DNA from: a virus | Lineage: Duplodnaviria; Caudoviricetes | DNA: 64,000 bases | Virus record (IMG/VR): IMGVR_UViG_3300005841_000939 | Strand: one strand, 5' to 3' | Part shown: one piece after another, positions 1 to 64,000 of the stretch | Position numbering within the stretch: position 1 is the first letter of the stretch | Layout of the letters: each line of letters starts with the position of its first letter | The notes under the pieces: model-generated | The model's input: only the letters and a program-made list of their open reading frames with translations | Told to the model about the DNA's origin: nothing | Databases searched by the model: none | Made by a program: the position numbers and the translations under genes

Positions 1-1980
1 TGCAGCATTTGTACCATTTGCATTTAATCTAGCATCTAACTTTTGACTATTTACGCCTGCACCAGCTATTGCTTGTCTTCCGGCTTCAGTTGATGACATT
101 AATTCTAATTGTGCAGCAGCATCTTTTTGTGTTGCAGCAGCATCATTTGATTTATTAATTGCAGCTTGCACTTTATCCTTATCAGCTTGTGACCAATTCG
201 CAGATAATGTAGGATCTTGACCTGGATTATTTGTTCTAGCATTATTTTCAGCTATTTTTAATTGTTTTGACAATTCAATTTGTGATTGATCTTGGGCAGC
301 AACTGAATTATCAAAATCATTTACAACTTTTCTAGCACTTTCTGGTGTTGCTGGAGGTATTGCAGTGTTGTTTAATTGAGCCTGTCCACTTTCAATATTA
401 TTGATGTCAGATGCATAAACATTTGATGCTTTAGTTATATTATTGCTTGCAGTTTCAGTATTTGCAGAATATGTGTCCAATGCTGCTTGACGATCTATTT
501 GAACTTGTTGTAATTGTATATCTAATGCTTTTTGTTTTTCTGGATCAGTTTGTTGAGCCTTTTGATTTTGTAAATCTGTCGCTTTAGCATTTAAGTCATC
601 CAAAGTTTCATTTCTAGCTAATGTTGCGCTATCAATTATTCCTTGATTTCTCTTCAATTCAATGTCATATTCTTGTTGAGCTTGAATTTTCTTTTGATCC
701 GAAAGACTTTTAATTAACTCATCTTTATTTGGATCAGTTGCATCTACATATCTACCAGCCGCAGAATAATTTCCATTATTTTTATTAACAACAGCACCAG
801 TAACAAGATCAACTGATTGATCGTTTCTTGGTGAATTGTTTGGCATGTTTCTTTGACGAGTTATTTCATTTGTTTCTGCATCAGCATTCGCAACATTATA
901 AGAAACGCCAGTATTATTTGGAATAGGTGCGATTTCAGTTGTTGTGAATGAACCAAAATATGAGGTTGATGGAATTTTGCTATCTTGAAAACCATTCAAT
1001 AAATCATTGAGGATAAGTTTTTGCTTATTCTTTTGATCAAGCATAGCATTCAAAATTGCCAATTGAGTTGGATCAGTTGTTACAGAAATCTGCGTTTGTA
1101 ATGTTATTATTTCATCATTTACTTCTGTCAATTGTGTTGAAAGATTTAAATAACGAGCAGGATCATATGGTAATGATGATCGTGTAATTGGGACATCCGG
1201 GCCTGATGCCTGTAAAGCTAATTCTAAACGACGTTCAGCTAAAGCTTTTTCATCTGGTGTTTTTGCAGTGTAAAATGCATCCAAAACTTTTTTACGCATA
1301 ACAACAGTTGACTCTACATCTAATTGGTTTTTGTAACCAACCTTATGAGTAACATTATCAGTAATTGATTGACGAATTGATGTATCAGTTGGCGATAAAC
1401 TTGGAGTATTATCAGTTGGTGTCAATATAGAATTTTTTGCATTTTCAATTTCTTTATTATGCGCTTCAATTGCTGCTGCGAGAGCTTCACTTTGATCTAG
1501 GTCAAGATTTGCATCATTCAACAAAACAGTTTTTGTTGAATCATTAGGGCCAGTTTGAGTTATTTGATCAACCTTCGCTTGCTTTGTTTGAATATCTGTA
1601 TTGACTTGACCCAACAAAAGATTATTAATACCTTGAATTGCGGTAAATTCAGGAATTGTACCTGTTGGAAGAGTTGCTAAGTAATATTTAACAGTATTTG
1701 GAATTTCAGCTTCATTTTCCCATGGAGTATAAACATTGAGATTTACATCAAAAAGATTTGTTGAATAAAGAAGAGGCTTTGTCAAATTTGCATTTAGGTA
1801 CTTATTAGCAGAATCAACATCTTTTTGAACTAAACGAATTTGATTCTTCAATCCATTACGAATTACTTTACCAGAATCGTTGAAATCATTGTAAGTTGCA
1901 TATTGCTTCTCTAGGTTATATCTTTCTATAACTTTATTAACTGCAAGAATTTGCGCATCTTGTATTGTTAAAAACGCCAT
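1..1980 (-). CDS. Large hypothetical virion/tail-associated protein, at least 660 aa, 3' end runs off the window
   Basis: Not in the ORF track. ATG at 1980-1978 overlaps the TAA of the upstream gene (TAATG). I read the frame open to position 1 (MAFLTIQDAQILAVNKVIERYNLEK...ARLNANGTNAA). N/Q/D/A/T-rich; third gene of the baseplate-hub run. Confidence 0.75.
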   Translation of the reverse strand, partial: MAFLTIQDAQILAVNKVIERYNLEKQYATYNDFNDSGKVIRNGLKNQIRLVQKDVDSANKYLNANLTKPLLYSTNLFDVNLNVYTPWENEAEIPNTVKYYLATLPTGTIPEFTAIQGINNLLLGQVNTDIQTKQAKVDQITQTGPNDSTKTVLLNDANLDLDQSEALAAAIEAHNKEIENAKNSILTPTDNTPSLSPTDTSIRQSITDNVTHKVGYKNQLDVESTVVMRKKVLDAFYTAKTPDEKALAERRLELALQASGPDVPITRSSLPYDPARYLNLSTQLTEVNDEIITLQTQISVTTDPTQLAILNAMLDQKNKQKLILNDLLNGFQDSKIPSTSYFGSFTTTEIAPIPNNTGVSYNVANADAETNEITRQRNMPNNSPRNDQSVDLVTGAVVNKNNGNYSAAGRYVDATDPNKDELIKSLSDQKKIQAQQEYDIELKRNQGIIDSATLARNETLDDLNAKATDLQNQKAQQTDPEKQKALDIQLQQVQIDRQAALDTYSANTETASNNITKASNVYASDINNIESGQAQLNNTAIPPATPESARKVVNDFDNSVAAQDQSQIELSKQLKIAENNARTNNPGQDPTLSANWSQADKDKVQAAINKSNDAAATQKDAAAQLELMSSTEAGRQAIAGAGVNSQKLDARLNANGTNAA

Positions 1981-4709
1981 TACGTAGCTCCTAAAGTACC
2001 ACGCGACAAGTGGTGTAAAGTATATATCTCATATGATTCGGAATAAACATTCTCTTCTATTATATTAGTGATTGATCTTGGCTCTTTTTTATTTGATGCT
2101 TCTAATGCAGTTTGATTTTGTTTTGTAATTGCATCTACGTGCATTCTAATAAATTCTTTACCTTGAACATCTAACGGAAGAATTTTACTTAAATCTTTTG
2201 GAAGAATACCACCAGTTGCCATTTTTTTAGTTTTGTTCATTGATGCTGCACTATTCAATAATTGATCAATAGAATTTGTCAAACGAACGCGAAGATTTTC
2301 ATCATTTATGTTTGTTGTAATTAAGTGATCATAATCAGCATCAATGTATTTCTTTCCAACCAACTTATGACGTTGATCATCGTCTTCAACATATGGAACT
2401 TGAAGCAAATCGGCCAAATCTCGTCTAACTTGTGATTTTACTTGTGCATTACCTGGGAAATTACCATATTCATCAAAATATTGATGCATCATATTACCAA
2501 TTAAATCATCGGTCTTTAATTTACCACCAGGTCCAGAAATTGATGAGAGATTACCTTGATTTAATGTAGATGTTATTCCAGCATTATTTGAAAACTGACC
2601 AGAATCATACACATTACCTAAAGTTTCTTGACCAACAGCAGAAACAGCAGTTAACGCAGCGCCATATGTTATTTTTCTAAGAACACCAATTGGCAAAACA
2701 CGCATCGCAGCTACACCTAAACCACTTATATTTGAAGATAGCTTAGCCAAGCCAATTGCTGTTCTACTATTTGCATCTAAAGGATCAGCATCAAGAAAAT
2801 CTCTGTAAGATGGTGACAATTTCATTTTATCAAGTTCATTTGAAACTGATGCAAGTTGATCAATTGTTGAATCTGAATAATCTTTATCAAATACATATCC
2901 TGCATTTTTTAAACGTGATGCTGTTTCGGTATTGTCTATTACTTTAATATAATCTAATGTACTTTTTATACGGTTTGAAGTCTCATCATTGTATTCAACG
3001 ATTCCACTATTAATTGCACTTAATTGCTCTGTTAACGTTTGAATTGAACTAATACGTTTATTGAATACATCATCACCAACTAAACCTTTTCGTCCAGAAA
3101 TAACATCTGATGCGCCAGAATAAGCTTGCATCTTTGATTCTGATATTGCTTCGCTTGAAATTTTGCCAAAAATAGTTTGTTGCAATTTAGGAAGAATAGT
3201 TTCATCAACTGTTTTCGCAATTGACTCCTTTGACATTCCTTGTTGTTGCATAGAAACGATTTCTCTCTCTAATGCTGCTGTCAATACTTTTTGTTTTTCT
3301 AATTCTAATGTTTTTGAAACCGCATCACCTTGTCCATACATTACAAATCCATATTTTCTCTTCAACGTATTGACAGAGTTTTTCAAAAATGGAAATAAGG
3401 ATGTTGCAGTTACTTCATATCCTAAAAATGAAATTTTAAAGTTTTCTAATTTATTGACAAGCTTTGCTGCTAATGTTTTACCTGGCATTTCTTTTACATA
3501 TTTGACAATAGATGAAAAGACTGAAGCTGAACTATCATACCATTTATCAAATACATCCTTTGTCCATGTATACGCAGACTTTACCCATTTAATGGTGTCA
3601 CCAAGCAATGTACTTGGACCAAACCATTGCGAAAGCATTACTTTCACACGATCAGAAAAATCTGAAAGATATTCTTTTATATTATTTTTTCCAATGTGGA
3701 CATTAATAATCCAATTAAACCCTTCTTTTACACCAGCCCACAACCATTCTGTGAAATCTGCTAACTTATCTGTTGCTTTGTTAAACAAATTTTTCATTGT
3801 TTGATAAATTGGACCCGAAACTAAATCAAATGCTGTTTCAAAAACACGAAACATCGCATACGTTATTCCAACGAAAATTGGAATATTTATAATCCACATT
3901 GAAGGACTAAACAATGTAGTGAAAAGATTTTTGAAATACCATCCAAAGAACGCTTTAGTACCTTTAAGAACCCATGTTCCAGTTGTCTTTAAAGCATCAT
4001 ATGGGAATGAAAGTAATGCTTTTATACCATCGCCAATTAAACTAATAGCTTGCCATCCAGTACCAATTACCCATTTTGCAATTTTTCCAATAGAACCTAC
4101 TGCATTTTTAACAGCAGTCCATGCTGGACCCAAAGAAAAATACATTAATTTATCAGCAATTTTAAATCCAGCTTTAAATGGTCCAAGTAAGAATTTACCC
4201 AAGCATGATGCAATATCAATTATACCTGTCATCAACGATTGTAAACGTGTTGTTGCATAAGATCCAACAGACGAAACAACGCCAGAAATTTTATTTGTAA
4301 ATGAAGAAGCTCTATCAGTTATTGCTTTCCATTTTTCAAGAGATTGTTTTTCTTTTATACCTAATCCAGAAATAGTAAATGGATTGATGGAATCAACTTG
4401 TTTCTTGAGCTTATCAATTAATGTCTTTTTCTTTTTTGGTTTAGGTTTTTCAACTTCTTTTTTCAATTCATCAACATTTTTCAAATTCATTGTTGTGCCT
4501 TGAATAGCCATAAACGTACGAGCCATCAAACCAATTAAATTTTCTTGGAATGCTGATGTTTGTGCATCATCATCAATTTCTTCTTTTAATTCTCTCTCAC
4601 GGATTTTAACATCCGCAATAGTCTTGAGGTCTTTTGTTTTATCAGCGACCATTTTCTTAAACAATAATTTGTTATCTCTATTAGATGATGGAAGATCAAT
4701 GGATGCCAT
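1980..4709 (-). CDS. Tape-measure-like tail protein, paralogue B (909 aa)
   Basis: Downstream of gp26/gp51. Long amphipathic Trp-containing helical region, hydrophobic segment MWIINIPIFVGITYAMF and a MATGG motif near the C-terminus. Shares motifs with 4711..7155. Confidence 0.6.
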   Translation of the reverse strand: MASIDLPSSNRDNKLLFKKMVADKTKDLKTIADVKIRERELKEEIDDDAQTSAFQENLIGLMARTFMAIQGTTMNLKNVDELKKEVEKPKPKKKKTLIDKLKKQVDSINPFTISGLGIKEKQSLEKWKAITDRASSFTNKISGVVSSVGSYATTRLQSLMTGIIDIASCLGKFLLGPFKAGFKIADKLMYFSLGPAWTAVKNAVGSIGKIAKWVIGTGWQAISLIGDGIKALLSFPYDALKTTGTWVLKGTKAFFGWYFKNLFTTLFSPSMWIINIPIFVGITYAMFRVFETAFDLVSGPIYQTMKNLFNKATDKLADFTEWLWAGVKEGFNWIINVHIGKNNIKEYLSDFSDRVKVMLSQWFGPSTLLGDTIKWVKSAYTWTKDVFDKWYDSSASVFSSIVKYVKEMPGKTLAAKLVNKLENFKISFLGYEVTATSLFPFLKNSVNTLKRKYGFVMYGQGDAVSKTLELEKQKVLTAALEREIVSMQQQGMSKESIAKTVDETILPKLQQTIFGKISSEAISESKMQAYSGASDVISGRKGLVGDDVFNKRISSIQTLTEQLSAINSGIVEYNDETSNRIKSTLDYIKVIDNTETASRLKNAGYVFDKDYSDSTIDQLASVSNELDKMKLSPSYRDFLDADPLDANSRTAIGLAKLSSNISGLGVAAMRVLPIGVLRKITYGAALTAVSAVGQETLGNVYDSGQFSNNAGITSTLNQGNLSSISGPGGKLKTDDLIGNMMHQYFDEYGNFPGNAQVKSQVRRDLADLLQVPYVEDDDQRHKLVGKKYIDADYDHLITTNINDENLRVRLTNSIDQLLNSAASMNKTKKMATGGILPKDLSKILPLDVQGKEFIRMHVDAITKQNQTALEASNKKEPRSITNIIEENVYSESYEIYTLHHLSRGTLGAT

Positions 4710-4710
4710 G

Positions 4711-7155
4711 TTAGATTAAACCTAATGACCCTTCTGAAAGATTTTTCATATCATACACTGTAATATCTGCTTTTTGTGCATTTCTTCTAAACATTCTAAT
4801 AATTGGTTCAGTCTTTGATTTTTTATTATCTTTTTCTTCTTCCATTTTTGGCATAGTAGAATTAATAAACTTTATACCTTCCATGTTTAATGGAATTACC
4901 ATTTCTGGAAACCCTGCTTCTGCAATTTGAATATCAACTGGCTTAACTGCAACTAAACCATATTGTGCTTTTGATTTACTTAGTAAGTCATAACTTTTTA
5001 GATTATTAAAATCTACATAATTAGATTTTTTACCATATTGATTCAAAATATTTTTTAAATATTGCGCAGCTTCATCTTCAGAAATTTGTTTATTCAAACC
5101 AGATTTTTCCAAGAAATCTCTGTAAGCTCTTACAAATTCTCCTGGTGTCATAGTTTCAATATTTTTTGCCAATTCATTAATACCATCATTTATTGAATAT
5201 GTTTTACTTATCATCGCTGAAATGATGGCCTCATATTTACCATTAACTTGCATTGCTTTATTTGTAGCTATATTCATTATGTCAGTTTGTGCATCAAATT
5301 GTTTCTTAGCCAATTCTTCAAAACCCTTTTTGGTTGAAGTGAATGATAGGTCACGTAATGCTTTTTGTTGATCTAGGAATGCACTAACACGAACGTCAAA
5401 TCTATTTTTCTTAAATGCATCATCCAATTCAGATGCCAATGCTGATGATGCTTCAATAGTTTGTAAATTTCTATCATTTGCAATACGTTGTAAATCTTCT
5501 AGTTCAACTGAACTCTTCAATAATCGTGTTTTATTTGTTGATAGGTAGTTTTCAACTTCTCCCATACGTAAATGAAGAATTTCATTAACAAGACTATCGG
5601 TATTTACATTGATGTTTGATTTTAAGAATCCTTGTAAATCTGCATCATTTGTAAACGAATCTATGTTTTTCATAAACACATTTTCAATAAACTTATTTGC
5701 AGTTGTTTTCAAATTTACTGAAATATTTTCTTGGTTTGGATTTCCACCATAAACATTGAAAAAATCCTCTGTTAATTTGTTTTTCAAGACTGCTTCAAGC
5801 TGATCATTCATCGCATTTTTTAAACCAATACGAATACGACGCTGAGAATCCTCAAATGAATTCTCTTTTACAACTGTATCCTCACTCAACACCATTGTAC
5901 GAATTATATTGTATGTTAGACTCAATTCTTTGATGATGTCCAAATCTTTTAACTGTTGGAAGAAATCAACCATTTTTTTCCAACTTTTTACAATAAATGT
6001 TTTTACATTTGAAAATAAATTCATTAAATCTTTTGAATCCAATCCAGTCCATTTTCCTATAGTGTCATCATAATAACGTTTTATCTTTGCACCAGTAAAG
6101 AAAGAACCAAAAATTGATTTAATTTTGTCTGTAATAAATTCTACTTTATCTGCTAGGTAGGAATAAAATTTTGTTTGTTTAATACTCTTCACAAAATCAT
6201 CAAATTTTTCTTTTACCCACTTCCATCCAGTTGAGAACACTTTACCAAAGAATGGTTGTATTTTTGGCCACAAATAAATATAAGCCACAGTAGCGCCACC
6301 AGCAAGTAAGAACAAACCAGTTGGACTAGTTAAAAAGAATTTGAATGCATCCCCCATGAATCCCACAACAGTTTTCAATGGAGTAACAACAATATAATTT
6401 AATAAGGTTGATGCAACTTTCCAGCCAAACTTTCCTAAACGCATGAGTTTATCAGCAGCATATTCAACAACGCCAATTACAGCATCCTTAACCCATTTTG
6501 CAATTTCCCAAATACTTCCAACTTTTGAAAGTAATGACCAAACTGTTACACCAGGACCATTTAACCAATTGAAAAATCTACTTCCAGTTTTTTCCCAAAA
6601 AGCACAGAATGAACTGTTAGAAATTGATCTTTTTATTTTTCCAAGGGACACTTCTACAGAAGAACCAAATTTTGTCATCAATGAAAACATATATGTTGTT
6701 TTCTTGATAAGAGTATCAGTTGTTTTTTGAGTTATATTTTTGAATGACTTTGTTGTATCAATTGTCTTAGAAATAATTGACTTAGATATTTCTTTTGTCT
6801 TTGTAGAAATAACTTTAGTTGATTTATTTTGTTCATCAATCTTTTTTGTCAAAGCTTGAGATACATAATTAGCATCAGATTGCATTTTCTGTGAATTTTT
6901 ATCTTCAGCAGCTTTTGCATCACGAATCTTTTTAATAAGGTTTTCGGCCCAAGTATCCATATCATCGCGCTGTTTGACGATAATTTCGGTAGTCTTTACA
7001 GCCTCTGCAAAGTCTTTTTGATCCTTCTTTATTTTATCCCAATTTTTTTGAATAGTATTTTCTGATTCGTATTTTTGACGATACAATGATTCCACTATGG
7101 AAAATGCACCTGAAGTTCCACCAGGTAAAGCTAGTTTGTTATAGGAATCAGCCAT
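4711..7155 (-). CDS. Tape-measure-like tail protein, paralogue A (814 aa), gp29 position
   Basis: Directly follows gp51-like gene. Amphipathic helical repeats, hydrophobic segment GLFLLAGGATVAYIYLW, and C-terminal IAEAGFPEMVIPL of the GEAGPE-x-VIPL type seen in tape-measure proteins. Confidence 0.65.
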   Translation of the reverse strand: MADSYNKLALPGGTSGAFSIVESLYRQKYESENTIQKNWDKIKKDQKDFAEAVKTTEIIVKQRDDMDTWAENLIKKIRDAKAAEDKNSQKMQSDANYVSQALTKKIDEQNKSTKVISTKTKEISKSIISKTIDTTKSFKNITQKTTDTLIKKTTYMFSLMTKFGSSVEVSLGKIKRSISNSSFCAFWEKTGSRFFNWLNGPGVTVWSLLSKVGSIWEIAKWVKDAVIGVVEYAADKLMRLGKFGWKVASTLLNYIVVTPLKTVVGFMGDAFKFFLTSPTGLFLLAGGATVAYIYLWPKIQPFFGKVFSTGWKWVKEKFDDFVKSIKQTKFYSYLADKVEFITDKIKSIFGSFFTGAKIKRYYDDTIGKWTGLDSKDLMNLFSNVKTFIVKSWKKMVDFFQQLKDLDIIKELSLTYNIIRTMVLSEDTVVKENSFEDSQRRIRIGLKNAMNDQLEAVLKNKLTEDFFNVYGGNPNQENISVNLKTTANKFIENVFMKNIDSFTNDADLQGFLKSNINVNTDSLVNEILHLRMGEVENYLSTNKTRLLKSSVELEDLQRIANDRNLQTIEASSALASELDDAFKKNRFDVRVSAFLDQQKALRDLSFTSTKKGFEELAKKQFDAQTDIMNIATNKAMQVNGKYEAIISAMISKTYSINDGINELAKNIETMTPGEFVRAYRDFLEKSGLNKQISEDEAAQYLKNILNQYGKKSNYVDFNNLKSYDLLSKSKAQYGLVAVKPVDIQIAEAGFPEMVIPLNMEGIKFINSTMPKMEEEKDNKKSKTEPIIRMFRRNAQKADITVYDMKNLSEGSLGLI

Positions 7156-7163
7156 ACTTAGGC

Positions 7164-7171
7164 TATTTATA
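7164..7171 (-). promoter_or_regulatory. T4-type late promoter TATAAATA
   Basis: Exact tatttata on plus strand, 8 nt upstream of the ATG at 7155. Confidence 0.75.
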
Positions 7172-7183
7172 TGTTTTTAGTGG

Positions 7184-7438
7184 TTATTTGTGACCACCCA
7201 AATTGCGTAAAGACTTGATTAATGTTTCTAAACCTTTACTTGCAAATTCCATGACAGTCTTGATAAATTCTTGTCTTACACGAATCTTTTCATCGTAATG
7301 TTTACGTAAAGTTGAAAGAATAAAGGGTAATTCATCCGACGACACATCCATTACATCACCATATGTCATGGCACCTTCTGAATAAATTGCGACTTCAAGA
7401 GACTGATTTATGAGTGTTGCAAAATGGTCAGTCGCCAT
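7184..7438 (-). CDS. gp51: Baseplate hub assembly protein, gp51-like
   Basis: Small ORF directly after gp26. MTYGDVMDVSSDELPFILSTLRKHYDE resembles the gp51 pattern YSLTELENM..WER..Y..LL..H.EE. Confidence 0.6.
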   Translation of the reverse strand: MATDHFATLINQSLEVAIYSEGAMTYGDVMDVSSDELPFILSTLRKHYDEKIRVRQEFIKTVMEFASKGLETLIKSLRNLGGHK

Positions 7439-8232
7439 TACATGATAAAAAAACTGACTACATCTCCCTCTTCTTCATCATTCTGATAAACATCAGATTT
7501 GAATGGGAAGCGAATACGAACACCAAAGTCTAATTCTTCTTTGATATATGTGTCAATTGTTTTTATATCATCTTGAGTAAATGAGTTATTTACGAATTCT
7601 AGCTTTTGCAAGAAATCCATTGGAACTTCTTCCCATTCCTTCGTCTCTTCATTCATCAAGAAACCTTGGCGAATAAGGCCAGCATAAATTCCGTATTTTC
7701 TATCTAAGAATGAAAAGTCTTTTCCTTGAGTTTTCATCCATTTTTCCATGGCCTTTTCATCTTTACGAGTAAACGGTCCATAAACAAATTTAACATTTTC
7801 ACTAACTTTAATTTCACGAATAATTGAATCACCTTTATAATAATCAACTTTCAAGGTATCCAAATCAATTTCAATATCTGAAATAACTTTGTGAGAAATT
7901 GGACATTCGTGACTTATTTTAGCTATTGGTCCGGCAGTTAATTTACGAACTTCCAACAACAAAAATCCACGATCTTGTTGACATAAATCATCAACATCAA
8001 AAGGTTTATCATCAACTTTAATAACAGAATTTTGAAGAATTGTATCAAATGCCTCATTAATTAAATATTCGTCACTCTTTTGTAATGCTTTCAACAAATC
8101 TTTATGATCACGAACCTTCATTGGGATAATTAATGCTTTTGCTCCATTTGACGGTAAAGAACAACTTTTTTGAGGAACGTTTGAATTCTTTTCAATTGTA
8201 AGTTTCTTTTTTAAATCTTGAAATGTTGGCAT
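7438..8232 (-). CDS. gp26: Baseplate hub subunit, gp26-like
   Basis: LPSNG....IIPMKVRDHKDLL, DLCQQDRGFLLLEVRKLT and ECP match the T4 gp26 family pattern; synteny fits. Confidence 0.75.
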   Translation of the reverse strand: MPTFQDLKKKLTIEKNSNVPQKSCSLPSNGAKALIIPMKVRDHKDLLKALQKSDEYLINEAFDTILQNSVIKVDDKPFDVDDLCQQDRGFLLLEVRKLTAGPIAKISHECPISHKVISDIEIDLDTLKVDYYKGDSIIREIKVSENVKFVYGPFTRKDEKAMEKWMKTQGKDFSFLDRKYGIYAGLIRQGFLMNEETKEWEEVPMDFLQKLEFVNNSFTQDDIKTIDTYIKEELDFGVRIRFPFKSDVYQNDEEEGDVVSFFIM

Positions 8233-8247
8233 TTAGGATATCCGTAA

Positions 8248-8284
8248 ATAAAAAGTGGATGGGAGCAATTATACTCCCACCCAC
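8248..8284 (-). terminator. Intrinsic terminator after gp19
   Basis: Minus strand GTGGGTGGGAG-loop-CTCCCATCCAC (11-bp stem with one G-U) followed by TTTTT. Confidence 0.7.
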
Positions 8285-8306
8285 CCATTTATATGTGTTA
8301 AACCAA

Positions 8307-8942
8307 TTATTGTGGTTTAAATGGAGTCTGCCAATTGCCACCTGGGGGTGGAACACCACGATCAATTTTAACTGATTGTGTACTACGCACGAACGAATCT
8401 TGTGTAGTTTGTGTACCCATTTGATCAACAAGAACCCAATAATCATAAGCAAATGCAACTTCAAAAGTTTCAACGTTGCCGGTTTGATCATGACCTACTG
8501 AAATATTTCCAACAGTTTTTGGATACATACCAACGAAACCATATTTAGCAACGCGTTCGCCGTTACGTGCCAATTGTGAAACACCAATATTATCACTCTT
8601 ATATGATTGGGAATGCCCAAGCAACATAGTGCCTGCGTCATATGCAATACTTTGCCATTTGAAGAAAAGTCTGCGTAATTCATGCGCTTCATCGCATAAG
8701 AATGTTACTGACCAATCACCATAAGTTGGTGGAGTTGCCAACTTGATATTCATACCTTGGAAAGCAACTGGTACTTCACCCAATGTATAAGGTGGAAGTT
8801 CAGTTGAACGCGCAATTGCGGTCATGGTTGTATCTTGCCCAATTTCTGGAATATGAACTAAGAAAAGATACGGACGTGCTGGATCACCGATAACTTGGCG
8901 AAAGTTATACAAGTTGAATCCATCATTTTTATCTATTGGCAT
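8307..8942 (-). CDS. gp19: Tail tube protein
   Basis: ARPYLFLVHIP, STELPPYTLGEVPVAFQG, YGDWSVTF, GMYPKTVG and VETFEVAFAYDYW are gp19 motifs; follows the sheath gene. Confidence 0.92.
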   Translation of the reverse strand: MPIDKNDGFNLYNFRQVIGDPARPYLFLVHIPEIGQDTTMTAIARSTELPPYTLGEVPVAFQGMNIKLATPPTYGDWSVTFLCDEAHELRRLFFKWQSIAYDAGTMLLGHSQSYKSDNIGVSQLARNGERVAKYGFVGMYPKTVGNISVGHDQTGNVETFEVAFAYDYWVLVDQMGTQTTQDSFVRSTQSVKIDRGVPPPGGNWQTPFKPQ

Positions 8943-8990
8943 TTGGTTGGTCCTCTAAAGTATGTTTATATTTGTTGATCACTTTTTTCA

Positions 8991-10952
8991 TTATCCACGA
9001 ATAACAACTTCTGAGAAGTCAGTACCAGTCGCAACGTTAGTGAATGTCAACTTGATGAATTCAGCAACCTTAGTTGGTTTGACCAAGATTTCTGCATACA
9101 ATTCATTTGAATCAATTGCTTCTGGTGAGTTATTAGTTTCATCACAAACAACCAAATAGTCATAGACGCCACGGCGAGCTTTGATATCTGCCAAGAATGG
9201 TGTTACGATTCCACGGAAACGTGTTCTTGTGAAATCATCGTTGAACTCAAACAACATATAGCGAGCCATTTTGTTGATTGATTTTTCCAAGTGCAAGAAT
9301 AAGCGACGTACGTTGATACGATCAAATGCTGATGCTTTTGCTTGAAGAGTCTTTTGACCGAAGATAACAATTCCTTCACCTTGGAATTTAACGATTGGAT
9401 TGATTCTATTGTAGTAAAGAACATCGCGTTGTGCTTTGTTTGGATTTACTGCAACGTCAACAACGTTACTGATGATACCACGGTTCAAACCTGCTGGTGC
9501 AAACCATTGTGCATCATTGAAATCAGTGAATGCCATAACAGCAGCACAATAGCCTGATGCTGGAACCCAACGATAAACTTCAGCAAATCTGTCAAAAATC
9601 TTGAAGTAGTTGCCGTAGATTGCTGAATAAGATGAATTGATGTTCAAGATATTTGAAACATAATTCTTCATACTCAAGAATGATTGTGCAACTGGACGAT
9701 AATTTGCAGGATTTAAAATGTATTGCAATGGAACGTTCAAAATAGCGAAGCAGTCACGACGAACTGTACTTGCCAATTGATCAATATATTGTTTAACAAC
9801 ATCATTGTAATCAGGGTCAAGTAACAAATCAACTTCAACATCTTCTGTTGATGAGAATTGAGTTTCCCATTGTGTGAGAATTTCACCAGTCAAATCGTTG
9901 AGACTTGAACCTGGAACATCACCAGTAAGGGGATCTGCACCACCAAGATAGGTCTTGCGTGTTGAAACGAGTGTTACGCCTGATGCGCCTTCTTCATCTC
10001 CACCAATGAAGAAATAGATGTATTGATCATTATCATTGACCAATTTTGGTCCAAAGATCATGTTTCCAATAGCATCGCGCTTTTCTGGATCATTTGAGAA
10101 CACATATTGATTTGTAACGTTATCAAATTCATCAAAAACAATCAATGCAGCTTCATCAGGAGTATCAGGACCATGTTCAAATGCAGTGACAATGTTCAAC
10201 ATTTCACGATTAACAAACCATGCAGTTGAAGGAGCAACTGGTGGTGTCAAAACTTCGTACTTGATCAATGAGTTTGAAAGATAATCAACTGCACTTGTTG
10301 CAGTTGTTCCTGGGGTACCATTGTAATATTTGTCAGCGATAATGTTGACAGCTTGTTGAGTGGTTGCACCAGCCAATTCTGCCTTCATTTCTTGAAGGAG
10401 TGCAAAGTCTTCACTATTTACGACGAGAACTGAAATATCATCATAATATGGGCCTGGACCAACACCATAGAAGTGATACAAATCTTCGGTATACAAATTG
10501 TTTGCTGGGTTATCCAATTCACCAGCACCAGTTCCTGGAGGAAGAGTGTAATCCTTCTTTGCTTCGTGTGATTTGATGTCATCGTATGACAATGGGAACA
10601 ATTCAGTTGGCTTTGTAGTTACATCATCCAAAACGATGTTACCGAGTCCACTTGCACTAATACCGATTGTTACGCCAGCAACTTTCTTTGTTTTGTCTTC
10701 AACGCGAACAGCGTACAATTGATTAGATTGCTTTAAAAACGCTTCGGCAGTAAACCAGTGAGTGTAATTTGTGTTGTTTGGTCTGCCAAGGATAGTTTCC
10801 AAATCACTTGGATTGGTGAGCAAGATACGCTTGTTCACTGGACCTTTGACCGAATGCATGACGATGGCACCAACAGCACTTGTGACAGATGGGATAACTT
10901 GTTGGGTATCGCGCTCTGTAAAAGTTACGGCAGGAGAAAGATTTGTAGGCAT
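8991..10952 (-). CDS. gp18: Contractile tail sheath protein
   Basis: MPTNLSPAVTFTERD start; WFAPAGLNRG, LYYNRINPI, FGQKTL, AFDRINVRRLF, FEFNDDFTR, IKPTKVAEF-like C-terminus. Confidence 0.97.
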   Translation of the reverse strand: MPTNLSPAVTFTERDTQQVIPSVTSAVGAIVMHSVKGPVNKRILLTNPSDLETILGRPNNTNYTHWFTAEAFLKQSNQLYAVRVEDKTKKVAGVTIGISASGLGNIVLDDVTTKPTELFPLSYDDIKSHEAKKDYTLPPGTGAGELDNPANNLYTEDLYHFYGVGPGPYYDDISVLVVNSEDFALLQEMKAELAGATTQQAVNIIADKYYNGTPGTTATSAVDYLSNSLIKYEVLTPPVAPSTAWFVNREMLNIVTAFEHGPDTPDEAALIVFDEFDNVTNQYVFSNDPEKRDAIGNMIFGPKLVNDNDQYIYFFIGGDEEGASGVTLVSTRKTYLGGADPLTGDVPGSSLNDLTGEILTQWETQFSSTEDVEVDLLLDPDYNDVVKQYIDQLASTVRRDCFAILNVPLQYILNPANYRPVAQSFLSMKNYVSNILNINSSYSAIYGNYFKIFDRFAEVYRWVPASGYCAAVMAFTDFNDAQWFAPAGLNRGIISNVVDVAVNPNKAQRDVLYYNRINPIVKFQGEGIVIFGQKTLQAKASAFDRINVRRLFLHLEKSINKMARYMLFEFNDDFTRTRFRGIVTPFLADIKARRGVYDYLVVCDETNNSPEAIDSNELYAEILVKPTKVAEFIKLTFTNVATGTDFSEVVIRG

Positions 10953-10995
10953 CTTGATTAGTTCCTTCTCTAATTGAAAGCAAAGTTGCTATTCT

Positions 10996-11003
10996 TATTT
11001 ATA
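10996..11003 (-). promoter_or_regulatory. T4-type late promoter TATAAATA
   Basis: Exact motif in the gp17-gp18 intergenic region, upstream of the sheath gene. Confidence 0.8.
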
Positions 11004-11031
11004 AGGAAAATAACCAATGATACCCTAACTG

Positions 11032-12639
11032 TTAATATCGCAGATTATTCCATTCATCTTGCTCAAGCCAATTCTCAGGATTTGATTTTCTATCAGCTTC
11101 AAAGAACCCCTCAATAGCGTCAGCAGCTTCAGAATTACTCAATTCTCCACTTTCAAGAACATCATGAACATTATTTAGATCGCCAAACTTCCAAGTACTA
11201 CGTTCATCTGCATAATAAGTTGATGCCATGAAATACGCTGCCCACATGCAAGTTATTACACAGTCATCGTGTAAGTTCTTACCAGTTTTAGCTTTAAATA
11301 CTCCAGGAGAAACTTCTTCAAAGATACCAATTTCATCAATTGTCAAACTATCTTTCAATATGATAGTTCCACCTTCTAATTGTTCTTTAAACTTCAATGC
11401 AGCAATTGGTTTTGATTTTTTGGTAGAAAATACACCATATGCCCCATCATTTTCCATGTCCATGAAGATATTTTCATATTCAAAATCATTGAAAAGACGA
11501 CTTATAACTTCATTTGAAAGTCCGTTTACTTCACCAATAACATAAGCATTGTTCCAATATTCGCATGTCTCATGAACAACAGCAGCAAATTCATTGGGAG
11601 GAGTTCTGTTATTGACCCATATAGCAACTTGAACTGCATTACCTTCAGTTATATCAAAAATATTCATAACTGAGTTATCTGAACCAACTCCACCAGAAGT
11701 ATCTATGGCTACAAGATATTTTCTTCCAGGAATAGACTTTACCCAAATCTTTGTTGAATCATCGGGTTGAAATTCTGGTTCAACATATTTCAACTTATTA
11801 ATTATAAAGTCAGCATCAATCAACGTAACAGTAGATCCTTGGAATTGATTGCCATATTCTTGAGCAAATTTAATCTTTCCAATATTTCTAATTGTTTCTT
11901 CTTTCCATGCTTCATCGCGTCCTGGAACTTCATGCCAGTCAACTTTAACAGGATAAAAAGTATTTCTCTTATCAATTGCATCTTTCCAAATCTTGTAATA
12001 TAAGTTACCTGTACCATTTGGTGTAGAAACGATGATAGCACGTCCACCAGTTGAAAGAGTTGGATAATTTGATGTCCAGAAAGGATCAGCAATATTTGAT
12101 GGAACGAATGCAAATTCGTCAGAAAGCAATAATGAGATAGACTCGCCACGAAGCGCATCAGTACTTGTAGCTTTAGCAAAAATCTTCGTACCATTATCAA
12201 AAGTAATTGAGAAAGCATTGTATTCAACAACTCCAGGCTTCATGTAGGCAGGCATTTGCTCATATGCAAATTTTATATCTGCTAAAATACTCTTTGCAGT
12301 ATCGGCTTTGTTAGCGAGAATTGCTAAAGTTTTGTCCTTATTGAACATAGCAAACCATAAAAAGTAAATACAACAAATAGTTGTTTTACCAATTTGACGC
12401 GCAGAGAGAACAACACAGAAACGATTTTCTTCAAAAGCTTTCAACATTCTTTTTTGATAATCGCGCAAATCAATAAGCTGTGCACCTGTAACTGGATTGA
12501 CAATATAGAAAAAGTTTTGAGCAAAAAACATGATGTCTCTTGCAGCTTGAGCAAAATTCATTACCATTGTTTGATCAAACTGGATTGTTTGATTAGGTCG
12601 TTTTACTGAACTATTTTTATCGTCATATTTAATTGTCAT
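11032..12639 (-). CDS. gp17: Terminase large subunit
   Basis: Walker A SARQIGKTT, Walker B LLLSDEFAF, coupling motif STPNG, nuclease motifs IDTSGGVGSD and HDDCV. Confidence 0.97.
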   Translation of the reverse strand: MTIKYDDKNSSVKRPNQTIQFDQTMVMNFAQAARDIMFFAQNFFYIVNPVTGAQLIDLRDYQKRMLKAFEENRFCVVLSARQIGKTTICCIYFLWFAMFNKDKTLAILANKADTAKSILADIKFAYEQMPAYMKPGVVEYNAFSITFDNGTKIFAKATSTDALRGESISLLLSDEFAFVPSNIADPFWTSNYPTLSTGGRAIIVSTPNGTGNLYYKIWKDAIDKRNTFYPVKVDWHEVPGRDEAWKEETIRNIGKIKFAQEYGNQFQGSTVTLIDADFIINKLKYVEPEFQPDDSTKIWVKSIPGRKYLVAIDTSGGVGSDNSVMNIFDITEGNAVQVAIWVNNRTPPNEFAAVVHETCEYWNNAYVIGEVNGLSNEVISRLFNDFEYENIFMDMENDGAYGVFSTKKSKPIAALKFKEQLEGGTIILKDSLTIDEIGIFEEVSPGVFKAKTGKNLHDDCVITCMWAAYFMASTYYADERSTWKFGDLNNVHDVLESGELSNSEAADAIEGFFEADRKSNPENWLEQDEWNNLRY

Positions 12640-13295
12640 GATTTATCCGAATCAGATGGAACAAATAAAACTGGTGTTAATAACAACTGCCCATCAATTG
12701 CTTTTTTAAAATATTCTCTGAAAATATCATTTCTTTTACTTGATGAATTTATATGTATTTGAAAAGCATTTGATGCATATACTGGAGGATATATTGACAT
12801 AAAAAAATCATTCATCATTGTTTTTTCACCATAACTAAAATCATCAGAAACTAATAAACTCACTGATATTCCTCTACAAACATTTGATGTAGTTCGTGAA
12901 AAAACAATAACACTACCTGTTCCTTCAAAAACAATTTTTCCCTTATTACATATGACGAGAGGTGGCTTTAACCATTCTGGTATTGATTCATATGCATTTT
13001 TAATTATTTCAAAGTTTTCGGATATAGTGTATTCTTTAGGAGATACCATAAAAACAACTTTATTTTCATGAAATAATGCGTACCATAATGAAAAAATACA
13101 GGTAATTAGAGTTATTCCACATGGTTTTAAAGTATCAATGATACAACTATTTCTATTTTGAAAATCCAACAGCATTTCTTTTTGTTCATTTGTCAAAACA
13201 ATAGGTGAAGACATATATGATAAACGAAAGAAATTTTCTGCAAAAAATATCACATCAGTAGATGCATTTTTGTAGTATTCTTCACGTTCCATCAT
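12636..13295 (-). CDS. Degenerate terminase ATPase-domain paralogue, no nuclease domain
   Basis: Collinear by eye with the N-terminal half of the adjacent gp17 (DVIFFAENFF vs DIMFFAQNFF; RGISVSLLVSDDFSY vs RGESISLLLSDEFAF). Walker A and B are altered. 4-nt overlaps with both neighbours. Confidence 0.85.
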   Translation of the reverse strand: MMEREEYYKNASTDVIFFAENFFRLSYMSSPIVLTNEQKEMLLDFQNRNSCIIDTLKPCGITLITCIFSLWYALFHENKVVFMVSPKEYTISENFEIIKNAYESIPEWLKPPLVICNKGKIVFEGTGSVIVFSRTTSNVCRGISVSLLVSDDFSYGEKTMMNDFFMSIYPPVYASNAFQIHINSSSKRNDIFREYFKKAIDGQLLLTPVLFVPSDSDKS

Positions 13296-13900
13296 GGATC
13301 CTTTTTATCTTTATCGTCTGGATCTTCACGTATAACAACATCTTGTGCTTGTTCTTCTCTTCTCGCATTGCCACCAATAATATCCTTCTTCATCAACAAT
13401 TCCATCAAATCATTCGTTGATCCAACCATTAAAATATTATTATTTCCATGCATAACTGGCTGACCAGCAGACATTTCCAATGCTTGTTTTTTCAAGTCAA
13501 TCTTTTCACGCTCAAAACCAATTTTAGCATTATAAACCTTAATTTGATTCATATTTGAAATTAAACTATTGATTGCTGAAATCATACTTGCAGCAGTTTC
13601 AACATCTCGGCCTCTTGGTGATCCTTCAATTTCTAATTGCAATGCATTTAACATTGACATACCTTGACCAACCATTTGCTTGATTACAGTATTCATATAA
13701 TCATCTGTTGTTGGTAAGTCATCTAATTGTTTTAATTTTTCTTTAAATGCTTTTACTTGTGCTTGACGTTCTTCAATTAAACGCAATTCGCGTTCTGCCT
13801 CTTGATCATCAAACGCAGTTGAAGAATCAATATTTAAAATATCTTCTAATTTCTTGAAAGATTTACTTTGTTTCTTCTTTTCATCATCTTCATTTGACAT
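13292..13900 (-). CDS. gp16: Terminase small subunit
   Basis: SPRGRDVETAASMI and NNNILMVGSTNDLMELL match the gp16 pattern HPRAYEV...NN.LFVGST.EL..LL; upstream of gp17. Confidence 0.8.
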   Translation of the reverse strand: MSNEDDEKKKQSKSFKKLEDILNIDSSTAFDDQEAERELRLIEERQAQVKAFKEKLKQLDDLPTTDDYMNTVIKQMVGQGMSMLNALQLEIEGSPRGRDVETAASMISAINSLISNMNQIKVYNAKIGFEREKIDLKKQALEMSAGQPVMHGNNNILMVGSTNDLMELLMKKDIIGGNARREEQAQDVVIREDPDDKDKKDP

Positions 13901-13906
13901 AAACCC

Positions 13907-15022
13907 TCAATCTGGATATGATTCGTTCGGTATCAATTGAACTGAACCAATCGGTAAACCGTCTCCAGTAAAATGTTGTAATAAACTAATTATAGACACA
14001 ATATTGTTTTCATTCATAAACTCTTGCCAATAATGTGAAATTATCTTTGTTTCTTGATCAACAATAACGCGTGGATTTTTCAACACTGGACCTTGACAAG
14101 ATGAAATCCCTGGAGTAGTTGAATCATAAACTGGCTCTGGTGGTGTTACATCACCACAACTATTATCAACACATTGCTGATAGCCAGGAACCATTGCTTC
14201 GTTTGCTTCTTTCCAAAACTTGATCATTTGGTTGTAACCATCTACATCATCAAAATCAAAACCTTTTATTTTTGGTAAAACTGCAAACTCATTAGAAACG
14301 ACATCAGATTCTGGCTCATATATTATTAATTTTGAACCTTCAAATGGAACTTTTCTACATGGAACATTATTGATAGTAATACGTGAACATAAAATATCTG
14401 GTGTCAATTCCATTGGCTTGAACATTGTAGCTTCAACAATAAAAGTAAAATTCCATTGTAATATTCTGCGTTCATTTTCGCCATATTCGTAAAAATGGTT
14501 TTGATTTACGCCTTGCATCGTTACTTTAGCTTTGTGTTCTAATCCAAAATTTCTTTCTTTATATGAAATAAAAACTTGCGGTGCAAAGAATGGAAGAATA
14601 TTTTCAACTATTTGATAACCATCTTCTGCATATTTTGCCCAAACAGAAACTTCAAAAGTCAAATCATATGGAATAGGATTTAAGTCTGTTTGTTTTACTC
14701 TCTTACCTTTATCTGTTTCGTATTCAACATTTAAAAGTCTTTTATCATATTTACCAGCTTGACGATCAGGTGCCCAATTTATTCCACTATTAACAATTGA
14801 AATGCGAGGTAAATAATTATCAACTTGTGGATCAACATCATTTACTGAGCCTTTTTGTAAAATTGCAGCTATTTTTTCTTTTGGTTGCAATCCACATGCC
14901 ACTGGTTTTGCTCCTACTATTTCTCCATCTTTAGAATAAACACGGGTTGACATTCCAGTAAACATTTCACTGAAAGCGGCAACAACCGTGTATATTGAAC
15001 GTGGATAAAAGTAAGATTTCAT
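13907..15022 (-). CDS. gp15: Tail sheath stabiliser / tail completion protein
   Basis: YFYPRSI...FSEMF, PKEK, LPRISI, PIPYDLTFEVSVWAKYAEDGYQIVENILPFF. Confidence 0.9.
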   Translation of the reverse strand: MKSYFYPRSIYTVVAAFSEMFTGMSTRVYSKDGEIVGAKPVACGLQPKEKIAAILQKGSVNDVDPQVDNYLPRISIVNSGINWAPDRQAGKYDKRLLNVEYETDKGKRVKQTDLNPIPYDLTFEVSVWAKYAEDGYQIVENILPFFAPQVFISYKERNFGLEHKAKVTMQGVNQNHFYEYGENERRILQWNFTFIVEATMFKPMELTPDILCSRITINNVPCRKVPFEGSKLIIYEPESDVVSNEFAVLPKIKGFDFDDVDGYNQMIKFWKEANEAMVPGYQQCVDNSCGDVTPPEPVYDSTTPGISSCQGPVLKNPRVIVDQETKIISHYWQEFMNENNIVSIISLLQHFTGDGLPIGSVQLIPNESYPD

Positions 15023-15025
15023 GAA

Positions 15026-15406
15026 TTATTCTGGAACAACTTCCTGATCAGCAGTTCCATCCTTATTTGCTTGTGTTTTGTAATAATCAAAAAGTGCTTT
15101 ACGCTTATCTGCTGGCAATCCACCATTTAACTCAATCATATCAGGTGTGAAAATATCAATTTTCTTTCCATGTTGATCAAAAACGTTCAATTCTTCTTCG
15201 TCCTTTTCAACAACAACTTTATAAACATTTCCATCTGAACCGGTGTAGATGAATTCGGATGTGTCTTCTTCCTCTTCTGTAATTGGGGGCGGAGCAACTT
15301 GAGTATCTGTTGTGATTGGTGCTGGTTCATTTGCTGGAGCCGCCAAGGTAAATGGGTTTGTATTCTCAAAGATTTTTTTCATTTCTCTACGTAATTCGTC
15401 TAACAT
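15026..15406 (-). CDS. Hypothetical acidic protein
   Basis: 126-aa ORF in the neck operon between gp14 and gp15, with AAGGAAA SD-like sequence upstream. Confidence 0.7.
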   Translation of the reverse strand: MLDELRREMKKIFENTNPFTLAAPANEPAPITTDTQVAPPPITEEEEDTSEFIYTGSDGNVYKVVVEKDEEELNVFDQHGKKIDIFTPDMIELNGGLPADKRKALFDYYKTQANKDGTADQEVVPE

Positions 15407-15422
15407 GTTTTTCCTTTAATGT

Positions 15423-16421
15423 TTACCAATCGCCCCACAGGGAACGTTTATCTGGTATGGTTCTTCCGTTTGGTCCATATTTTTCATGCGCTGGTGATCC
15501 CTCAGGTGTTACGATACTGGTTTGTGGATCAACAACTTCTTTATCAACAATGTCAACCTTTTGATTATCCGCAGTTTTACTGCCATCTTTAGTATCTGGA
15601 ACGATGTATTTACTATTAACTCTACCATCACCTAAAAGAATATCTGGTGGGATAGATCCATCACTTGGTCCTGGTGGACTTGCAGTTGTGAAGAATTCTG
15701 TTGCTGCTGCGCCAGTTATTCCTGGTGTTCCAGCGAATAAAGGATCATCATTTTGCATCAACTCTTCTGATGTTGGAGTTGGAAGAATGAATTGTGGATT
15801 ACCTTTATATTTTTCATCAATATCTTTATCAGGAATTGCACCATATTGCTCACCAGTACCAACGCCGGCATCTGAAACAATACGAACTTTTCCAGTAACC
15901 TTATACCAAAACTTATAACCAAATTGTTGAGCTTTCGCATCTAAGAAGTGCAATCCACCCTCAGTTACCTCATACACCAATCCGTTGTGCGGAGTCATCA
16001 ATAAGTCATTTGCAACTGGACCGAAGCCACCTCTACGATTTGAATTATTTGGTTCAGGTGTCTTCAACGAACGATTACCAACCGCTTTATCAAAAGTTCC
16101 ACGATGGAAATATAAAGTTATTTCATCTTCGCTTTGGCGACCAAACGCAGTGTAAAGTAAAACTTCTGGTGTCCATGTATCAAGCATGGCTTTCATAATG
16201 AAACGACGATCCCATTTAGGTTTACTATTATCACCTAAGATTACATCTTGATTATCTGCATAATCATCAATGTTTAAGGTATAATATTCAACTGGAATAC
16301 CTTTAATCGCGGCCAATTCAGCCATCATACGATCATAGGTTTCTTTTTCACGACTACAAGGATCGGAACTAAATTGTGTCCAATACTTGTCGTAACTAAA
16401 TGGATCAGACAAACCAGCCAT
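15423..16421 (-). CDS. gp14: Neck protein
   Basis: GIPVEYY, ILGDN, FGRQSEDEITLYF, NDLLMTP...YEV motifs; adjacent to gp13. Confidence 0.85.
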   Translation of the reverse strand: MAGLSDPFSYDKYWTQFSSDPCSREKETYDRMMAELAAIKGIPVEYYTLNIDDYADNQDVILGDNSKPKWDRRFIMKAMLDTWTPEVLLYTAFGRQSEDEITLYFHRGTFDKAVGNRSLKTPEPNNSNRRGGFGPVANDLLMTPHNGLVYEVTEGGLHFLDAKAQQFGYKFWYKVTGKVRIVSDAGVGTGEQYGAIPDKDIDEKYKGNPQFILPTPTSEELMQNDDPLFAGTPGITGAAATEFFTTASPPGPSDGSIPPDILLGDGRVNSKYIVPDTKDGSKTADNQKVDIVDKEVVDPQTSIVTPEGSPAHEKYGPNGRTIPDKRSLWGDW

Positions 16422-16427
16422 AATCCA

Positions 16428-16435
16428 TATTTATA
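16428..16435 (-). promoter_or_regulatory. T4-type late promoter TATAAATA
   Basis: Exact motif 6 nt upstream of the gp14 ATG. Confidence 0.75.
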
Positions 16436-16441
16436 TGTTTA

Positions 16442-17701
16442 TCAGCCCGTAAAGAAGTCTGGTGGTTCAGAATACATATGATCATCAACAATTTGCTTCT
16501 CAATTTTCTCTCTCAAAGCATCACCACGATTCAAATACAACTCACCATTAAATGAACTTCCATCAGGGAAAGTCATGTTTTGATATTTTGAACCATTCAT
16601 ACCAACTTGGATCATTGCATGTGCATATGCCAATTCACGCACTGCTTGATGATTATACATTTTTTCATCAGCAACACGACGATAGCACGACATAGCCATA
16701 ACACCTTTTGATGATGGTGGAGGACTAATGCGAACTGTATGGTCAAGAGGACTGAAATAAGCCATCATTTTTGTTGTGAACAATGTACGATACATTTCCA
16801 ATGTTTGCATGCCCATAAACCAAGAAACGATGTCTACGGAACCAATACCGCCCCCAATCCATGAACCCCAACGATTATCAAATGATGTTGATGAATTCAT
16901 AAATCCATAACTTCCGCCAGCTTGGAATAAACCACCTAATGGAGCAAAAAGCACATTATCTTCATTATTACCATAACCACCAAACATACCTTTGTATAAG
17001 GTATCAGTGATTGCTATGACATCTGTTGGAACTGTGTAAATTGTTTTGAAAACATAACCATTTTGTTGAGGTTTTACTGATGTGTCACCTTCTGTCCAGA
17101 AAGGTCCAATTGCTTGCGGATCATATTTCATCTTATCAGTAAAGCAGTGATCAGCAGGAATGTTATCACCGCACCAACTTGGACCAGGATCTGTTTCACA
17201 TGGGCAAAGATTGCCGGCAGCATCCAAATATGGATAAGTATGACCATCTGAATGTGCAGTGTCATAAGGTAATGTACATGTTGAAAGCATTGATGGATTA
17301 AAATCAGTGGAACATTTATTATCATTCCCACCCATACCATCAACAACAATTGTTGGACCATTAAACCCAGGAAGTGGTCTGGACATTGGCGTTCCTGTCA
17401 TACCAGGAGTACCAGTTGTTCCTGTAGTTCCAGAAGTACCTGGAGTTACGTGACGCCATTTTCCACCAGTTGGTCCTGGTTGACAAACTTTTCCAGTGCC
17501 ATCGTAATAAAGCAATTCTGGACAAATTGCGATCATTGATTCAACATTACCAATTCCACCGGCATGTTCGCCGAAGAAATCGCATGCATGATCAATACAG
17601 TCATCAATTTGTGTTGTATCAATTAAAACGTCAATGACGGGTTGGCCAAGTCTACGACGGATCCAATTAGCAAGTTCACGTTTTTTCTGATATGGACGCA
17701 T
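16442..17701 (-). CDS. gp13: Neck protein with a Cys/Gly/Thr-rich insertion
   Basis: LANWIRRRLGQPVIDVLIDTTQIDDCID start and GSKYQNMTFPDGSSFNGE...EKIE...SEPPDFFTG end are the gp13 signature. Confidence 0.9.
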   Translation of the reverse strand: MRPYQKKRELANWIRRRLGQPVIDVLIDTTQIDDCIDHACDFFGEHAGGIGNVESMIAICPELLYYDGTGKVCQPGPTGGKWRHVTPGTSGTTGTTGTPGMTGTPMSRPLPGFNGPTIVVDGMGGNDNKCSTDFNPSMLSTCTLPYDTAHSDGHTYPYLDAAGNLCPCETDPGPSWCGDNIPADHCFTDKMKYDPQAIGPFWTEGDTSVKPQQNGYVFKTIYTVPTDVIAITDTLYKGMFGGYGNNEDNVLFAPLGGLFQAGGSYGFMNSSTSFDNRWGSWIGGGIGSVDIVSWFMGMQTLEMYRTLFTTKMMAYFSPLDHTVRISPPPSSKGVMAMSCYRRVADEKMYNHQAVRELAYAHAMIQVGMNGSKYQNMTFPDGSSFNGELYLNRGDALREKIEKQIVDDHMYSEPPDFFTG

Positions 17702-17729
17702 CTATTAGCCCTCTGAATCATATTTATCT

Positions 17730-18278
17730 TTATTTTTCAACACCCAAAGCTTTTTTAACAAGTTTGATTAATTCCCACTTTTGAGTTTTAGCATTCATAC
17801 TCTCAACATTTGCTGGAACTTGAATTTTCAATATCTTTACTGATTGTTTTAATTCTTCCATTGTTATTTTGACCCAATTAACAGTTGCTAGATCAAATGG
17901 CAATTCACCAGAAGAAATTGCTGGAGGAGCAGATGGATTTTCTTCTTTTACAGTTGGTTCTTTATAAATCTCATCAATTTGATCAGCAACATTATGAGGA
18001 TCACTTTGTGAAATTATTTTAAACTCATGTTTATTGGTATCTTCAAGTCTAATATCTTGGAATTGAAAATTATTATTTTGTGTCATGCTTGGAATACGAT
18101 GAAAATCAAATGCAACAGGTCTTAAAAACTCAAAAGTTATAAGCATGTGATGTGGACCTTCAATCGTTCCACCTGGAAGAATTTGAACTGGTGGCGATCC
18201 TTTTTCCCAAATTTTTCTCAAATTGACACTATAATCCATAATATTATAAAATGTTGCATAATCATTTTTGTCGGACAT
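17730..18278 (-). CDS. Hypothetical protein
   Basis: 182-aa ORF directly upstream of gp13 on the same strand; the C-terminal helix pair may be a small HeH/Rho-N-like motif (weak). Confidence 0.65.
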   Translation of the reverse strand: MSDKNDYATFYNIMDYSVNLRKIWEKGSPPVQILPGGTIEGPHHMLITFEFLRPVAFDFHRIPSMTQNNNFQFQDIRLEDTNKHEFKIISQSDPHNVADQIDEIYKEPTVKEENPSAPPAISSGELPFDLATVNWVKITMEELKQSVKILKIQVPANVESMNAKTQKWELIKLVKKALGVEK

Positions 18279-18344
18279 ACAAAATTCTCCAAAAATACAA
18301 TTATATAGAATAAAATAGATAAATAAGATAATTGGGGTCTTAAT

Positions 18345-18659
18345 ATGGCAAGATATGAAAAAACTATTGCAACTAAGGATTTTGTTGTTTCTATTCTTTT
18401 AACTTCAACCCCAACTTCTGTAAGAGACTTATTGCCATCAAGTATTCAAGAACAAATAAATAACCTTATATCATCATCAGACATTCTTGATGGATATATA
18501 GTTGGACCAAATGGTTTTGATGTTACTCGCGATCATCCTGATGCAGCAATAGAAACAATACCTGCCAACGAAAGATATTTATGTCCAATGGAAAATTGGA
18601 TTGATCACGTAATAGTTAGTGGTGCAGGATCTGCTGTTGTACGTATTCTATACAATTAA
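18345..18659 (+). CDS. Hypothetical protein
   Basis: 104-aa ORF filling the gap between divergent and convergent neighbours, with no competing long ORF. Confidence 0.6.
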   Translation: MARYEKTIATKDFVVSILLTSTPTSVRDLLPSSIQEQINNLISSSDILDGYIVGPNGFDVTRDHPDAAIETIPANERYLCPMENWIDHVIVSGAGSAVVRILYN

Positions 18660-19201
18660 CAATTTCGTAAACAAATAATAAAGTGTGAATTATTACCAAG
18701 ATCGGATAAACTAAATCCATCAACTGGAAATAATTCACTTTCTTTTTCATCTTTCCAATTATTTGTTAAATTGCTGACATATGTTTTACCTGGATACTTA
18801 TCACCCAATCTTTTCCACAACTTAAAACTATGCGGTGATAGATGAGTATCTGATCCTAATTTTCCATATCTATTTAATAATTGCTCATAAATTTGTTGAG
18901 CTATACCTTGACCACGATATGCATCAATAACGCCAGAAAAATTAATTAAAGGTATACCTTTTGGCTCATACTGGTAAGATACTCTAGCGACAGCTTGACT
19001 AGTTTCTTTATCAACAGCAAATGTAATAAAAAGTCCCATTTGAGCCTGATAGGTTGGAAAATAAAATTTATCGTTTTGATCTAAAGATATTGGCTTTTTT
19101 GCAGAAACTATATTAAATCTTTTTTGAACATCATTTGGATTGACGCTATCACCATCATCATTTGACATTGATGGCATTTCATAAAATACTTTAAAACTCA
19201 T
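18656..19201 (-). CDS. GNAT-family acetyltransferase-like protein
   Basis: Acetyl-CoA-binding motif A VIDAYRGQGIAQQIY, followed by SDTHLSPHSFKLWKRL. Confidence 0.7.
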   Translation of the reverse strand: MSFKVFYEMPSMSNDDGDSVNPNDVQKRFNIVSAKKPISLDQNDKFYFPTYQAQMGLFITFAVDKETSQAVARVSYQYEPKGIPLINFSGVIDAYRGQGIAQQIYEQLLNRYGKLGSDTHLSPHSFKLWKRLGDKYPGKTYVSNLTNNWKDEKESELFPVDGFSLSDLGNNSHFIICLRNC

Positions 19202-20106
19202 TCAACTACACCTTTTAAAATTTCAGCACTTGGCGCATCAACTTTTTGAATCAACGGATAAATCGCTCTTACTTCTTCTGGTTTCATTGGTCCAGTATTA
19301 GAAGCATTTCTTATACCTTGATTTATACCATATTTTGCAAATGCGTTTGGCATAAGCACACCGTATAATTTTTCTCTTCCTTCTGTTTTTCTTGTAAAAA
19401 CGTAGAAAGGATATCCGCCATACATATTAACATATTGTTGAGGGTCATCAGTTACGCAAAAACGATCCCCTCCATCTTTATTTTTCCAACAAGGCGCCAT
19501 TGCTTGTTCATTAGTTGATACTTTATAAACTTTAAAATTATCATCCTGAGCAACTAAATTTTGTTTTGTTGTGTCTCTATGTTCACCTGTATCAACAAAT
19601 GCTCTTAATAACTTTTGATGATCAAAAATATAACTTATTACTTCAGCGGCATCACCAGTTTGTGGATTATAGTTTTTTATGAAATCGTATTCTGGACCTT
19701 CAGCATGTTTTCCGTCTTTATATTTGTCTAATGCTTGTGACATCAAAGAAAATGCTTTTACATAATCCTTATTTTCACCATATTGATATTTTAAACTTTT
19801 AATAATGTCATATATTTGGGCAGGAAGTGTATCCTTTATTTCTTCTTTAGAATATCCTTCACTTTTTGCATATGACAAATATTCTCCAACTTGAGTATTT
19901 ACTGTTTTAACTATTTCTTTTGCAATTGGAATAAGAAAATAATGTTTAGGATCATATGTCAAACTTCCAGCAGCTTCTTTTGCTTGCTGAAAAATTAATC
20001 TCTTAAAATGTTCAAGTTCAGGATCCCATGAATATTCATCCCAAGTTGAATTGAGTTGATTTAAAAATGGAGATTCTTTTAGGTAAAATTTCTGAAAAGA
20101 TTCCAT
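19198..20106 (-). CDS. Hypothetical protein, candidate internal head protein
   Basis: 302-aa ORF with its own late promoter; N-terminus MESFQKFYLKE. Confidence 0.7.
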   Translation of the reverse strand: MESFQKFYLKESPFLNQLNSTWDEYSWDPELEHFKRLIFQQAKEAAGSLTYDPKHYFLIPIAKEIVKTVNTQVGEYLSYAKSEGYSKEEIKDTLPAQIYDIIKSLKYQYGENKDYVKAFSLMSQALDKYKDGKHAEGPEYDFIKNYNPQTGDAAEVISYIFDHQKLLRAFVDTGEHRDTTKQNLVAQDDNFKVYKVSTNEQAMAPCWKNKDGGDRFCVTDDPQQYVNMYGGYPFYVFTRKTEGREKLYGVLMPNAFAKYGINQGIRNASNTGPMKPEEVRAIYPLIQKVDAPSAEILKGVVE

Positions 20107-20112
20107 AGAAGT

Positions 20113-20120
20113 TATTTATA
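20113..20120 (-). promoter_or_regulatory. T4-type late promoter TATAAATA
   Basis: Exact motif just after the gp23 terminator, 6 nt upstream of the ATG at 20106. Confidence 0.75.
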
Positions 20121-20131
20121 TTTTATCATTT

Positions 20132-20170
20132 AAAACAAAAAACCCACCAGTCCAGAAGACTGATGGGTTT
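20132..20170 (-). terminator. Intrinsic terminator after the major capsid gene
   Basis: Minus strand AACCCATCAGTC-TTCTG-GACTGGTGGGTT followed by TTTTGTTTT. Confidence 0.85.
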
Positions 20171-20194
20171 CTTTCTGCTTATAGCAGCGATTGA

Positions 20195-21547
20195 TTAGCG
20201 TGAGCCAGCCAATGCACTGTTACTCAAGTTTACAACCTTGATGAAGCGATAGTAGTTTTCTGAACCCCAAAGTGAATCAAGAATACCGTAACGAGTCATG
20301 ACACCGATTACTGGTTGGAATGATTCAACTTGTGTGGTACGTGAGAACATAACTGGAACGTATGGGCAGTAGATGATACCTGCGTCATTTTCCTTTGGAC
20401 CCTTGTAGCCAACGACTGCGTAGTCTTGTGCTGCGAATGAGTCGCGATACAATGTAAAGCGACCAATTGTACCAACCTTTGCGACACCTGAAACTTCAGT
20501 ATTCAATGAAGAACTGATTGGTGAGAGCAAGAAGTTTTCCAATGATTCCAATGCTGCAACGACACCTGGGGAAGCGATGACGAAGTTACCTGCACCACGA
20601 CGTGTTGCGACAGCGATTTCGTTTGAAGCCTTCAAGAGAACTGTGTACAATGTACGGAACTTCTCTTGTTCCCAGCGACCATCAGCAGTACCGTTAGCAT
20701 TACCAACAGTGCCGTAGTCCCATGTCAATACGCCACCTTGGATAGCGCGATAGATGATACGATTCTTGATTTCCAAGTCGATTTCAGCAGCGATTTCATA
20801 AGCAAGCAAGTCAGTCAATTCTTCTTCAACGTCAACATTGTGCATGTTTGCCAAGTCTTGTTGAGCTTCAAGTGTCCAACGTGCTTTCAACTTACGTGTT
20901 GAAGCTGTGATTTCTTTCTTTTCAATGGTCAAGCCCATTTCACGGATGTTGCCTGATTCTGCATCGCAAACCTTACCATCTGTGTCAAGACGTTCACCGA
21001 AACCAGTCAAGTAGCCTTGTGAACCACCTGAGAGACCTGATGCTGTAATGTCTGCAATCTTGCCGCCAGTGCCTACGCCTGGTTGGTTGCCGTATTGTGC
21101 AATTGCTGCGTTACCGGTGATACCAGTTCCACTTTGTGAACCTGAGAATTGTGGGTAAACAGTATTGTAGCCAGCTTCAACACCAGTTTGTGGGCCTGAT
21201 TGGTAGCGATAGCGCAATGCGTATGCCAAACCAACTGGTGTGAACATTGGTTGAACGCCAACGAGGTCGTTGGTGATCAATTCAGGGAAAACACGCGCAA
21301 CGAGTGGCATTGCGATTCCCATGTACTTAGCAACACCTTGGTTGCCGATGATTGCTGGATTGATGGTGCCGTCTGCACAGCCTGCACCAACTTCAGTTGA
21401 TGTACCACCGTTTTCGTTCAAGATTTCCTTATGGAACCACTTCTCTTCGTTTTCCAAGAGTTGTGCTGTAAGGACTTGTTTCTTTTCTGACTTGATGTGG
21501 GAAATCATTGGTTCCCATTTTTCAAGTAACATTTCGATATTTTTCAT
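20195..21547 (-). CDS. gp23: Major capsid protein
   Basis: LLEKWEP, LVARVFPELITNDLVGVQPMFTPVGLAYALR, ASTRKLKARWTLEAQQDL, GYKG...AGIIYCPYVP, GVMTRYG. Confidence 0.98.
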   Translation of the reverse strand: MKNIEMLLEKWEPMISHIKSEKKQVLTAQLLENEEKWFHKEILNENGGTSTEVGAGCADGTINPAIIGNQGVAKYMGIAMPLVARVFPELITNDLVGVQPMFTPVGLAYALRYRYQSGPQTGVEAGYNTVYPQFSGSQSGTGITGNAAIAQYGNQPGVGTGGKIADITASGLSGGSQGYLTGFGERLDTDGKVCDAESGNIREMGLTIEKKEITASTRKLKARWTLEAQQDLANMHNVDVEEELTDLLAYEIAAEIDLEIKNRIIYRAIQGGVLTWDYGTVGNANGTADGRWEQEKFRTLYTVLLKASNEIAVATRRGAGNFVIASPGVVAALESLENFLLSPISSSLNTEVSGVAKVGTIGRFTLYRDSFAAQDYAVVGYKGPKENDAGIIYCPYVPVMFSRTTQVESFQPVIGVMTRYGILDSLWGSENYYRFIKVVNLSNSALAGSR

Positions 21548-21574
21548 GATTGTCTTTCTTTGTAGAAGGGGTTA

Positions 21575-22642
21575 TTATTTTGTGTATTTTGGTTGTACAC
21601 GTCCGGCCCAATTGTTCATTGGGGTTGCTTCCTTCTTAGGGGAAGTCTTTGTTGAAGCATCGGATTTATCACTCTCGTTCAAAATCTTTTTCTTTTGGAA
21701 TTCAATAGCAGTTGAATCAGCGATTGGTTTGGCTGGGGTTTGTACAACTGTTTTGACTTCTGGTTTCGCAGATTCTTCAATCTTTTGAACCACTTTTTGT
21801 TCTGGTTTAGTTGAAACTTCGGTTACAATATCACGAATTGATTCGTAATGTGTTTCCAACTTTTCAATTTCAACATCTTCAAGAAGCTTGACAGCCTTTT
21901 CACGTTGAGCAGATGTAAGACCTTCAGTCAAACTCTTAATCTTCGAGTGGCGTTCTACTTCTCTCTTCTCTTTCTTGAGGACTACTATGTCCTTCATTGA
22001 TTTTTGAACTTCTGTTTCAAGACGAGCGATTTCTTCTTTTGCTTCCTTAATTAGCTTGTAACCAGTAGTGTCCAATTTGATGAAATTACCAGAAAATGAC
22101 TTCATGATACCTTCAACCAATGGTTCCAATACTTGAATACGGGCCGCAGACTCCATAATCTCCGCTGGAATAGCTTCTGACAATTTGGCTTCCAAGTATT
22201 CGGAAACTTTGTCAATCAATCCAACTTTGAATTTTTTAACCTCTTCTACAAGAGCGGCATTTTGATTTGCTTTATATTCTTGTGCTTCTTCCAACAAAAT
22301 CTTGTTGGCTTCTGCCTTAAATTTTTCTTTTTCTTCTTCAACTTTTTGCTTCAAAACTTTAGCTTCTTCTAATACTGTAGCTTCAAGTTCTGACTTGTAT
22401 TTCTCTGCTTCTTCAACTAGAATCTTTTCATTCTCTGCTGCTTCTGAAAGAAGTGCAGCTTTTGTGGTTTCTAGTTCTTTTTCCTTAGTTGCGTATGCTT
22501 CACTAAGAAGTTTTTCCTTAGCAGAAACACGCGCTTCCACGGTTTCGTTAATAAGGGTACTAATTGATGATTTTGTTGATTCATCTAATTGGCCAGCTTG
22601 GATGCCTTCCAATAATGTTTCAAGTGCGGTCTTGTCAGACAT
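21575..22642 (-). CDS. gp22: Prohead core scaffolding protein
   Basis: Between gp21 and gp23; Glu/Lys-rich coiled coil; KVSEYLE and LTEGLTSAQREKAVKLLEDVE motifs. Confidence 0.9.
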   Translation of the reverse strand: MSDKTALETLLEGIQAGQLDESTKSSISTLINETVEARVSAKEKLLSEAYATKEKELETTKAALLSEAAENEKILVEEAEKYKSELEATVLEEAKVLKQKVEEEKEKFKAEANKILLEEAQEYKANQNAALVEEVKKFKVGLIDKVSEYLEAKLSEAIPAEIMESAARIQVLEPLVEGIMKSFSGNFIKLDTTGYKLIKEAKEEIARLETEVQKSMKDIVVLKKEKREVERHSKIKSLTEGLTSAQREKAVKLLEDVEIEKLETHYESIRDIVTEVSTKPEQKVVQKIEESAKPEVKTVVQTPAKPIADSTAIEFQKKKILNESDKSDASTKTSPKKEATPMNNWAGRVQPKYTK

Positions 22643-22669
22643 TTCAATAGTCTCCTATTTCTGAAAATT

Positions 22670-22677
22670 TATTTATA
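22670..22677 (-). promoter_or_regulatory. T4-type late promoter TATAAATA
   Basis: Exact motif upstream of the gp22-gp23 pair. Confidence 0.8.
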
Positions 22678-22687
22678 TATAATCCGA

Positions 22688-23383
22688 TTAGATATTTCTG
22701 AGAAATTTTTGTAACTCATTAAGAAATAACTTATTTCGTAATTCCGAGTCTTTTGGAAGTGATTCCAAACTACGTTCTAAACCATTGTAGCATTCAGTGA
22801 TAAGTCCATTATCACCAATGATATATGCTTTATTTTCCAAGATACCTTGGACGAAACCTTGTGGGGCGGATGGATCAGCAACAATATCACTTGCAATCAA
22901 ATCGCATTGTTGAACTGTCTTTGATCCATCTTTATTTGCTTGTTCAGCAAGAACACCTAAACAACGTGTTGAAGATCCAATGCGCAATCCTTCTTCTAAG
23001 AAAGTTTGTGCAATTCTTCCTGATGGATTCTTACCAAGAATCTTTGCCTTACCCATGCAATCATTGCCGTTCCAATTAAGTTCGGTAATATAGTGTGAAA
23101 CTTTATCAAGATTAATTTCAACACCATCAGGGTGACCCAATTCACCAAATGAACGGAATCCAACTTTTGGATTCATTCTTTCAGTTATGTACTTTTGTAC
23201 AACTGGTTCCATTAATTGTTTTGGATACATACGTCCATTGCGATTTTTTACGTTCGCTTGAATGAATGGGCCGGTAATGTAATAGGTGCGTTCTTTTGTG
23301 CCGTCTTCATTCTCAATCGTTTCAATCAAACGTGTGAGTGGAACTGCATCAAAATCTTTAGCTTCAACAATTAGTTTTAGCAT
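22688..23383 (-). CDS. gp21: Prohead protease
   Basis: ITGPFIQANVKNRNGRMYP, GELGHP, GSSTRCLG, DIVADPSAPQGFV. Confidence 0.96.
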   Translation of the reverse strand: MLKLIVEAKDFDAVPLTRLIETIENEDGTKERTYYITGPFIQANVKNRNGRMYPKQLMEPVVQKYITERMNPKVGFRSFGELGHPDGVEINLDKVSHYITELNWNGNDCMGKAKILGKNPSGRIAQTFLEEGLRIGSSTRCLGVLAEQANKDGSKTVQQCDLIASDIVADPSAPQGFVQGILENKAYIIGDNGLITECYNGLERSLESLPKDSELRNKLFLNELQKFLRNI

Positions 23384-23395
23384 GCGTGTTTCGCC

Positions 23396-23632
23396 TTATT
23401 TTTTGCTTTCATCTGCCAACTTACTTGCGTCGGATGCGATTTTCTCGGCATCTGCATTAAGTTTTTCAACTACTGCTGGTTTTCTATTATTTATAGCGTT
23501 TTGCAGTGCTCCACGTACAACAAGAGGAAATTGTTCATCGGCAGTGCGATAATCATTCTTTCCAAGTGCTGATAACCATTTCTTAATTGCTTCGTCAAAC
23601 ATTTTATTTCCTTGTGTTTTTATTATAATCAA
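23396..23632 (-). CDS. Small prohead core protein (gp67/gp68 position)
   Basis: 78-aa ORF upstream of gp21; assigned by synteny only. Confidence 0.5.
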   Translation of the reverse strand: MIIIKTQGNKMFDEAIKKWLSALGKNDYRTADEQFPLVVRGALQNAINNRKPAVVEKLNADAEKIASDASKLADESKK

Positions 23633-23644
23633 ACGTTATTTTAA

Positions 23645-24070
23645 TTAGCAGCAAATATACAATTCAGGTCTGTAAAGAAATCCATAATCAGTTTTATAAC
23701 CAATAAAAACATCATAAAGTGTATCTGGTTTCAAATTTACCATTCTTCCTGGAGAAACATCACTTAACCATAATTCGGCACCAATACCTCCAGGAATTCG
23801 CGAATCTATAAAACTTTGTTCTAATGGAATACGATATTCAAATGGACCTGGAGCAATGCGTAAATAAAATGAATCAGGAGTTGGAAAACTCCAAATAACA
23901 CCTTGAACATTTTGTTTCTGCCCATCTATGGCTTGGGCTAATTTATAGATATTATCTACATCTAAGTAAATAATATCTCCAATATTAAATGTTTGTTCAG
24001 CATTAGCCTGATACAATAATTTTGGATCAGTGTGTGAGTGACTTATTGTTAAATCTCTATAGGAAGTCAT
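23645..24070 (-). CDS. Hypothetical protein, possibly structural or decoration
   Basis: 141 aa in the head operon; pattern IGDIIYL...YKLAQA...LWLSDVSPG...P...IG recalls phage structural beta-domains (weak). Confidence 0.55.
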   Translation of the reverse strand: MTSYRDLTISHSHTDPKLLYQANAEQTFNIGDIIYLDVDNIYKLAQAIDGQKQNVQGVIWSFPTPDSFYLRIAPGPFEYRIPLEQSFIDSRIPGGIGAELWLSDVSPGRMVNLKPDTLYDVFIGYKTDYGFLYRPELYICC

Positions 24071-24075
24071 TTACA

Positions 24076-25851
24076 TTAAGCGAAACTATCTAAGTTATCG
24101 CTTCCTCCTTTTTCATTTCCACTAGATTCTTCTCCACTTCCAGTTTCAGAAGAAGTTGATTCTTTATCATTTGATGAATCTTTTTCATTTCCTGATTTAG
24201 AACTATCTTTATCTAAATCAGCAAGATCATCTAAGCTATCTTTACTTCCCCCACCTTTACTGCTAGAACCTCCACTATCACTACTTCCTCCACCACCCGA
24301 ACCACCAGCGCCACTAGCTTCATATTCATTCTTATCTTTTTGAAGCCAGAAATCATTTTCAGCAATATCATCATCACTGAATTTCAAGAATTTGCGCATC
24401 AACCATTGCAATGAAAGAAGTGGTTTCTTACCACTGTCTTCATCACTTTCACTGTAACTTACGAAGCGTTCAAAGTTTTCTGAGCGGCGGGTAAGAATAT
24501 CTGTTTCAAGGGCTTCTTCAAACAAGTTGTTACCAATCATGTCAACACGATAATCAAATTCATTGATACCATATTCGTCAGCATAACCTTTTAGACGTAA
24601 ATGACTGATAAAAATTTGTGAGAAAATATCTTTAAAACGATCAACAAATTGTAGAACCATTTTATGGAAACGTACTTCTTCGCGTGTAATGTCTGATGTA
24701 TCGCCAAGACTAAATCCTGTATCAGATTTAACGCGACTCATTGGAATACGCATTGCGCGATACAGTTTATCTAAAAAGTATAGGACGTCATCAATTTGAC
24801 CAAGATTATCGCCGCCAGCTAATGTGTCTACCTTACTACCTTTTCCATTTTGTGATGGAAACCAGAAGTCTTCAATCATTGCTAATGTATCAATAGTTTG
24901 ACTTGTTTCGCCAGTTGTTGGATCAAAAGTTTTTCTTTGACGATATTTCTTCATCAAATTTTGTACATATTGTTCAGCTTTTGCTTTAGGGAGATTACCA
25001 ACTTCAATTGTAAAAATACGACGTTCAGGAGCATGCACCAAACGATAAATTACAAGGGCATCTTCCATTTGACGTAGCTTGCGATAATCAACCTTTGCAA
25101 CATCAAGATATGATCTTACAATCTTCTCATAACGATTAGGACGATCATAAATGCCAGAATTAGCATAAGCTACCATCTCTGTTGGCATTTGAATGATATT
25201 GGTTTCGTTCTTGTGTAAGAAGAATGCAATGTTGTCACTTTCACTTTCTTCCCACAAAGGGAAGGTATATTCTGGCAACAAATGTTTAACTCTAAGGATT
25301 CCACGTTCTTTAGCTGTGATTGGATCAACAACTTTTTCTAAGAATATTTCACCTTCAATCATGTATGCAGTGAACCATTCGTAAATATATTTACGAACAT
25401 TGATAACTTCATTCATCAAATAATCCCACTCCTTGTGGAGATTGGCCATTACATTTTTATTTTGTTGAAAAAGTGGATTAGTAATTGTTAATTGAATTAC
25501 TTGATCTTCTGATGAGAAATTTATTGCTTCATCTTGAATTTCACCCAATGCGAATGAAATTTCTGGAAATAATGCCATACCACGATAAAGTGCTAAGCGT
25601 TGTCCTTTTGGTTGTTCAGTGGCATGAAGAAATGTATTGAAATTTGCCGATTGATTTGCGAATTCGCCTGGTACTGCTGTAACAGTTACATCTTCCATTT
25701 CAGTCGCAGATGGAATGGTTTGGCGGCCATACTTATCACCTTGACGATCAAAAGTATTATAAATTCTTTTGTAGTGAAGTTGTTGCTGATCCTTAGTCCA
25801 ATTGTTTCTGCGGACGAATGGCGATAAAATTCTTGAGAAAAAGTCAGACAT
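24076..25851 (-). CDS. gp20: Portal vertex protein
   Basis: YRGMALFPEI, LRQMEDALVIYRLVHAPERRIFTIEVGNLPKAKAEQY, EDFWFP, GDNLGQIDDV, EITREE-like; Ser/Gly/Asp-rich C-terminal tail. Confidence 0.97.
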   Translation of the reverse strand: MSDFFSRILSPFVRRNNWTKDQQQLHYKRIYNTFDRQGDKYGRQTIPSATEMEDVTVTAVPGEFANQSANFNTFLHATEQPKGQRLALYRGMALFPEISFALGEIQDEAINFSSEDQVIQLTITNPLFQQNKNVMANLHKEWDYLMNEVINVRKYIYEWFTAYMIEGEIFLEKVVDPITAKERGILRVKHLLPEYTFPLWEESESDNIAFFLHKNETNIIQMPTEMVAYANSGIYDRPNRYEKIVRSYLDVAKVDYRKLRQMEDALVIYRLVHAPERRIFTIEVGNLPKAKAEQYVQNLMKKYRQRKTFDPTTGETSQTIDTLAMIEDFWFPSQNGKGSKVDTLAGGDNLGQIDDVLYFLDKLYRAMRIPMSRVKSDTGFSLGDTSDITREEVRFHKMVLQFVDRFKDIFSQIFISHLRLKGYADEYGINEFDYRVDMIGNNLFEEALETDILTRRSENFERFVSYSESDEDSGKKPLLSLQWLMRKFLKFSDDDIAENDFWLQKDKNEYEASGAGGSGGGGSSDSGGSSSKGGGSKDSLDDLADLDKDSSKSGNEKDSSNDKESTSSETGSGEESSGNEKGGSDNLDSFA

Positions 25852-25911
25852 TTCGTTTCCTGTTAATTATTATAATACCCTGAGTTTAATTATAATGTTT
25901 ATACACCCCTA

Positions 25912-25919
25912 TATTTATA
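25912..25919 (-). promoter_or_regulatory. T4-type late promoter TATAAATA (portal operon)
   Basis: Exact motif upstream of gp20. Confidence 0.75.
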
Positions 25920-25967
25920 CACTTTATTGACCATTGAACCCTGATTTCATAAAGTTGTATTCCCTTA

Positions 25968-25975
25968 TATAAATA
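25968..25975 (+). promoter_or_regulatory. T4-type late promoter TATAAATA
   Basis: Exact motif 20 nt upstream of the ATG at 25996. Confidence 0.7.
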
Positions 25976-25995
25976 ATTATTGGGAATACAACTTT

Positions 25996-26892
25996 ATGAA
26001 ATGTAATGTATGTAATAAAATTTTTGATAATTTTAGAAAACTTTCTAAGCATATCAGGGATAATCATAAAGAATTTTCAATTCAAAAATATTACGATACT
26101 TTTGTAAAAAAGGAAAAAGAAGGTTTATGTCCAATATGCAACGCTCCAACAAATTTTGCATCTATATCTAAAGGATATCATTTAATTTGCTCATCGCGTA
26201 AATGTGCATGCACATTTAACAGAGACAAATTAAGAAAAAATCCAGAAAAATTTAATTTATTTAAAGAAAAAGTATCTAAAAATTTAAAAAACATGTGGAA
26301 ATTTAAAGATAATTCTTTAAGAGTATCAAAAACAACAAAAACTAGGAATAAATGGGTTGAAACTTTATCAGATGATGAACGATCTGAAATTTTTGGATGG
26401 TTAAATAAATTATCACCAGAAGAAAAATCAATAAAATGCAAAGAGTTATTAGATAAAACATTGTTTAAATGGTGGAAAAATGCATCAGATGAACAAAAGC
26501 AACAAACATATAAAAAAATTGTAGAAACAAAAATTAAAAACGGAACATGTCTACCCGAATCAGAAGAATATAATTATTTAAATTACAAAAAACAAGTTAG
26601 AAAACTATCTGAACAAAATTACAAAAAATATAAGGAATTTATAAACCCAAACAACTTAATACGTTCAAGAAAAATGCAACTTGATCATCGTGTTAGCATA
26701 TTTAATGGATTTATTTTAGGTATACCAAAAGAAATCATTGCAAGTCCATATAATTTAGAACTTTTAGATGGATATAAAAATAATCAAAAACACAAAAACA
26801 ATTCTATTTCAATTGAGGAATTATGTCAAAATTTCAAAAAAGTATATTCATCCCAACAAATCCAAAAAAATACAAAGGAAAAACTCCGGTAA
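25996..26892 (+). mobile_element. Putative free-standing HNH homing endonuclease with Zn-finger modules
   Basis: N-terminal C2H2 finger (CNVC...HIRDNH), a CPIC...CSSRKC module, and C-terminal LDHRVS...NLELL...NNQKH HNH-like motif. Very Lys/Asn- and AT-rich; overlaps gp4 by 70 nt. Confidence 0.6.
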
Positions 26893-27266
26893 TAGCAAGA
26901 AGTTCCTGGGAAACTAAATTCATGCATTTCTTGGATTCCAACGCTAATGTATTGGAATGGTCAAGTGAAAGTTTGGCAATACCTTATATCAATCCTTTTA
27001 CAGGAAGATGGTCAAGATACTTCCCTGACTTTGTAATTAAATACAAAGATAATAAGGGTGTAGAAAAATTTGAAATAATTGAAGTGAAACCAATGAAGCA
27101 AACCATTGCTCCTACAGTTTCTAGAGGAAAATCTAAAAAGACTGTCCTAACAGAAAATAAAACTTGGATTGTTAATAATGCTAAATGGGCATCAACAGTA
27201 GAATTCTGTAAAAAGCATGGTTATGCATTCAGAATTATTACCGAGAATGATTTATTTTTTAAGTAA
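26823..27266 (+). CDS. gp4: Head completion nuclease
   Basis: PTNPKKYKG, RSSWETKFMHFLD, WSSE...IPY, RYFPDF, IEVKPMKQT. Confidence 0.92.
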   Translation: MSKFQKSIFIPTNPKKYKGKTPVIARSSWETKFMHFLDSNANVLEWSSESLAIPYINPFTGRWSRYFPDFVIKYKDNKGVEKFEIIEVKPMKQTIAPTVSRGKSKKTVLTENKTWIVNNAKWASTVEFCKKHGYAFRIITENDLFFK

Positions 27267-28203
27267 ATAATTCTTCAACATCATTAAGATTATTCATTAA
27301 CGAATTACCTGTAGTTTTATTAGTGGCAATACGCTGAATGATTTGATCCATATTAGACATGTTACGCAACAATTCTCTAAACTTATTTTTAGACAAATAA
27401 TGGAATATTTCTTTTCCAGATGGAAGAACATAATCCTTAAAATTATCTTTAAATTGTTTGATTAATGCCTGCGGAGTTCTATCTAGATCAATGAGAATTG
27501 TATTTCTCTTAAACCGTTCTTTATATTCTTCACCAAAAGTTACTATTGAACCATCAGCATTTGTATGAAATGGTGTCTTATCATCAAACATTTCTTGAAG
27601 CTTACCTTCATTCAAAATCTTTTCAGCAGTCTTATCACCAACACGTTCTTTAATTGAAGGTACGTTATCACCTGGATCACCAGTTAAAATTTTAATTTTA
27701 AGCTCTTTAATAGGATCATCACAAACTAAAAATTTTGCTTTAATTGGATCATAAATTTTAACATTTTTATATTTAAGTAATTGCAAATAATCTGTATCAG
27801 ATGTTACAATTATTTTTTCAAAATTTTGCCAATCTCTTGCAAAAACTCCTGCCAAGTCATCTGCTTCTAAGTACTTTTGCTGCAAGACGTAAAATGGAAA
27901 ATATTGCTTAACTTCTTCAGTAAATGCTCGGTAGTTATCAAAGAACGCAGTCCAATCAATATCTGTTTGTTTTGCCCTGGCCGCTTTTCTATTTTCTTTA
28001 TATTCTAGGTAATATTTTTTACGCCAGTTTTCTTTATCATCAACCAACAAAACAATTTCATCAGCGGCAAATTTGCGCGATGTATTGATGATTTGATTAA
28101 ACATCAAATGCTTGAAATAATTCCATCCAACGTCCTTAATATCTTTATTGGCTGCGTGAAGACAGCGGTAAGCGACGTGATTTAGGTCAAATAATACTAT
28201 CAT
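27259..28203 (-). CDS. rnh: RNase H / 5'-3' flap exonuclease
   Basis: FDLNH, WRKKYYLEYKENR, LEADDL, TSDTDYLQL, GDPGDNVPSI. Confidence 0.92.
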   Translation of the reverse strand: MIVLFDLNHVAYRCLHAANKDIKDVGWNYFKHLMFNQIINTSRKFAADEIVLLVDDKENWRKKYYLEYKENRKAARAKQTDIDWTAFFDNYRAFTEEVKQYFPFYVLQQKYLEADDLAGVFARDWQNFEKIIVTSDTDYLQLLKYKNVKIYDPIKAKFLVCDDPIKELKIKILTGDPGDNVPSIKERVGDKTAEKILNEGKLQEMFDDKTPFHTNADGSIVTFGEEYKERFKRNTILIDLDRTPQALIKQFKDNFKDYVLPSGKEIFHYLSKNKFRELLRNMSNMDQIIQRIATNKTTGNSLMNNLNDVEELFT

Positions 28204-28257
28204 TAGTTAGTTCTTTTAAAAAGTCTAACTATCTATGATATGAAGTTTTTTATGGAA

Positions 28258-29100
28258 TCAATTAGTTTTGCGCTTTACGCCGAGTTTTCCCATATACAGT
28301 GCAATATCATCAGTTGTTGTTCCTGGCATATTTGCCTGTGGAACTCCTGCTGGCGCACTCATTCCAACTGAACCTCCACCACCATTACTTACATCACCAT
28401 CTTCTTGAATTGGTGCTGTTTCTGGTTGAGGATTTGAAATGTTTATAACTGCTTGTGGATCAACTGTTGTGATATTGTTATGTTTGAGGAATTGATTGAC
28501 AGTATCCAAATTTAATGGCAATTCTAATGCTCTGAATAAATTTGCGATACTTGCAGGAGTTGAATCCTTCATAACATCTTCGTACAATTTTCTATTTTCT
28601 GGTTTAGCACCAAGTTTAGCATCAAAATTTGCAATTCCTGCAGTTGATGTTGCTGGACCTGATGTTGCAACTGGACCAGCACCTGCAGCACCACCAGCAT
28701 CCTCATCAAGAGCTTTTAGATTACTCTTCATTTCCAAACGAAGTTTTGCCAATTCATCTTTTAGACGGTAATCAGCAACATATTCGCCAACTTCTACTTC
28801 GCCTTGGTTTGGGTTTTGTTCTTTCTTTGGCTTGTCTTCTTCTGGTTTTGTGTCAGTAACAAAACCTTTATCTTCAACTGCTGATGGCAATGGTTCATTC
28901 TTTTCTACTTCTGTAGGATGAACCATCTTGTCTTCTTTTGGAGCTTCTTCAATTTTGTCTTCTTTTTCTTTACCGTAAATTACTTCTTCTTTAGGGACCT
29001 TAATTTTTGATCCATATTGAGATTCAAGAATTACAAAGTTTTTATCTTCTTTTGCAAGAGTATAAGGAAAACCTTTGTAGATAACATGTTTGGAAGCCAT
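28258..29100 (-). CDS. Hypothetical protein with a duplicated motif
   Basis: 280-aa ORF, acidic/low-complexity, with two copies of T-T-x-x-I-A-x4-K-L-G. Confidence 0.7.
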   Translation of the reverse strand: MASKHVIYKGFPYTLAKEDKNFVILESQYGSKIKVPKEEVIYGKEKEDKIEEAPKEDKMVHPTEVEKNEPLPSAVEDKGFVTDTKPEEDKPKKEQNPNQGEVEVGEYVADYRLKDELAKLRLEMKSNLKALDEDAGGAAGAGPVATSGPATSTAGIANFDAKLGAKPENRKLYEDVMKDSTPASIANLFRALELPLNLDTVNQFLKHNNITTVDPQAVINISNPQPETAPIQEDGDVSNGGGGSVGMSAPAGVPQANMPGTTTDDIALYMGKLGVKRKTN

Positions 29101-29105
29101 ATATT

Positions 29106-29600
29106 TTATTCCTTAGACAATTGATTATTTATACATTCTTGCCACCCATAAGTGGCAATAGCTAATGCATCTGACATTCCGTCATGTGGCTTTTTGCTTC
29201 TTGGTGTAGCTAAAAGACTTACTTGAGGATATTTAGCTGTAATAAATGCAATTGTGTCTTCCTTTTCATGCTTTTCATCACCCATGAGAGTTTTTTGCCA
29301 TTTTCTAGGTCCAACTGTAACTATTTTGAATCCAAGTGCTTCCATAACGCCATGCAGCCCACCGGTACCCCAACCGAAACGAAACATGGATGTTACTCCT
29401 TGTCCTGGCATGGCATGAACTTGTTCAATGTAAATGATGTCTGGATTTAAATTTTTTAGCAATAATGCTACCGATCTAAAATCCAATTCATCTTTATCTT
29501 GTGAACTAGTTCTAATTGGCATTGGAGTTACAGATACTGTTGTATCATCAATATACGCTATTCCACCTTTTTGACCTGGATCTATACCTACAAGTTTCAT
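29106..29600 (-). CDS. ruvC: RuvC-like Holliday junction resolvase
   Basis: VGIDPG, IYIEQV, SMFRFG, DGMSDALAIA: the acidic RuvC catalytic set. Confidence 0.85.
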   Translation of the reverse strand: MKLVGIDPGQKGGIAYIDDTTVSVTPMPIRTSSQDKDELDFRSVALLLKNLNPDIIYIEQVHAMPGQGVTSMFRFGWGTGGLHGVMEALGFKIVTVGPRKWQKTLMGDEKHEKEDTIAFITAKYPQVSLLATPRSKKPHDGMSDALAIATYGWQECINNQLSKE

Positions 29601-29986
29601 TATTCTACTTTCTTTATAGATTCAGATATTTTAGTTTTAATTTCTCTAGTTTGTTCTTCCGTAAAAAATCTATTTTTTACAATTTTCCCATCCTCAAAAA
29701 ACAATTTATGACGTTCATTCATGAAATCATTTGAATCTGAAATATTATAATATTTTAGGATTTCTTTGATTGCATCTTCGTATAAAACATATTTTTCTCT
29801 TTCCAAATTGATAAGTAATTTTTCTATTATTTTCAATAATGGTGCAACTTCTTTGTCTTTTTTACATAATTCTCTAAGAATAGTATGAACATCATCATCT
29901 TCTAACAAAGTATTTGATGCTTTCTTCTTAGCTATACGGATTTCTTCAAGTGTTTGCTCTAACTGATTTTTTATAATTGAATCCAT
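29600..29986 (-). CDS. Hypothetical protein
   Basis: 128-aa ORF coupled to the RuvC-like gene by a 1-nt overlap. Confidence 0.65.
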   Translation of the reverse strand: MDSIIKNQLEQTLEEIRIAKKKASNTLLEDDDVHTILRELCKKDKEVAPLLKIIEKLLINLEREKYVLYEDAIKEILKYYNISDSNDFMNERHKLFFEDGKIVKNRFFTEEQTREIKTKISESIKKVE

Positions 29987-30033
29987 AAGAATTCATTTTA
30001 TAATAAAGTGTAAAAATATAATCGGACCAATAT

Positions 30034-30528
30034 ATGCAAATTAATGTTGAACTATATGAAAATAAACAAAAAGTTGAAGATCATTCAAAGAAGTACAAAG
30101 ATTTGATGGAAGAGAAGATTAAAAAACTTACTGCGCTTCAAGAACAAGTCCTAAAAGATTTAAATGAAATAGATAGAAAAAACCTTGTTACTGAATCAAA
30201 TCACAATATTTCAAAATATCATCGTTACTTATCACTTTTGACAGAAGAGAGAATTACTTTTGCAAAAATGAAAACAAAGAAGGAATTATTTGATGGTGAA
30301 GTTAATGAGTACTATCGTTTCCATTGGGATAAAAGTACCAAGCTTACCGAATCTGCTATTGGAAAATATGTAGCAGCCCACCCTTTGATAACAAGTATTT
30401 CAAATCTTGTTAGAGTTGAAGAAGCTATTGTAGAGTATCTAGAAGGTGTAGTTCAAACCTTTGGAAACAGAAACTTTACGATTAAAAATATAATTGAAGC
30501 AAGCAAACTTGAACTTGGACTAACATGA
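30034..30528 (+). CDS. uvsY: Recombination mediator
   Basis: Directly upstream of uvsW; EYYRF...YVAAHP...VEYLE...RNFTIKNIIE matches the UvsY pattern. Confidence 0.8.
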   Translation: MQINVELYENKQKVEDHSKKYKDLMEEKIKKLTALQEQVLKDLNEIDRKNLVTESNHNISKYHRYLSLLTEERITFAKMKTKKELFDGEVNEYYRFHWDKSTKLTESAIGKYVAAHPLITSISNLVRVEEAIVEYLEGVVQTFGNRNFTIKNIIEASKLELGLT

Positions 30529-31976
30529 ACGAAACTTGGCTAAAAATAACAAAAATTGACGAAAGTTATGGACACATAACTAGTAATCACCCATCTATAA
30601 TGGGTGACTTATATTCGTTTTTTTCCCATTTTGTTGATGGGTATTATTTTATGCCTAAATTCAAGGCTGGTGTTTGGGATGGAAAAGTCCATTTCATGGA
30701 GAGAAGTGGAAAAATTCCTATTGGATTAATTCATTTAGCTTGCAAATTTGTTAAACAAGATGGAATGAAAATATTTTTGGATCCATCATTTGTTGAAAAA
30801 TATGATGCATTACCAGATTTTGAAGATCATACAAACAAATGGTTGAGTGAAGTTTACACTCCTTATTCCTATCAGTTTGATGGTGCGCTTATTGCATTAA
30901 AGTATAACCGCTGCATTTTGGAACATGCAACTGGTGCTGGCAAGTCGCTTACCATGGCATTGATTATAATGTACAACTTGCAAAAAGCTAGAGCCAAGAA
31001 AATTCTTATATTGGTTCCTGGTATTTCTTTAGTACATCAACTTGCTTCAGATTTTATAGATTATGGAATTCCTCCGGAATGGATTGGTAAATATTACGCG
31101 GATCAAAAAGATACGAATGAGAAGATCATCATTTCTACATGGCAATCTTTAAAAAACAATGCTGATCTTGCTAGCGAATTTGACATGCTGATTGCTGATG
31201 AAGTTCACTCAATAAAAGGACACGAAATTAAGAAAGTTGTTGATAATTGCCGTAATGCAAAATATAGAATCGGATTGACTGGTACGATGCCTGATAAGAA
31301 GACCGATAATATGTCTGTTCTTGGTTCAATTGGACCTATATTGCATAAAATTAGTTCAAAAAATCTCATTGAAATGGGAACTACAAGCGACATTATTATT
31401 AAAATACCTTTCTTAGAATATGCTCCAGAAATAAAATCAAAAGTAAGAGGATTACCACTTCCTGATGAAAAAGAATGGTTAGAAAATTACGACCCAAGAA
31501 ACAATATAATTAAGAAAATAATTTCAAAGCATGTTGAAAAAGGTCATAATTGTTTGATTCTTGTTGATCACATTTCCCATGGTGAAAAATTATTTGAAAA
31601 AGTTTCGGAAATAGAAAATTGTAAACCATTTTTTATTCGCGGAGAAACTGCCGGTGAAGAAAGAGAAAGAATTAGAGGATATACAAATGAAAACGAAGGC
31701 GTTGTTATCGTTGCTACTTACGGTGTATTTTCAACTGGTGTCTCCATCAAGAGATTACATACGGTTTTATTTGCGTCGGCAGGAAAATCAAAGATACGCA
31801 CATTACAAAGTATAGGGCGTGGATTACGTCTCCATAAAGATAAAAAACATTTAATCCTGTATGATATTGGTGATAGTACAACATATGCCGAAAAGCACCT
31901 AGAAAATAGAATTCAAATCTATACCAAAGCACAATTTAATATAGATTGCTTTGAAATAAAAGTTAAAAATGGATAA
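30525..31976 (+). CDS. uvsW: SF2 DNA helicase
   Basis: MPKFKAGVWDGK, ATGAGKS, DEVH, GLTGT, STGVSIKRLH, SKIRTLQSIGRGLR. Confidence 0.95.
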   Translation: MNETWLKITKIDESYGHITSNHPSIMGDLYSFFSHFVDGYYFMPKFKAGVWDGKVHFMERSGKIPIGLIHLACKFVKQDGMKIFLDPSFVEKYDALPDFEDHTNKWLSEVYTPYSYQFDGALIALKYNRCILEHATGAGKSLTMALIIMYNLQKARAKKILILVPGISLVHQLASDFIDYGIPPEWIGKYYADQKDTNEKIIISTWQSLKNNADLASEFDMLIADEVHSIKGHEIKKVVDNCRNAKYRIGLTGTMPDKKTDNMSVLGSIGPILHKISSKNLIEMGTTSDIIIKIPFLEYAPEIKSKVRGLPLPDEKEWLENYDPRNNIIKKIISKHVEKGHNCLILVDHISHGEKLFEKVSEIENCKPFFIRGETAGEERERIRGYTNENEGVVIVATYGVFSTGVSIKRLHTVLFASAGKSKIRTLQSIGRGLRLHKDKKHLILYDIGDSTTYAEKHLENRIQIYTKAQFNIDCFEIKVKNG

Positions 31977-31979
31977 AAT

Positions 31980-33878
31980 ATGCCAATAATTCAAAATACT
32001 ACAAATCATGCAATTCCAGTTGTAATCAGTGGTTCAAGAAAAACTATTAAGCCTGGACAAATTTTGAATGGTCCTCAAGCATTACTTTCAATTCCTGGAC
32101 TTCAACTAGTTCAATCTGAAAAGAAAATTATTATTCCAGATGCAGTAAACAAGCGGGTTGAAGATGTTATGTCATCTGAGACAAGCGTACAACCTACACC
32201 ACCTGAAAAAGTTTCAGTTAATTTTGAATTTATACAAACGCAAGAGGATACTTTGGAAACAGAAAGTAAATTTAATTCTATTAATACATTTTTAAAAGAA
32301 TATAGAGATAGAAATGATGTACCATCAGTAACAATTGGCATATTAACAAAAAATCAATATCAACTTGTCGTTGATTGCTGTGAATCTATTTTCAATAAAG
32401 TTCAATATAAGAATGTGACACTTTTTATTATTGATACAGGATCAAATGATCAAAATGTGAGGAATTATTATAAACTTCTTCCACAAAAATGCGCTGATAA
32501 AAATTGGACTTATCAGTTCATGCAAATTGATCATTATCACTTTAGTCAAAACTATAATTCAGCAGCACGTCAAGTAAAAACTGATTATTTCCTAATTCAA
32601 AATAATGATACAGTTGCATTGAATGATTATGTTTCTCAAATGATGGTTGTTGCGATCAATCAAAAGGTTGGTTCAGTTGGAACGCGCATGTTGTACAAAG
32701 ATGGTTCAATACAACATGATGGCCAATTCATTTACAATGGCCCTAATGGACAAATATCTACACCAGGACATTTGCATCTAAGAGTTAAGCCTGAACAATT
32801 AAATGATCAACAAAACTTTGGAACACACTTGGTAGACGGAAACACTGCCGCTGGTGTCCTTATGAAAACATCAGAATATATTGCCATTGGTGGTATTGAT
32901 GAGGGATATAAAGATATTTTCCAAGATGTTGATTTAATGATGAAAATTACTCCTATGTTGGGTAAATTTAATTATTGTTCAAGAGACGCAAATATTATTC
33001 ACATTGACAATGCAACACGATTAATGCAAGGACATGATCCGAAACGTGCAGCAGCAATGTGGGAAGATACACATTATTTGAAAGATCGTGTTGTTAAAAA
33101 TAACTGGATTTATTCAAAGAAACAAGAACCGGTAGATTTTTCATTTATTACGCTTGTTAGAGATACGCAAAAATATAATCAATTCTTGACTTCGCTTTCC
33201 CAACAAATGGGTGCTAACTCTTATGAAGTTATACCTATTCCAAATTACTTTAATCAAATAAATTCTGCTTTTAGAGGATTGAATATTGGTCAAGATATTT
33301 CAAACGGTAAATATTTAATTTTCTGTCATGATGATATTATTCTTTCAAATAATTGGATTGAACGGTTGAAATATCACATCCGAAACTTAGAAAATAATTC
33401 TATTCAATGGGGTGTTCTTGGACCTGCAGGTATAACTATTGGATCTGAACAAGGTGCATATTTCTTAACAACTGAAACAGGCGAAAATATAAAAATAAAA
33501 GATTCATCAGTAATAAATGATAAAGAAATTTATGAAGTTGGATGCCTAGATGAACTCTGCTTAATTACTAAAAAGTCAACAGGATTACGTTTCTCTGATA
33601 GAGAATTGAGTGGATTTCATTTTTACGGAGGAAATCTTTGCTTAGAGTCTAAGAGACTAGGATTGAGAAACTTCGCTATTGATTGCTGGACATTCCATCA
33701 AAGCGATGGCAATAAAAACGTTTCTAGTAAGGAAAAATTTGATCTTTTCTATGAGTCAGCAAAAACCTTTCAAATGTGGTCCATGAAAAGTGGCATAACA
33801 TCTTGGAGAACAACGACAACCAAGTGTTCCGGTCCACGTCAAGAAGACTTGATGATTTTTATAGATAGCCCCGTATGA
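31980..33878 (+). CDS. Glycosyltransferase with two GT-A (GT2-like) domains
   Basis: First domain IIDTGS, QNNDTV, VGTRML...IQHDG, FQDVDL. Second domain LIFCHDDI, WGVLGPAG, LDELCLI, FHFYG. Confidence 0.85.
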   Translation: MPIIQNTTNHAIPVVISGSRKTIKPGQILNGPQALLSIPGLQLVQSEKKIIIPDAVNKRVEDVMSSETSVQPTPPEKVSVNFEFIQTQEDTLETESKFNSINTFLKEYRDRNDVPSVTIGILTKNQYQLVVDCCESIFNKVQYKNVTLFIIDTGSNDQNVRNYYKLLPQKCADKNWTYQFMQIDHYHFSQNYNSAARQVKTDYFLIQNNDTVALNDYVSQMMVVAINQKVGSVGTRMLYKDGSIQHDGQFIYNGPNGQISTPGHLHLRVKPEQLNDQQNFGTHLVDGNTAAGVLMKTSEYIAIGGIDEGYKDIFQDVDLMMKITPMLGKFNYCSRDANIIHIDNATRLMQGHDPKRAAAMWEDTHYLKDRVVKNNWIYSKKQEPVDFSFITLVRDTQKYNQFLTSLSQQMGANSYEVIPIPNYFNQINSAFRGLNIGQDISNGKYLIFCHDDIILSNNWIERLKYHIRNLENNSIQWGVLGPAGITIGSEQGAYFLTTETGENIKIKDSSVINDKEIYEVGCLDELCLITKKSTGLRFSDRELSGFHFYGGNLCLESKRLGLRNFAIDCWTFHQSDGNKNVSSKEKFDLFYESAKTFQMWSMKSGITSWRTTTTKCSGPRQEDLMIFIDSPV

Positions 33879-34444
33879 TATTTTGTACATTGTCCGTTAG
33901 CTTGAGTTTTCAAATAGCTCCAGTTGTAAATTGATTAGGTGAGAAACAAAGCCTTTTCTTTTGAGTCAACGTTAAAAATTTGAGGAAGAGTTTGTGATAT
34001 TTCCTAGTAGATGAGGCGTATTATGGACGTGCCGAGGGGACAAAGGCAAGCAGAAAGTAACATCTACCGCCTATATCATAAGACAGCTCACAGGCGTTGT
34101 GTGATGAGTTTCTTCGGGCCCGAAGAATGGTCAAATATTTCCAGGTCTCCATACAGAGGATAACTCAGTATGGCCTAAGAGATACTCGGCTATTCTTAAA
34201 ATTTAACGATTTTTCAGGGAAGAGCAGTTTTATTTAGAAAAAATTATTCAAGGAAGAATAAGAAGAATAAGAAGAAAAAATACCAAAAAGAAGTTTATAT
34301 CCTCATTATTTGTAAATTATGAATATTCATAGTAATTACTAATATTTTTATTATTAGTAATAACGCCGAAAACACCCTCTTCTTACTTATCCTTTACTTT
34401 CGCTACGCTCAAGATAAAGGACTCGCTCCTTTAGGAGCTTCGTC
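33879..34444. other. Long non-coding, palindrome-rich region (candidate replication origin or structured RNA)
   Basis: Longest intergenic gap in the window (566 nt). Contains an 18-bp perfect palindrome, several hairpins, GAAGAATAA repeats and nested AT-rich palindromes. Confidence 0.45.
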
Positions 34445-35059
34445 TTACATTCTGTTTGTATTTGGTAAGTTATTTTTAAATTTCTTGGCGCCAAACTGTT
34501 TTCTTGCAGTAGGACCAACAACAATTCCATCGCTACTTTGATCTTTAAAATGACCAAGTTGATATTTACCAAGTGTTGCTTTTTCAACATTTTCTTGAAA
34601 AAAGTTTTCTTCATCTGAATCTTCAATATAAATTGGTTTCAAAAAACATTTACATGCTGAAAAGTATTCTTCTATTGCCTTTTTATCTTCATCTGATATG
34701 TTTCCATCAGGTGCAACAATTAATTTATGATTACCTGGTACATTTCCATTTGGATAAGGTATAGCATCAGCTTGTGGATGCACTTTAACAACACCAACAA
34801 TGACTAAATTCTGATTATCAGGTGTTTCTGTTGGAATTATTACATCCCATCCCATATCATCAGAAGGATTAATGTACAAAGGTGTTTCTCCATAAGAAAA
34901 TGGCAAAACAACATCTTGTCTCCAACGACCGTTTTCACCTTTATGCAACTCAACTGTAACAGGTACGGGGTTTGATGTACCAATATCAACTATCTCACGA
35001 AAAGAAGTTTTCTTTGATTCATTTTCAAAAATATATGTTAAAATACCTTGTGTATTCAT
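34445..35059 (-). CDS. Hypothetical protein (late)
   Basis: 204-aa ORF with TATAAATA upstream and a hairpin right after the stop. Confidence 0.7.
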   Translation of the reverse strand: MNTQGILTYIFENESKKTSFREIVDIGTSNPVPVTVELHKGENGRWRQDVVLPFSYGETPLYINPSDDMGWDVIIPTETPDNQNLVIVGVVKVHPQADAIPYPNGNVPGNHKLIVAPDGNISDEDKKAIEEYFSACKCFLKPIYIEDSDEENFFQENVEKATLGKYQLGHFKDQSSDGIVVGPTARKQFGAKKFKNNLPNTNRM

Positions 35060-35078
35060 GGATCATCCTGGTTAAACG

Positions 35079-35086
35079 TATTTATA
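35079..35086 (-). promoter_or_regulatory. T4-type late promoter TATAAATA
   Basis: Exact motif 19 nt upstream of the ATG at 35059. Confidence 0.7.
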
Positions 35087-35095
35087 GCTTTTTCA

Positions 35096-35123
35096 TTGAT
35101 TTATGATACAAAAATGATAAGAT
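35096..35123 (+). promoter_or_regulatory. Candidate sigma70-type promoter for nrdB (TTGATT-N16-TAAGAT, extended -10 TG)
   Basis: Read directly from the sequence; the first 17 nt recur exactly at 40227. Confidence 0.45.
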
Positions 35124-35142
35124 TATCTTCTATTTGGTTTAG

Positions 35143-35150
35143 TATAAATA
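35143..35150 (+). promoter_or_regulatory. T4-type late promoter TATAAATA upstream of nrdB
   Basis: Exact motif. Confidence 0.55.
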
Positions 35151-35279
35151 AAAATACAAGTTGAATCACAGAAAGTAAAGTTATGAACAAGTATTCGGTT
35201 AATTTGAATGCAACCACAAAAATCATTACTTCACTTTCTGTTCAACAATAAACTAAATTAATTTTTGAGGCAAAACACA

Positions 35280-36254
35280 ATGGTTGTTGAAGAACCTATT
35301 CTTATCCCCACCTTAGACCGATTTGTAGTGTTTCCTATCAAGTATCCGACTATTTGGGAATACTATAAAAAGCAAGAAAATTCATTCTGGACAGCAGAAG
35401 AATTAGACTTGTCAAGTGATGTCAGAGATTGGGAAGAAAAACTTACTGATGATGAAAAACATTTTATTTCATATACCTTAGCATTCTTTGCAGGGTCAGA
35501 TGGAATTGTCAATGAAAACATCGCTGCCCGTTTTTATAATGAAGTTCAAATTCCTGAAGCAAGAATGGCATATTCATTTCAGATCGCAATGGAAGGTATT
35601 CATGCTGAAACATATTCATTGTTGATTGATACATACATTCGTGATGCAAAACAAAAAGATTTCCTTTTAAATGCAATTAAGAATATCCCAATCATCAAGA
35701 AAAAGGCTGAATGGGCTTTTAAATATTTGGAAGGTGACCAATCATTTGCTGAACGTTTGATTGCCTTTGCCGTTATAGAAGGATTATTCTTCTCGTCTAG
35801 CTTCTGTTCAATCTATTGGTTAAAGAAGCGTGGATTAATGCAAGGTCTTGGAGTAAGCAATGAATTGATCGCAAGAGATGAATCAGTTCATAGAGAATTT
35901 GCTTGTCATCTTTATTCTTTCTTGAATGCAAAACTTCCAACAGGAAGAATTAAAGAAATAATTCAAGAAGCCGTAGAAATTGAAACTGAATTTGCAACAG
36001 AAGCTTTGCCTGTTTCTCTCATTGGCATGAACAAAGATTTAATGTCAACCTACATTAGATATGTTGCTGACAATATCCTAAGTGCATTGGGTGAAGAAAC
36101 AATTTACAATGTACAAAATCCATTTGATTTTATGGATCTTATATCTCTTCAAGGAAAATCTAACTTCTTTGAAAAACGCGTGACTGAATACCGTAAAGCT
36201 GGTGTAGGTCAATCTGTTGAGGGAAATAAAATCGTTTTTGACGCTGAAATTTAA
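35280..36254 (+). CDS. nrdB: Ribonucleotide reductase class Ia beta subunit
   Basis: RFVVFPI, FWTAEELDLSSD, FAGSDGIVNEN, EGIHAETY, EGLFFSSSF, RDESVH, NFFEKRVTEY. ATG at 35280 preferred over the TTG at 35265 because of GAGG 8 nt upstream. Confidence 0.97.
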   Translation: MVVEEPILIPTLDRFVVFPIKYPTIWEYYKKQENSFWTAEELDLSSDVRDWEEKLTDDEKHFISYTLAFFAGSDGIVNENIAARFYNEVQIPEARMAYSFQIAMEGIHAETYSLLIDTYIRDAKQKDFLLNAIKNIPIIKKKAEWAFKYLEGDQSFAERLIAFAVIEGLFFSSSFCSIYWLKKRGLMQGLGVSNELIARDESVHREFACHLYSFLNAKLPTGRIKEIIQEAVEIETEFATEALPVSLIGMNKDLMSTYIRYVADNILSALGEETIYNVQNPFDFMDLISLQGKSNFFEKRVTEYRKAGVGQSVEGNKIVFDAEI

Positions 36255-36281
36255 ACGTATAATCTAACTTGGAGTTACTGA

Positions 36282-38726
36282 ATGCTAGTCTTAAAAAGGG
36301 ATGGACAAAAAGAACCTGTAAAATTGGAGAAAATCCAAAAGCGAATTAAAGTAGCTTCTAAAGGATTAAACCGTGTTGATGTTGATGCAGTTTCGCAAAA
36401 AGTTGTTGCTGGTCTTTACGATTGTGTTACATCAAAAGAACTTGATAACCTAGCAATTGAAACTGCTGCGTATCTTTCTGCAAAGGATCCTCAATACGAT
36501 ACCCTAGCAGTTCGTTTGGCAGTTTCAACTTTACATAAAGAGACTGATGAAACCTTTAGTTCAGCTATTGAAAAGTTGTACAACAATACAGATACACATG
36601 GTAATCCTAAGCCTCTTATTTCAGAAGAAGTTTATAAAATTGTAAAGAAAAATTCTTCATTTTTGAATTCTTCTATTGTAGATAATAGAGATTATTTGTT
36701 TGATTATTTTGGTTTTAAAACACTTGAGCGTTCTTATCTATTAAAGATTAAGAAGAAAATTATTGAACGTCCTCAACATATGTGGATGCGTGTTTCCATT
36801 GGTATTCATAAAACAGATTTGGAAGCCGCAGTCAACACATACAACAAAATGAGTTTGTTGGAAATGACTCACGCTACACCTACACTTTTCAATGCAGGTA
36901 CTCCAAAGAATCAAATGAGTTCATGTTTCCTTCTTCAAGTAGAAGATGATTCTGTTCATGGTATTTTTAATTCGTTGAAAGAAACTGCCCTCATTTCACA
37001 AAGTGCAGGTGGAATTGGTATCTCATTTTCAAATGTACGTTCAAAAGGCTCTGTAATTTATGGTACTGGTGGCTCATCAAATGGTATCGTTCCATTCCTA
37101 AAGATTTTTGAAGCAACTGCCCGTGGCATTGATCAAGGTGGAGGTAAACGCAAGGGTTCATTCGCAATTTATTTGGAACCATGGCACGCTGATATTTTTG
37201 AGTTCTTGGACCTGCGTAAAAACAATGGCAAAGAAGAAATGCGCGCAAGAGATTTAAATCTTGCTTTATGGATACCTGATATTTTCATGAAGCGTGTTGA
37301 GGCTGATGGCGATTGGACTTTACTAGATCCAAATAAGTGCCATGGTCTGCATGATTCATTTGGTGATGAATTTGAACAAAAGTATTTGAAGTTTGAATCT
37401 GAAGGTAAGGGTGAAAAAACTATCAAGGCCAGACAAGTTTGGGAAGCAATCATTACCTCTCAAATTGAAACAGGGCAACCATATATTCTTTATAAGGATG
37501 CAGCATGCCGTAAATCAAATCAAAAGAACTTGATTGGTAATGGAAAAAATTTGTCTTCAAATCTTTGTGCTGAAATTCTTGAAGTTGTTGGTAAAGATGA
37601 TATTTCCGTTTGTAACTTGGCATCAATTTCGTTGAAATCATGTATTGAAGGTAAAAAGGAAAAGATTTTTAACTTTGAAAAATTGGAAGAAATTGCACGC
37701 ACATTAACAGCCAATTTGAATCGTGTTATTGATGAAAATTACTATCCTGTAGAAAAAGCTAGAACAACTAACCTGCGTGATCGTCCAATTGGTATTGGTG
37801 TTCAAGGGTTAGCGGATGCATTCGCAGTTATGGGTTATTCATGGGATTCAGCAGAAGCTAAACAATTGAATAAAGATATTTTTGAAACAATATATTTTGG
37901 TGCTGTTTCAGAAAGTATTGTACAAGCAAGAGCTTCAGGCGTTTATGGTACATATGAAGGAAGCCCAGCATCACAAGGATTGTTACAATTTGATTTATGG
38001 AATATTGCACCTTCTGATCGTCATGATTGGAAGAAAGTAAAATCTGATTTGAAAAAATATGGCATGAAGAATAGTCTTCTTATTTGCTGTATGCCAACAG
38101 CATCAACTTCACAAATTCTCGGTAACACAGAATCAATTGAAATGACAACATCAAATCTTTATAAGCGTTCAACATTATCTGGTGAATTTGTTGTTATTAA
38201 TAAATATTTGGTAGATGATTTGATAAAGCAAAACCTTTGGAATGATGGATTACGTCAAAAGATCATGGCAGCAGATGGATCAATTCAAGGTATTGAAGAA
38301 ATTCCTGCAGAAATAAAAGCACTGTACAAAACTGTTTGGGAAACAAGTCAAAAAGTAATTCTCAATATGGCTGCTGATCGTGGTCCTTATATTTGTCAAA
38401 CTCAAAGTATGAATTTGTATGTAAGGGATGCAAATATGGCTAAAATGACAACAGCATTATTCCATGGTTGGAAAGCTGGTTTGAAGACTGGCATTTATTA
38501 CTTACGTCAGCAAGCTGCATCTGATGCTGTAAAGATTACTCTTGATAATAAGGTAAAAGTTAAGGATGATGAACTACTTTCTAAAGCAATAAAGAAACTA
38601 GAATATTCTGGATATGACAAGGAAACTATGGATATGCTTAAACAAAATCCTAAAGAATTAATTGAAATTGCCAAGGGCGTTTGTTCTATTGCTGATCCAA
38701 AAAGTTGCGATATGTGTTCAGGCTAA
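36282..38726 (+). CDS. nrdA: Ribonucleotide reductase class Ia alpha subunit with ATP cone
   Basis: VLKRDG ATP cone, ERPQHMWMR, PTLFNAG, SSCFL, SNLCAEI, MPTASTSQI, KTGIYYLR, C-terminal CxxC. Confidence 0.98.
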   Translation: MLVLKRDGQKEPVKLEKIQKRIKVASKGLNRVDVDAVSQKVVAGLYDCVTSKELDNLAIETAAYLSAKDPQYDTLAVRLAVSTLHKETDETFSSAIEKLYNNTDTHGNPKPLISEEVYKIVKKNSSFLNSSIVDNRDYLFDYFGFKTLERSYLLKIKKKIIERPQHMWMRVSIGIHKTDLEAAVNTYNKMSLLEMTHATPTLFNAGTPKNQMSSCFLLQVEDDSVHGIFNSLKETALISQSAGGIGISFSNVRSKGSVIYGTGGSSNGIVPFLKIFEATARGIDQGGGKRKGSFAIYLEPWHADIFEFLDLRKNNGKEEMRARDLNLALWIPDIFMKRVEADGDWTLLDPNKCHGLHDSFGDEFEQKYLKFESEGKGEKTIKARQVWEAIITSQIETGQPYILYKDAACRKSNQKNLIGNGKNLSSNLCAEILEVVGKDDISVCNLASISLKSCIEGKKEKIFNFEKLEEIARTLTANLNRVIDENYYPVEKARTTNLRDRPIGIGVQGLADAFAVMGYSWDSAEAKQLNKDIFETIYFGAVSESIVQARASGVYGTYEGSPASQGLLQFDLWNIAPSDRHDWKKVKSDLKKYGMKNSLLICCMPTASTSQILGNTESIEMTTSNLYKRSTLSGEFVVINKYLVDDLIKQNLWNDGLRQKIMAADGSIQGIEEIPAEIKALYKTVWETSQKVILNMAADRGPYICQTQSMNLYVRDANMAKMTTALFHGWKAGLKTGIYYLRQQAASDAVKITLDNKVKVKDDELLSKAIKKLEYSGYDKETMDMLKQNPKELIEIAKGVCSIADPKSCDMCSG

Positions 38727-38774
38727 AATTTTTTACTTTGTAATACAATAAGTAAGAATTTTAAAAGGAAAAAT

Positions 38775-39170
38775 ATGAAAAGTAAAAAGTTAGTAACAGC
38801 GACAAAAGTAACCAATAGTGATCCATATATTGAAGCTGAAAATGATCCAAGAATCACTCCAAAAAGAACAAAGAAGGTTGCACTTGAACCTCTTGAAGAT
38901 AATGTAATTGTTCAAAAAATTGAAATTTCAAGAACAATTTCCCAAGGTGGAATTTTTATTCCAGAATCAGCTTCAAAAGAAAAACCACAACAAGCTACTG
39001 TAATTGCTGTTGGTCCTGGTCGCTATCTTCAAAATGGTCAATTAGTAAAATCAGTACTAAAGCCTGGAGATACTATTATAATGGGTCGTTTTGGTGGCAC
39101 AGATGTTACCGTAGAAGGTGATCTTTTGACAATCATCAAAGAACAAGACATAGTTGCTAAAGTTGTCTAA
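38775..39170 (+). CDS. groES: GroES-type co-chaperonin
   Basis: PLEDNVIV, GGIFIPESA.KEKPQQATVIAVGPGR, GDTII..RFGGTDV, IIKEQDIVAKV; about 35-aa basic N-terminal extension. Confidence 0.93.
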   Translation: MKSKKLVTATKVTNSDPYIEAENDPRITPKRTKKVALEPLEDNVIVQKIEISRTISQGGIFIPESASKEKPQQATVIAVGPGRYLQNGQLVKSVLKPGDTIIMGRFGGTDVTVEGDLLTIIKEQDIVAKVV

Positions 39171-39181
39171 ATAATAATAAT

Positions 39182-39784
39182 ATGAAGTTCAATCGCTATG
39201 TAGATTTAGAAGAAGGTAAAGATAATATTTCATTACCTAAACTCTGGCTACATGGCGATAGGAATAAAAGAACTTCATTTAAAGATCAAAAAATGGATCG
39301 TGATCCATATGGGAATGATTCTCCAAATGAAAGCGGTCCGGGTATTTATTTTACACAGCTATTAAGTGAAGCTAGAAATTATGCTGCACCTGATGGGTTT
39401 ATCTATCAATGTGAAATAACACCAAATAAAGTTCTTACTTTAAATACAAAAAACTCTAAAATAGCTATTGAAAAATTGATTAGTTGGGCTGAACCAGAAA
39501 ATCTTAAAAAATATTTGGAAAATTGGGATGAAAATCCCAAATTAGCGTTTAGAAAAGCAGTTTCAAACATGGTTAATCATTATTCAAAATTAATTGATGC
39601 CGCTTGGACTATTTCTAATGATGAGTATGCATATGATCCTAACGGTTGGGCAAATTCAATGCTAAACTTGGGATATGATGCATTTTATAACGAAAAACGT
39701 GATCATTTAATTGTTTACAATCCTAAAATTATTAGAATTGTAAAAGAAATACCATATGGTACTGAAAACGACGAAGAACTTTAA
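39182..39784 (+). CDS. ADP-ribosyltransferase-like protein (ART-PolyVal-type pattern)
   Basis: WLHG....F, GPGIYFT..LSEARNYA, GFIYQCEI; C-terminal LGYDA....DHLIVYNP..I. Confidence 0.55.
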   Translation: MKFNRYVDLEEGKDNISLPKLWLHGDRNKRTSFKDQKMDRDPYGNDSPNESGPGIYFTQLLSEARNYAAPDGFIYQCEITPNKVLTLNTKNSKIAIEKLISWAEPENLKKYLENWDENPKLAFRKAVSNMVNHYSKLIDAAWTISNDEYAYDPNGWANSMLNLGYDAFYNEKRDHLIVYNPKIIRIVKEIPYGTENDEEL

Positions 39785-40200
39785 GCTTCTTCGGTTGAAT
39801 AAATTTCAGGATGATCAAGACCGAACATATAGACTAAATCAGCAGCCTTAGTATTGGCTTCATCTTCCAATTGTTTATTGCGACCTTGCATTTTTTCTGG
39901 AATTCTTTTATCTTCATCTTGCTTATAATGCACTAATTCATGTGCAAGGGTTCTAAAGAAATCTGCCATTGCACGGCCAAGTTTTAAAACAGATACTTCC
40001 TTATCTTTAGGATCATAGCAACCAAATGTCATTCCTTCTTTTCTTTTAGAAAGAATTTTTATTGAAGGTAACTGCTTTATACCCAAGTTTTTAGCTACAA
40101 ATCTTATAAACAATGTTTGAAGGTCTGGTGTGGTATCTTCAATTTCAACAATTAACTTGACCTCAGCATTTTCAAAAAGTAAACCTAAGTTATTTGTCAT
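39781..40200 (-). CDS. Zincin-like metallopeptidase-domain protein
   Basis: RTLAHELVHYKQ (HExxH) with a downstream EDEAN third-ligand-like Glu. Confidence 0.65.
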   Translation of the reverse strand: MTNNLGLLFENAEVKLIVEIEDTTPDLQTLFIRFVAKNLGIKQLPSIKILSKRKEGMTFGCYDPKDKEVSVLKLGRAMADFFRTLAHELVHYKQDEDKRIPEKMQGRNKQLEDEANTKAADLVYMFGLDHPEIYSTEEA

Positions 40201-40209
40201 AGTAATTCT

Positions 40210-40217
40210 TATTTATA
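40210..40217 (-). promoter_or_regulatory. T4-type late promoter TATAAATA
   Basis: Exact motif 9 nt upstream of the ATG at 40200. Confidence 0.75.
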
Positions 40218-40270
40218 TTTTTTAGTTTGATTTATGATACAAAGTGTGTAGTTGTTAGAGTTCAATACAT

Positions 40271-41041
40271 ATGCCAAATGCAATTTTGTTTCACGGAACG
40301 ACATCTCATTTTTTAGATTCTATTGAAAAGGAAGGATTAATACCATTTCCTAAAAATAGAATTTATAGTTTCCATGATGGATCAATTGATTGTTTTAGTA
40401 AAAAAAGTTTAGGTGGAGTGTATCTAACATCTAAACGCGAATCAGCAAAACATGCTGCTGATATTGCATGTGACAGAATCCAAGATGGAAATCCTATAAT
40501 ATTTCAAATTTCAGTTAATTTAAATGATGTTATTGCTGATGAGGATGAAATAACCCCAGGAATAGATCAAGCATGGTATGAGACTGTCTCGTATATGAAA
40601 CATAACTCAAATAATATGGGTGCTATATTAGCTGAAATACAAAATTCATCCTCAGATCATTTTAAACTTAGACATAATTTTATGAATTCACTTCATGCAT
40701 TCATTGGTGAAGGTGATGAAAGAAATGATGAATTATTAGAAAATACATTTTATGGATTAATAAGATTGAAATGTGCTCATTCGCATCATATAGATAAAAA
40801 ACATTTTTGTATTCAATATCAATCACATAATAAATTTTTTAGAAATCATAATGAAGAATTTTCAACATTAGAAGATGAAGAAGATAAGTTTCAGATAATT
40901 GTTGATAAGTTAACAAAACATTATGTTGGATATATCAAAAGCGCATTAGATACTAATTGGTTAGGAATAACCACTTGCCGAACATTACAAACCATTCCAT
41001 GGGAAACTGATAGAGATACAAAAATAATCAAGTTTGAATAA
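40271..41041 (+). CDS. ART-fold protein (Tpt1/KptA- or PARP-like N-terminal motif)
   Basis: LFHGTT..FLDSIEKEGLIP, GGVYLTS....AKHAA, PIIFQISV. Confidence 0.55.
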   Translation: MPNAILFHGTTSHFLDSIEKEGLIPFPKNRIYSFHDGSIDCFSKKSLGGVYLTSKRESAKHAADIACDRIQDGNPIIFQISVNLNDVIADEDEITPGIDQAWYETVSYMKHNSNNMGAILAEIQNSSSDHFKLRHNFMNSLHAFIGEGDERNDELLENTFYGLIRLKCAHSHHIDKKHFCIQYQSHNKFFRNHNEEFSTLEDEEDKFQIIVDKLTKHYVGYIKSALDTNWLGITTCRTLQTIPWETDRDTKIIKFE

Positions 41042-42845
41042 CTTGCTTGCATTCTTGAATTTGATCTAACTTAGTAAATCCACCCTCTTTTTTCAAGTGG
41101 ACAATAGTATTAAAATTATCCTCAGAAATTTCTTTCTTGTGAGTGATAACATATGTTGCCAGTTCAGGATCCATTGTCTTAAAGTCTGATTTCAAGAATG
41201 TCATCAATGAGTAGATGCCATCTGAGCACATAGAGCTATCACAAACTTCATCCAAGAACAAAATATTGCAATCAACACTACTTTGTGACTTAGCAATAGA
41301 AATGATGCTAAACATAAAGGCTAAATCAATTCTCTTCTGTTCTCCACTTGAAAAGTTGCTGTAACCAAATTCTTCGCCACGTTTGGTTTTGAAAACTTCT
41401 TCAAGATCATGATTAAATGAAATTTTGTAATTAGCACCAAAATGAGAAAGATATTCATTCATCTTTTTATTGATGACCGGAATTATTTTTTTAATAACCC
41501 AAGTCTTAATGCCATTATCGCCAAATACATCTTTTAAGAAATCATTATATTTTAAAGAATTTTCAGAAGCTGCTACCTCAGCAATTTTTTCATCAAGAAT
41601 TACCTTAGCTTTATCAATCATTTCTTGTGTGATTGTCTGTTTGAATGATGCTGTTTTTACATTTTCTTTGTTAAAAGAGTCGTTTAAAGATTCCAATCTT
41701 TCTTCTAAACGAGACAAGTCTTTTTTAAACTCTCTTTGAAGGCTAATAGTGTTACTTATTTTATTAAGTTTTTCTTGAACTTCTTTTTGTTTCTCTTTAA
41801 AACCGAGAATCTTCTGAGCGATTTCTTTATTTTGTGTAAGTAATTCTTCTTTTCTTGCTTCCAGATCAGATAAATGCTTTTTTGCATGATCGCCATCGGT
41901 TGGACTATTGCATGAAGGGCATATTGGATTATCAAGAAGAGTGCGAATCTTTTGAGGAATTGACTGTACTTCAGTTTGACCTAAATCAAATTTAGCTTTA
42001 TATTTTGCAATAGCTTCTAATATTTTATCTTTCATTTCTTCAAGCTTTGCGTGCTTTTCAGAATAATCAATATCACATATTTGTTCAGCTTTCTCTTCAA
42101 TAGCTTTTTTTGTTGTTTCTATTTGTTTAAGGATTGATGCTTTCGCAGCTTCGTGATCAATGTGCCACTTCTTGATCATATCAGCATATGACTCAAACAT
42201 AGAAACTTGCTGATTGTAGTTTTCTCTTATTAACTTCAATTCAGCAGATGAAATCTTTAATAGACTTCTACTTTCATTGTAATCCTTACGAGAAATATCT
42301 AACATCTTGCCATATATGCATAAATTGTTGATGTCTTCAAATAATGACCGCTTTGATGCAATAGGCATTTTAAAGAATGGAATACTATAATTAATATTAA
42401 CCGCAATTATGTATTTAAATGTAGTAAATGAAATACCAATCAAATTTTGAATAACTTGTTGATCTTCACGTTTACTTGAACGTTCTTCATCTTGATGATC
42501 TTTTTTCTTTGCTACTGAAAGATCAATTAATCTGACATAACCAGGTTTCAATCCTCGTTCAATAGCATAATCTTTGTTATTAATTGAGAATGTTAGTCTA
42601 ACTTCACATTCATGTTCATTAACTGAATTGACTATCTTATCATTATTTAATTCTCGTAGAGTCTTCCCATATAATGCCCAAACAATAGCCTCACAAATAG
42701 TAGATTTTCCTACACCATTTGATGTGGTTTGGCCAATAACCTTACCCATAATGGCGTGTAGACCAGTCGTAAAGTTTAAAATAAATGGAACATTGCCAAC
42801 TGATAAGAAATTTTTAATCTCTATTGATTTGAAGTATATTTTCAT
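41028..42845 (-). CDS. gp46: Recombination endonuclease ATPase subunit (Rad50/SbcC-like)
   Basis: IKNFLSVGN, NGVGKST, coiled coil with CPSC hook, FSSGEQKRIDLA, LFLDEVCD. Confidence 0.95.
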   Translation of the reverse strand: MKIYFKSIEIKNFLSVGNVPFILNFTTGLHAIMGKVIGQTTSNGVGKSTICEAIVWALYGKTLRELNNDKIVNSVNEHECEVRLTFSINNKDYAIERGLKPGYVRLIDLSVAKKKDHQDEERSSKREDQQVIQNLIGISFTTFKYIIAVNINYSIPFFKMPIASKRSLFEDINNLCIYGKMLDISRKDYNESRSLLKISSAELKLIRENYNQQVSMFESYADMIKKWHIDHEAAKASILKQIETTKKAIEEKAEQICDIDYSEKHAKLEEMKDKILEAIAKYKAKFDLGQTEVQSIPQKIRTLLDNPICPSCNSPTDGDHAKKHLSDLEARKEELLTQNKEIAQKILGFKEKQKEVQEKLNKISNTISLQREFKKDLSRLEERLESLNDSFNKENVKTASFKQTITQEMIDKAKVILDEKIAEVAASENSLKYNDFLKDVFGDNGIKTWVIKKIIPVINKKMNEYLSHFGANYKISFNHDLEEVFKTKRGEEFGYSNFSSGEQKRIDLAFMFSIISIAKSQSSVDCNILFLDEVCDSSMCSDGIYSLMTFLKSDFKTMDPELATYVITHKKEISEDNFNTIVHLKKEGGFTKLDQIQECKQVIQT

Positions 42846-43930
42846 TAATTTTTTAGGGATCTTAAATAAATTTGGTTAGCATATTTTATCAGTTCAGTCT
42901 TATCAAGTCCATCAGGAATATTGATTTGATCAAGAAAAGAATTTATAAACATCTGTGGATCAAAATTATGATCAGTTGTTGCAGCTTCTAGGTCTGAAGT
43001 ATCTAAAGATTCAACTGTCTCATCAAGTATTTCTAAACGACGTGTACCTATAGTATCTATTACATCTAACGCTTCAATTCTTTGTGTAGCATCAGGCGTT
43101 TCATCAAACACTAATTTGACATAATTATCCTTAGCTTTCTGCAAAAGAGACATGTCTTTATTAACTGCTGACCATTTTAAAAGAACGTGCTTAGAACAGT
43201 TCTCTGATTGAATAAATTCCATACTATTTGTTTCAGTATCCCAAATAGTTACACCTTTATCATCACCCCAATCGTTCCAAGTAATTTCATATGGACATCC
43301 AAGGTATTGAATCTTATCAAATGCTCTACGTAAATGGAAGTGTCCACTAAAAGTTTGATCAAATGAATTGAATGCAGTCTGATCTAAACCCTTCTCTTCA
43401 ACAACTCCATTGACAATTTCAAATCCATTGATTTCAAAGTGTCCAAGACATAGGTTAGCAGTCTTTTTACCGGTTGTTTCAAAATCATTTACTATTTTAT
43501 TAAAGCTTTTCCAGCTTCTACTTTCTTCAACAAGCCAAGGTACTGCCAAAACTTTATAACCTTTGAAATTATATCCTTTTATTTGTGTAATTGTTTCAAC
43601 GCGATCATCAAATTTCTTAAACACATTGATAGATGCGACTTCGGTAGTTGTTTTAAAATAAATGTCATGATTGCCAGCTAAAATCTTTATTTCAAGCGTT
43701 GGCTTTGAATCAAGAAGGGCTTGCATAATATCAATTGCAATGCTTTTGACTAACACGCTTACCAATGTTCTTGAATCAAATAAGTCACCAAGAATCCAGA
43801 CAATATCAATGTCTTTTTCTTGAATTATTTTTACTACTTGATTTTTGAAAAAATCTCTCGTCTGATACAAGAAATCTTCATTATTATTTTTTACACCTAG
43901 ATGTATATCGCTTACTAGTAGAAATTTCAT
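42845..43930 (-). CDS. gp47: Recombination endonuclease nuclease subunit (Mre11/SbcD-like)
   Basis: SDIHLG, GDLFD, GNHD, GHFEI, SGHFH, YLGCPYEITWND. Confidence 0.95.
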   Translation of the reverse strand: MKFLLVSDIHLGVKNNNEDFLYQTRDFFKNQVVKIIQEKDIDIVWILGDLFDSRTLVSVLVKSIAIDIMQALLDSKPTLEIKILAGNHDIYFKTTTEVASINVFKKFDDRVETITQIKGYNFKGYKVLAVPWLVEESRSWKSFNKIVNDFETTGKKTANLCLGHFEINGFEIVNGVVEEKGLDQTAFNSFDQTFSGHFHLRRAFDKIQYLGCPYEITWNDWGDDKGVTIWDTETNSMEFIQSENCSKHVLLKWSAVNKDMSLLQKAKDNYVKLVFDETPDATQRIEALDVIDTIGTRRLEILDETVESLDTSDLEAATTDHNFDPQMFINSFLDQINIPDGLDKTELIKYANQIYLRSLKN

Positions 43931-43938
43931 TTAACCAC

Positions 43939-44409
43939 TTATGGTAACAAGTGATCTTCTCTTTTCAACCAATTTTTCTCATGATAGTACTTTTCAACGT
44001 ATGCCTTCTTCATTTCAGCGTGCTTCTTTTCTTTCTTAATGACTTGAATGAAAGCGTTTTTTACGATTTGGGTGCAATATGCGAAAGCATTATCAGATTT
44101 TTCAGGTTTAAAAGATTTACTGTATTTTAATAGGAACAAAATAGCTCTACTTTTCATTTCTTCAAGATAACTATATGAAGAAAAGTTTTTCTTTGTCGCA
44201 TAATTTTCAACTAGGTCCATAAAGATTTCACCAAGACGATCAGTTGCGATACCTTTATCTTTACCATTTTTCTTCTCTGATTCAATATATTTGAGAAGTT
44301 CCTCTTTAAGCTCCTTATTATTAACGCGCTGACGCTTAACAATTTTCATCTTGCCTTTGCCACGCATACGATTTTTTTCTTCTGGTTTTGTAGCTTTGAT
44401 GTCTGTCAT
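43939..44409 (-). CDS. gp55: Late-transcription sigma factor
   Basis: VNNKEL, YATKKNFSSYSYLEEM, FKPEKSDNAFAYCTQIVKNAFIQVIKKEKK; adjacent to gp47/gp46 as in T4. Confidence 0.92.
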   Translation of the reverse strand: MTDIKATKPEEKNRMRGKGKMKIVKRQRVNNKELKEELLKYIESEKKNGKDKGIATDRLGEIFMDLVENYATKKNFSSYSYLEEMKSRAILFLLKYSKSFKPEKSDNAFAYCTQIVKNAFIQVIKKEKKHAEMKKAYVEKYYHEKNWLKREDHLLP

Positions 44410-44457
44410 TTGTTCCCTAATTAAAATTTGTCTTAAATTATTATAATAAAAAAGACT

Positions 44458-44465
44458 TATTTATA
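44458..44465 (-). promoter_or_regulatory. TATAAATA upstream of gp55
   Basis: Exact motif 48 nt upstream of the gp55 ATG. Confidence 0.55.
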
Positions 44466-44482
44466 ACGGAATAGGAACTCCA

Positions 44483-45511
44483 ATGGCTGAATCAAAGAAA
44501 CTGCTTAACTTTCCCTCAGATAAGAATGGGTGTGGTTTCTATCGCACAATTATCCCTTTGGGATATTTGAGTGCAAAACTTGAATGGGATACAACATTTA
44601 TGTATCAATTCGTTTTTGATTTAAATCTTGTTCGCATGTCAGATTGGATCAGATTTCAACGTCAATGTACTGATAATCAAATGCGTTGTATTTGGGAATA
44701 CCGTAATTGTATTGATAAGACAGGTGGAAAATCTAGATTAGCATATGAATTAGATGACTTGGTACATGGAATTGAACCGCATAACGTTTTAGCTTACCAA
44801 TTCTATACACCAAAACGTAGAGAAAATGTTGTCAACATCATGAAAATGTCTAATGTTGTAACCTTTTCAACTCCATTTTTGAAGGATTTTTATCAACAAA
44901 ATTTTGGTATTAATCATTCAGTTGTAATTCCAAACTTTTTGCCAAAGTTCTTATGGAATCCTACATTTACTGATAAATCAGTGGGTGGTAAAAAGCCAAC
45001 TGTAGTTTGGGCTGGATCCGCATCGCATTGTGGTCCTGGTGGCGACTTAGAATTCATGATTCCTATGATTGAAGCAACCGTTGATGAATTTGATTGGCTG
45101 TTTATTGGCGTTGTACCTGAAAAGTTGAAAGGTAAAGTTCGCTTTATGCCATGGGTCAACTTTTGGGAATATCCAAGCATGATGCAAACCGTTCGTGCTG
45201 ACTGCGCTATTGCTCCAATTACAGACACAATTTTTAATATGGCTAAGAGTGATCTTAAATATAAAGAATTCGCTGCAATGAATATTCCTATCATTTGTTC
45301 AAGTATTGGAAATGGTAAAGGTCCATATGATTTGGCAAATGCTCCTTTGCTTGTTCAAAATGATCCTGATGCGTTTTATACAAAAATCAAGGAAGTAACT
45401 GAAAATGCTGCTCTTAAAGCAGATGTTTTAGCAAAACAGAGAGCGTACGTTGAACAAAATTGGTTTGAGAATCAATCCTCAATTGACTTATATGATCAAA
45501 CTTATCGTTGA
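44483..45511 (+). CDS. GT-B-fold glycosyltransferase
   Basis: SDKNGCGFYR..P, YELDDLVH, VTFSTPFL, WAGSASH, IAPI..TIFNMAKSDLKYKEF...IPIICS. Confidence 0.8.
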   Translation: MAESKKLLNFPSDKNGCGFYRTIIPLGYLSAKLEWDTTFMYQFVFDLNLVRMSDWIRFQRQCTDNQMRCIWEYRNCIDKTGGKSRLAYELDDLVHGIEPHNVLAYQFYTPKRRENVVNIMKMSNVVTFSTPFLKDFYQQNFGINHSVVIPNFLPKFLWNPTFTDKSVGGKKPTVVWAGSASHCGPGGDLEFMIPMIEATVDEFDWLFIGVVPEKLKGKVRFMPWVNFWEYPSMMQTVRADCAIAPITDTIFNMAKSDLKYKEFAAMNIPIICSSIGNGKGPYDLANAPLLVQNDPDAFYTKIKEVTENAALKADVLAKQRAYVEQNWFENQSSIDLYDQTYR

Positions 45512-45537
45512 TTGATCTAAAAATCCAACTACAATTG

Positions 45538-45570
45538 AATCCAACTTTACAATAGGTTGGGTTTTTTGTT
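45538..45570 (+). terminator. Intrinsic terminator-like hairpin
   Basis: AATCCAAC...GTTGGGTT followed by TTTTGTT, between the two GT genes. Confidence 0.55.
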
Positions 45571-46956
45571 ATGCGTATTGGTTTTTTAATATCTGATCAA
45601 CATTTTGGCGTTTGTGGTGGTATAGGTCAATTCGCTAAGAGTTTTTGTGAAATGGCTATTCGCCAAGGTTGGGTTGTTGATTTTATTGTTGATAAACCAA
45701 TTAGAAAACGTGAAGGTTCATTAGAAGATACTTTTGAAGCACATCAATTTTTTTATCCAACCAAGCCATTGTCATATGGGACTCACGCAAGCTATTTCCA
45801 GTTTGGTGATTCAATAAATCAAGAAAAAATCATAAATTTCAGAGATTCGGCAGTAAATGCATTGACTCATAATATTTACAATGTCTTTGTTGTAAATACT
45901 CCTGAAGGATTACCAGCATTACATACCCTTTGGGTACATAAACATGTTCCTATTGTATATTACACTCATATTGAAAATATGGTGTTCTTTGATAGTGATC
46001 GTAACGACACATTTCTTGATTCATTTAATCAACAAGTAACCAATTGGTTTACATTGGAGGGTGTTACTGTTGGTACACAGACTGAACAAAATAGAAAAAA
46101 CATTCTAGCAAAATATCCAAAAGCACGCGTGTTATCTTTGCCAATGTTTGTTCCTGAACAAGAGCTTTTGAAAAATAAAGAAACAAAACGTGAAGGTGTG
46201 TTATTCATCGGTAGACACGAACAAAGAAAAAATCCAACATTATTCATAAAAACATTAGTTGATATTAAGAAAAAATATGGTGTTGAATTACTTGCTAAAG
46301 TAATGACACGAGGAACGCATAAAGAAAAGTGGGAAGAAGCATTTGCTGAAGCAGGACTTAAAAACTATATATTGAAATTTGATATTATTGGTAAAGAAAA
46401 AGTTGATTTCATTCAAAGCGCAAAGGTAGCATTCCATCCTTCATTAAGAGAAAGTTTCGGATTTAGTGCCTTTGAAACTCTGCATTCATGCCGAACTATA
46501 TTGATTGAAGAGTTTGCTTGGTGGGAAAATTTTAAAGATTGGCCTAACTTGACTGTTTCTACCAAAGAAAAGGTAGTAGATGATGTTTTTACTCTTTATA
46601 ATTTAGATGCATATGATGCAGAAGAAATTAACAAATATTCAAAAAAAGTATATGACAATACACGATTGGAATGGGGTATGTTTTTTGAAGGTATTTTCAT
46701 GCAAGAAATACTCAATGAATCAGCAAACACATATATGGGAAGAAAAAATCAATTAACTGAATTGATGGATAATAACGATCAAATTAAAGTTTCGGAATAT
46801 TATGCAAATGGATTCCGACAAGATTTATTTGATAAGCTCATGCAGACAAGCAAGAAAAAATATAAGATATTCAATAAAAAAGGATATACTATATTATCAA
46901 ATAAAGACGCGATACGGTATGAAAATAATAATTCAATAACAGATTTGTTTTCTTAA
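45571..46956 (+). CDS. GT4-like glycosyltransferase
   Basis: GGIGQFA N-terminal loop, FIGRHEQRKNP, E-x7-E motif RESFGFSAFETL. Confidence 0.8.
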   Translation: MRIGFLISDQHFGVCGGIGQFAKSFCEMAIRQGWVVDFIVDKPIRKREGSLEDTFEAHQFFYPTKPLSYGTHASYFQFGDSINQEKIINFRDSAVNALTHNIYNVFVVNTPEGLPALHTLWVHKHVPIVYYTHIENMVFFDSDRNDTFLDSFNQQVTNWFTLEGVTVGTQTEQNRKNILAKYPKARVLSLPMFVPEQELLKNKETKREGVLFIGRHEQRKNPTLFIKTLVDIKKKYGVELLAKVMTRGTHKEKWEEAFAEAGLKNYILKFDIIGKEKVDFIQSAKVAFHPSLRESFGFSAFETLHSCRTILIEEFAWWENFKDWPNLTVSTKEKVVDDVFTLYNLDAYDAEEINKYSKKVYDNTRLEWGMFFEGIFMQEILNESANTYMGRKNQLTELMDNNDQIKVSEYYANGFRQDLFDKLMQTSKKKYKIFNKKGYTILSNKDAIRYENNNSITDLFS

Positions 46957-46959
46957 TTC

Positions 46960-46987
46960 TTGACGTGGAATTACAACAATTTAGAAT
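46960..46987 (+). promoter_or_regulatory. Candidate sigma70-type early promoter for the folE operon (TTGACG-N16-TAGAAT)
   Basis: Near-consensus boxes; -10 box ends 9 nt upstream of the folE ATG. Confidence 0.55.
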
Positions 46988-46996
46988 GGATAACAT

Positions 46997-47620
46997 ATGA
47001 CGAAAATTAAAGCAAATGGTAATCAGCCTCTTACTGAAAAAGAATTGGCCAAAAAACAAAAGAAAATGGAAAAGGTCTTTCAAGACTTCTTTAAAGTTCT
47101 TGATTTTGATACAGAAAATGATCCTAATATTAAAGAGTCTTCACAACGCATGGCAAAAATGTGGGTTAGAGAACTCCTTGAAGGTAATTTCTCCGAAGAA
47201 CCAAAAATAACTACTTTTCCAAATCAACAAAACACAGACCAAATGATTATTTCTGGTCCTATCAAGGTTGATTCTGTATGTAGCCACCATGGAATTACAA
47301 TTGCCGGTTCATGCTATATCGCATACATTCCAGGTGACGAAGTTATTGGAATTTCAAAATTCTCAAGAATAGTTCGTTTCTTTAGTCGTCGTATGCAAAT
47401 TCAAGAAGAAATGACACAACAAATTTCTGATTACATACAAAACTTGATGAAGCCTAAGGGAATTATAGTGTTCATGAAGTGTCGTCACTTTTGCGAAATT
47501 GCCCGTGGTGTTAGAGAAGAAAATATCTGGATGACTACTTCATCCGTACAAGGTGTTTTTAAAGAAAACGCATCAGCAAGACAGGAATTCTTTAACTTGA
47601 TTAATGTAGGTAACAAGTAA
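46997..47620 (+). CDS. folE: GTP cyclohydrolase I
   Basis: RMAKMW, Zn ligands CSHH, GISKFSRIVRFFSRRMQIQE, HFCEIARGV. Confidence 0.95.
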   Translation: MTKIKANGNQPLTEKELAKKQKKMEKVFQDFFKVLDFDTENDPNIKESSQRMAKMWVRELLEGNFSEEPKITTFPNQQNTDQMIISGPIKVDSVCSHHGITIAGSCYIAYIPGDEVIGISKFSRIVRFFSRRMQIQEEMTQQISDYIQNLMKPKGIIVFMKCRHFCEIARGVREENIWMTTSSVQGVFKENASARQEFFNLINVGNK

Positions 47621-47624
47621 TACA

Positions 47625-48926
47625 ATGGAATACCAATCAGATTTCATTTTTTTCCCTGCCATTTCAATTGCGACACATACGCAAATCATGAAGGCAGATT
47701 TCAAAGTTAAGGGTAAATCTCCAAGATTTTACTTAAATAGTCTTACAGATGATAAGAAGCTATTTAATCATCCTTATATTTTGACATCAGCAGCGCACAA
47801 CTTCAAGAATATAAATTTCATGAAGGATATTGGTGTTAATGATGTGAATAAAGATGTAAATCTGATTTTTGGTGACTCGGGTGGATTCCAAATCAAGACT
47901 GGAGTAATCAAAGATACACCAGAAATAAAGGATAAACTTTATACATGGATGGAAAACAATGTAACAATGGCACCAATCATTGATCATCCACCTACATATA
48001 ATGGAGATAAAGTATCAGAAAAAGATTTTGATGAATATTTGAATAAAACAAAAGAAAATATTGAATATCTTCAAAAGCGTCCAACAAAAAACAAGATTAA
48101 TTGGTTGAATGTTACCCAGGGCGTTCTTTATGAAGACCGTAAGAAGTGGTACGATGCTGTAAAGGACTATAACTTAGATGGTTGGGCTATGGGATCTTTA
48201 AGAAAAGATGCCAGAGTAATTCTAAATGCATTTGCTGTGTTCTTAGAAGGTGGTGAACTGGAAAAGAAAGATAGATGTAAACACATTCACTTCTTTGGTA
48301 TCACTGCAACCAAATACATGCCATTGATGATTTACATCAAGCATAAAATGCATCAAGCTGGATACAAAATTAACGTATCAATGGATAGTTCCTACGCAAC
48401 ACAAAATGGTGGTTGGGGAAAATTCCTATTCTCGCATAACGATTTTGAAGCCATAAATTCAATTGATAATAAAGAGTCATATTTGAGTTCAGAAAAATCA
48501 AAAGGATTCCTATCTTACCATTTGAGTAACAGACTTATTGGAAAGGTTAATGGTGATGTAAATCTTCCATGCTATTGCCCTGTATGTACTGGTATTAAAC
48601 TAAAAGATATTTTAAATGACAATGCGTTAAAAACTGTTGGTGAGTCGTATTACTATAATGTTGTTCAATCACATAACGTGTTCGTTTTAAAAGAATATGT
48701 GAATAGTCTTCAAAATATTATTTACACAAATTCATATGACCTGTACAGTAGCGCATTTAGAAGTTATGATGTATATTTGTTCAAATTAATTGATAAAATG
48801 TTTGATAATCCAAAACAAGCAAGTTATTTAATTGCAAGTGAAGGTGAAAGACTTTCAGATAGAGAAGAACAAGATAAAGCCCAAGAAAAAGAGGGTGAAG
48901 ATATGAAAAATGAGTTCTTTGAATGA
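47625..48926 (+). CDS. tRNA-guanine transglycosylase / DpdA-like base-exchange enzyme
   Basis: GDSGGFQ (catalytic Asp), IIDHP, NVTQG, GWAMGSL, IHFFGI, SMDSS (second Asp), Zn site CYCPVC...H. Confidence 0.85.
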   Translation: MEYQSDFIFFPAISIATHTQIMKADFKVKGKSPRFYLNSLTDDKKLFNHPYILTSAAHNFKNINFMKDIGVNDVNKDVNLIFGDSGGFQIKTGVIKDTPEIKDKLYTWMENNVTMAPIIDHPPTYNGDKVSEKDFDEYLNKTKENIEYLQKRPTKNKINWLNVTQGVLYEDRKKWYDAVKDYNLDGWAMGSLRKDARVILNAFAVFLEGGELEKKDRCKHIHFFGITATKYMPLMIYIKHKMHQAGYKINVSMDSSYATQNGGWGKFLFSHNDFEAINSIDNKESYLSSEKSKGFLSYHLSNRLIGKVNGDVNLPCYCPVCTGIKLKDILNDNALKTVGESYYYNVVQSHNVFVLKEYVNSLQNIIYTNSYDLYSSAFRSYDVYLFKLIDKMFDNPKQASYLIASEGERLSDREEQDKAQEKEGEDMKNEFFE

Positions 48927-49843
48927 ATATGTTATTACATACTACAGGAAAAAGAGACATTGAAGAAATAGAGTGGTGTCCAACATTAGTTAAACCTGAT
49001 GAAATTATGATAAAAACTTGGGCATGTGGTGTATGTCGTAGCGATGTTGCTGCATATGCTGGATGGGAAAAACCAATGCCTTTTGGTCAACAAGGACATG
49101 AGGGGCTTGGGACTGTTACTGCTATTGGTTCAGATATTTTAAATGTAAAAATTGGTGATTATGTTGCAACATGGTCAGATCCTGCATATTCTGATTTTTA
49201 TAAAGCAAAAGTTGGTGAATATGTAAAAGTTCCAGAATTGAAAAAGGATTATATTCTTCAACCATCAGCATGTGCGATCAATATTGCTAGAAAGTTTTTA
49301 GCACAAGCAAGATATGGATGGCCAATTTTAATTATTGGTTCAGGATTTATGAGCTTGATTATTGGACAATACTTAAAAATACTTGGTAGAGAAGTAGTTG
49401 TGGCAGGGTCATCACATAAGTCTGAATGGGATAAAATAGGTATACCATTAACATCAGTGAATGAACTTGTTGAAAGTGGAAAGAAGTGGAAAGGTATCAT
49501 TGATTTAAGTAGTAAAGCTGAAAATTTTGATTTAATCAGTAAACATCTTGGTGATGTTGAAGCAGTTATTTGTTATGCTGCAACACCATTTACTCCTGTA
49601 ACTACAAATTTCTTTGATTCGTGCTGGAATTGTCATACATTCATCATGCCAAGTCCAAGAAATAAAGATTTCAATGACATGATGAGATTGACCGCAGAAT
49701 TAATTTCTTTAAACAGAATAACAGTTGGCAATTATTGGACGCAAGAATACAATAGATCATCTATGACCGAAGTTAAACAAGCATTTGAAGACGGAGTCAA
49801 TCGTCCAAGTGGTTATTTACGCGGCTACATTCGCTGGAACTAA
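48923..49843 (+). CDS. Zn-dependent medium-chain dehydrogenase (MDR)
   Basis: CGVCRSD and GHEGLG catalytic Zn motifs, IIGSGFM nucleotide-binding loop; lacks the 4-Cys structural Zn lobe. Confidence 0.85.
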   Translation: MNMLLHTTGKRDIEEIEWCPTLVKPDEIMIKTWACGVCRSDVAAYAGWEKPMPFGQQGHEGLGTVTAIGSDILNVKIGDYVATWSDPAYSDFYKAKVGEYVKVPELKKDYILQPSACAINIARKFLAQARYGWPILIIGSGFMSLIIGQYLKILGREVVVAGSSHKSEWDKIGIPLTSVNELVESGKKWKGIIDLSSKAENFDLISKHLGDVEAVICYAATPFTPVTTNFFDSCWNCHTFIMPSPRNKDFNDMMRLTAELISLNRITVGNYWTQEYNRSSMTEVKQAFEDGVNRPSGYLRGYIRWN

Positions 49844-49845
49844 TT

Positions 49846-50913
49846 ATGAACGTTTATATTATGGCCCTTGAGGCAATTGAAAGTCGTTATACCTGGTATT
49901 GGGAAACAGAATTAGAAAAACGTATTAATGAATATATTAAAAACGATATAACTCTTAATGAAAAAAATATAAAAGTAATAACTTTAAAAGGTGATGATGA
50001 AGATAATGAAGTAGTAGCTACCCAAGGTGCATTTCTAAATTTCACAACAACAAATGCATGGAAAAATAGTCAGATGAATAAGCTAATTGGCTTATTTAAG
50101 AGTGGTGAAATAAAACCAAAAGATAAAATAATATTTCCTGATGCATGGCATCCTGGTATAATTCAAGTTAGATACATCAGTGAATTGACTAAAGTACCTG
50201 TATCAATTTATTCACTTTGGCATGCTGGTAGTTATGATTATCAAGATTTTTTAGGTAGAGAAATTCAAGATAAAAGTTGGGTAAGACACGCAGAAGCAGC
50301 ATTCTTTGATGCATCTGATTACAATTTATTTGCTACTAGATTTCATAAATCAATGTTTATGCAAACATTTAAATATAGAGTAAATAAGAATAAAGCGCAT
50401 ATTGTAGGATTTCCATTTCAATATATAAAAGATGTTAAGCAACCTGAAGTAATTAAAGAAAACATTATTCTGTTTCCACATAGAATAAGTTCCGAAAAAC
50501 AACCACAAGTATTTAAAGAATTGGCAAAGCGTATTCCAGAATATCAATTTATAATTTGCCAAGAAAAGAATTTATCTAAAACGCAATATGGTAATTTGCT
50601 TGCTAGATCAAAAATGGTATTCTCTGCGAATCTACAAGAGACACTTGGTATTTCATGCTATGAAGGTGCAGTAAACGGAGCATTACCCTTCGTTCCTGAT
50701 AGATTATCATATAAAGAAATGTATCCAAAATGGTGTCAGTATGAAGGATATTTAACTGGCGGTAGTTTGGAATCACGATATTTAGATATTTTATCATTTA
50801 TGGTGAAGGATATGCTCGCAAATTATGATGAACATGCAAAGAAATTGCCAAGTTTGGTGAAACGTCTAGATCGTTTCTTTACAATGGATAAAATGTTACA
50901 GGTTATATTTTAA
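49846..50913 (+). CDS. GT4-like glycosyltransferase
   Basis: FPDAWHPG, WHAGSYD, FPHRISSEKQPQVF, E-x7-E motif QETLGISCYEG, PFVPDRLSY. Confidence 0.8.
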   Translation: MNVYIMALEAIESRYTWYWETELEKRINEYIKNDITLNEKNIKVITLKGDDEDNEVVATQGAFLNFTTTNAWKNSQMNKLIGLFKSGEIKPKDKIIFPDAWHPGIIQVRYISELTKVPVSIYSLWHAGSYDYQDFLGREIQDKSWVRHAEAAFFDASDYNLFATRFHKSMFMQTFKYRVNKNKAHIVGFPFQYIKDVKQPEVIKENIILFPHRISSEKQPQVFKELAKRIPEYQFIICQEKNLSKTQYGNLLARSKMVFSANLQETLGISCYEGAVNGALPFVPDRLSYKEMYPKWCQYEGYLTGGSLESRYLDILSFMVKDMLANYDEHAKKLPSLVKRLDRFFTMDKMLQVIF

Positions 50914-50917
50914 TAAT

Positions 50918-51094
50918 ATGAAAATAAAATATGATCTTTCTTATAAACATGTAGCTGGTGTTGGACCACTACCTCATATAACATTGGATTTGGATTTTAC
51001 TATAGAAGAAAAACCAATCTTGATGGAAGTGTTAGAAGAAATTAAAACCGCAACAATCATTAAGAGAAAAAATGAAAATAACAGTAAAAACTAG
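50918..51094 (+). CDS. Small hypothetical protein (58 aa)
   Basis: Below the ORF-track cutoff. MKIKYDLSYKHVAGVGPLPH...KNENNSKN* fills the gap in the operon. Confidence 0.5.
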   Translation: MKIKYDLSYKHVAGVGPLPHITLDLDFTIEEKPILMEVLEEIKTATIIKRKNENNSKN

Positions 51095-51425
51095 TTTCCC
51101 AGGTATTCATCGTTGGAAAGATGCTCCCGAACAAGTGGATTTTCTACGAAGTTTCCACAGACATATTTTTAACATTTCTTTTTCTCTTGAAGTGACTCAT
51201 GCTGATAGAGAGCTTGAATTCTTTGTATTAAAATCAGCAGTAGATTCATATATTGATGCTAAGTGGTCAAATTATAAAAATAACCATAATTTGAAATTTT
51301 TTGGAGATGATTCTTGTGAATCTCTTGCGTTAGCTATAAAAACTTTTCTTGAAACTGAATACGGTTCTGGTAGAAAAGTATCTGTAAAAGTTCAAGAAGA
51401 TGATGAAAATTATGGTGAAGTATGA
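51072..51425 (+). CDS. Divergent QueD/PTPS-like T-fold protein
   Basis: GIHRW ... HRHIF (three His, compare QueD AAH...HGH), DRELEF, SCESLA, VKVQEDDEN; lies in an operon with folE. Confidence 0.65.
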   Translation: MKITVKTSFPGIHRWKDAPEQVDFLRSFHRHIFNISFSLEVTHADRELEFFVLKSAVDSYIDAKWSNYKNNHNLKFFGDDSCESLALAIKTFLETEYGSGRKVSVKVQEDDENYGEV

Positions 51426-51880
51426 ATGAAAGTAAATTAATTACAGCCTTTGATATGGATGGCGTTATTGTATCCGATATTAATATGGATTATAATAATC
51501 CCGAGCAACTTGAAAAAATAAAACAAATTCGTATGGTTTGTGAACCAATTTTCAGACCACATGGCACATTTGTTATCATTACCGGTCGTCCAGAAAATGA
51601 GCATGATCAGACTTGGCAATGGCTGGAAATGTATAATGTAAAACCACAAAGAGTTTTCTTTAAACCAGAGCAATACGATTTCTCAAAACAATCAATAATT
51701 GATCATAAGGCAAGAACTATTCGTGAGTTGAATAGAACATTATACTATGGGTATGTCACAAAATTTGTTGAAAGTGATAAAACTCAAGTTGAAGGTATTT
51801 CTAAGCAAGTTGATATTCCTGTAATTCATTTTCCAGTATTTTCAAGCAATGCGTTAGTACATGCAGGATGGTGGTACTAA
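51422..51880 (+). CDS. HAD-superfamily phosphatase
   Basis: Motif I FDMDGV, motif II ITGR, Lys in DHKA, acidic motif FVESD. Confidence 0.8.
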   Translation: MNESKLITAFDMDGVIVSDINMDYNNPEQLEKIKQIRMVCEPIFRPHGTFVIITGRPENEHDQTWQWLEMYNVKPQRVFFKPEQYDFSKQSIIDHKARTIRELNRTLYYGYVTKFVESDKTQVEGISKQVDIPVIHFPVFSSNALVHAGWWY

Positions 51881-52168
51881 ATGCCAAAATATACACCTGA
51901 TGAACTTAATAAATTGCTTTTTAATAAAGTAAATCAAGCTATTAGTTTACATGCAATAGGTGATAATAAAAAGTCCGCAATTACATTAGCAAGTGCTGCC
52001 AGAATTCTTGATCGTTGGGATCGTTTAGTCAAAAATCCACCAGTAAAGAAAGAAAAACATATTGAAGAAAGTGTTGTAGAAAATGATCCAGGACGACGGC
52101 AGAGAGAAGGAACTGATAAAAAAGTTCAAACTGAAACAAGCTCCGAGTCGGAAACGTCAGGATCTTGA
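51881..52168 (+). CDS. Hypothetical protein
   Basis: Starts immediately after the HAD stop; the 3' 86 nt overlap the next ORF. Confidence 0.55.
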   Translation: MPKYTPDELNKLLFNKVNQAISLHAIGDNKKSAITLASAARILDRWDRLVKNPPVKKEKHIEESVVENDPGRRQREGTDKKVQTETSSESETSGS

Positions 52169-52730
52169 CGCTTTTTTGCATTATAAGCGTATCAGTTATG
52201 ATTTTGAATTAAAATCAACAACAGTTGGTGATGTTTCAACTGCAAGTCCAGTGACAATTGATCACATTAAAAAATGGCGTCATATACATTGGTTAATTGG
52301 AATTTATGATGAAACCACTGTTAAATTAAAACATGTTTTATATGCTAGTCCTGATATGATGACCGATTGGTTGAATGCACAAGAAGAAGATATTCAACGC
52401 GGTCTAACAATTTCACATGCGCTAGCTGGAAAAATTGATTACGACCTACTTTTTAAAATATTTGGAGAGAAACCTTTCTATACATTTGAAGAAGCTAAAA
52501 AGGTCTACAAGAAATTGTGGACTAAAAACGAATATATGTTGATGTCAGATATTCCTGGTGGATATTCATCAGAAACTATGTTGAAAATGTTCCAGGATCA
52601 CAACTTATCTTATATGATAAGAGGTAGCTTCTTAAATAATCCCAAGATAACGAAAAAGTATACCGATAAGTTCATTAAAATAGATGGTGATTTTGCTAGA
52701 ACACTGCGTAAAATCATTAGTCCAACGTAA
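52083..52730 (+). CDS. PD-(D/E)xK nuclease resembling a type II restriction endonuclease
   Basis: QDDGRE (N-terminal Glu), DLDA, FELKST catalytic pattern, HIKKW..HWLIGIY. Confidence 0.6.
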   Translation: MIQDDGREKELIKKFKLKQAPSRKRQDLDAFLHYKRISYDFELKSTTVGDVSTASPVTIDHIKKWRHIHWLIGIYDETTVKLKHVLYASPDMMTDWLNAQEEDIQRGLTISHALAGKIDYDLLFKIFGEKPFYTFEEAKKVYKKLWTKNEYMLMSDIPGGYSSETMLKMFQDHNLSYMIRGSFLNNPKITKKYTDKFIKIDGDFARTLRKIISPT

Positions 52731-52744
52731 CAAAGGGAAAATAT

Positions 52745-53173
52745 ATGTCAGAAGAAAAAGAAGATAAACCAAAAAAGATGTTCGTTATTGAGCACATTAT
52801 TTGGGATGATGGCGAGGTTGATTCAACAATGTGTGAATTCCGTAAATCAAATTCTGGTAGAGGAGCTCCTAAAAAATGGAATCTAGGTCCAAAAGATTTT
52901 CATCGCCGCGTGGAAGAGTTATTGGGTGCATCAGATCAGATAAATGAAATCTTGTCACAAAATACAGGACTTGTGGATATTTCATCCGTTAGCGTTAAAC
53001 AAGTTCTTCTTGATGATGTTGAAGAGGAGCCATCAACACCACAACATATAGTGGATGACGAAGAAAATAAACCACAAGAAAAACCAGCCAAAAAAGATAA
53101 AAAGTCAAAAGAAGCTAAGTCAAGTTCAGACGAAGGCTTAGATGACATCAATTTTGGTGAGTTTGACAAGTAA
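52745..53173 (+). CDS. Hypothetical protein with an acidic/Lys-rich tail
   Basis: 142-aa ORF with AAAGGGA SD-like sequence, upstream of the polymerase. Confidence 0.65.
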   Translation: MSEEKEDKPKKMFVIEHIIWDDGEVDSTMCEFRKSNSGRGAPKKWNLGPKDFHRRVEELLGASDQINEILSQNTGLVDISSVSVKQVLLDDVEEEPSTPQHIVDDEENKPQEKPAKKDKKSKEAKSSSDEGLDDINFGEFDK

Positions 53174-53212
53174 TTTTCATATATAATAACACAACAAACA
53201 AACGAGTAGTCA

Positions 53213-55804
53213 ATGACCTTTTCTTCAGTATCCTTTTCACCATTCAGCACAAAAATCCATTGTTGGGAATATGATGCTCAAGGCAATAAAGTTCATATTG
53301 AAGAAAAGGCACCGTTTTACTTCTTCATGAAAAATGATGAAGGTTCTTTTACAAGTATCTTCGGTGATAAACTCAAGAAAATTGAGTTTGAAAATTATGG
53401 TAAAATGAAAGAGACGCGTGAAATGTTTAAAGCTGCCAACAGACAGCTTTTTGAATCAGATGTTGATATTCCAAATAGATTTGTATTGGATAGATATAGC
53501 AATCAAGAAATTAAGAATATACCAAAATATGACGTATTCTTTATTGACATTGAAGTTCACTCGGAAGAAGGTTTCCCTGATCCAGATTTAGCTGAACATC
53601 CTATTACTATTATTACGGTATATTCAACTAAAAAAGAAAAGCTGTATGTTTTCAGTGAAAAAGATTTTGATAGATCATTCTTACCAGAAAATGCTTGGGT
53701 TAAAATATTTGATACAGAAGAGGAACTATTAAAGTCCTTTGTCGCGTTCATTAGAAAACTTCATCCTGACTTTTTAAGTGGTTGGAATAGTAGTGGTTTT
53801 GATATTCCTTATATCATAAATCGTGCTTATAAGATAATTGGTGAAGAAGAGACGCGGAAAATGAGTCCTGTCAAATACATCAAAGAAGTTAAAAAGAAGA
53901 TGCGATTTGGTAAGGAAAAGACAACATACGAAATTGCAGGTATTAACTGCATTGACTATTTAGATTTGTATCGTAAGTATCATCAAGGTGAACAAGAATC
54001 ATTCAAACTTGGTTATATTGCAAAAGTTGAAATTGGTGAAACTAAGTTGGAATTTGAAGGTACTTTGCGCGATTTGTATTTGAAGAATTGGCAGCGATAT
54101 GTTGAATATAACGTACAAGACGTTATGATTTTGGTAAAAATTGACAAGCGTATTAAGTTCATGGATTTGATGATTGGTATTTGCTTGAATTGCCGTGTTC
54201 CATTTGAACAGTTTGATAAAACCACGCGCGTTTTGGATGGAGCATTCATTTCACGCCTAAGTACTGAGAATACCATTCTTCCAGATGTTCCTCCACAAGA
54301 CGGTAACGATCAATATGCAGGTGCTTTCGTTCGTGATCCTGATGTTGGTATGCATGATTGGGTTGTTTCATTTGACGCAACATCTCTCTATCCATCAATT
54401 ATGATTCAACATAACATTTCACCTGAAACAAAGGTAATGGTTGTACATGATCAATTTGTTCCAGATATTTTTGACGCATTAGAAGGTAAACCTGTTGATG
54501 AAGGTACATTGAATCTTTTCTGTTTTGAAAACATGAAGATGAAAGATGTTATTGCCAAAATTAAAGAAAATGAATGGACTATTGCGGCTAATGGCGCAAT
54601 TTATCGTCATGATAAAAAAGGTGTTGTCGCATCATTCGTTAAAGATTGGTTTGATAAGCGTAAATATCACAAAAAGCTCATGCAAGTAGCTCAAACTGAA
54701 GAAAACGAAGATGAAGAACAATTGCAAAAAGGTCTTCAACAAAACTATAAGATCCTGATTAACTCAGTTTATGGATATGTTGGTAGTAAGTACAGTCGCT
54801 TATATGATCGTGATAATGCATTAGCGGTAACAATTACTGGTCAAGAAGTATTGAAGTCTGGTATGGCTGCTATTGATTTGTATTTCAAAGAGCGTTGGCC
54901 AACTACAGAGACTGGTAAGAAATTAAATGCGCAGTCAATTCCATCAACTTTGATATATGGTGACACTGACTCATTGTATTTGAATATCGGAAAGGTATTG
55001 AAGTCAATCAACTATAATTGGGAAGATGCTGCAAAGACTAAAGAATTTGTAGAAAAGAAAATAGAACCTTTGCTATTCAAGATCATCAACAATGCGATGG
55101 AAATCTTGACCATGAAACGCATGAATACCAAAGATTGCAAGATTTCATTCAAACGTGAAATGATAGCACGTAGAGCAGTATTCTTGAGCAAAAAACACTA
55201 TGCTGCTTGGATCATGAAATTGGAAGAAGAAGAAGTTAAGCCAGGTTCAAAGCATGAAATTGAAGCTAAGGGCCTTGAAATGGTTAAGTCTTCAACTCCT
55301 GAAATTATTAGAGATTTCATGAGAAATTATATTCTCCACTTTCTAAAAACTGCTGATTTAAAAGAATCAAACAATACGATTAGCGCAATTTATGATAAAT
55401 TTAAAGCAAGTGAATTCGCCAAGATTGCAAAAATCACAAACGTCAATAACATTGATGAATATACTGGATCAGATGGTAATCCAATTAAAGGTACACCAGG
55501 ACACGTAAAAGCAACTATACATTACAATAACCTTTTAATAAGAAATGGTTGTGCAAATGACTACCAAAAGATTTTTGAAGGTGATAAAGTTAAATTGGTG
55601 TACTTAAAAAATAGTAATCCATATGGTATTGATGCTATTACATTTAAGGACGTTATTCCAACAGAGTTTGGCTTGGATGGGTACGTAGATTATGATATAA
55701 TGTGGGAGAAAGTATTCATTGAACCAATCCGTCAATTCTATGATGTAATGCGTTGGGAAATGCCAGCTTTCGATAAAGAAAACATAGACGATTTATTTTG
55801 TTAA
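53213..55804 (+). CDS. gp43: Family B DNA polymerase
   Basis: Exo I DIEV, GWNSSGFDIPY, YNVQDV, DATSLYPS, KILINSVYG, YGDTDS, KGLEMVKSSTP. Confidence 0.98.
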   Translation: MTFSSVSFSPFSTKIHCWEYDAQGNKVHIEEKAPFYFFMKNDEGSFTSIFGDKLKKIEFENYGKMKETREMFKAANRQLFESDVDIPNRFVLDRYSNQEIKNIPKYDVFFIDIEVHSEEGFPDPDLAEHPITIITVYSTKKEKLYVFSEKDFDRSFLPENAWVKIFDTEEELLKSFVAFIRKLHPDFLSGWNSSGFDIPYIINRAYKIIGEEETRKMSPVKYIKEVKKKMRFGKEKTTYEIAGINCIDYLDLYRKYHQGEQESFKLGYIAKVEIGETKLEFEGTLRDLYLKNWQRYVEYNVQDVMILVKIDKRIKFMDLMIGICLNCRVPFEQFDKTTRVLDGAFISRLSTENTILPDVPPQDGNDQYAGAFVRDPDVGMHDWVVSFDATSLYPSIMIQHNISPETKVMVVHDQFVPDIFDALEGKPVDEGTLNLFCFENMKMKDVIAKIKENEWTIAANGAIYRHDKKGVVASFVKDWFDKRKYHKKLMQVAQTEENEDEEQLQKGLQQNYKILINSVYGYVGSKYSRLYDRDNALAVTITGQEVLKSGMAAIDLYFKERWPTTETGKKLNAQSIPSTLIYGDTDSLYLNIGKVLKSINYNWEDAAKTKEFVEKKIEPLLFKIINNAMEILTMKRMNTKDCKISFKREMIARRAVFLSKKHYAAWIMKLEEEEVKPGSKHEIEAKGLEMVKSSTPEIIRDFMRNYILHFLKTADLKESNNTISAIYDKFKASEFAKIAKITNVNNIDEYTGSDGNPIKGTPGHVKATIHYNNLLIRNGCANDYQKIFEGDKVKLVYLKNSNPYGIDAITFKDVIPTEFGLDGYVDYDIMWEKVFIEPIRQFYDVMRWEMPAFDKENIDDLFC

Positions 55805-55816
55805 AGGAAAAATAAC

Positions 55817-56965
55817 ATGGCTAGAACTAAAAAACAAGTAGACGAACCTCAAGAAGTTGTTGATGTCGTCAAAACAGTAAATAAAGCAAAAGACTTTCTC
55901 AAGAAATATAACAAGAGCGCATATGCCTCAGTTCTAAGTGAAAGTAGAATCAGTAATGTAACTGATTGGATTTCATCGGGATCATTTTCATTGAATCGTG
56001 TTCTCAGTGGTTCATATATTAAGGGATTTGCAAACAATCGCCTATATATCATTGCTGGACCATCAAGTACAGGTAAATCACTTCTTTGCGCAAGAGCTTG
56101 TAAAGAAGCCCAATCAAAGGGATACACCATCTTTTACTTTGACTCAGAAAATGCAATTGATAATGAATTTATGCAACGTTTCGGTGTAGATACTGATGCA
56201 TTGATCTATATTCCAGTTAAGACAATTTCAGAATTCAGAAATACCGCAGTTCAAATGATGAAGGACTGGCGTACAGATGAAGCAACAAAAGATTCTCCTG
56301 CATTATTCTTCTGTGACTCTTTGGGTGGCATGATGGGTACTAAGGAAGCAAATGACGTTGTAGAAGATAAACACGCATCTGATATGGGACAACGTGCTAA
56401 AGAATTGCGTGCATGTGCCCGCGTTCTCACAATTGAATGTGCTCACCACATGATTCCAATGATTTGTACAAATCACACATACGAACAAGCAGCAGCAAAT
56501 CCACAAGCAGCACCAACAACAGTCATGTCAGGTGGTCAAGGATTCTTCTACGCTGGTTCAGCAATCATTTACTTGAAGAAGCGTCAAGTTAAAGAAGATG
56601 GAAAAAATGCTCTCGGTGATACTGTTAAGACAAAGACAGGTAATATCATCATTGCAACTGCTGAAAAGAATCGTTTCGTTCCAGAAGGTACGAAAGGTGA
56701 AATCTATTGTGACTTTGAACGTGGCATTCAAAAATGGTATGGCCTTCTTGAAGATGCTGTAAAACATGGATTCATTGAAAAGCGTTCAACACGTCTTTAT
56801 GTCAAGCATTTAGACAAGAGTTTCTTTGAATCACAAATTTTCACCAAAGAAGTATTTGAACCAATTTTTGATGAACTCAATAAAAAGGTTGAAGAAGATT
56901 TGAGATTCAGTATCACAGTTGATGATACTGAAGAAGCACCAGAAGTTGACGAAACACCAGCTTGA
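55817..56965 (+). CDS. uvsX: RecA-like recombinase
   Basis: GPSSTGKS, FDSENA, DSLGG, DMGQRAK, TNHTY, MSGG, KNRF. Confidence 0.95.
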   Translation: MARTKKQVDEPQEVVDVVKTVNKAKDFLKKYNKSAYASVLSESRISNVTDWISSGSFSLNRVLSGSYIKGFANNRLYIIAGPSSTGKSLLCARACKEAQSKGYTIFYFDSENAIDNEFMQRFGVDTDALIYIPVKTISEFRNTAVQMMKDWRTDEATKDSPALFFCDSLGGMMGTKEANDVVEDKHASDMGQRAKELRACARVLTIECAHHMIPMICTNHTYEQAAANPQAAPTTVMSGGQGFFYAGSAIIYLKKRQVKEDGKNALGDTVKTKTGNIIIATAEKNRFVPEGTKGEIYCDFERGIQKWYGLLEDAVKHGFIEKRSTRLYVKHLDKSFFESQIFTKEVFEPIFDELNKKVEEDLRFSITVDDTEEAPEVDETPA

Positions 56966-56978
56966 TTGCTGGTGTTTC
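56951..56978 (+). terminator. Perfect 11-bp hairpin over the uvsX stop codon
   Basis: GAAACACCAGC-TTGATT-GCTGGTGTTTC; no strong U-tract follows. Confidence 0.45.
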
Positions 56979-57031
56979 CAACTTAAACTTATCTATTCAC
57001 TGACTTTAAAATAACTAGAGACAACACCTAA

Positions 57032-58498
57032 ATGACAAGCACATCAAAATTAGAAGGTTATATCATTAAGAATTTAATGGTTAACAACAGTTTTACATTG
57101 AATTATCTGCAAAAACTTCATCCAGATTTTTTTAGTGATAAGTATAAAGAAATTATTAAAGGTATTCATGCCTTTTATAAGAAAAATCAAAGATCACCAA
57201 ACAAAGAAATTCTTTGTGATATAATCCTTCCAAAAGTTATTTCTTCTGACGATAAGAAATTAGCAGCTACGATTGATCTTGTTGAAAGTATTGGTTTAGT
57301 AACTATTGAAACCACTGATCTAAAAATAATTGAAGAAGAAACCCAATTATTCATCAAGAGAAATGTTTATATTAAGGCAATTACTGACGGTGTTGACCTA
57401 ATTAAATCAAATAAATTTGATGAAATCGTTTCTTTATTTGATAGTGCTCTTGAAAAGCTTTCTTTTAATGATGATTTTGGTTTGGATTATTTCTCTGATT
57501 TAGAAGGTAGATTAGAACGTGCTGCAACATTGAACGAAGCAACATCAACAACATATCCAAGTCTAGATAGATTGATGGGTGGTGGTTATCGCAGCAAAGC
57601 GTTGTTCATTTATGCTGGCCCTGCAAATACTGGTAAAACATTGGTATTGAATGACAGTGCAGCAAACTTGGTAATGCAGGGTAAGAATGTTGTTTATTTT
57701 ACCCTAGAATTAGCACAAGATTACATTGCACAAAGAACTGACGCAAAATATTCACAAGTAAGCATGAATGAAATTAATGCTTCGCCCGAAATGGCTTTGA
57801 AGAAAGCTATTTTGAAACGTGATGAAAATAAAACAAAGAACAAGAAGGTTGGAAAGTTAATTTATAAGTATTACGGTCCAAACACTGTTAGTTCAAATGA
57901 TATGTATGCTTTGATAAAAAATATGGAAATGAAAATGGGGATAAAGTTTGACTTTGTTTTCGTTGACTATCTCAAATTATTAAAACCAAATGGAAAATTG
58001 TATTCCGATAACATGTATGGAAAGTTGGAAGCTGTATGCCAAGAATTGAGAGGTATGGCTGCTGAATTGGATGTATGCGTAGTAACAGCATCACAAACAA
58101 CTAGAGATTCTTATAATTCAAATCAAATAGGTATGGCACAAATGTCAGACTCTTTGGGTATTGCTCAAACTGCTGACGTGATCATTACTTTAATTAGAAA
58201 TGATCAAATGAATGAACAAAATTTGATGATGTTGCAATTGGCTAAGAGTCGTTTTAGTAGAAATGAAGGTAGCGTAACTATGAAGGTAGATTATGATTAC
58301 ATGAGATTAATTGATGTTGATGAAAAAGATGGTCAAACAAATCTTAGAAAGAACATAACTATTGCTGGACCAAAAAATGTTAAGCAAGAAAAGAAAGAAG
58401 TACGGGTCAGAGTTGCAGAAGGTGATGAAGATTACGAAAATTCACCAATCCCAAAGACGACTCCAAAGGCAACAACACAAGTTGAAGAAGTTTTCTAA
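57032..58498 (+). CDS. gp41: Replicative DnaB-like helicase
   Basis: FGLDYF, LMGGG, GPANTGKT, YFTLEL, FVDYL, ELRGMA, TASQTTR, SDSLG, KSRF. Confidence 0.96.
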   Translation: MTSTSKLEGYIIKNLMVNNSFTLNYLQKLHPDFFSDKYKEIIKGIHAFYKKNQRSPNKEILCDIILPKVISSDDKKLAATIDLVESIGLVTIETTDLKIIEEETQLFIKRNVYIKAITDGVDLIKSNKFDEIVSLFDSALEKLSFNDDFGLDYFSDLEGRLERAATLNEATSTTYPSLDRLMGGGYRSKALFIYAGPANTGKTLVLNDSAANLVMQGKNVVYFTLELAQDYIAQRTDAKYSQVSMNEINASPEMALKKAILKRDENKTKNKKVGKLIYKYYGPNTVSSNDMYALIKNMEMKMGIKFDFVFVDYLKLLKPNGKLYSDNMYGKLEAVCQELRGMAAELDVCVVTASQTTRDSYNSNQIGMAQMSDSLGIAQTADVIITLIRNDQMNEQNLMMLQLAKSRFSRNEGSVTMKVDYDYMRLIDVDEKDGQTNLRKNITIAGPKNVKQEKKEVRVRVAEGDEDYENSPIPKTTPKATTQVEEVF

Positions 58499-58506
58499 AG
58501 TAGGTG

Positions 58507-58534
58507 TTGTATTGTAAATCCCTGATGCTATAAT
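58507..58534 (+). promoter_or_regulatory. Candidate sigma70-type promoter (TTGTAT-N16-TATAAT, extended -10 TG)
   Basis: Perfect -10 box with TGn, in the intergenic region after gp41. Confidence 0.6.
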
Positions 58535-58585
58535 TGTTGCAATCGCTCAACACTTTAGAATGTAAAATTCTAAAACAGAGAGCGG

Positions 58586-58924
58586 ATGCAAATAATGAGT
58601 AATAATCAAAAACGTATAGAAAAAGAATTAACATACGAGGAGATAGGAAAGAAAATAGGCATAAGCCCACAGCAAGTGCATAAAATTGAAAAGGACGCTT
58701 TAAACAAAATCATCAGAATGATGAGAAATTGTAGTCCTAACAATACTATTTTTGAAATATTATTTGCCGTTAGCGATCATCTTGGTATAAGCTTAGAACA
58801 GCTTTATAACAAGTTAGATAAAGAGAATTTGGATGTTCTTGGCCTTTTTGTGCAAGAGCAATATGGTAAGACGATAGAAGGTTGGTCACCTGATGAAAAT
58901 CCTTTAGAAAAGTTTTTTGCATAA
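58586..58924 (+). CDS. Stand-alone sigma70 region-4 HTH protein in the gp33 position
   Basis: LTYEEIGKKIGISPQQVHKIEKDALNKI matches region 4.2 (T..EIG..LGVSRERVRQIE..AL.KL). Confidence 0.8.
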   Translation: MQIMSNNQKRIEKELTYEEIGKKIGISPQQVHKIEKDALNKIIRMMRNCSPNNTIFEILFAVSDHLGISLEQLYNKLDKENLDVLGLFVQEQYGKTIEGWSPDENPLEKFFA

Positions 58925-59538
58925 TGAATGGATGGCAATTACAATCTTTGTGTAGATCAATGAATGGATGGGCTAAGGTTCCATTAGATAGTTATCTAGT
59001 TTCTTCTGATAAGCCATTTTTTGAAATGTTAAATGAATATTTGTTTAGAACACGTCATTTATCAGACGAAGAAATTCGTGATTTTGTAAGAGCCAACTAT
59101 AATTTTTCAATTACTTCATATGAACCTCATGATTTAATGGAAGATAATGCTTGGGAAATATATATTCAATGGAAAACGGATTATTCCTCTCTAAGTCTTT
59201 ACTATGACACGATTAAAAAAAGTTTTAATTTCATTGAAAACTTCGTTATAAATAGTAGTATAGATATTGAACAATATAAAGAGTCTTTCGCTAAGAAACA
59301 TATTAGGGATAGAACTATAGATTGGTCAGTAGCTGTTCATTTAAAACTAGTAAATATAAAGTCATTAAACAAGGCTGACAAAATCTTGTTGAAAGACTAT
59401 CTAAAAAGTAATAAAATAATAACACAACGTTTGTTAACAAGTTCCGAACTCAAAAATCTTATGGTTAATGAAGAAGAACAAATGAAAAAGACGATTGAAA
59501 CATTCAGGCAAAAGTTTCAGCAGTCTATAAACAAGTAA
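58924..59538 (+). CDS. gp59: Helicase loader, gp59-like
   Basis: Immediately upstream of gp32. DKPFFEML and DLMEDNAWEIY resemble T4 gp59 DKYFFQKL and DISDADALVFY; similar length. Confidence 0.55.
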   Translation: MNGWQLQSLCRSMNGWAKVPLDSYLVSSDKPFFEMLNEYLFRTRHLSDEEIRDFVRANYNFSITSYEPHDLMEDNAWEIYIQWKTDYSSLSLYYDTIKKSFNFIENFVINSSIDIEQYKESFAKKHIRDRTIDWSVAVHLKLVNIKSLNKADKILLKDYLKSNKIITQRLLTSSELKNLMVNEEEQMKKTIETFRQKFQQSINK

Positions 59539-59564
59539 ATTGCCGGTAAAGAAAGAAGTATGTC

Positions 59565-60581
59565 ATGGGAAAATTAGCATCAATAATGAGTCAATTCAGT
59601 AAAGTGAAGGAAACTCTACAAGAAGAAAAAGATAAGGGAAAGAACAAATCATACGATAATCCGTATTTGTTTAAGCCAACTTTTGAACCGGGTGAAGAAA
59701 GAACTAAATTTACTGTTCGTTTCCTCCCAATTCAAGAAAGTGCAACTGGCAAGCCTTGGGTTGAATTGCGTTATCATATGTTCCAACGCGAAGGTGATAA
59801 TCGTTTCGTAAAGGTTATTGATCCAAGATCATTTGATCCAAAAGCAACAAATCCAATTGCTGAACGTGCAAATCAATTGTGGAAGAGTGATAATGTAGTT
59901 GATAAGGAATTGGCAAAGAAATTCTTCGCAAAAACACGTTGGTTCACCTTGGTTTATATCAAGAAGGCTCCAGAATCACAAAAGAAGTTTGAAGGTAAAG
60001 TTTTGTTGTTTGAAATTGGTAAGCAAATCTTTGATAAGTTGGATGCAGCCATTAATGATTATGATATGGCATTTTGGGATCCAAATGAGGGTACAGATAT
60101 GTTGTTGGTATTGAAACAAAAAAATACCAAAGATAAGTGGCCAGATTATACTGATTCAGCGTTCGTTCAAAAAACATCGCCAATTAGCACAGATGAATCT
60201 GTAATTGCGTCAATTGAAAAGGCATTGGATGAAATCACAATCAAGACTCAAGTTGTTGATCGTGATGGAATCAAATCAAGTTCAGAGTTGAAGGAATTGA
60301 TGTATGGCGGATTGCAAGAAGGTTCATCAGAATCAACAGAAGCAATTGATACAACAACCGTTTCGGATGTAGTTGGTAATACAGTTGTAGAAGTTACCAA
60401 TACAGATATTGAAGTTGAAACTGTAGTTGCAAAGCCAACTGCTAAACCAGCAGCAAAGCCAAAAGTTGAAGTTAAGGCAGAAGTCAAAGCTGAAACCAAG
60501 GTCACAAAGACCGAAGTAAAAACTGAAACACCAGACGATTCAACATTTGATGTTTCATTCTCAGATGATGATTTCAAGTAA
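59565..60581 (+). CDS. gp32: Single-stranded DNA-binding protein
   Basis: VRFLP, PWVELRYHMF, FEIGKQIFDKL, FWDPNEG.D..L, WPDYTDSAF, acidic C-terminus SFSDDDFK. Confidence 0.93.
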   Translation: MGKLASIMSQFSKVKETLQEEKDKGKNKSYDNPYLFKPTFEPGEERTKFTVRFLPIQESATGKPWVELRYHMFQREGDNRFVKVIDPRSFDPKATNPIAERANQLWKSDNVVDKELAKKFFAKTRWFTLVYIKKAPESQKKFEGKVLLFEIGKQIFDKLDAAINDYDMAFWDPNEGTDMLLVLKQKNTKDKWPDYTDSAFVQKTSPISTDESVIASIEKALDEITIKTQVVDRDGIKSSSELKELMYGGLQEGSSESTEAIDTTTVSDVVGNTVVEVTNTDIEVETVVAKPTAKPAAKPKVEVKAEVKAETKVTKTEVKTETPDDSTFDVSFSDDDFK

Positions 60582-60600
60582 TTAGCACACATTGCTAATC

Positions 60601-60642
60601 AAAGGGGGCTGGGTATAATATTACTCAGTCCTTTTTTGTTTT
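60601..60642 (+). terminator. Intrinsic terminator after gp32
   Basis: AAAGGGGGCTGGGTA-loop-TACTCAGTCCTTT followed by TTTGTTTT. Confidence 0.75.
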
Positions 60643-60656
60643 AACGAGGTTGAGAG

Positions 60657-61694
60657 ATGGAACGTATTTTAATTGTTACAGGATGTGCAGGATTTATTGG
60701 ATTTAATTGGTTAAAATATTATCTCAAAAATAATAAGACTATTTGGGGCAGTATTGTTTCTATTGATAGTTTTACATATGCAGCACAATATAATATTGAA
60801 GAATATTTAGATTTATGTAAAACTCATGGAATTATTCATATTGAAAAAGATATTAATCTTTTATCAAATAAAGAATATGTTGAATTTTCTCCTAAGAGTT
60901 GGGATGCAAAATATACTGTTTTGAATTTCGCATCACAAAGTCACGTTGATAGAAGCATTGCAAGTCCATCGCAACTTTATTTTGATAATATTGGAATCCC
61001 AGCATCGTTAATTGATTGGTTAGGTGGAACTCAAAAGATTGAAGTTTTTAATCACATTAGTACAGATGAAGTTTATGGCGATATTAAAATTTCTGAGAAG
61101 GATGACAAATCAAAATGGTTCACCACAAAGAGTCCATTCAATCCAAGTAATCCTTACAGCGCAAGTAAAGTAGCTCAAGAAGCCTATTTGATGTCACTAT
61201 CAAGAACGTTTGGGTTGAATCTTCAAATTTATCGGATGGGAAATCAATTTGGAAAACATCAACATCCGGAAAAAATGTTGCCAATCTCAGTCCTTCGTTC
61301 CATGGCAAGTCGTCCAATAAAAATTTATGGTGAAGGCAAGAATTGCAGATTATGGACTTATGTTGAAACCACTGCAAAGATTATTAGTGATCGTTTGGAA
61401 AATCCTGTAGATAAAAATCCAAAACATCCTCAAGATATTTTACATATTGCCGATAAACGTTTCCTAGTTGATAATAATTATATAGTTGAATTGATACGAT
61501 TGACACTAAAACAAAAATATGATATAACAACATCCGTTGAATATGTTCCTGATCGCAAAGGTCATGATGAAGTGTACGCATTGATTACTGAACCAGCAAT
61601 TGATCAATATTTTACAAATTCATTGCAAGGAACAATTGAGGAAATAGTAGAATTTTACGTACAAGGATACAAAAATGCAACCTATGACAATTGA
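60657..61694 (+). CDS. rmlB: dTDP-glucose 4,6-dehydratase
   Basis: VTGCAGFIG, ASQSHVDRSI, HISTDEVYG, NPYSASK, NQFG..QHPEK, VPDRKGHD..Y. Confidence 0.93.
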   Translation: MERILIVTGCAGFIGFNWLKYYLKNNKTIWGSIVSIDSFTYAAQYNIEEYLDLCKTHGIIHIEKDINLLSNKEYVEFSPKSWDAKYTVLNFASQSHVDRSIASPSQLYFDNIGIPASLIDWLGGTQKIEVFNHISTDEVYGDIKISEKDDKSKWFTTKSPFNPSNPYSASKVAQEAYLMSLSRTFGLNLQIYRMGNQFGKHQHPEKMLPISVLRSMASRPIKIYGEGKNCRLWTYVETTAKIISDRLENPVDKNPKHPQDILHIADKRFLVDNNYIVELIRLTLKQKYDITTSVEYVPDRKGHDEVYALITEPAIDQYFTNSLQGTIEEIVEFYVQGYKNATYDN

Positions 61695-61974
61695 TTCTGA
61701 TAGAGAAGAATTACATGGATATTTTAAACAAGAAATTTTGCCATTAATTAAACAAAAAGAACACACGCAAGAGTTTAAAAAATCAATTGATACTCTAATA
61801 TCAAATAAATTTGGAATAAAATACAAAATTATCGTTAGATTCTATGATGATACGGTTCGTGTTTCTGCCCATAAGAAATCAAATGGTATCATATACTTTA
61901 TGGCAGCAACATCCGAGAACAAAGCTGATTATGATTTCAGCAATGAGGGTTGGGCTACTACTTTTTTTAAGTGA
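61675..61974 (+). CDS. Hypothetical protein
   Basis: 99-aa ORF between rmlB and the rmlC-rmlD fusion. Confidence 0.55.
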   Translation: MQPMTIDSDREELHGYFKQEILPLIKQKEHTQEFKKSIDTLISNKFGIKYKIIVRFYDDTVRVSAHKKSNGIIYFMAATSENKADYDFSNEGWATTFFK

Positions 61975-61981
61975 GATATAA

Positions 61982-63448
61982 ATGACAAATACGGTTGGAC
62001 ATAAAGAGCTTGAAAATTGGTGGGATGGCCGCGTCATAATTGATGAATTAAAAGAATTTGTTGATGCCCGGGGTTCGCTCACTGAATTATGGCGAAATGA
62101 TGATGATAAAGCAAAGGTAACTGAAAAAGATGAAACAAATTCATCTTTTTATGAACCGTGTATGTCATATTGGAGTGAAACAAAACCATTCGTACAGAGA
62201 GGTCCACATGAACATGTAGGACAAACTGATGTGTTTGTGACATGGAAAGCACGAATGATTTACAATCTTTATAATCCTGTTACAAAAGAAATGAAATATT
62301 TTGTAACTGACCCAACAAAAATTTATCGTGTAAAAGTTGGTATTGGCATTATTCATTCATATAGAAATATTGGTTTTTCAGATTCATTAACTGGCAATTT
62401 TCCAACATCATTATTCATGGGTTTGGATAAAAAGGGATGGAAAGATGGGCAAAAAGTTGATGAAATTCGTCATGAAGAAGAAGTAAAACCAGAGATAACA
62501 TATTGGTTGCTTGGTGCTGGTGGTCGTTTGGGTAATTCTTTCTTAAAATCTCTTCATAAGAAGATGGGTTATCACACATTCAACGTTATTCCTTTATTTG
62601 ATAAATTTGCAAACAATAAAGAAGGTTATGATAAGTTGAATGTTTTGTTGGAAGAAATTAAGAAGACAAAAAATAGTGTAATTATCAATTGTGTTGCTTA
62701 TACAAATACGGCTGATACAGGATCAGCATTACATAATGCATGTAATACATCACTACCAACATATTTGACATCATTTGCTGCATTAGAAAACGTACCATTA
62801 ATCCATTTCAGCACTGATTATGTTTATCAAACGGGCGCATTAAATGCTTATACTCAAAGCAAAATGCGTTATGAATCATGGCTTAAAGATTCAATATCAT
62901 CATCACATATCGCAGAATTTAAAGCAGCAAAAGAAGCCGAAATTCAAGATATGGAAAATAGTTCAATGGATGAAATAACAATAGAAGCATATCGGACAAA
63001 ATTTGAAGAGGTTGTTTCTACCTTAGAAAAAAATAAAGCTGATATTGAAAAAAATGTGCGTATTTTAAGAGTGGCGAATTTGTTTTCTGTTGATACTAAA
63101 GAAGATATGTTTGATAAAATTTATGCAAAAATTAAAGATGGGTCAATACGTGTACCATTTAAGAAGTGGTCAACCCTTCCAACATCAACGGATGACCTAG
63201 CTGATTGGGTCGTAAGTGATGTTTTGAATAGTTTTGACAAATTCAATGTATTTACTAATGTAAGTGGTAAGCAATATACAATGGAACAAGTTGTTAAGGA
63301 TCTATTCAAGAGTAATATTCCTATCATAGAAACTAATAATGCATTGGTAGACCTTAATCATACTGCTTTTATTTCAGACAATGCTGTTATAATCAATTGC
63401 GAAAAATCCATCCAACAAAAAATTAGTAAAATAACAGCACATGAGTAA
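61982..63448 (+). CDS. Fused dTDP-4-dehydrorhamnose 3,5-epimerase / reductase (RmlC-RmlD-like)
   Basis: N-terminal cupin DARGSLTELWR...QRGPHEH...IIHSY. C-terminal SDR GAGGRLG, INCVAYT, HFSTDYVY, YTQSK. Confidence 0.85.
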   Translation: MTNTVGHKELENWWDGRVIIDELKEFVDARGSLTELWRNDDDKAKVTEKDETNSSFYEPCMSYWSETKPFVQRGPHEHVGQTDVFVTWKARMIYNLYNPVTKEMKYFVTDPTKIYRVKVGIGIIHSYRNIGFSDSLTGNFPTSLFMGLDKKGWKDGQKVDEIRHEEEVKPEITYWLLGAGGRLGNSFLKSLHKKMGYHTFNVIPLFDKFANNKEGYDKLNVLLEEIKKTKNSVIINCVAYTNTADTGSALHNACNTSLPTYLTSFAALENVPLIHFSTDYVYQTGALNAYTQSKMRYESWLKDSISSSHIAEFKAAKEAEIQDMENSSMDEITIEAYRTKFEEVVSTLEKNKADIEKNVRILRVANLFSVDTKEDMFDKIYAKIKDGSIRVPFKKWSTLPTSTDDLADWVVSDVLNSFDKFNVFTNVSGKQYTMEQVVKDLFKSNIPIIETNNALVDLNHTAFISDNAVIINCEKSIQQKISKITAHE

Positions 63449-64000
63449 AGATCAAAATATTAAGATTCTCAATGACCGGGAGCACTGTTTATTGCGTCCT
63501 GGTATGTACATAGGTTCAACAAAACCTGAAAAGCAATTCTTTTGGATTCCAACCGATGCTGGTAAGTTGAAGCGTGAAGAGATTTCTTATATTCAAGGTG
63601 AGTACAAACTATTTTGTGAAGTATTAGATAACGCTTTGGATGAACATATTCGTGGTTTTGGTAATCAAATTGATATTACCTATAGTCAAAAAACTGGTTA
63701 CATTACTATTCGTGATTACGGCCGTGGAATTCCCATTGACATGCATAAGGAAGCCAAAGTACCTATACCTCAAGTTGTTTTTACACAGTTGAAAAGTGGT
63801 TCAAATTTTGATGATTCCGATCGTGTGACTGTTGGCATGAATGGTGTTGGTGCTTCACTAGCAACAATTTTCAGTGAAAAACTCATGGTTCAGATTTGGC
63901 GAGACGGAAAAGCATATTCGCAATCTTTCTCAAAAAATATGGAAAAAATCAGTGAGCCATTGGTTGAAAAAGATAAAACAACAAAAACAGGTACATTAGT
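63441..64000 (+). CDS. gp39: Type II DNA topoisomerase ATPase subunit (partial, runs off the window)
   Basis: Translated by hand: DREHCLLRPGMYIGS, EVLDNALDE, IRDYGRGIP, SGSNFDD, GMNGVGASL (GHKL motifs). Confidence 0.93.
   Translation, partial: MSKDQNIKILNDREHCLLRPGMYIGSTKPEKQFFWIPTDAGKLKREEISYIQGEYKLFCEVLDNALDEHIRGFGNQIDITYSQKTGYITIRDYGRGIPIDMHKEAKVPIPQVVFTQLKSGSNFDDSDRVTVGMNGVGASLATIFSEKLMVQIWRDGKAYSQSFSKNMEKISEPLVEKDKTTKTGTL

Follow-up and report, generated by a model that had tools for sequence, protein, structure and literature searches.

Terminases are textbook two-subunit machines, composed of TerS and TerL, and rank among the chief targets of the immune sensors of bacteria. In jumbo phages of the T4 superfamily, a second, incomplete gene carrying a gp17 domain has been described immediately before terL and was called unusual and left unexplained; truncated large terminases adjacent to terL have been reported from Rak2-like phages and from the Sinorhizobium phages phiM12 and phiN3 (PMC5259590). 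In phiM12 this gene is gp17.2 (AB690_gp090), whose 196-residue product is annotated 'terminase DNA packaging enzyme large subunit' and which takes position X in the order gp13-gp14-gp15-gp16-X-gp17-gp18. Stand-alone phage proteins with the fold of the TerL ATPase are also known, namely T4 vs.8 and Ksap2 (PMC13601566, PMC11564622), the likeness of Ksap2 to TerL being one of fold only. Our literature searches found no functional study of truncated large terminases or of terminase decoys.

We analysed a gene of this kind in a 64,000-nucleotide stretch of DNA from a giant tailed soil phage (Caudoviricetes; IMG/VR record IMGVR_UViG_3300005841_000939), hereafter the window. The ORF (12636..13295, minus strand) encodes 219 residues and, like its neighbours, is read from the minus strand. 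It is preceded by a TerS-like gene of 202 aa in the gp16 position (13292..13900, minus strand; phrog_445, E 1.4e-4) and followed by an intact TerL of 535 aa (11032..12639, minus strand), in which domain and motif matches identified Terminase_6N, Terminase_6C and every expected motif. The TerS-like gene is 58% identical to the gene that immediately precedes terL in the closest relative. As the initial annotation had described, the frame is intact and overlaps both neighbours by 4 nt: the sequence ATGA joins the TerS-like stop to the ORF start at 13292-13295, and again the ORF stop to the TerL ATG at 12636-12639. A Shine-Dalgarno-like AAGGA stands 4 nt upstream of the ORF ATG. Further upstream in the same operon lies a gene for a gp15-like tail sheath stabiliser (13907..15022, minus strand), assigned from the PF16724 match of the identical gene in contig L001. 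A box resembling a T4 late promoter, TATAAATA, is found at 16428..16435 (minus strand), 7 nt before the gene that opens the run with terS, the ORF and terL, and the next box of the TATAAATA type is at 10996-11003, before the sheath gene, so that the two boxes bracket the packaging operon. No terminator-like site was found on the minus strand between these two boxes and no internal promoter within the run. This layout suggests that terS, the ORF and terL are co-transcribed from a late operon.

The ORF is clearly related to TerL. BLASTP aligned its residues 8-209 with residues 29-231 of the adjacent TerL at 31% identity (E 8e-32), and it matched the PHROG TerL family phrog_5989 (E 2.6e-31) and T4 gp17 (PDB 2o0h, E 3e-14); only the Pfam Terminase_6N profile gave a score under the Pfam cut-off (E 0.21). 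Against TerL-type profiles the ORF scored E 1e-50 or better. The AF2 model was of high confidence (pLDDT 90.7, pTM 0.90), and its best Foldseek match was the ATPase domain of T4 gp17 (2o0j, TM 0.87). The alignment to the gp17 ATPase domain proposed initially thus stands for the core of that domain and not for its whole length: the ORF stops at about TerL residue 243, at the position equivalent to VPGRDE, and the ~50 residues between this point and the start of the nuclease near residues 300-311 are gone. No match to Terminase_6C or to an RNase H-like nuclease was found in the ORF, in agreement with the earlier statement that the nuclease domain is absent.

Alignment to TerL, with coordinates verified, also bore out each of the catalytic changes first reported. 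The Walker A motif or P-loop (13107..13133, minus strand) reads TLKPCGITL in place of SARQIGKTT, with Lys changed to Ile, Arg to Lys and Gln to Pro. In the Walker B remnant (12840..12845, minus strand), DD, the Asp (D151) is kept and the catalytic Glu is changed to Asp, while the coupling (C) motif (12738..12746, minus strand) reads SSS instead of STP. Other functional positions are still present: the adenine-binding Gln (Q38) and an Arg-Gly pair, R141-G142 (12870..12875, minus strand). In the profile alignment and motif table the R141 column corresponds to R139 of P74-26 TerL, the trans-acting arginine finger of that protein; the wild-type structure 4zni and the R139A mutant 4znj differ exactly there in the alignment. 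From this combination of motifs, the ORF product is predicted to be catalytically inert, with no canonical binding or hydrolysis of ATP.

The ORF has the hallmarks of the truncated large terminases of the literature, that is, homology to the ATPase only and a co-oriented position directly 5' of terL within the packaging module of a T4-superfamily phage. The closest counterpart in organisation is phiM12 gp17.2, an ATPase-core copy of similar size, also without nuclease, which occupies the same slot between terS (gp16) and terL (gp17) with 4-nt overlaps on both sides. Unlike the ORF, it has an unaltered Walker A (GKT) and Walker B (DE), and judging from these motifs gp17.2 may be capable of ATP binding or hydrolysis; the two proteins are only 22% identical. 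The Rak2-like copy (CBB_274) lies beside terL, as does the ORF, but is far more diverged and has no terS between or before. At the corresponding Rak2-like position in phage 121Q, BLASTP linked gp3 neither to the TerL of 121Q nor to the ORF, and gp3 had no Pfam match. We also considered whether the ORF is a vs.8-like protein and rejected this: T4 vs.8, unlike the ORF, keeps its Walker motifs and is encoded outside the packaging module, the ORF motifs are dead, and in T4 the profile of the dead-copy family described below matches only gp17. The kind of gene is thus already known from a few sentences in genome papers, to which the ORF adds a very divergent, lineage-specific and fully dead example.

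About 18 further dead TerL copies of roughly 250 aa were found in metagenomes (P0248, P0136, P0141, P0194, P0240, P0208 and others). Like the ORF, to which they are 25-29% identical, they have no nuclease and mostly keep the finger Arg-Gly. Among the best 150 homologs, dead proteins made up 18/39 of the short ones against 2/96 of the long ones (p 8e-10). Both the Walker A Lys and the catalytic Glu were lost in 17/17 dead copies, whereas the P-loop Arg and the Q motif were each kept in 16/17; the finger position is an Arg in 13/17 and a Lys in 3/17. In five of the six metagenome contexts inspected, including L008/L009, L017/L018, L019 and L020, the copy is found 0-2 genes upstream of terL, a placement that recurs in T4-like phages unrelated to one another. 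At L017, a 368-kb metagenomic locus, the dead copy overlaps the start of terL, and gp32 and RecA genes follow downstream as in 121Q, which likens it to the Rak2-like phages. At the metagenomic locus L010, the order terS-copy-terL with 4-nt overlaps matches that of the window. The ORF fitted the profile of these dead copies better than that of live TerLs (171 vs 155 bits), and did so again with the motifs masked (153.5 vs 141.8 bits). It shares with them the loss of Lys and Glu and the retention of the arginine-finger Arg-Gly and of the Q motif. It departs from them in its P-loop, where Lys-Pro replaces Arg-Gln, so that the Arg kept by 16 of the 17 is missing and the Gln is changed too, and in its length, being ~35 aa shorter than comparable copies, which run to ~250 aa and end past F-x-Q-E. 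The ORF is the most degenerate member of this class of dead TerL copies.

Closer relatives of the ORF were sought in several ways. An exhaustive phmmer search of 1.84 billion representatives gave no close homolog, the best match being at ~38% identity, and a word-indexed search returned the ORF alone. No relative was found in the IMG/VR scan, and scans that started from two other dead copies yielded no match or a single one, at 31%. Cultured phage records yielded true TerLs only, at ~30% identity, and from the ESM Atlas came only fragments and generic Terminase_6N clusters. The window and contig L001 match at 100% identity, every contig carrying the ORF is identical, and no variants were seen within the ORF at the covered positions of four rhizosphere runs. 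None of the public runs listed for the ORF was an RNA run, a result that is neutral as to expression. In the five closest relatives examined the ORF is missing and terS directly adjoins terL, hence this phage clade packages its DNA without it. The conserved gp16-copy-gp17 order that the initial annotation had suggested looking for exists at L010 and in phiM12, there with a copy whose Walker motifs are intact, but not in the nearest relatives. As marks of a neutral relic, the same annotation named occurrence in this genome only, together with a dN/dS near 1; the former literally holds for the ORF, but as analogous copies recur elsewhere this does not settle its status.

The ORF is a recent gain within this lineage. 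Its branch measures 2.1-2.3 substitutions per site, the longest among the dead copies, a length that keeps the trees from fixing its place. Grouping the ORF as sister to the resident TerL was not rejected by the AU test (p 0.35), but nothing supports it either; the trees of the dead copies do not converge on one origin, forcing at least 3 changes, with 8 on the best of them. The ORF more probably arrived by horizontal acquisition, already dead, than by a fresh local duplication, because after a recent duplication it would have had to evolve over 20 times faster than TerL without the appearance of stops. No direct or inverted repeats flanking the ORF as marks of insertion were found in the repeat scan. 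The GC content of the ORF (27.7%) is within the lowest 2% of the window, and its GC3 is 15% vs 22.6% in terL.

These features raise the question of whether the ORF is simply a dispensable relic, a truncated and useless copy gained by recombination or duplication, kept in frame within an essential operon and heading for loss. Its restriction to this phage and absence from the five closest relatives would agree with such an origin. The longest branch, the loss of further motif residues, the additional C-terminal truncation compared with other dead copies and the lowest GC would likewise fit a gene sliding toward loss. In addition, translation of terL may need coupling to the upstream gene, and nonsense mutations could then be polar and be purged even if the protein were useless. 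Against this, the chance of 219 open codons at the composition of the ORF is ~2e-9, and its five other frames contain 5-28 stops. When the resident TerL was allowed to drift neutrally to 31% identity, a mean of 12.5 in-frame stops accumulated and 0/2000 simulations remained open, as expected from the original view that this is no freely decaying pseudogene. The ORF is neither a chance frame nor a freely drifting relic; nor does it have the broken frame of a pseudogene. Moreover, it retains conserved non-catalytic positions where the catalytic ones are gone, it still scores and folds as a TerL (E 1e-50 or better, pLDDT 90.7), and copies of this sort turn up beside terL in many lineages. We thus regard the relic explanation as unlikely, although deserving serious consideration.

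A second explanation is that the ORF acts in counter-defence, either as a decoy or inhibitor of TerL sensors (Avs1-3, Upx) or with a dead P-loop selected for invisibility. Terminase sensors recognise the TerL ATPase domain by itself, and small TerL-like activators were suggested by the authors of that work to be possible anti-defence proteins (PMC13601566); low GC and a patchy distribution are also reminiscent of accessory or arms-race genes. However, recognition goes through the ATP-bound active site: SeAvs3 reads the active-site residues of TerL together with the bound ATP, and the EcAvs2 interface is sealed by an ATP that touches the gamma-phosphate of the TerL-bound ATP (PMC13601566). Having neither the Lys nor the Arg of the P-loop, the ORF should not present the features that sensors recognise. 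Of the small proteins resembling the TerL ATPase, those assayed to date (T4 vs.8 and Ksap2) switch Avs2 on and do not block it (PMC13601566, PMC11564622). A gene so tightly coupled inside the late packaging operon, and constantly adjacent to terL, is more readily understood as serving packaging than early anti-defence. The Avs decoy proposed at first is thus disfavoured, and we judge a role in counter-defence decidedly improbable.

The other initial proposal, a regulatory subunit of the packaging motor, fits the data best, given the recurrent slot near terL in unrelated T4-like phages and the preserved finger position, with a binding activity that we infer. On this basis, we propose that the ORF encodes a non-enzymatic paralog of the ATPase core of TerL that is kept by selection, expressed from the late packaging operon and likely to serve as an accessory or regulatory terminase subunit, a reading to which we assign a probability of about 0.45 from sequence and predicted structure. 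What we infer of its expression, binding partner and effect would run as follows. The protein would be made by translational coupling with TerS and TerL. Without canonical ATP binding or hydrolysis, it would have to work through binding. It would dock on TerL via the preserved subunit-interface face that bears the trans-acting arginine finger or, alternatively, on TerS via the TerS-binding ATPase core. Once docked, it could tune the ATPase or nuclease activity of TerL, or its assembly, at the initiation of packaging. Since it lacks the C-terminal part of the ATPase and the nuclease domain, it would form no functional part of the translocating ring itself.

The same missing parts bear on a further possibility, in which the dead subunit is an inter-phage weapon that poisons the terminase of related phages in a co-infection, either entering their TerL assemblies or capping them. 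Docking in T4 needs both the nuclease domain and the C-terminal part of the ATPase, and neither is present in the ORF. Its own TerL, made stoichiometrically from the same mRNA, would be poisoned too, and nothing in the data points to specificity. The retained ring-interface arginine would be compatible with such poisoning, as would the reported tolerance of T4 packaging rings to inactive subunits (PMC8589836). Taken together, we hold a dominant-negative action to be very improbable.

The accessory-subunit proposal can be extended to the whole class. By analogy with F1-ATPase, in which the non-catalytic alpha subunit completes or gates the site of beta, and with the inactive subunits that do likewise in clamp loaders, the dead N-terminal TerL copies including the ORF could form a widespread, undescribed class of pseudo-ATPases that build a heteromeric terminase, the finger completing or gating the site of a neighbouring TerL. 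We consider this extension rather unlikely; if true, the complex that initiates packaging in many T4-like and jumbo phages would have a third type of subunit. The ORF alone does not reveal the function of the dead-copy class, and cultured carriers of such copies, phiM12 and the Rak2-like phages, make the class directly testable. The recurrence of a third gene in the packaging operon, a copy of the motor devoid of catalysis that still has the inter-subunit arginine, suggests an unrecognised regulatory subunit of the packaging-initiation complex, or a player in the terminase-centred conflict between host and phage.

The 219-aa ORF (12636-13295, minus strand) aligns with residues 29-231 of the neighbouring TerL with 31% identity (E = 8e-32) and matches both PHROG 5989 (TerL; E = 2.6e-31) and T4 gp17 (E = 3e-14). 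Its structure, predicted from an input alignment of 42 relatives, has a pLDDT of 90.7 and a pTM of 0.90, and the best structural match to this model is the ATPase domain of T4 gp17 (TM 0.87). The catalytic motifs are altered just as the initial annotation had read them: Walker A changes from SARQIGKTT in TerL to TLKPCGITL in the ORF, Walker B from DE to DD and the coupling motif from STP to SSS. The nuclease domain, also reported as absent, is indeed missing, together with the last ~50 residues of the ATPase domain. Three positions that had gone unmentioned are retained, namely the Gln that binds adenine, the Asp of Walker B and an Arg-Gly pair. Profile alignment puts this Arg-Gly on the column at which two structures of P74-26 TerL differ, 4zni (wild type) and 4znj (R139A), and hence at the position of the published trans-acting arginine finger.

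The window has a minus-strand run of T4-like late genes, in which a gp15-like gene (13907-15022), a TerS-like gene of 202 aa (13292-13900), the ORF and a complete TerL of 535 aa (11032-12639) are followed by the tail sheath gene. The 4-nt overlaps described for the ORF were found at both junctions, with the TerS-like gene and with TerL, each as ATGA, and AAGGA stands 4 nt ahead of its start. The run including terS, the ORF and terL is bracketed by TATAAATA boxes at 16428-16435 and 10996-11003 (minus strand), and no terminator-like site was found on that strand between them, suggesting that the ORF is co-transcribed with terS and terL. These boxes resemble T4 late promoters, the former standing directly before the gene that opens the neck/packaging run and the latter before the sheath gene; 15 boxes of this type occur in the window versus 7.4 expected.

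The frame itself is not accidental. The chance of a 219-codon open frame at 27.7% GC is ~2e-9, and the remaining five frames of the stretch contain 5-28 stops. In a simulation we let the resident TerL segment drift neutrally, at the base composition of the ORF, until its identity had fallen to 31%: the runs acquired 12.5 in-frame stops on average, and of 2000 runs not one stayed open. Selection therefore held the frame open through most of its divergence, in agreement with the earlier view of a real gene. All contigs carrying the ORF are identical in sequence, and its covered parts show no variants in four rhizosphere runs. Low-depth contigs from two further rhizosphere runs point to a strain closely related to this one, with single-base variants in terS (13610, 13643, 13712, 13897) and elsewhere in the window (9756, 15185, 15879, 15905); none of these strain variants lies inside covered parts of the ORF.

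The phage is uncultured, represented by a ~380-kb contig from rhizosphere metagenomes, and 50,697 phage records contain nothing closely related to it. Searched exhaustively with phmmer, 1.84 billion representatives gave no hit below E 1e-30 other than the ORF; ordinary TerLs and fragments with 25-39% identity came next. In each of five relatives with TerLs 56-74% identical, terS directly abuts or overlaps terL, and a profile scan found one TerL-like frame per locus and no second; the ORF is thus a gain in this lineage.

Trees cannot place the ORF, which sits on a terminal branch of 2.1-2.3 substitutions per site; grouping it as sister to the resident TerL finds no support but is not rejected either (AU p = 0.35). 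We consider it more likely that a copy already diverged was acquired than that a tandem duplication arose afresh, since the latter would need >20 times the TerL rate without acquiring stops. Three points speak for acquisition: the resident pair P0003/P0004 is only ~0.24 substitutions per site apart in the same columns; the GC of the ORF places it among the lowest 2% of the window, near that of the low-GC stretch at ~25.7-26.7 kb; and a profile built from other dead copies scores the ORF higher than does one of live TerLs that includes the clade of its own neighbour (171 vs 155 bits; 153.5 vs 141.8 with motifs masked). The lowest-GC stretches of the window are 25700-26700 and 29400-29800 (23-27%), and the ORF (27.7%) is the next-lowest island of the part examined.

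Truncated terminases have been noted before. In phage CBB a second, incomplete gp17-domain gene, CBB_274, adjoins terL CBB_275 (Buttimer et al. 2017, PMC5259590). The phiM12 record has exactly the arrangement of the window, with gp15, gp16 (terS), gp17.2 (196 aa), gp17 (terL) and gp18 in order and 4-nt overlaps throughout; unlike the ORF, however, gp17.2 keeps GKT and DE. In the Rak2-like phage 121Q the 'truncated terminase' position is occupied by gp3 (L011:1570-2253), too diverged for BLAST to confirm as a TerL relative; neither BLASTP nor Pfam gave similarity to TerL, so that the published assignment of this position rests on weaker, domain-level evidence. To this briefly noted, unexplained kind the ORF adds a new member that is completely dead and has diverged very far.

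As to function, we rate highest, at somewhat under an even chance (about 45%), that the ORF is a non-catalytic accessory subunit that would bind TerL or TerS and thereby modulate packaging initiation. Two things count against that model: no other member of the class is as degenerate as this copy (the P-loop Arg and Gln are lost, the protein is shorter and its GC is the lowest), and the nearest relatives manage without it. It is therefore plausible, if rather unlikely, that the ORF is a relic which nothing but polarity on terL protects. Of the initial interpretation, a real and possibly regulatory gene is supported, whereas a decoy for Avs immunity looks decidedly improbable. According to the literature, SeAvs3 recognises TerL active-site residues plus bound ATP, and the EcAvs2 interface is sealed by ATP touching the gamma-phosphate of TerL-bound ATP, so a protein lacking the P-loop should mimic poorly; moreover, Avs2 is switched on, not blocked, by the small TerL-like proteins vs.8 and Ksap2. 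At most, the dead ATP site could hide the ORF from terminase sensors. A dominant-negative weapon against co-infecting phages is possible but unsupported, and we give it very little weight.

Within the 150 best-scoring homologs of the ORF, 18 of the 39 proteins that are ≤320 aa long lack the Walker A Lys and the catalytic Glu, vs 2 of 96 longer ones (p = 8e-10), and dead copies cluster at 242-270 aa. Six genomic contexts were examined: gp15, dead copy, terS, terL (L008/L009); terS, dead copy, terL (L010); a dead copy overlapping the terL start (L017/L018, a 368-kb contig); dead copy, terL, tube, sheath (L019); dead copy, two genes, terL (L020); and two dead copies in tandem on a short contig without terL (L007). 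On L007 (2-1044) the first copy is partial, with Walker B 'VDNF', the second is P0141, and the following frame contains a zinc finger and looks like a homing endonuclease. A homing-endonuclease-like gene with a Cys-rich N-terminus also lies just upstream of the block of terS, dead copy and terL on L010 (3-527), and the packaging module seems often visited by mobile genes. Interruptions are frequent in the TerL genes of this clade, with intein or LAGLIDADG domains (PF14528, PF14890, PF05204) or ~300-aa halves among P0016, P0024, P0028, P0030, P0032, P0063, P0064 and P0072; on L020 (5761-9006) a 380-aa gene separates a 124-aa N-terminal piece from the remaining TerL.

The trees of the dead copies either require several origins or lack resolution. 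Of the 17 dead copies, ORF included, none has the Walker A Lys or the catalytic Glu; 16 retain the P-loop Arg, 16 retain the Q motif, and the arginine-finger position holds Arg in 13 and Lys in 3. Loss of the own ATP site with retention of the residue acting on the ATP site of a neighbour is what would be expected if such a copy served as a non-catalytic partner subunit. The most useful lead is this motif pattern at the level of the class, which can be tested in cultured phages.

Follow-up and report, generated by a model that had tools for sequence, protein, structure and literature searches.

The closest described systems are those of phages phiST and ACP17, in which FolE, a DpdL protein with the LxxxHRHxF motif and a TGT-superfamily enzyme adjoining the DNA polymerase form a cassette without QueC. 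The DNA of phiST contains dDG, and DpdL is recognized by the signature LxxxHRHxF, which replaces CxxxHGH (PMC10516641). The ACP17 homologue is treated as a DpdA in the same work, and ACP17 DpdA and DpdL alone produced no dDG in E. coli (PMC10516641), an outcome compatible with an absent partner. The ACP17 gene order is DpdA-GT-DpdL; the glycosyltransferase (GT) goes unmentioned in PMC10516641 (0 occurrences of "glycosyltransferase"), and phiST, with a short 259-aa DpdA3, has no GT. In the PA5oct family (Wroclawvirus), jumbo phages of another family, the order is PolB-PCNA-TGT-like-GT-DpdL-...-PRT-QueE. PA5oct DNA has been reported to resist enzymes with G in GA/GG contexts, which favors the reading proposed below, and to be hit by nucleases sensing hypermodified DNA (PMC12191111).

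Glycosylation of nucleic acid bases has precedents on both DNA and tRNA. The alpha- and beta-glucosyltransferases of T4 are likewise phage GT-B enzymes that use a nucleotide sugar to decorate a non-canonical DNA base, 5-hydroxymethylcytosine, after replication. They belong to CAZy families GT72 and GT63, as opposed to GT4 here. QTMAN/GTDC1, the tRNA-queuosine alpha-mannosyltransferase, is a GT4 enzyme that adds its sugar to a 7-deazaguanine derivative within nucleic acid, the acceptor being the cyclopentenediol of queuosine in tRNA.

The locus analyzed here lies in a 64 kb stretch of DNA ("the window") from a T4-like uncultured soil phage found in a rhizosphere metagenome, and adjoins the DNA polymerase gene. 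We give an even chance to the reading that this island represents, in compact form, a widespread phage module exchanging guanine for a 7-deazaguanine-type base in DNA, coupled to glycosylation. The gene content of the module suggests that phage DNA contains a sugar-decorated purine not described before; a purine analogue would then serve as acceptor, in contrast to the cytosine-based one of T4. The island has the phiST/ACP17 features listed above and the gene order of ACP17; beyond these systems, it adds two GT4 enzymes, an MDR dehydrogenase and a HAD phosphatase, and locally lacks QueD and QueE. Its GT is 43-44% and its TGT-like protein 24% identical to those of the PA5oct family, where a DpdL-like gene also follows the GT. 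Unlike its counterpart in the window, the TGT-like protein of PA5oct measures about 540 aa and has no CxCxxC Zn site; the PA5oct module includes PRT and QueE, and its DpdL motif deviates (LGYPHFHYF).

Organization of the locus

An ORF check confirmed that the genes are tightly packed and lie where the preliminary description put them; all are on the + strand. From FolE to a 95-aa ORF, junctions are gaps of 0-4 nt or overlaps of 4-23 nt. The sigma70-like promoter placed upstream of folE is present as a sequence match (46960..46987, +; TTGACG-16-TAGAAT, 10/12 positions); since such sites are not enriched over shuffled sequence (45 observed in the window vs 47.9), the match is weak evidence. Two small ORFs on the + strand are without a family match: one of 58 aa (50918..51094), which is not conserved and is missing from a 77%-identical relative (L011), and the 95-aa ORF (51881..52168), with no assigned function and a weak match in L011 only. 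The DNA polymerase gene said to follow shortly 3′ of the module was identified as family B (PolB; 53213..55804, +; Pfam DNA_pol_B 9e-42), and RmlB-like, RmlD-like and double-GT2 genes were indeed found elsewhere in the window. No tRNA genes were found in the window, and none of the scanned ORFs looked like a dCMP hydroxymethylase. The window avoids several palindromes that contain G; this argues against complete protection of the phage DNA and thus counts against the proposed reading.

Predicted enzymes of deazaguanine synthesis and base exchange

FolE, GTP cyclohydrolase I, is encoded at 46997..47620 (+; Pfam 1e-49) and scores 173-181 bits with NCBIfam folE, slightly under the equivalog cut-offs. 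Searches of the 64 kb window by tblastn with several references detected no QueD, QueE, QueC or PRT, in agreement with the earlier remark that QueE and QueC are absent. The lack of QueD, QueE and QueC over this distance counts against the proposed reading.

The 117-aa protein originally called QueD-like (51072..51425, +) is a T-fold QueD paralogue; its signature and its phiST homology identify it as DpdL-type. It has no Pfam match. The sequence FLRSFHRHIF fits LxxxHRHxF (LRSFHRHIF, residues 25-33), with a Leu where PTPS and QueD have the catalytic Cys, four residues before HxH. Similarity to phiST DpdL (tblastn E 2e-14) supports the module reading; identity to ACP17 DpdL is 28% (BLASTP E 5e-10). 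The motif occurs in 72 of the 73 DpdL family members that adjoin the GT.

The 433-aa TGT-superfamily transglycosylase (DpdA-like; 47625..48926, +) scores just above the cut-off of the Pfam TGT profile (26.7 vs 26.3 bits). Its model (pLDDT 87.2) has the (beta/alpha)8 fold of TGTs and matches human, archaeal and bacterial TGTs in Foldseek (E about 1e-9, TM 0.5-0.6). Residues D84 (DSGGFQ), D120 (IIDHP), D254 (SMDSS) and H350 are invariant across 38 sequences, and the Zn-site motif CYCPVC...H is conserved in the clade of the window's enzyme. The catalytic Asp pair, the base-recognizing Asp and the Zn site are thus all present, in support of base exchange. A comparison with DpdA subfamilies took in phiST DpdA3 and ACP17 "dpdA"; hhalign related the window's profile to ACP17 "dpdA" (probability 96.3%, E 1.6e-9) and weakly to phiST DpdA3 (259 aa; probability 14.6%).

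Glycosyltransferases

The core GT of the module is a 355-aa protein (49846..50913, +). Its model (pLDDT 91.9) has a GT-B/GT4 fold, with the retaining GT4 enzymes BshA, MshA and GlgM as top matches, and an EX7E motif (E265-x7-E273) is invariant in the family, along with many other residues. From this predicted structure we are confident that it is a GT4 enzyme, which speaks for the glycosylation part of the reading. The protein misses the cut-off of Pfam Glycos_transf_1 (17.8 vs 26.4 bits); at E up to 1, this profile matches 24 of 28 family members (best 1.6e-7). The family is large (at least 7996 homologues), highly conserved and virus-restricted (95-100% viral in Atlas).

Against the proposed reading, the best structural matches of the 355-aa GT have small-molecule acceptors and are not DNA glucosyltransferases. 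A relationship to T4-type enzymes was considered and set aside, neither the T4 alpha- nor the beta-GT being among the 50 best PDB matches. QTMAN ranks second among the Swiss-Prot model matches (E 2e-10) and is also an Atlas structural neighbor, and as such offers a precedent; the two proteins are 13% identical, and QTMAN is only slightly ahead of generic GT4 enzymes. The QTMAN_N domain (PF12038) matches none of the 28 family members at E up to 1, so the protein is not placed with QTMAN and the likeness is at the level of the fold, a point against the proposed reading.

An accessory second GT4 of 461 aa (45571..46956, +; Glycos_transf_1, 37.8 bits) has no counterpart in T4-like relatives; in Synechococcus phage BUCT-ZZ01, a 447-aa protein sharing 37% identity with it is encoded between the FolE and TGT-like genes. 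The 342-aa GT-B protein (44483..45511, +; phrog_7162 glycosyltransferase, 1.8e-32) is conserved in the lineage (58-66% identity in relatives L004, L005, L010 and L012, including carriers of a QueC cassette), and it is doubtful whether it belongs to the module. More distant homologues, in Streptomyces, Arthrobacter and rV5-like phages, bear glycosyltransferase annotations.

Conservation of the module

Linkage was counted in those 51 IMG/VR loci where the gene of the 355-aa GT family is flanked by 5 kb or more in either direction. These contain a TGT-like gene in 50 cases (98% co-occurrence), DpdL in 47 (92%; median distance to the GT about 1 kb), FolE in 46 and, no more than 10 kb from the GT, QueE in 43 and PolB in 47. 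The gene-neighborhood survey suggested earlier was therefore strongly positive, the GT being a near-obligate companion of TGT-like, DpdL, FolE and QueE genes, and it argues for the proposed reading. So does the frequent presence nearby of nucleotide-sugar tailoring enzymes (GFO/IDH/MocA, UDP-glucose dehydrogenase, DegT). Linkage extends over three or more deep lineages of PolB and over several groups of cultured phages. Among cultured carriers (the PA5oct family, ACP17, BUCT-ZZ01 and X1) the order varies and linkage is kept; Phosso has GT, DpdL, FolE and QueE, and no TGT-family gene in the stretch examined. The module is flanked by PolB/PCNA on one side and by RNase H or primase genes on the other. 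Far from being particular to one phage, the system is carried by hundreds of others.

In sister phages where the cassette is replaced by one with QueC, the GT leaves together with DpdL. Between the two types of sister phages the TGTs share 72% identity, without a single alignment column that tells the types apart; this speaks for sugar addition after base insertion.

Accessory genes

Of 81 IMG/VR loci, 25 have a gene of the same family as the 306-aa Zn-dependent MDR dehydrogenase/reductase (48923..49843, +; ADH_N 3e-11) placed between TGT and DpdL, in most cases accompanied by a GFO/IDH/MocA oxidoreductase. In PA5oct-type phages a copy with 33% identity is encoded at another genomic position. 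The 152-aa HAD phosphatase (51422..51880, +) is of the PNKP type (DxDGV motif; Atlas neighbors HAD_PNKP), and its homologues adjoin TGT in the QueC-type cassettes of L010, L004 and L005. Sister phages that have the QueC cassette instead thus encode both this phosphatase and the 342-aa GT-B protein, which therefore are not evidence for sugar decoration. Of the genes invoked in the preliminary description to tie sugar chemistry to base exchange, the 355-aa GT, the MDR dehydrogenase and the 461-aa GT4 recur in modules; these two drop out. The sugar-decorated guanine replacement proposed there finds good support in the genomic data, as a chemical prediction, and loses part of its original grounds.

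The "REase-like nuclease" (52083..52730, +, with a possible start at 52176, equivalent to that from which the L009 counterpart is called) is PvuII-like through its homologues: it is 49-55% identical to proteins of L003, L004, L005 and L010, which match PF09225. It is kept downstream of both cassette types, including the QueC one.

Proposed pathway and alternative explanations

From the gene identities, folds, catalytic motifs and tight linkage observed or computed here, we infer a DNA target, an order of steps and the base as sugar acceptor. FolE would start the pathway from GTP, and QueD and QueE, which the window lacks, would lead to 7-carboxy-7-deazaguanine. DpdL would convert this compound to 7-deazaguanine or a close derivative; as the 7-carboxy-7-deazaguanine (CDG) decarboxylase activity of DpdL in phage phiST is itself a prediction (PMC10516641), this step counts against the scheme. 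The TGT-fold enzyme, kin of the ACP17 "DpdA", would then swap the base for guanine in double-stranded DNA, presumably acting on DNA rather than on tRNA. The conserved GT4, with the second GT4 in this phage, would move a sugar from a nucleotide sugar onto the new base, most likely after insertion, and the MDR dehydrogenase might tailor the sugar or a side chain. Two further points weigh against this scheme: 7-deazaguanine itself lacks a hydroxyl for sugar attachment, and no description of, or chemical evidence for, a glycosylated deazaguanine was found in the literature.

The TGT-like enzyme might instead modify host or phage tRNA with a queuosine-like base, later glycosylated as in animal tRNA. 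We judge this very improbable, even though all the structural matches shown for the enzyme are tRNA-guanine transglycosylases and QTMAN sets a GT4 precedent on tRNA: the window is devoid of tRNA genes, the placement beside DNA replication genes is constant, and the Zn site is gone from most members of the family (CxCxxC retained in 5 of 71). The treatment of the ACP17 homologue as DpdA (PMC10516641) and the restriction resistance of PA5oct DNA (PMC12191111) point the same way. A small soluble product rather than a DNA base, be it a pterin glycoside or a toyocamycin/tubercidin-like deazapurine nucleoside, appears very improbable. FolE, a PTPS/QueD-like T-fold protein, a reductase, a GT4 and a phosphatase do make up a parts list for biopterin-glucoside synthesis, PRT and HAD pairs recall deazapurine nucleoside pathways, and the acceptors of the best GT matches fit a soluble product. 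As to a PTPS-BGluT pathway, however, the T-fold protein has Leu in place of the Cys that is catalytic in both PTPS and QueD, and tetrahydrobiopterin glucosyltransferase ranks only 49th among the structural matches of the GT. The presence of QueE and of a TGT-fold exchange enzyme in most loci, the position among replication genes and the reported G modification of PA5oct DNA also speak against a soluble product.

A less remote, still rather unlikely alternative is that the DNA contains plain 7-deazaguanine (dDG or similar), as in phiST, and that the GTs act on another base, a protein or a host or virion glycan, accompanying replication genes for reasons of expression timing. In its favor, phiST has DpdL and dDG without such a GT, the 342-aa GT-B protein is retained in the QueC-type sister phages, additional glycan genes are present in the phage (RmlB/RmlD-like and the double GT2), and deazaguanine has no obvious acceptor hydroxyl. 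Glycosylation coupled to base exchange better accommodates the near-constant association of the GT with TGT and DpdL, an adjacency that survives order shuffling in deep lineages, and the joint departure of GT and DpdL when sister phages switch to the QueC cassette.

Gene content of the putative modification island

A check of the open reading frames (ORFs) upheld the positions assigned to them in the preliminary description, along with the tight packing of the run from folE to the 95-aa ORF, where neighbouring genes either overlap or lie 0 to 4 nt apart. Pfam or PHROGs recognise FolE, a TGT domain, an ADH_N domain and the 461-aa GT4. The 152-aa product belongs to the PNKP-type HAD phosphatases, and the nuclease claim also held, homologues assigning this protein to the PvuII-like type. 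The sigma70-like promoter placed upstream of folE does exist as a site, but such matches are not enriched relative to shuffled sequence. ORFs of 58, 95 and 142 aa matched none of the other families in profile comparison. Neither QueE nor QueC is detectable across the whole 64-kb window, as already remarked, and the same holds for QueD and for a phosphoribosyltransferase (PRT). QueD and QueE must be supplied from another part of the genome or from the host.

One identity had to be revised. The 117-aa product of ORF 51072-51425 (+), initially described as QueD-like, is DpdL instead, a predicted decarboxylase. DpdL is defined by replacement of the QueD motif CxxxHGH with LxxxHRHxF (Cui et al., PMC10516641); residues 25-33 of the window protein read LRSFHRHIF, and the signature is present in 72 of the 73 DpdL-family members encoded next to the GT family described below. 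The protein matches DpdL of phage phiST (E 2e-14) and also that of Acidovorax phage ACP17. In phiST, whose DNA contains dDG, DpdL has been proposed to decarboxylate 7-carboxy-7-deazaguanine to 7-deazaguanine (PMC10516641).

The 433-aa product of ORF 47625-48926 (+) is modelled as a TGT barrel (pLDDT 87.2). PDB searches with the single sequence and with a profile gave marginal matches; the fold was settled by Foldseek, which aligns the model with human, archaeal and bacterial TGT at E about 1e-9. The protein retains the DSGGFQ motif, the base-binding Asp, the SMDSS nucleophile motif and the CxCxxC...H zinc site. It has few close relatives (19 proteins, 44-77% identity); wider relatives, roughly 500 aa long and ~25% identical, include a PA5oct protein. 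The profile match to phiST DpdA3 is weak (14.6% probability), and that to the 424-aa ACP17 protein adjoining DpdL, presumably the ACP17 dpdA product expressed by Cui et al., reaches 96% probability. The nucleophile motif is followed by an insertion of ~29 residues, itself of low confidence (residues 272-292; window 48438-48500), which is shared only with the two closest relatives, P0002 and P0003.

A viral glycosyltransferase family linked to DpdL and the putative exchange enzyme

The 355-aa protein encoded at 49846-50913 (+), hereafter the GT, scores under the Pfam cut-off. Its model (pLDDT 91.9) is that of a GT-B enzyme, with the retaining GT4 enzymes BshA, GlgM and MshA as top PDB matches. 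At E up to 1e-3 the family numbers at least 7996 metagenomic proteins, a large share of them 43-62% identical, with dozens of invariant residues, including the EX7E motif; in Atlas clusters it is 95-100% viral.

Scanning IMG/VR with the single GT protein recovered one locus only. Wider recovery needed an alignment of the family, which yielded at least 589 stretches. ORFs were clustered for 80 loci from the alignment scan plus a further GT-carrying locus, L019 (81 loci), together with reference loci, and linkage was counted where 5 kb or more flanked the GT on both sides, which left 51 loci. A TGT-like gene lies near the GT at 50/51 loci, DpdL and PolB at 47/51 each, FolE at 46/51, a PRT at 44/51 and QueE at 43/51, so that the gene-neighbourhood survey suggested in the preliminary description did find co-occurrence. 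The distance between GT and DpdL has a median of ~1 kb. The PolB genes of these loci fall into at least three groups with less than 40% identity between them. Cultured carriers include the PA5oct family, ACP17, Synechococcus phage BUCT-ZZ01, Xanthomonas phages X1 and BUDD, Burkholderia phage BCSR5 and Sinorhizobium phage Phosso; across them the linkage is preserved though gene order varies. The module is found in at least several hundred phages, PA5oct, ACP17, BUCT-ZZ01 and X1 among them. We conclude that a dedicated viral GT family accompanies DpdL and a DpdA-like enzyme almost obligately; phiST differs in having DpdL without this GT family.

Exchange of cassettes in sister phages

Near-syntenic relatives share the order gp47, gp46, sigma, 342-aa GT-B, FolE, TGT, variable cassette, PvuII-like nuclease, PolB. 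Window positions 47625-52730 were compared with the related phage contigs L010 (6202-10156), L004 (10001-14657) and L005 (10001-15302). Contigs L011/L006 (TGT 77% identical) carry a cassette of the window type, with dehydrogenase, GT, DpdL and HAD, and that of L003 has GT and DpdL. The cassette of L010 (TGT 73% identical), L004 and L005 consists of HAD, a PRT-like protein and QueC, supplemented with a methyltransferase in L005 and a GT2 in L004. GT and DpdL travel as a pair, alternating with QueC. The HAD phosphatase, once read as a sign of sugar decoration, and the 342-aa GT-B are found with either cassette and are therefore uninformative on this point. Exchange of the segment between TGT and PvuII-like nuclease looks like modular diversification of DNA modification. 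The TGTs do not group according to cassette, no alignment column separating both types among seven sequences, which may suggest that what they insert is a small base or a precursor common to both, with tailoring taking place after insertion.

In L010 (QueC type; 7545-8448) the HAD phosphatase gene is directly followed by the PRT-like gene, and Atlas structure neighbours of the window's HAD-like protein (51422-51880) include bacterial proteins of ~318 aa that have a PRT domain and align with it at TM 0.76. We take this gene pair to resemble those of deazapurine nucleoside pathways.

Accessory genes

The family to which the window's MDR dehydrogenase belongs lies between TGT and DpdL in 25/81 loci, nearly always adjoining a GFO/IDH/MocA oxidoreductase; PA5oct-type phages have this pair at another genome site. 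UDP-glucose/GDP-mannose dehydrogenase, DegT aminotransferase and HIT proteins also occur as variable neighbours. Together, the variable neighbours constitute a putative repertoire for nucleotide-sugar tailoring. The 461-aa GT4 is absent from T4-like relatives, and a BUCT-ZZ01 protein encoded between FolE and the TGT-like gene is 37% identical to it. The neighbour family f6 (about 177 aa, e.g. L060:8445-8978, in a GT-carrying locus) is unannotated, lies between the TGT-like gene and DpdL in 60/81 IMG/VR loci and is absent from the window; it has no Pfam match, and profile comparison with QueD, DpdL, HAD and PRT gave no link.

Restriction-site avoidance

The PvuII site, CAGCTG, does not occur in the 64 kb (8.0 expected). 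AGATCT, CTTAAG, CACGTG and AGCGCT are absent as well, and GATATC and AAGCTT are depleted; hence the PvuII site is not singled out. Self-protection by modification, as a reading of the PvuII-like nuclease and the missing CAGCTG, was set aside, several other palindromes being equally avoided. The avoidance of these G-containing palindromes fits partial, context-specific modification rather than complete replacement. No methyltransferase was found near the nuclease gene (52083-52730).

A candidate glycosylated 7-deazaguanine

The island fits a DNA modification module. In the proposed pathway, GTP would be converted to a 7-deazaguanine-type base, which the TGT-fold enzyme would swap for guanine in DNA, and one or more GT4 enzymes would couple this exchange to glycosylation. 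The product, a glycosylated 7-deazaguanine made in phage DNA through the DpdA-like enzyme, DpdL and the viral GT4, with a sugar varied by dehydrogenases, aminotransferases and a second GT, is a tentative proposal to which we give slightly less than an even chance. 7-Deazaguanine itself has no hydroxyl.

In animals, the GT4 enzyme QTMAN adds a sugar to a 7-deazaguanine nucleoside within a nucleic acid, and it ranks second among the Swiss-Prot models matching the GT, albeit by a small margin and with QTMAN_N (Pfam) absent from the GT family. BshA, GlgM and MshA, the best structural matches, use small-molecule acceptors, which makes a free base or a pterin a possible acceptor. Independent support for action of the module on DNA comes from PA5oct, whose DNA is refractory to enzymes with G in GA/GG contexts and is attacked by nucleases sensing hypermodified DNA, the modified base being left unnamed (PMC12191111). 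Expression of ACP17 DpdA and DpdL in E. coli gave no dDG, and additional enzymes may be required (Cui et al., PMC10516641, who do not mention the GT). In ACP17 the GT gene is located between those for DpdA and DpdL; if the GT were the missing partner, this failure would be explained.

Both 7-deazaguanine DNA modifications and glycosylated modified pyrimidines in DNA are already known. Recent work on glycosylated phage DNA deals with pyrimidines, and in the literature searched neither a glycosylated deazaguanine nor a role for this GT family is described. What appears new here is the coupling of a conserved glycosyltransferase to a 7-deazaguanine system. If the proposal is true, the sugar-decorated purine analogue would be the first in any genome and would offer a candidate chemistry for the G modification reported in PA5oct, a therapy-candidate phage, with a bearing on restriction, CRISPR and glycosylase-based defences as well as on sequencing artefacts. 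The existence of several cultured carriers makes the question directly testable.

Phage and genomic setting

The window comes from a T4-like phage, encoding gp23, gp20, RNase H, UvsY, UvsW, class I ribonucleotide reductase, gp46/gp47, a gp55-like sigma factor, PolB, UvsX, a gp41-type helicase and gp32. Its GC content is ~33%, its DNA occurs in rhizosphere metagenomes, and its proteins are also encoded on contigs as long as 379,560 bases. Its PolB reaches only ~31% identity with any other in the GenBank phage collection searched. Between the portal gene and RNase H, ORF 26823-27266 encodes a TnsA-like/endonuclease I-like protein (Pfam 3.8e-21) that may be a mobile or repair nuclease. Towards the end of the window (about 63400-64000), three independent shorter contigs that cover the same region (L016, L017 and L018) all stop near position 63.4 kb, within the RmlD-like fusion gene, which suggests variable or repeated DNA downstream. 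In the relative L004 (1-3295 and 16060-20861), PolB is split by an insertion of intein and homing-endonuclease type, and an intein with a LAGLIDADG domain is likewise present in a large gene upstream.

Follow-up and report, generated by a model that had tools for sequence, protein, structure and literature searches.

The stretch of DNA analysed here, 64,000 nucleotides in length and referred to below as the window, is part of the genome of a T4-like jumbo phage, and the TGT-fold protein with which this analysis is concerned is recorded on a contig of 379,560 bp. The structural genes of the window lie on the minus strand, and around the TGT gene are found ribonucleotide reductase, gp46/47, gp55, a polymerase, UvsX, a helicase and gp32, the gene names having been read from the sequence together with Pfam matches on syntenic relatives. 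The gene order through the locus is GT342, GT461, folE, TGT, Zn dehydrogenase, GT355, an ORF of 58 aa, a QueD-like ORF and a HAD phosphatase, followed by an ORF of 95 aa, a PvuII-like nuclease, an ORF of 142 aa and the polymerase. The genes of interest are:

44483..45511, plus strand: GT342, a glycosyltransferase and core gene of the clade, at the left edge and outside the module, kept in relatives without the cassette
45571..46956, plus strand: GT461, a second GT4-type glycosyltransferase, with a homolog between folE and dpdA in cyanophage BUCT-ZZ01
46997..47620, plus strand: FolE, GTP cyclohydrolase I, first step of 7-deazaguanine synthesis (PF01227, E 1e-49)
47625..48926, plus strand: DpdA-type TGT-fold guanine transglycosylase of a long D-x-P clade, 433 aa (PF01702, E 3.6e-6; fold Z 19.5-21.3; trees)
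48923..49843, plus strand: Zn-dependent MDR dehydrogenase, an optional accessory of the DpdL/GT355 module (PF08240, E 3.4e-11; in 25 of 79 GT355 loci)
49846..50913, plus strand: GT355, a GT-B, GT4-like glycosyltransferase tied to DpdA and DpdL across phages (model, co-occurrence)
51072..51425, plus strand: DpdL homolog, a QueD-like T-fold protein of 117 aa with the motif LxxxHRHxF (31% identity to phiST CGPG_00067, E 8e-10)
51422..51880, plus strand: HAD-family phosphatase, present in both cassette types of the clade
52083..52730, plus strand: PvuII-like nuclease, at the right edge and independent of the module, kept in relatives without the TGT (PF09225 matches in relatives)

The outermost of these genes were not retained as parts of the module. 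GT342 was set aside as a member on account of its presence in relatives without the cassette, and the PvuII-like nuclease was rejected as a restriction partner of the modification, two relatives (L209 and L211) keeping the nuclease with no folE or TGT at the locus; the 92%-complete genome of L211 gives no TGT match, and CAGCTG does not occur in the window. Some relatives lack the whole folE-TGT block yet have GT342 and the polymerase, two of them the nuclease as well, and this absence of the block between retained flanks marks it as an optional island. No methylase is seen beside the nuclease, which the jumbo-phage clade conserves whether or not the deazaguanine island is present and for which no homolog was found in cultured phages; single-protein viral scans with the nuclease, GT461 and the dehydrogenase returned no useful matches. 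FolE is present in the 64-kb window with no QueD, QueE or QueC, and neither QueF, QueA nor tRNA genes were seen in it. Elsewhere in the window, at 60657-63448 and 31980-33878, lie an RmlB-like dehydratase, a double GT2 and a 488-aa RmlD-domain protein in which RmlC and RmlD are probably fused; the set possibly supplies dTDP-rhamnose. At 39182-41041 stand two ORFs of 200 and 256 aa that start with L-F/W-H-G motifs, which we take to be reminiscent of ADP-ribosyltransferase-like or 2'-phosphotransferase-like domains; the 256-aa ORF matches only phrog_13493.

Within the TGT ORF, the following elements could be placed:

47874..47891, plus strand: DSGGFQ, with D84 as the putative general acid/base, counterpart of S. 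Montevideo DpdA Asp95
47982..47990, plus strand: D120-H121-P122, the base-binding Asp, a variable residue and an invariant Pro at the bTGT Cys158 site (alignments)
48117..48122, plus strand: Q165-G166, where Gln and His alternate among close relatives (alignments)
48180..48200, plus strand: GWAMGSL loop, G186-L192, after which the bTGT loop is about 5 residues shorter here
48378..48392, plus strand: SMDSS, with D254 as the putative nucleophile, counterpart of DpdA Asp256
48438..48503, plus strand: lineage-specific acidic insertion of about 20 aa, of low model confidence (alignment, model)
48570..48674, plus strand: Zn site C316, C318, C321 and H350 (motif)

The roles of the two counterparts, acid/base for Asp95 and nucleophile for Asp256, are those described for S. 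Montevideo DpdA (PMC10164549). The Pfam scan gave the 433-aa ORF a PF01702 score of 26.7 bits against a cut-off of 26.3, and phmmer with the single protein against the PDB matched no TGT. The predicted model (pLDDT 82.6) is a TIM barrel with TGT topology, which superimposes on arcTGT, bTGT, QTRT2 and bDpdA with Z 19.5-21.3 and an rmsd of 3.5-3.9 over 296-308 aligned residues, against Z of at most 11.5 for unrelated barrels; the scores to tRNA enzymes and to DNA enzymes are nearly tied, the top matches being arcTGT and bTGT. In an alignment with 90 relatives, D84, D120, P122, H222 and D254 are invariant. The ORF is thus a real, intact TGT-fold enzyme of a T4-like jumbo phage.

The motifs on which an earlier, sequence-only reading of this DNA had relied (DSGGFQ, SMDSS, IIDHP, QG, GWAMGSL and CxCxxC...H) are all found in the ORF. 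That reading had further placed a His at the Cys site of the bacterial enzymes and had seen in it an altered substrate pocket, for which the register was off by one: the E. coli D-E-C aligns with D120-H121-P122, and the Cys158 site is occupied by Pro122, a Pro that the ORF shares with its 90 relatives and with P. horikoshii arcTGT (which reads D-I-P). His121 as a change of specificity was therefore dropped as a register error at a variable site (the 20 closest proteins have H, V, C or A there), the ordinary bTGT of T. maritima itself reading D-H-C. The GS in place of GG, also taken as a mark of an altered pocket, is indeed there; it is common in the clade, being present in most close relatives with GG in one that is 57% identical, and is seen in a haloarchaeal TGT as well. 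The insertion before the Zn site, put at about 35 aa, shrinks to about 18-20 aa over relatives and 24 over E. coli, the region measuring 48 residues in the TGT ORF versus 28-30 in relatives and 24 in E. coli; it occurs in 3 of 20 relatives, and the model falls below pLDDT 50 at residues 272-293. Neither the GS loop nor the insertion could be kept as a product marker, since both are the same in a relative with a QueC-type cassette (L106) and GG occurs in one with a DpdL-type cassette (L011), and the Zn site was discarded as a distinguishing trait, its cysteines having been lost repeatedly across the wider clade. Judged by alignment, each of His121, GS and the insertion either varies or is confined to a lineage, and none of them tells QueC-type cassettes from those of the DpdL/GT type, which makes the flagged pocket residues ordinary. 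In bTGT, Cys158 and Val233 shape the pocket. The differences from bTGT that hold in the alignments are the Pro for Cys158, a Phe at the Met260 site and a shorter loop after G-S-L: in a pairwise profile alignment, about 5 residues that follow G-G-L in the bTGT loop (A-V-G-E segment) are left unmatched. As sequence features these differences speak against a preQ1/tRNA enzyme without naming a base.

With regard to its relatives, the ORF has 19 at 44-77% identity, which make up a tight group, and a profile of the family gathers 763 representatives at E<=1e-10. Its matches in cultured organisms are phages, at 22-33% identity, and a pattern-limited scan of 185,579 cellular genomes returned only 5 loci at 22-24%. 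In a 61-row tree, which included four bTGTs, was built without true arcTGT, bDpdA and DpdA4 and carried long-branch warnings at deep nodes, the query falls in a 49-row group (SH-aLRT 87) with PA5oct, BCSR5, Amme-1 and Vibrio 2.275.O, and this group adjoins the DpdA2 core of nt-1, VH7D and ACP17. Phylogeny against bTGT and the DpdA subfamilies, which the sequence-only reading had proposed, thus sets the query outside bTGT and beside the DpdA2 core: the grouping with bacterial tRNA TGTs that would have counted against that reading is rejected in constrained trees (p-AU 0.020, with four bTGTs), a grouping with DpdA2 not being rejected (p 0.10). The wider family profile agrees in scoring the DpdA2 of nt-1 and VH7D at E 1-3e-4 versus 0.064 for E. 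coli Tgt, and in a whole-genome search it recovers nt-1 (E to nt-1 of 1e-4 to 1e-6 overall), with no match in the genomes of phiST, CP220, 2-6A and RHph_I1_18. The placement rests on this wider profile and the trees, as hhalign gave noisy results with single sequences, ranking E. coli Tgt, over a 71-column stretch, above nt-1. Against cellular models, the ORF has no match to TIGR00430 (bTGT) and scores 24.6 bits to TIGR00432 (arcTGT) against a cut-off of 350; its best cellular profile matches are models of tRNA TGTs, all far under cut-off. No homology was found to 9g DpdA, NF041059 or the PADLOC DpdA, which sets it apart from DpdA1/bDpdA, and the Pfam scan gave no match to DUF6610, the DpdA4-type family. 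Membership in the validated DpdA3 (phiST, CP220, 2-6A) was rejected, that being a separate family of about 260 aa with no profile match. The His conserved in DpdA1/bDpdA (9g H196) is described as lacking in DpdA2; the ORF has Gln165 at this site, but roughly half of its close relatives have His, as does nt-1 itself in the alignment made here.

As is the case for phage DpdA, a viral TGT homolog is here clustered with 7-deazaguanine genes, namely folE and dpdL at this locus and folE with queC/queE or dpdL in relatives. By profile and tree, we file the ORF as a DpdA-type enzyme of a large unnamed long clade beside DpdA2, and neither as DpdA2 nor as DpdA3. The clade has been seen earlier but never delimited: Cui et al. 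list the PA5oct enzyme as DpdA3 and that of BCSR5 as DpdA2, the latter together with the enzyme of ACP17, which in the tree belongs to the DpdA2 core (PMC10516641), and the DpdA3 column of Data S1 of Cui et al. 2023 holds the short validated family plus the 540-aa PA5oct enzyme of the long clade. In the published DpdA3 list, short validated enzymes thus stand together with one or more long ones from the clade of the TGT ORF. Members of the PA5oct branch were also observed in bacterial assemblies (L119-L123, MAGs of Pseudohongiella, Sphingomonadales and Pseudomonadota); for most of them no que gene was detected up to 6 kb away, and one has DpdL; one Pseudohongiella chromosome carries two copies. 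In one phage cluster with QueD, QueE, FolE, DpdL and GT355, two tandem TGT paralogs (L033:8664-11110) are found, both without the usual Q/H-G motif.

The nearest validated enzymes, by profile and by viral fold search and with weak similarity, are the DpdA2 of Vibrio phages nt-1 and VH7D, which are validated DNA insertases (Hutinet 2019, PMC6884629; Cui 2023, PMC10516641). Like these, the TGT ORF is a long TGT (400-460 aa) directly after folE in a T4-like phage, with DSGGxQ, the three Asp and the Gln/His variation. It differs from them in standing on a separate branch (DpdA2 core SH-aLRT 99), in having D-x-P where they have D-E-I-P, in keeping the Zn site that both lack, and in its DpdL/GT cassette as opposed to their QueC/QueF/ArcS; there is no direct BLAST match between them. 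With Cellulophaga phage phiST (DpdA3 with FolE, QueD, QueE and DpdL) it shares FolE and, beside the TGT-fold gene, a DpdL homolog bearing LxxxHRHxF, whereas the enzyme itself is not detectably similar to the DpdA3 of phiST, CP220 and 2-6A (about 260 aa, without the Zn motif). The cluster of DpdA, DpdL and GT355 is also found in cultured PA5oct/Paride, ACP17, BUCT-ZZ01, X1 and BCSR5; the TGTs of the latter four and of PA5oct are at most 22-26% identical to the ORF, that of PA5oct belonging to the same wide clade. Fold and the three Asp are shared with P. horikoshii arcTGT (1IQ8, Z 21.3) and S. Montevideo bDpdA (7UI4, Z 19.5), from which the ORF differs in an identity of 13-16%, in lacking the arcTGT C-terminal domains (433 versus 577 aa) and in having no dpdB-K genes in view.

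In every examined locus of the closest relatives (44-77% identity), folE directly precedes the TGT, and after this pair come two alternative cassettes. One consists of QueC, a phosphoribosyltransferase-like gene and HAD, sometimes with QueE and GT2 (L009, L010, L024, L104, L106, L108 and L109), and the other of DpdL and a GT355-family gene (the query, L001 and L011). The TGT of L106 is 73% identical to that of the query and has the same pocket motifs at all positions examined except Met for Leu192; it is followed by a QueC cassette, with no GT355 nearby, and nests among DpdL-type members in the tree, which suggests that the cassette was exchanged with almost no change of the pocket. Such near-identical pockets in front of QueC and DpdL cassettes imply that the TGT is probably tolerant of the substituent at C7. 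As for the purine phosphoribosyltransferase-like gene (L009:11716-12204, L106:7954-8448), it is seen in QueC cassettes and in 56 of 79 GT355 loci, is absent from the window, and may salvage the released guanine.

The glycosyltransferase GT355 was followed separately. Its model (pLDDT 92.7) has the GT-B fold and reaches Z 25.4 to GT4-type enzymes, and its homologs number in the thousands. When 79 viral loci were picked only by similarity to GT355 and their neighbours were scored within 8 kb, every locus was found to contain a deazaguanine gene, DpdL being present in 68, TGT in 67, FolE in 61, QueE in 54 and QueC in none, although these loci include many related phages and the counts overstate independence. 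Both the TGT (DpdA) and DpdL occur in 37 of the 38 loci with full flanks. The linkage spans the DpdA2 core and the clade of the TGT ORF, whose enzymes are about 25% identical to each other. Among cultured phages, ACP17 and PA5oct have a GT355 homolog placed between dpdA and dpdL; X1, BUCT-ZZ01 and BCSR5 have one next to dpdA/dpdL, and Phosso has one beside dpdL, with a dpdA-like gene about 170 kb away; in Sinorhizobium phage Phosso, an annotated glycosylase gene directly precedes dpdL and GT355 (L017:5017-5550). No QueC over the cut-off was found in the five whole genomes of PA5oct, Phosso, X1, ACP17 and BUCT-ZZ01, in all of which QueD-family genes or an annotated QueD are present. There are exceptions to the pattern: in three loci without DpdL (L030, L036 and L046), GT355 and a QueC-TGT pair lie about 5-8 kb apart, from which GT355 may serve QueC-derived bases too, and in five Xanthomonas/Erwinia records it is distant from the TGT. 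In ACP17 (L004:6779-9462), the gene between dpdA2 and dpdL, gp124, was observed to be a GT355 homolog (33.5% identity, E 3e-45). Expression of ACP17 dpdA2 and dpdL in E. coli gave no dDG, for which the authors suspected missing enzymes (Cui 2023, PMC10516641); that gp124 was left out of the test is one possible reason. No glycosyltransferase is mentioned in the text of Cui et al. (PMC10516641), which counts eight known 7-deazaguanine bases in phage DNA, none with a sugar, and a literature search among openly available papers on glycosylated deazaguanine, DpdL follow-ups and DNA modification in PA5oct/Paride found nothing.

Taken together, these observations lead us to propose, at a probability of about 85%, that the TGT ORF is a phage DpdA-type DNA guanine transglycosylase, probably active. 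DNA is read as the substrate because folE, the dpdL homolog and the DNA polymerase flank the TGT and because the bTGT grouping was rejected; the earlier suggestion of an active transglycosylase on DNA thus stands, on gene context, phylogeny and intact catalytic residues, and not on the pocket residues from which it had been drawn. The contrary view, that the protein modifies host tRNA at G34 or G15, could appeal to the cellular profile matches, far under cut-off as they are, to the arcTGT-like D-x-P, the Phe at the Met260 site and the intact Zn site, and to arcTGT and bTGT as top fold matches. It is made very improbable by the rejected bTGT grouping (in a tree without true arcTGT), by the lack of Cys158, of arcTGT C-terminal domains and of a full preQ1 loop (L-A-V-G-E, here shortened), and by a linkage to DpdL and DNA polymerase in a window where no QueF, QueA or tRNA genes are seen. 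More far-fetched still is a non-catalytic reader of deazaguanine, or a protein-directed enzyme in the manner of the TGT-fold Cap10 of type IV CBASS: the Cap10-CdnD structure 9ntn does match the fold (Z 14.5), but it does so 5-7 Z units below true TGT/DpdA, the three catalytic Asp are invariant, and no CBASS-like partners are nearby.

In the mechanism that we propose for this DpdA-type enzyme, by analogy with TGT and bDpdA, D254 would attack C1' of a selected dG after replication, releasing guanine and forming a covalent D254 intermediate, whereupon D84 would activate the incoming 7-deazaguanine base to take the place of guanine. The base would be supplied from GTP through the phage FolE, QueD (of the host or from elsewhere in the genome) and QueE, giving CDG, which the DpdL homolog, a proposed CDG decarboxylase whose step is unproven in the literature too, would convert to 7-deazaguanine. 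GT355, with the dehydrogenase and perhaps GT461, would then most likely add a sugar to the modified base, as its linkage suggests; 7-deazaguanine could offer N2, O6, C7 and C8 as acceptor atoms, to which CDG would add a carboxyl. The purpose would be protection from host restriction, with replacement that is probably partial or motif-limited, as is known for DpdA1/DpdA2. A precedent for glycosylating a modified DNA base exists outside the deazaguanine field: T4 DNA alpha-glucosyltransferase puts a sugar on hmC, and is likewise a GT-B enzyme of the gp55-gp47-gp43 region of a T4-like phage. It differs from the proposed role of GT355 in acting on a pyrimidine, and its match to the GT355 model (Z 17.5) lies below those of small-molecule GT4 enzymes (Z 25).

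That 7-deazaguanine in DNA is glycosylated by the GT355 family, with the dehydrogenase and the second GT as optional tailoring enzymes, is a tentative proposal to which we give somewhat less than even odds, and the same caution applies to the accompanying idea that the unnamed clade TGT is a general inserter, with phages altering the final base by swapping QueC for DpdL+GT cassettes while the pocket stays unchanged. Of the unusual base claimed in the sequence-only reading, the neighbours DpdL, GT-B glycosyltransferase and dehydrogenase keep the possibility alive, and the TGT pocket contributes nothing to it. About as plausible is that the same DNA transglycosylase yields a known final base (dDG, dCDG, dPreQ0 or dADG) and that the GTs act on virion proteins or host glycans, which amounts to a sub-case of the preferred scheme minus the sugar step. 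It would agree with phiST, which has DpdL and dDG and in which no GT355 homolog was detected, with the other glycan genes of the window (RmlB-like, RmlD-containing, double GT2), with the independence of GT342 from the module and with the resemblance of GT355 to small-molecule GT4 enzymes; harder to reconcile with it are the 79 loci in which GT355 is never away from deazaguanine genes, its position between dpdA and dpdL (ACP17, PA5oct) or beside dpdL (Phosso), and its occurrence with both the DpdA2 core and the distantly related clade of the TGT ORF. It has also been considered that the GT glycosylates a free base, either a deazaguanine or a pterin intermediate, and that the TGT inserts the bulky product directly, which is the closest form of the earlier unusual-base idea. 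The loop after G-S-L, shorter than in bTGT, could open the C7 side, and Cui et al. model DpdL on the free base only (PMC10516641). A pterin glucosyltransferase, 5zer, is among the fold matches of GT355, but at Z 20.5 it does no better than many other GT4 enzymes, and L106, 73% identical and with nearly the same pocket, has a QueC cassette without GT355 nearby, so that direct insertion of a glycosylated base is unlikely.

How complete the modification might be can be approached through restriction sites. Over window positions 1-64000, TCGA occurs 4 times versus 82 expected, and as the ratio in relatives is roughly 0.36-1.0, the window is far more purged. CAGCTG is found 0 times versus 6.4 expected in the window and once versus 10.5 in the clade loci; the window has no AGATCT, CTTAAG or CACGTG, and GATATC occurs 4 times versus 16. 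The purge of TCGA suggests pressure from a TaqI-like host enzyme, and the avoidance of TCGA and CAGCTG argues against full protection by base modification: full replacement of G would make such avoidance needless, which leads one to expect partial or motif-limited modification. phiST replaces all G; in the query phage TCGA is avoided all the same. The site avoidance could also predate the arrival of the folE-TGT island.

What makes the locus interesting is the unnamed clade, the exchange of cassettes and a proposed, so far undescribed glycosyltransferase step. The query and the 73%-identical L106 lend themselves to a paired comparison of the base that DpdA inserts in DpdL phages, and if the glycosylation proposal is true, a module very common among T4-like phages of water and soil would make a new sugar-bearing purine in DNA.
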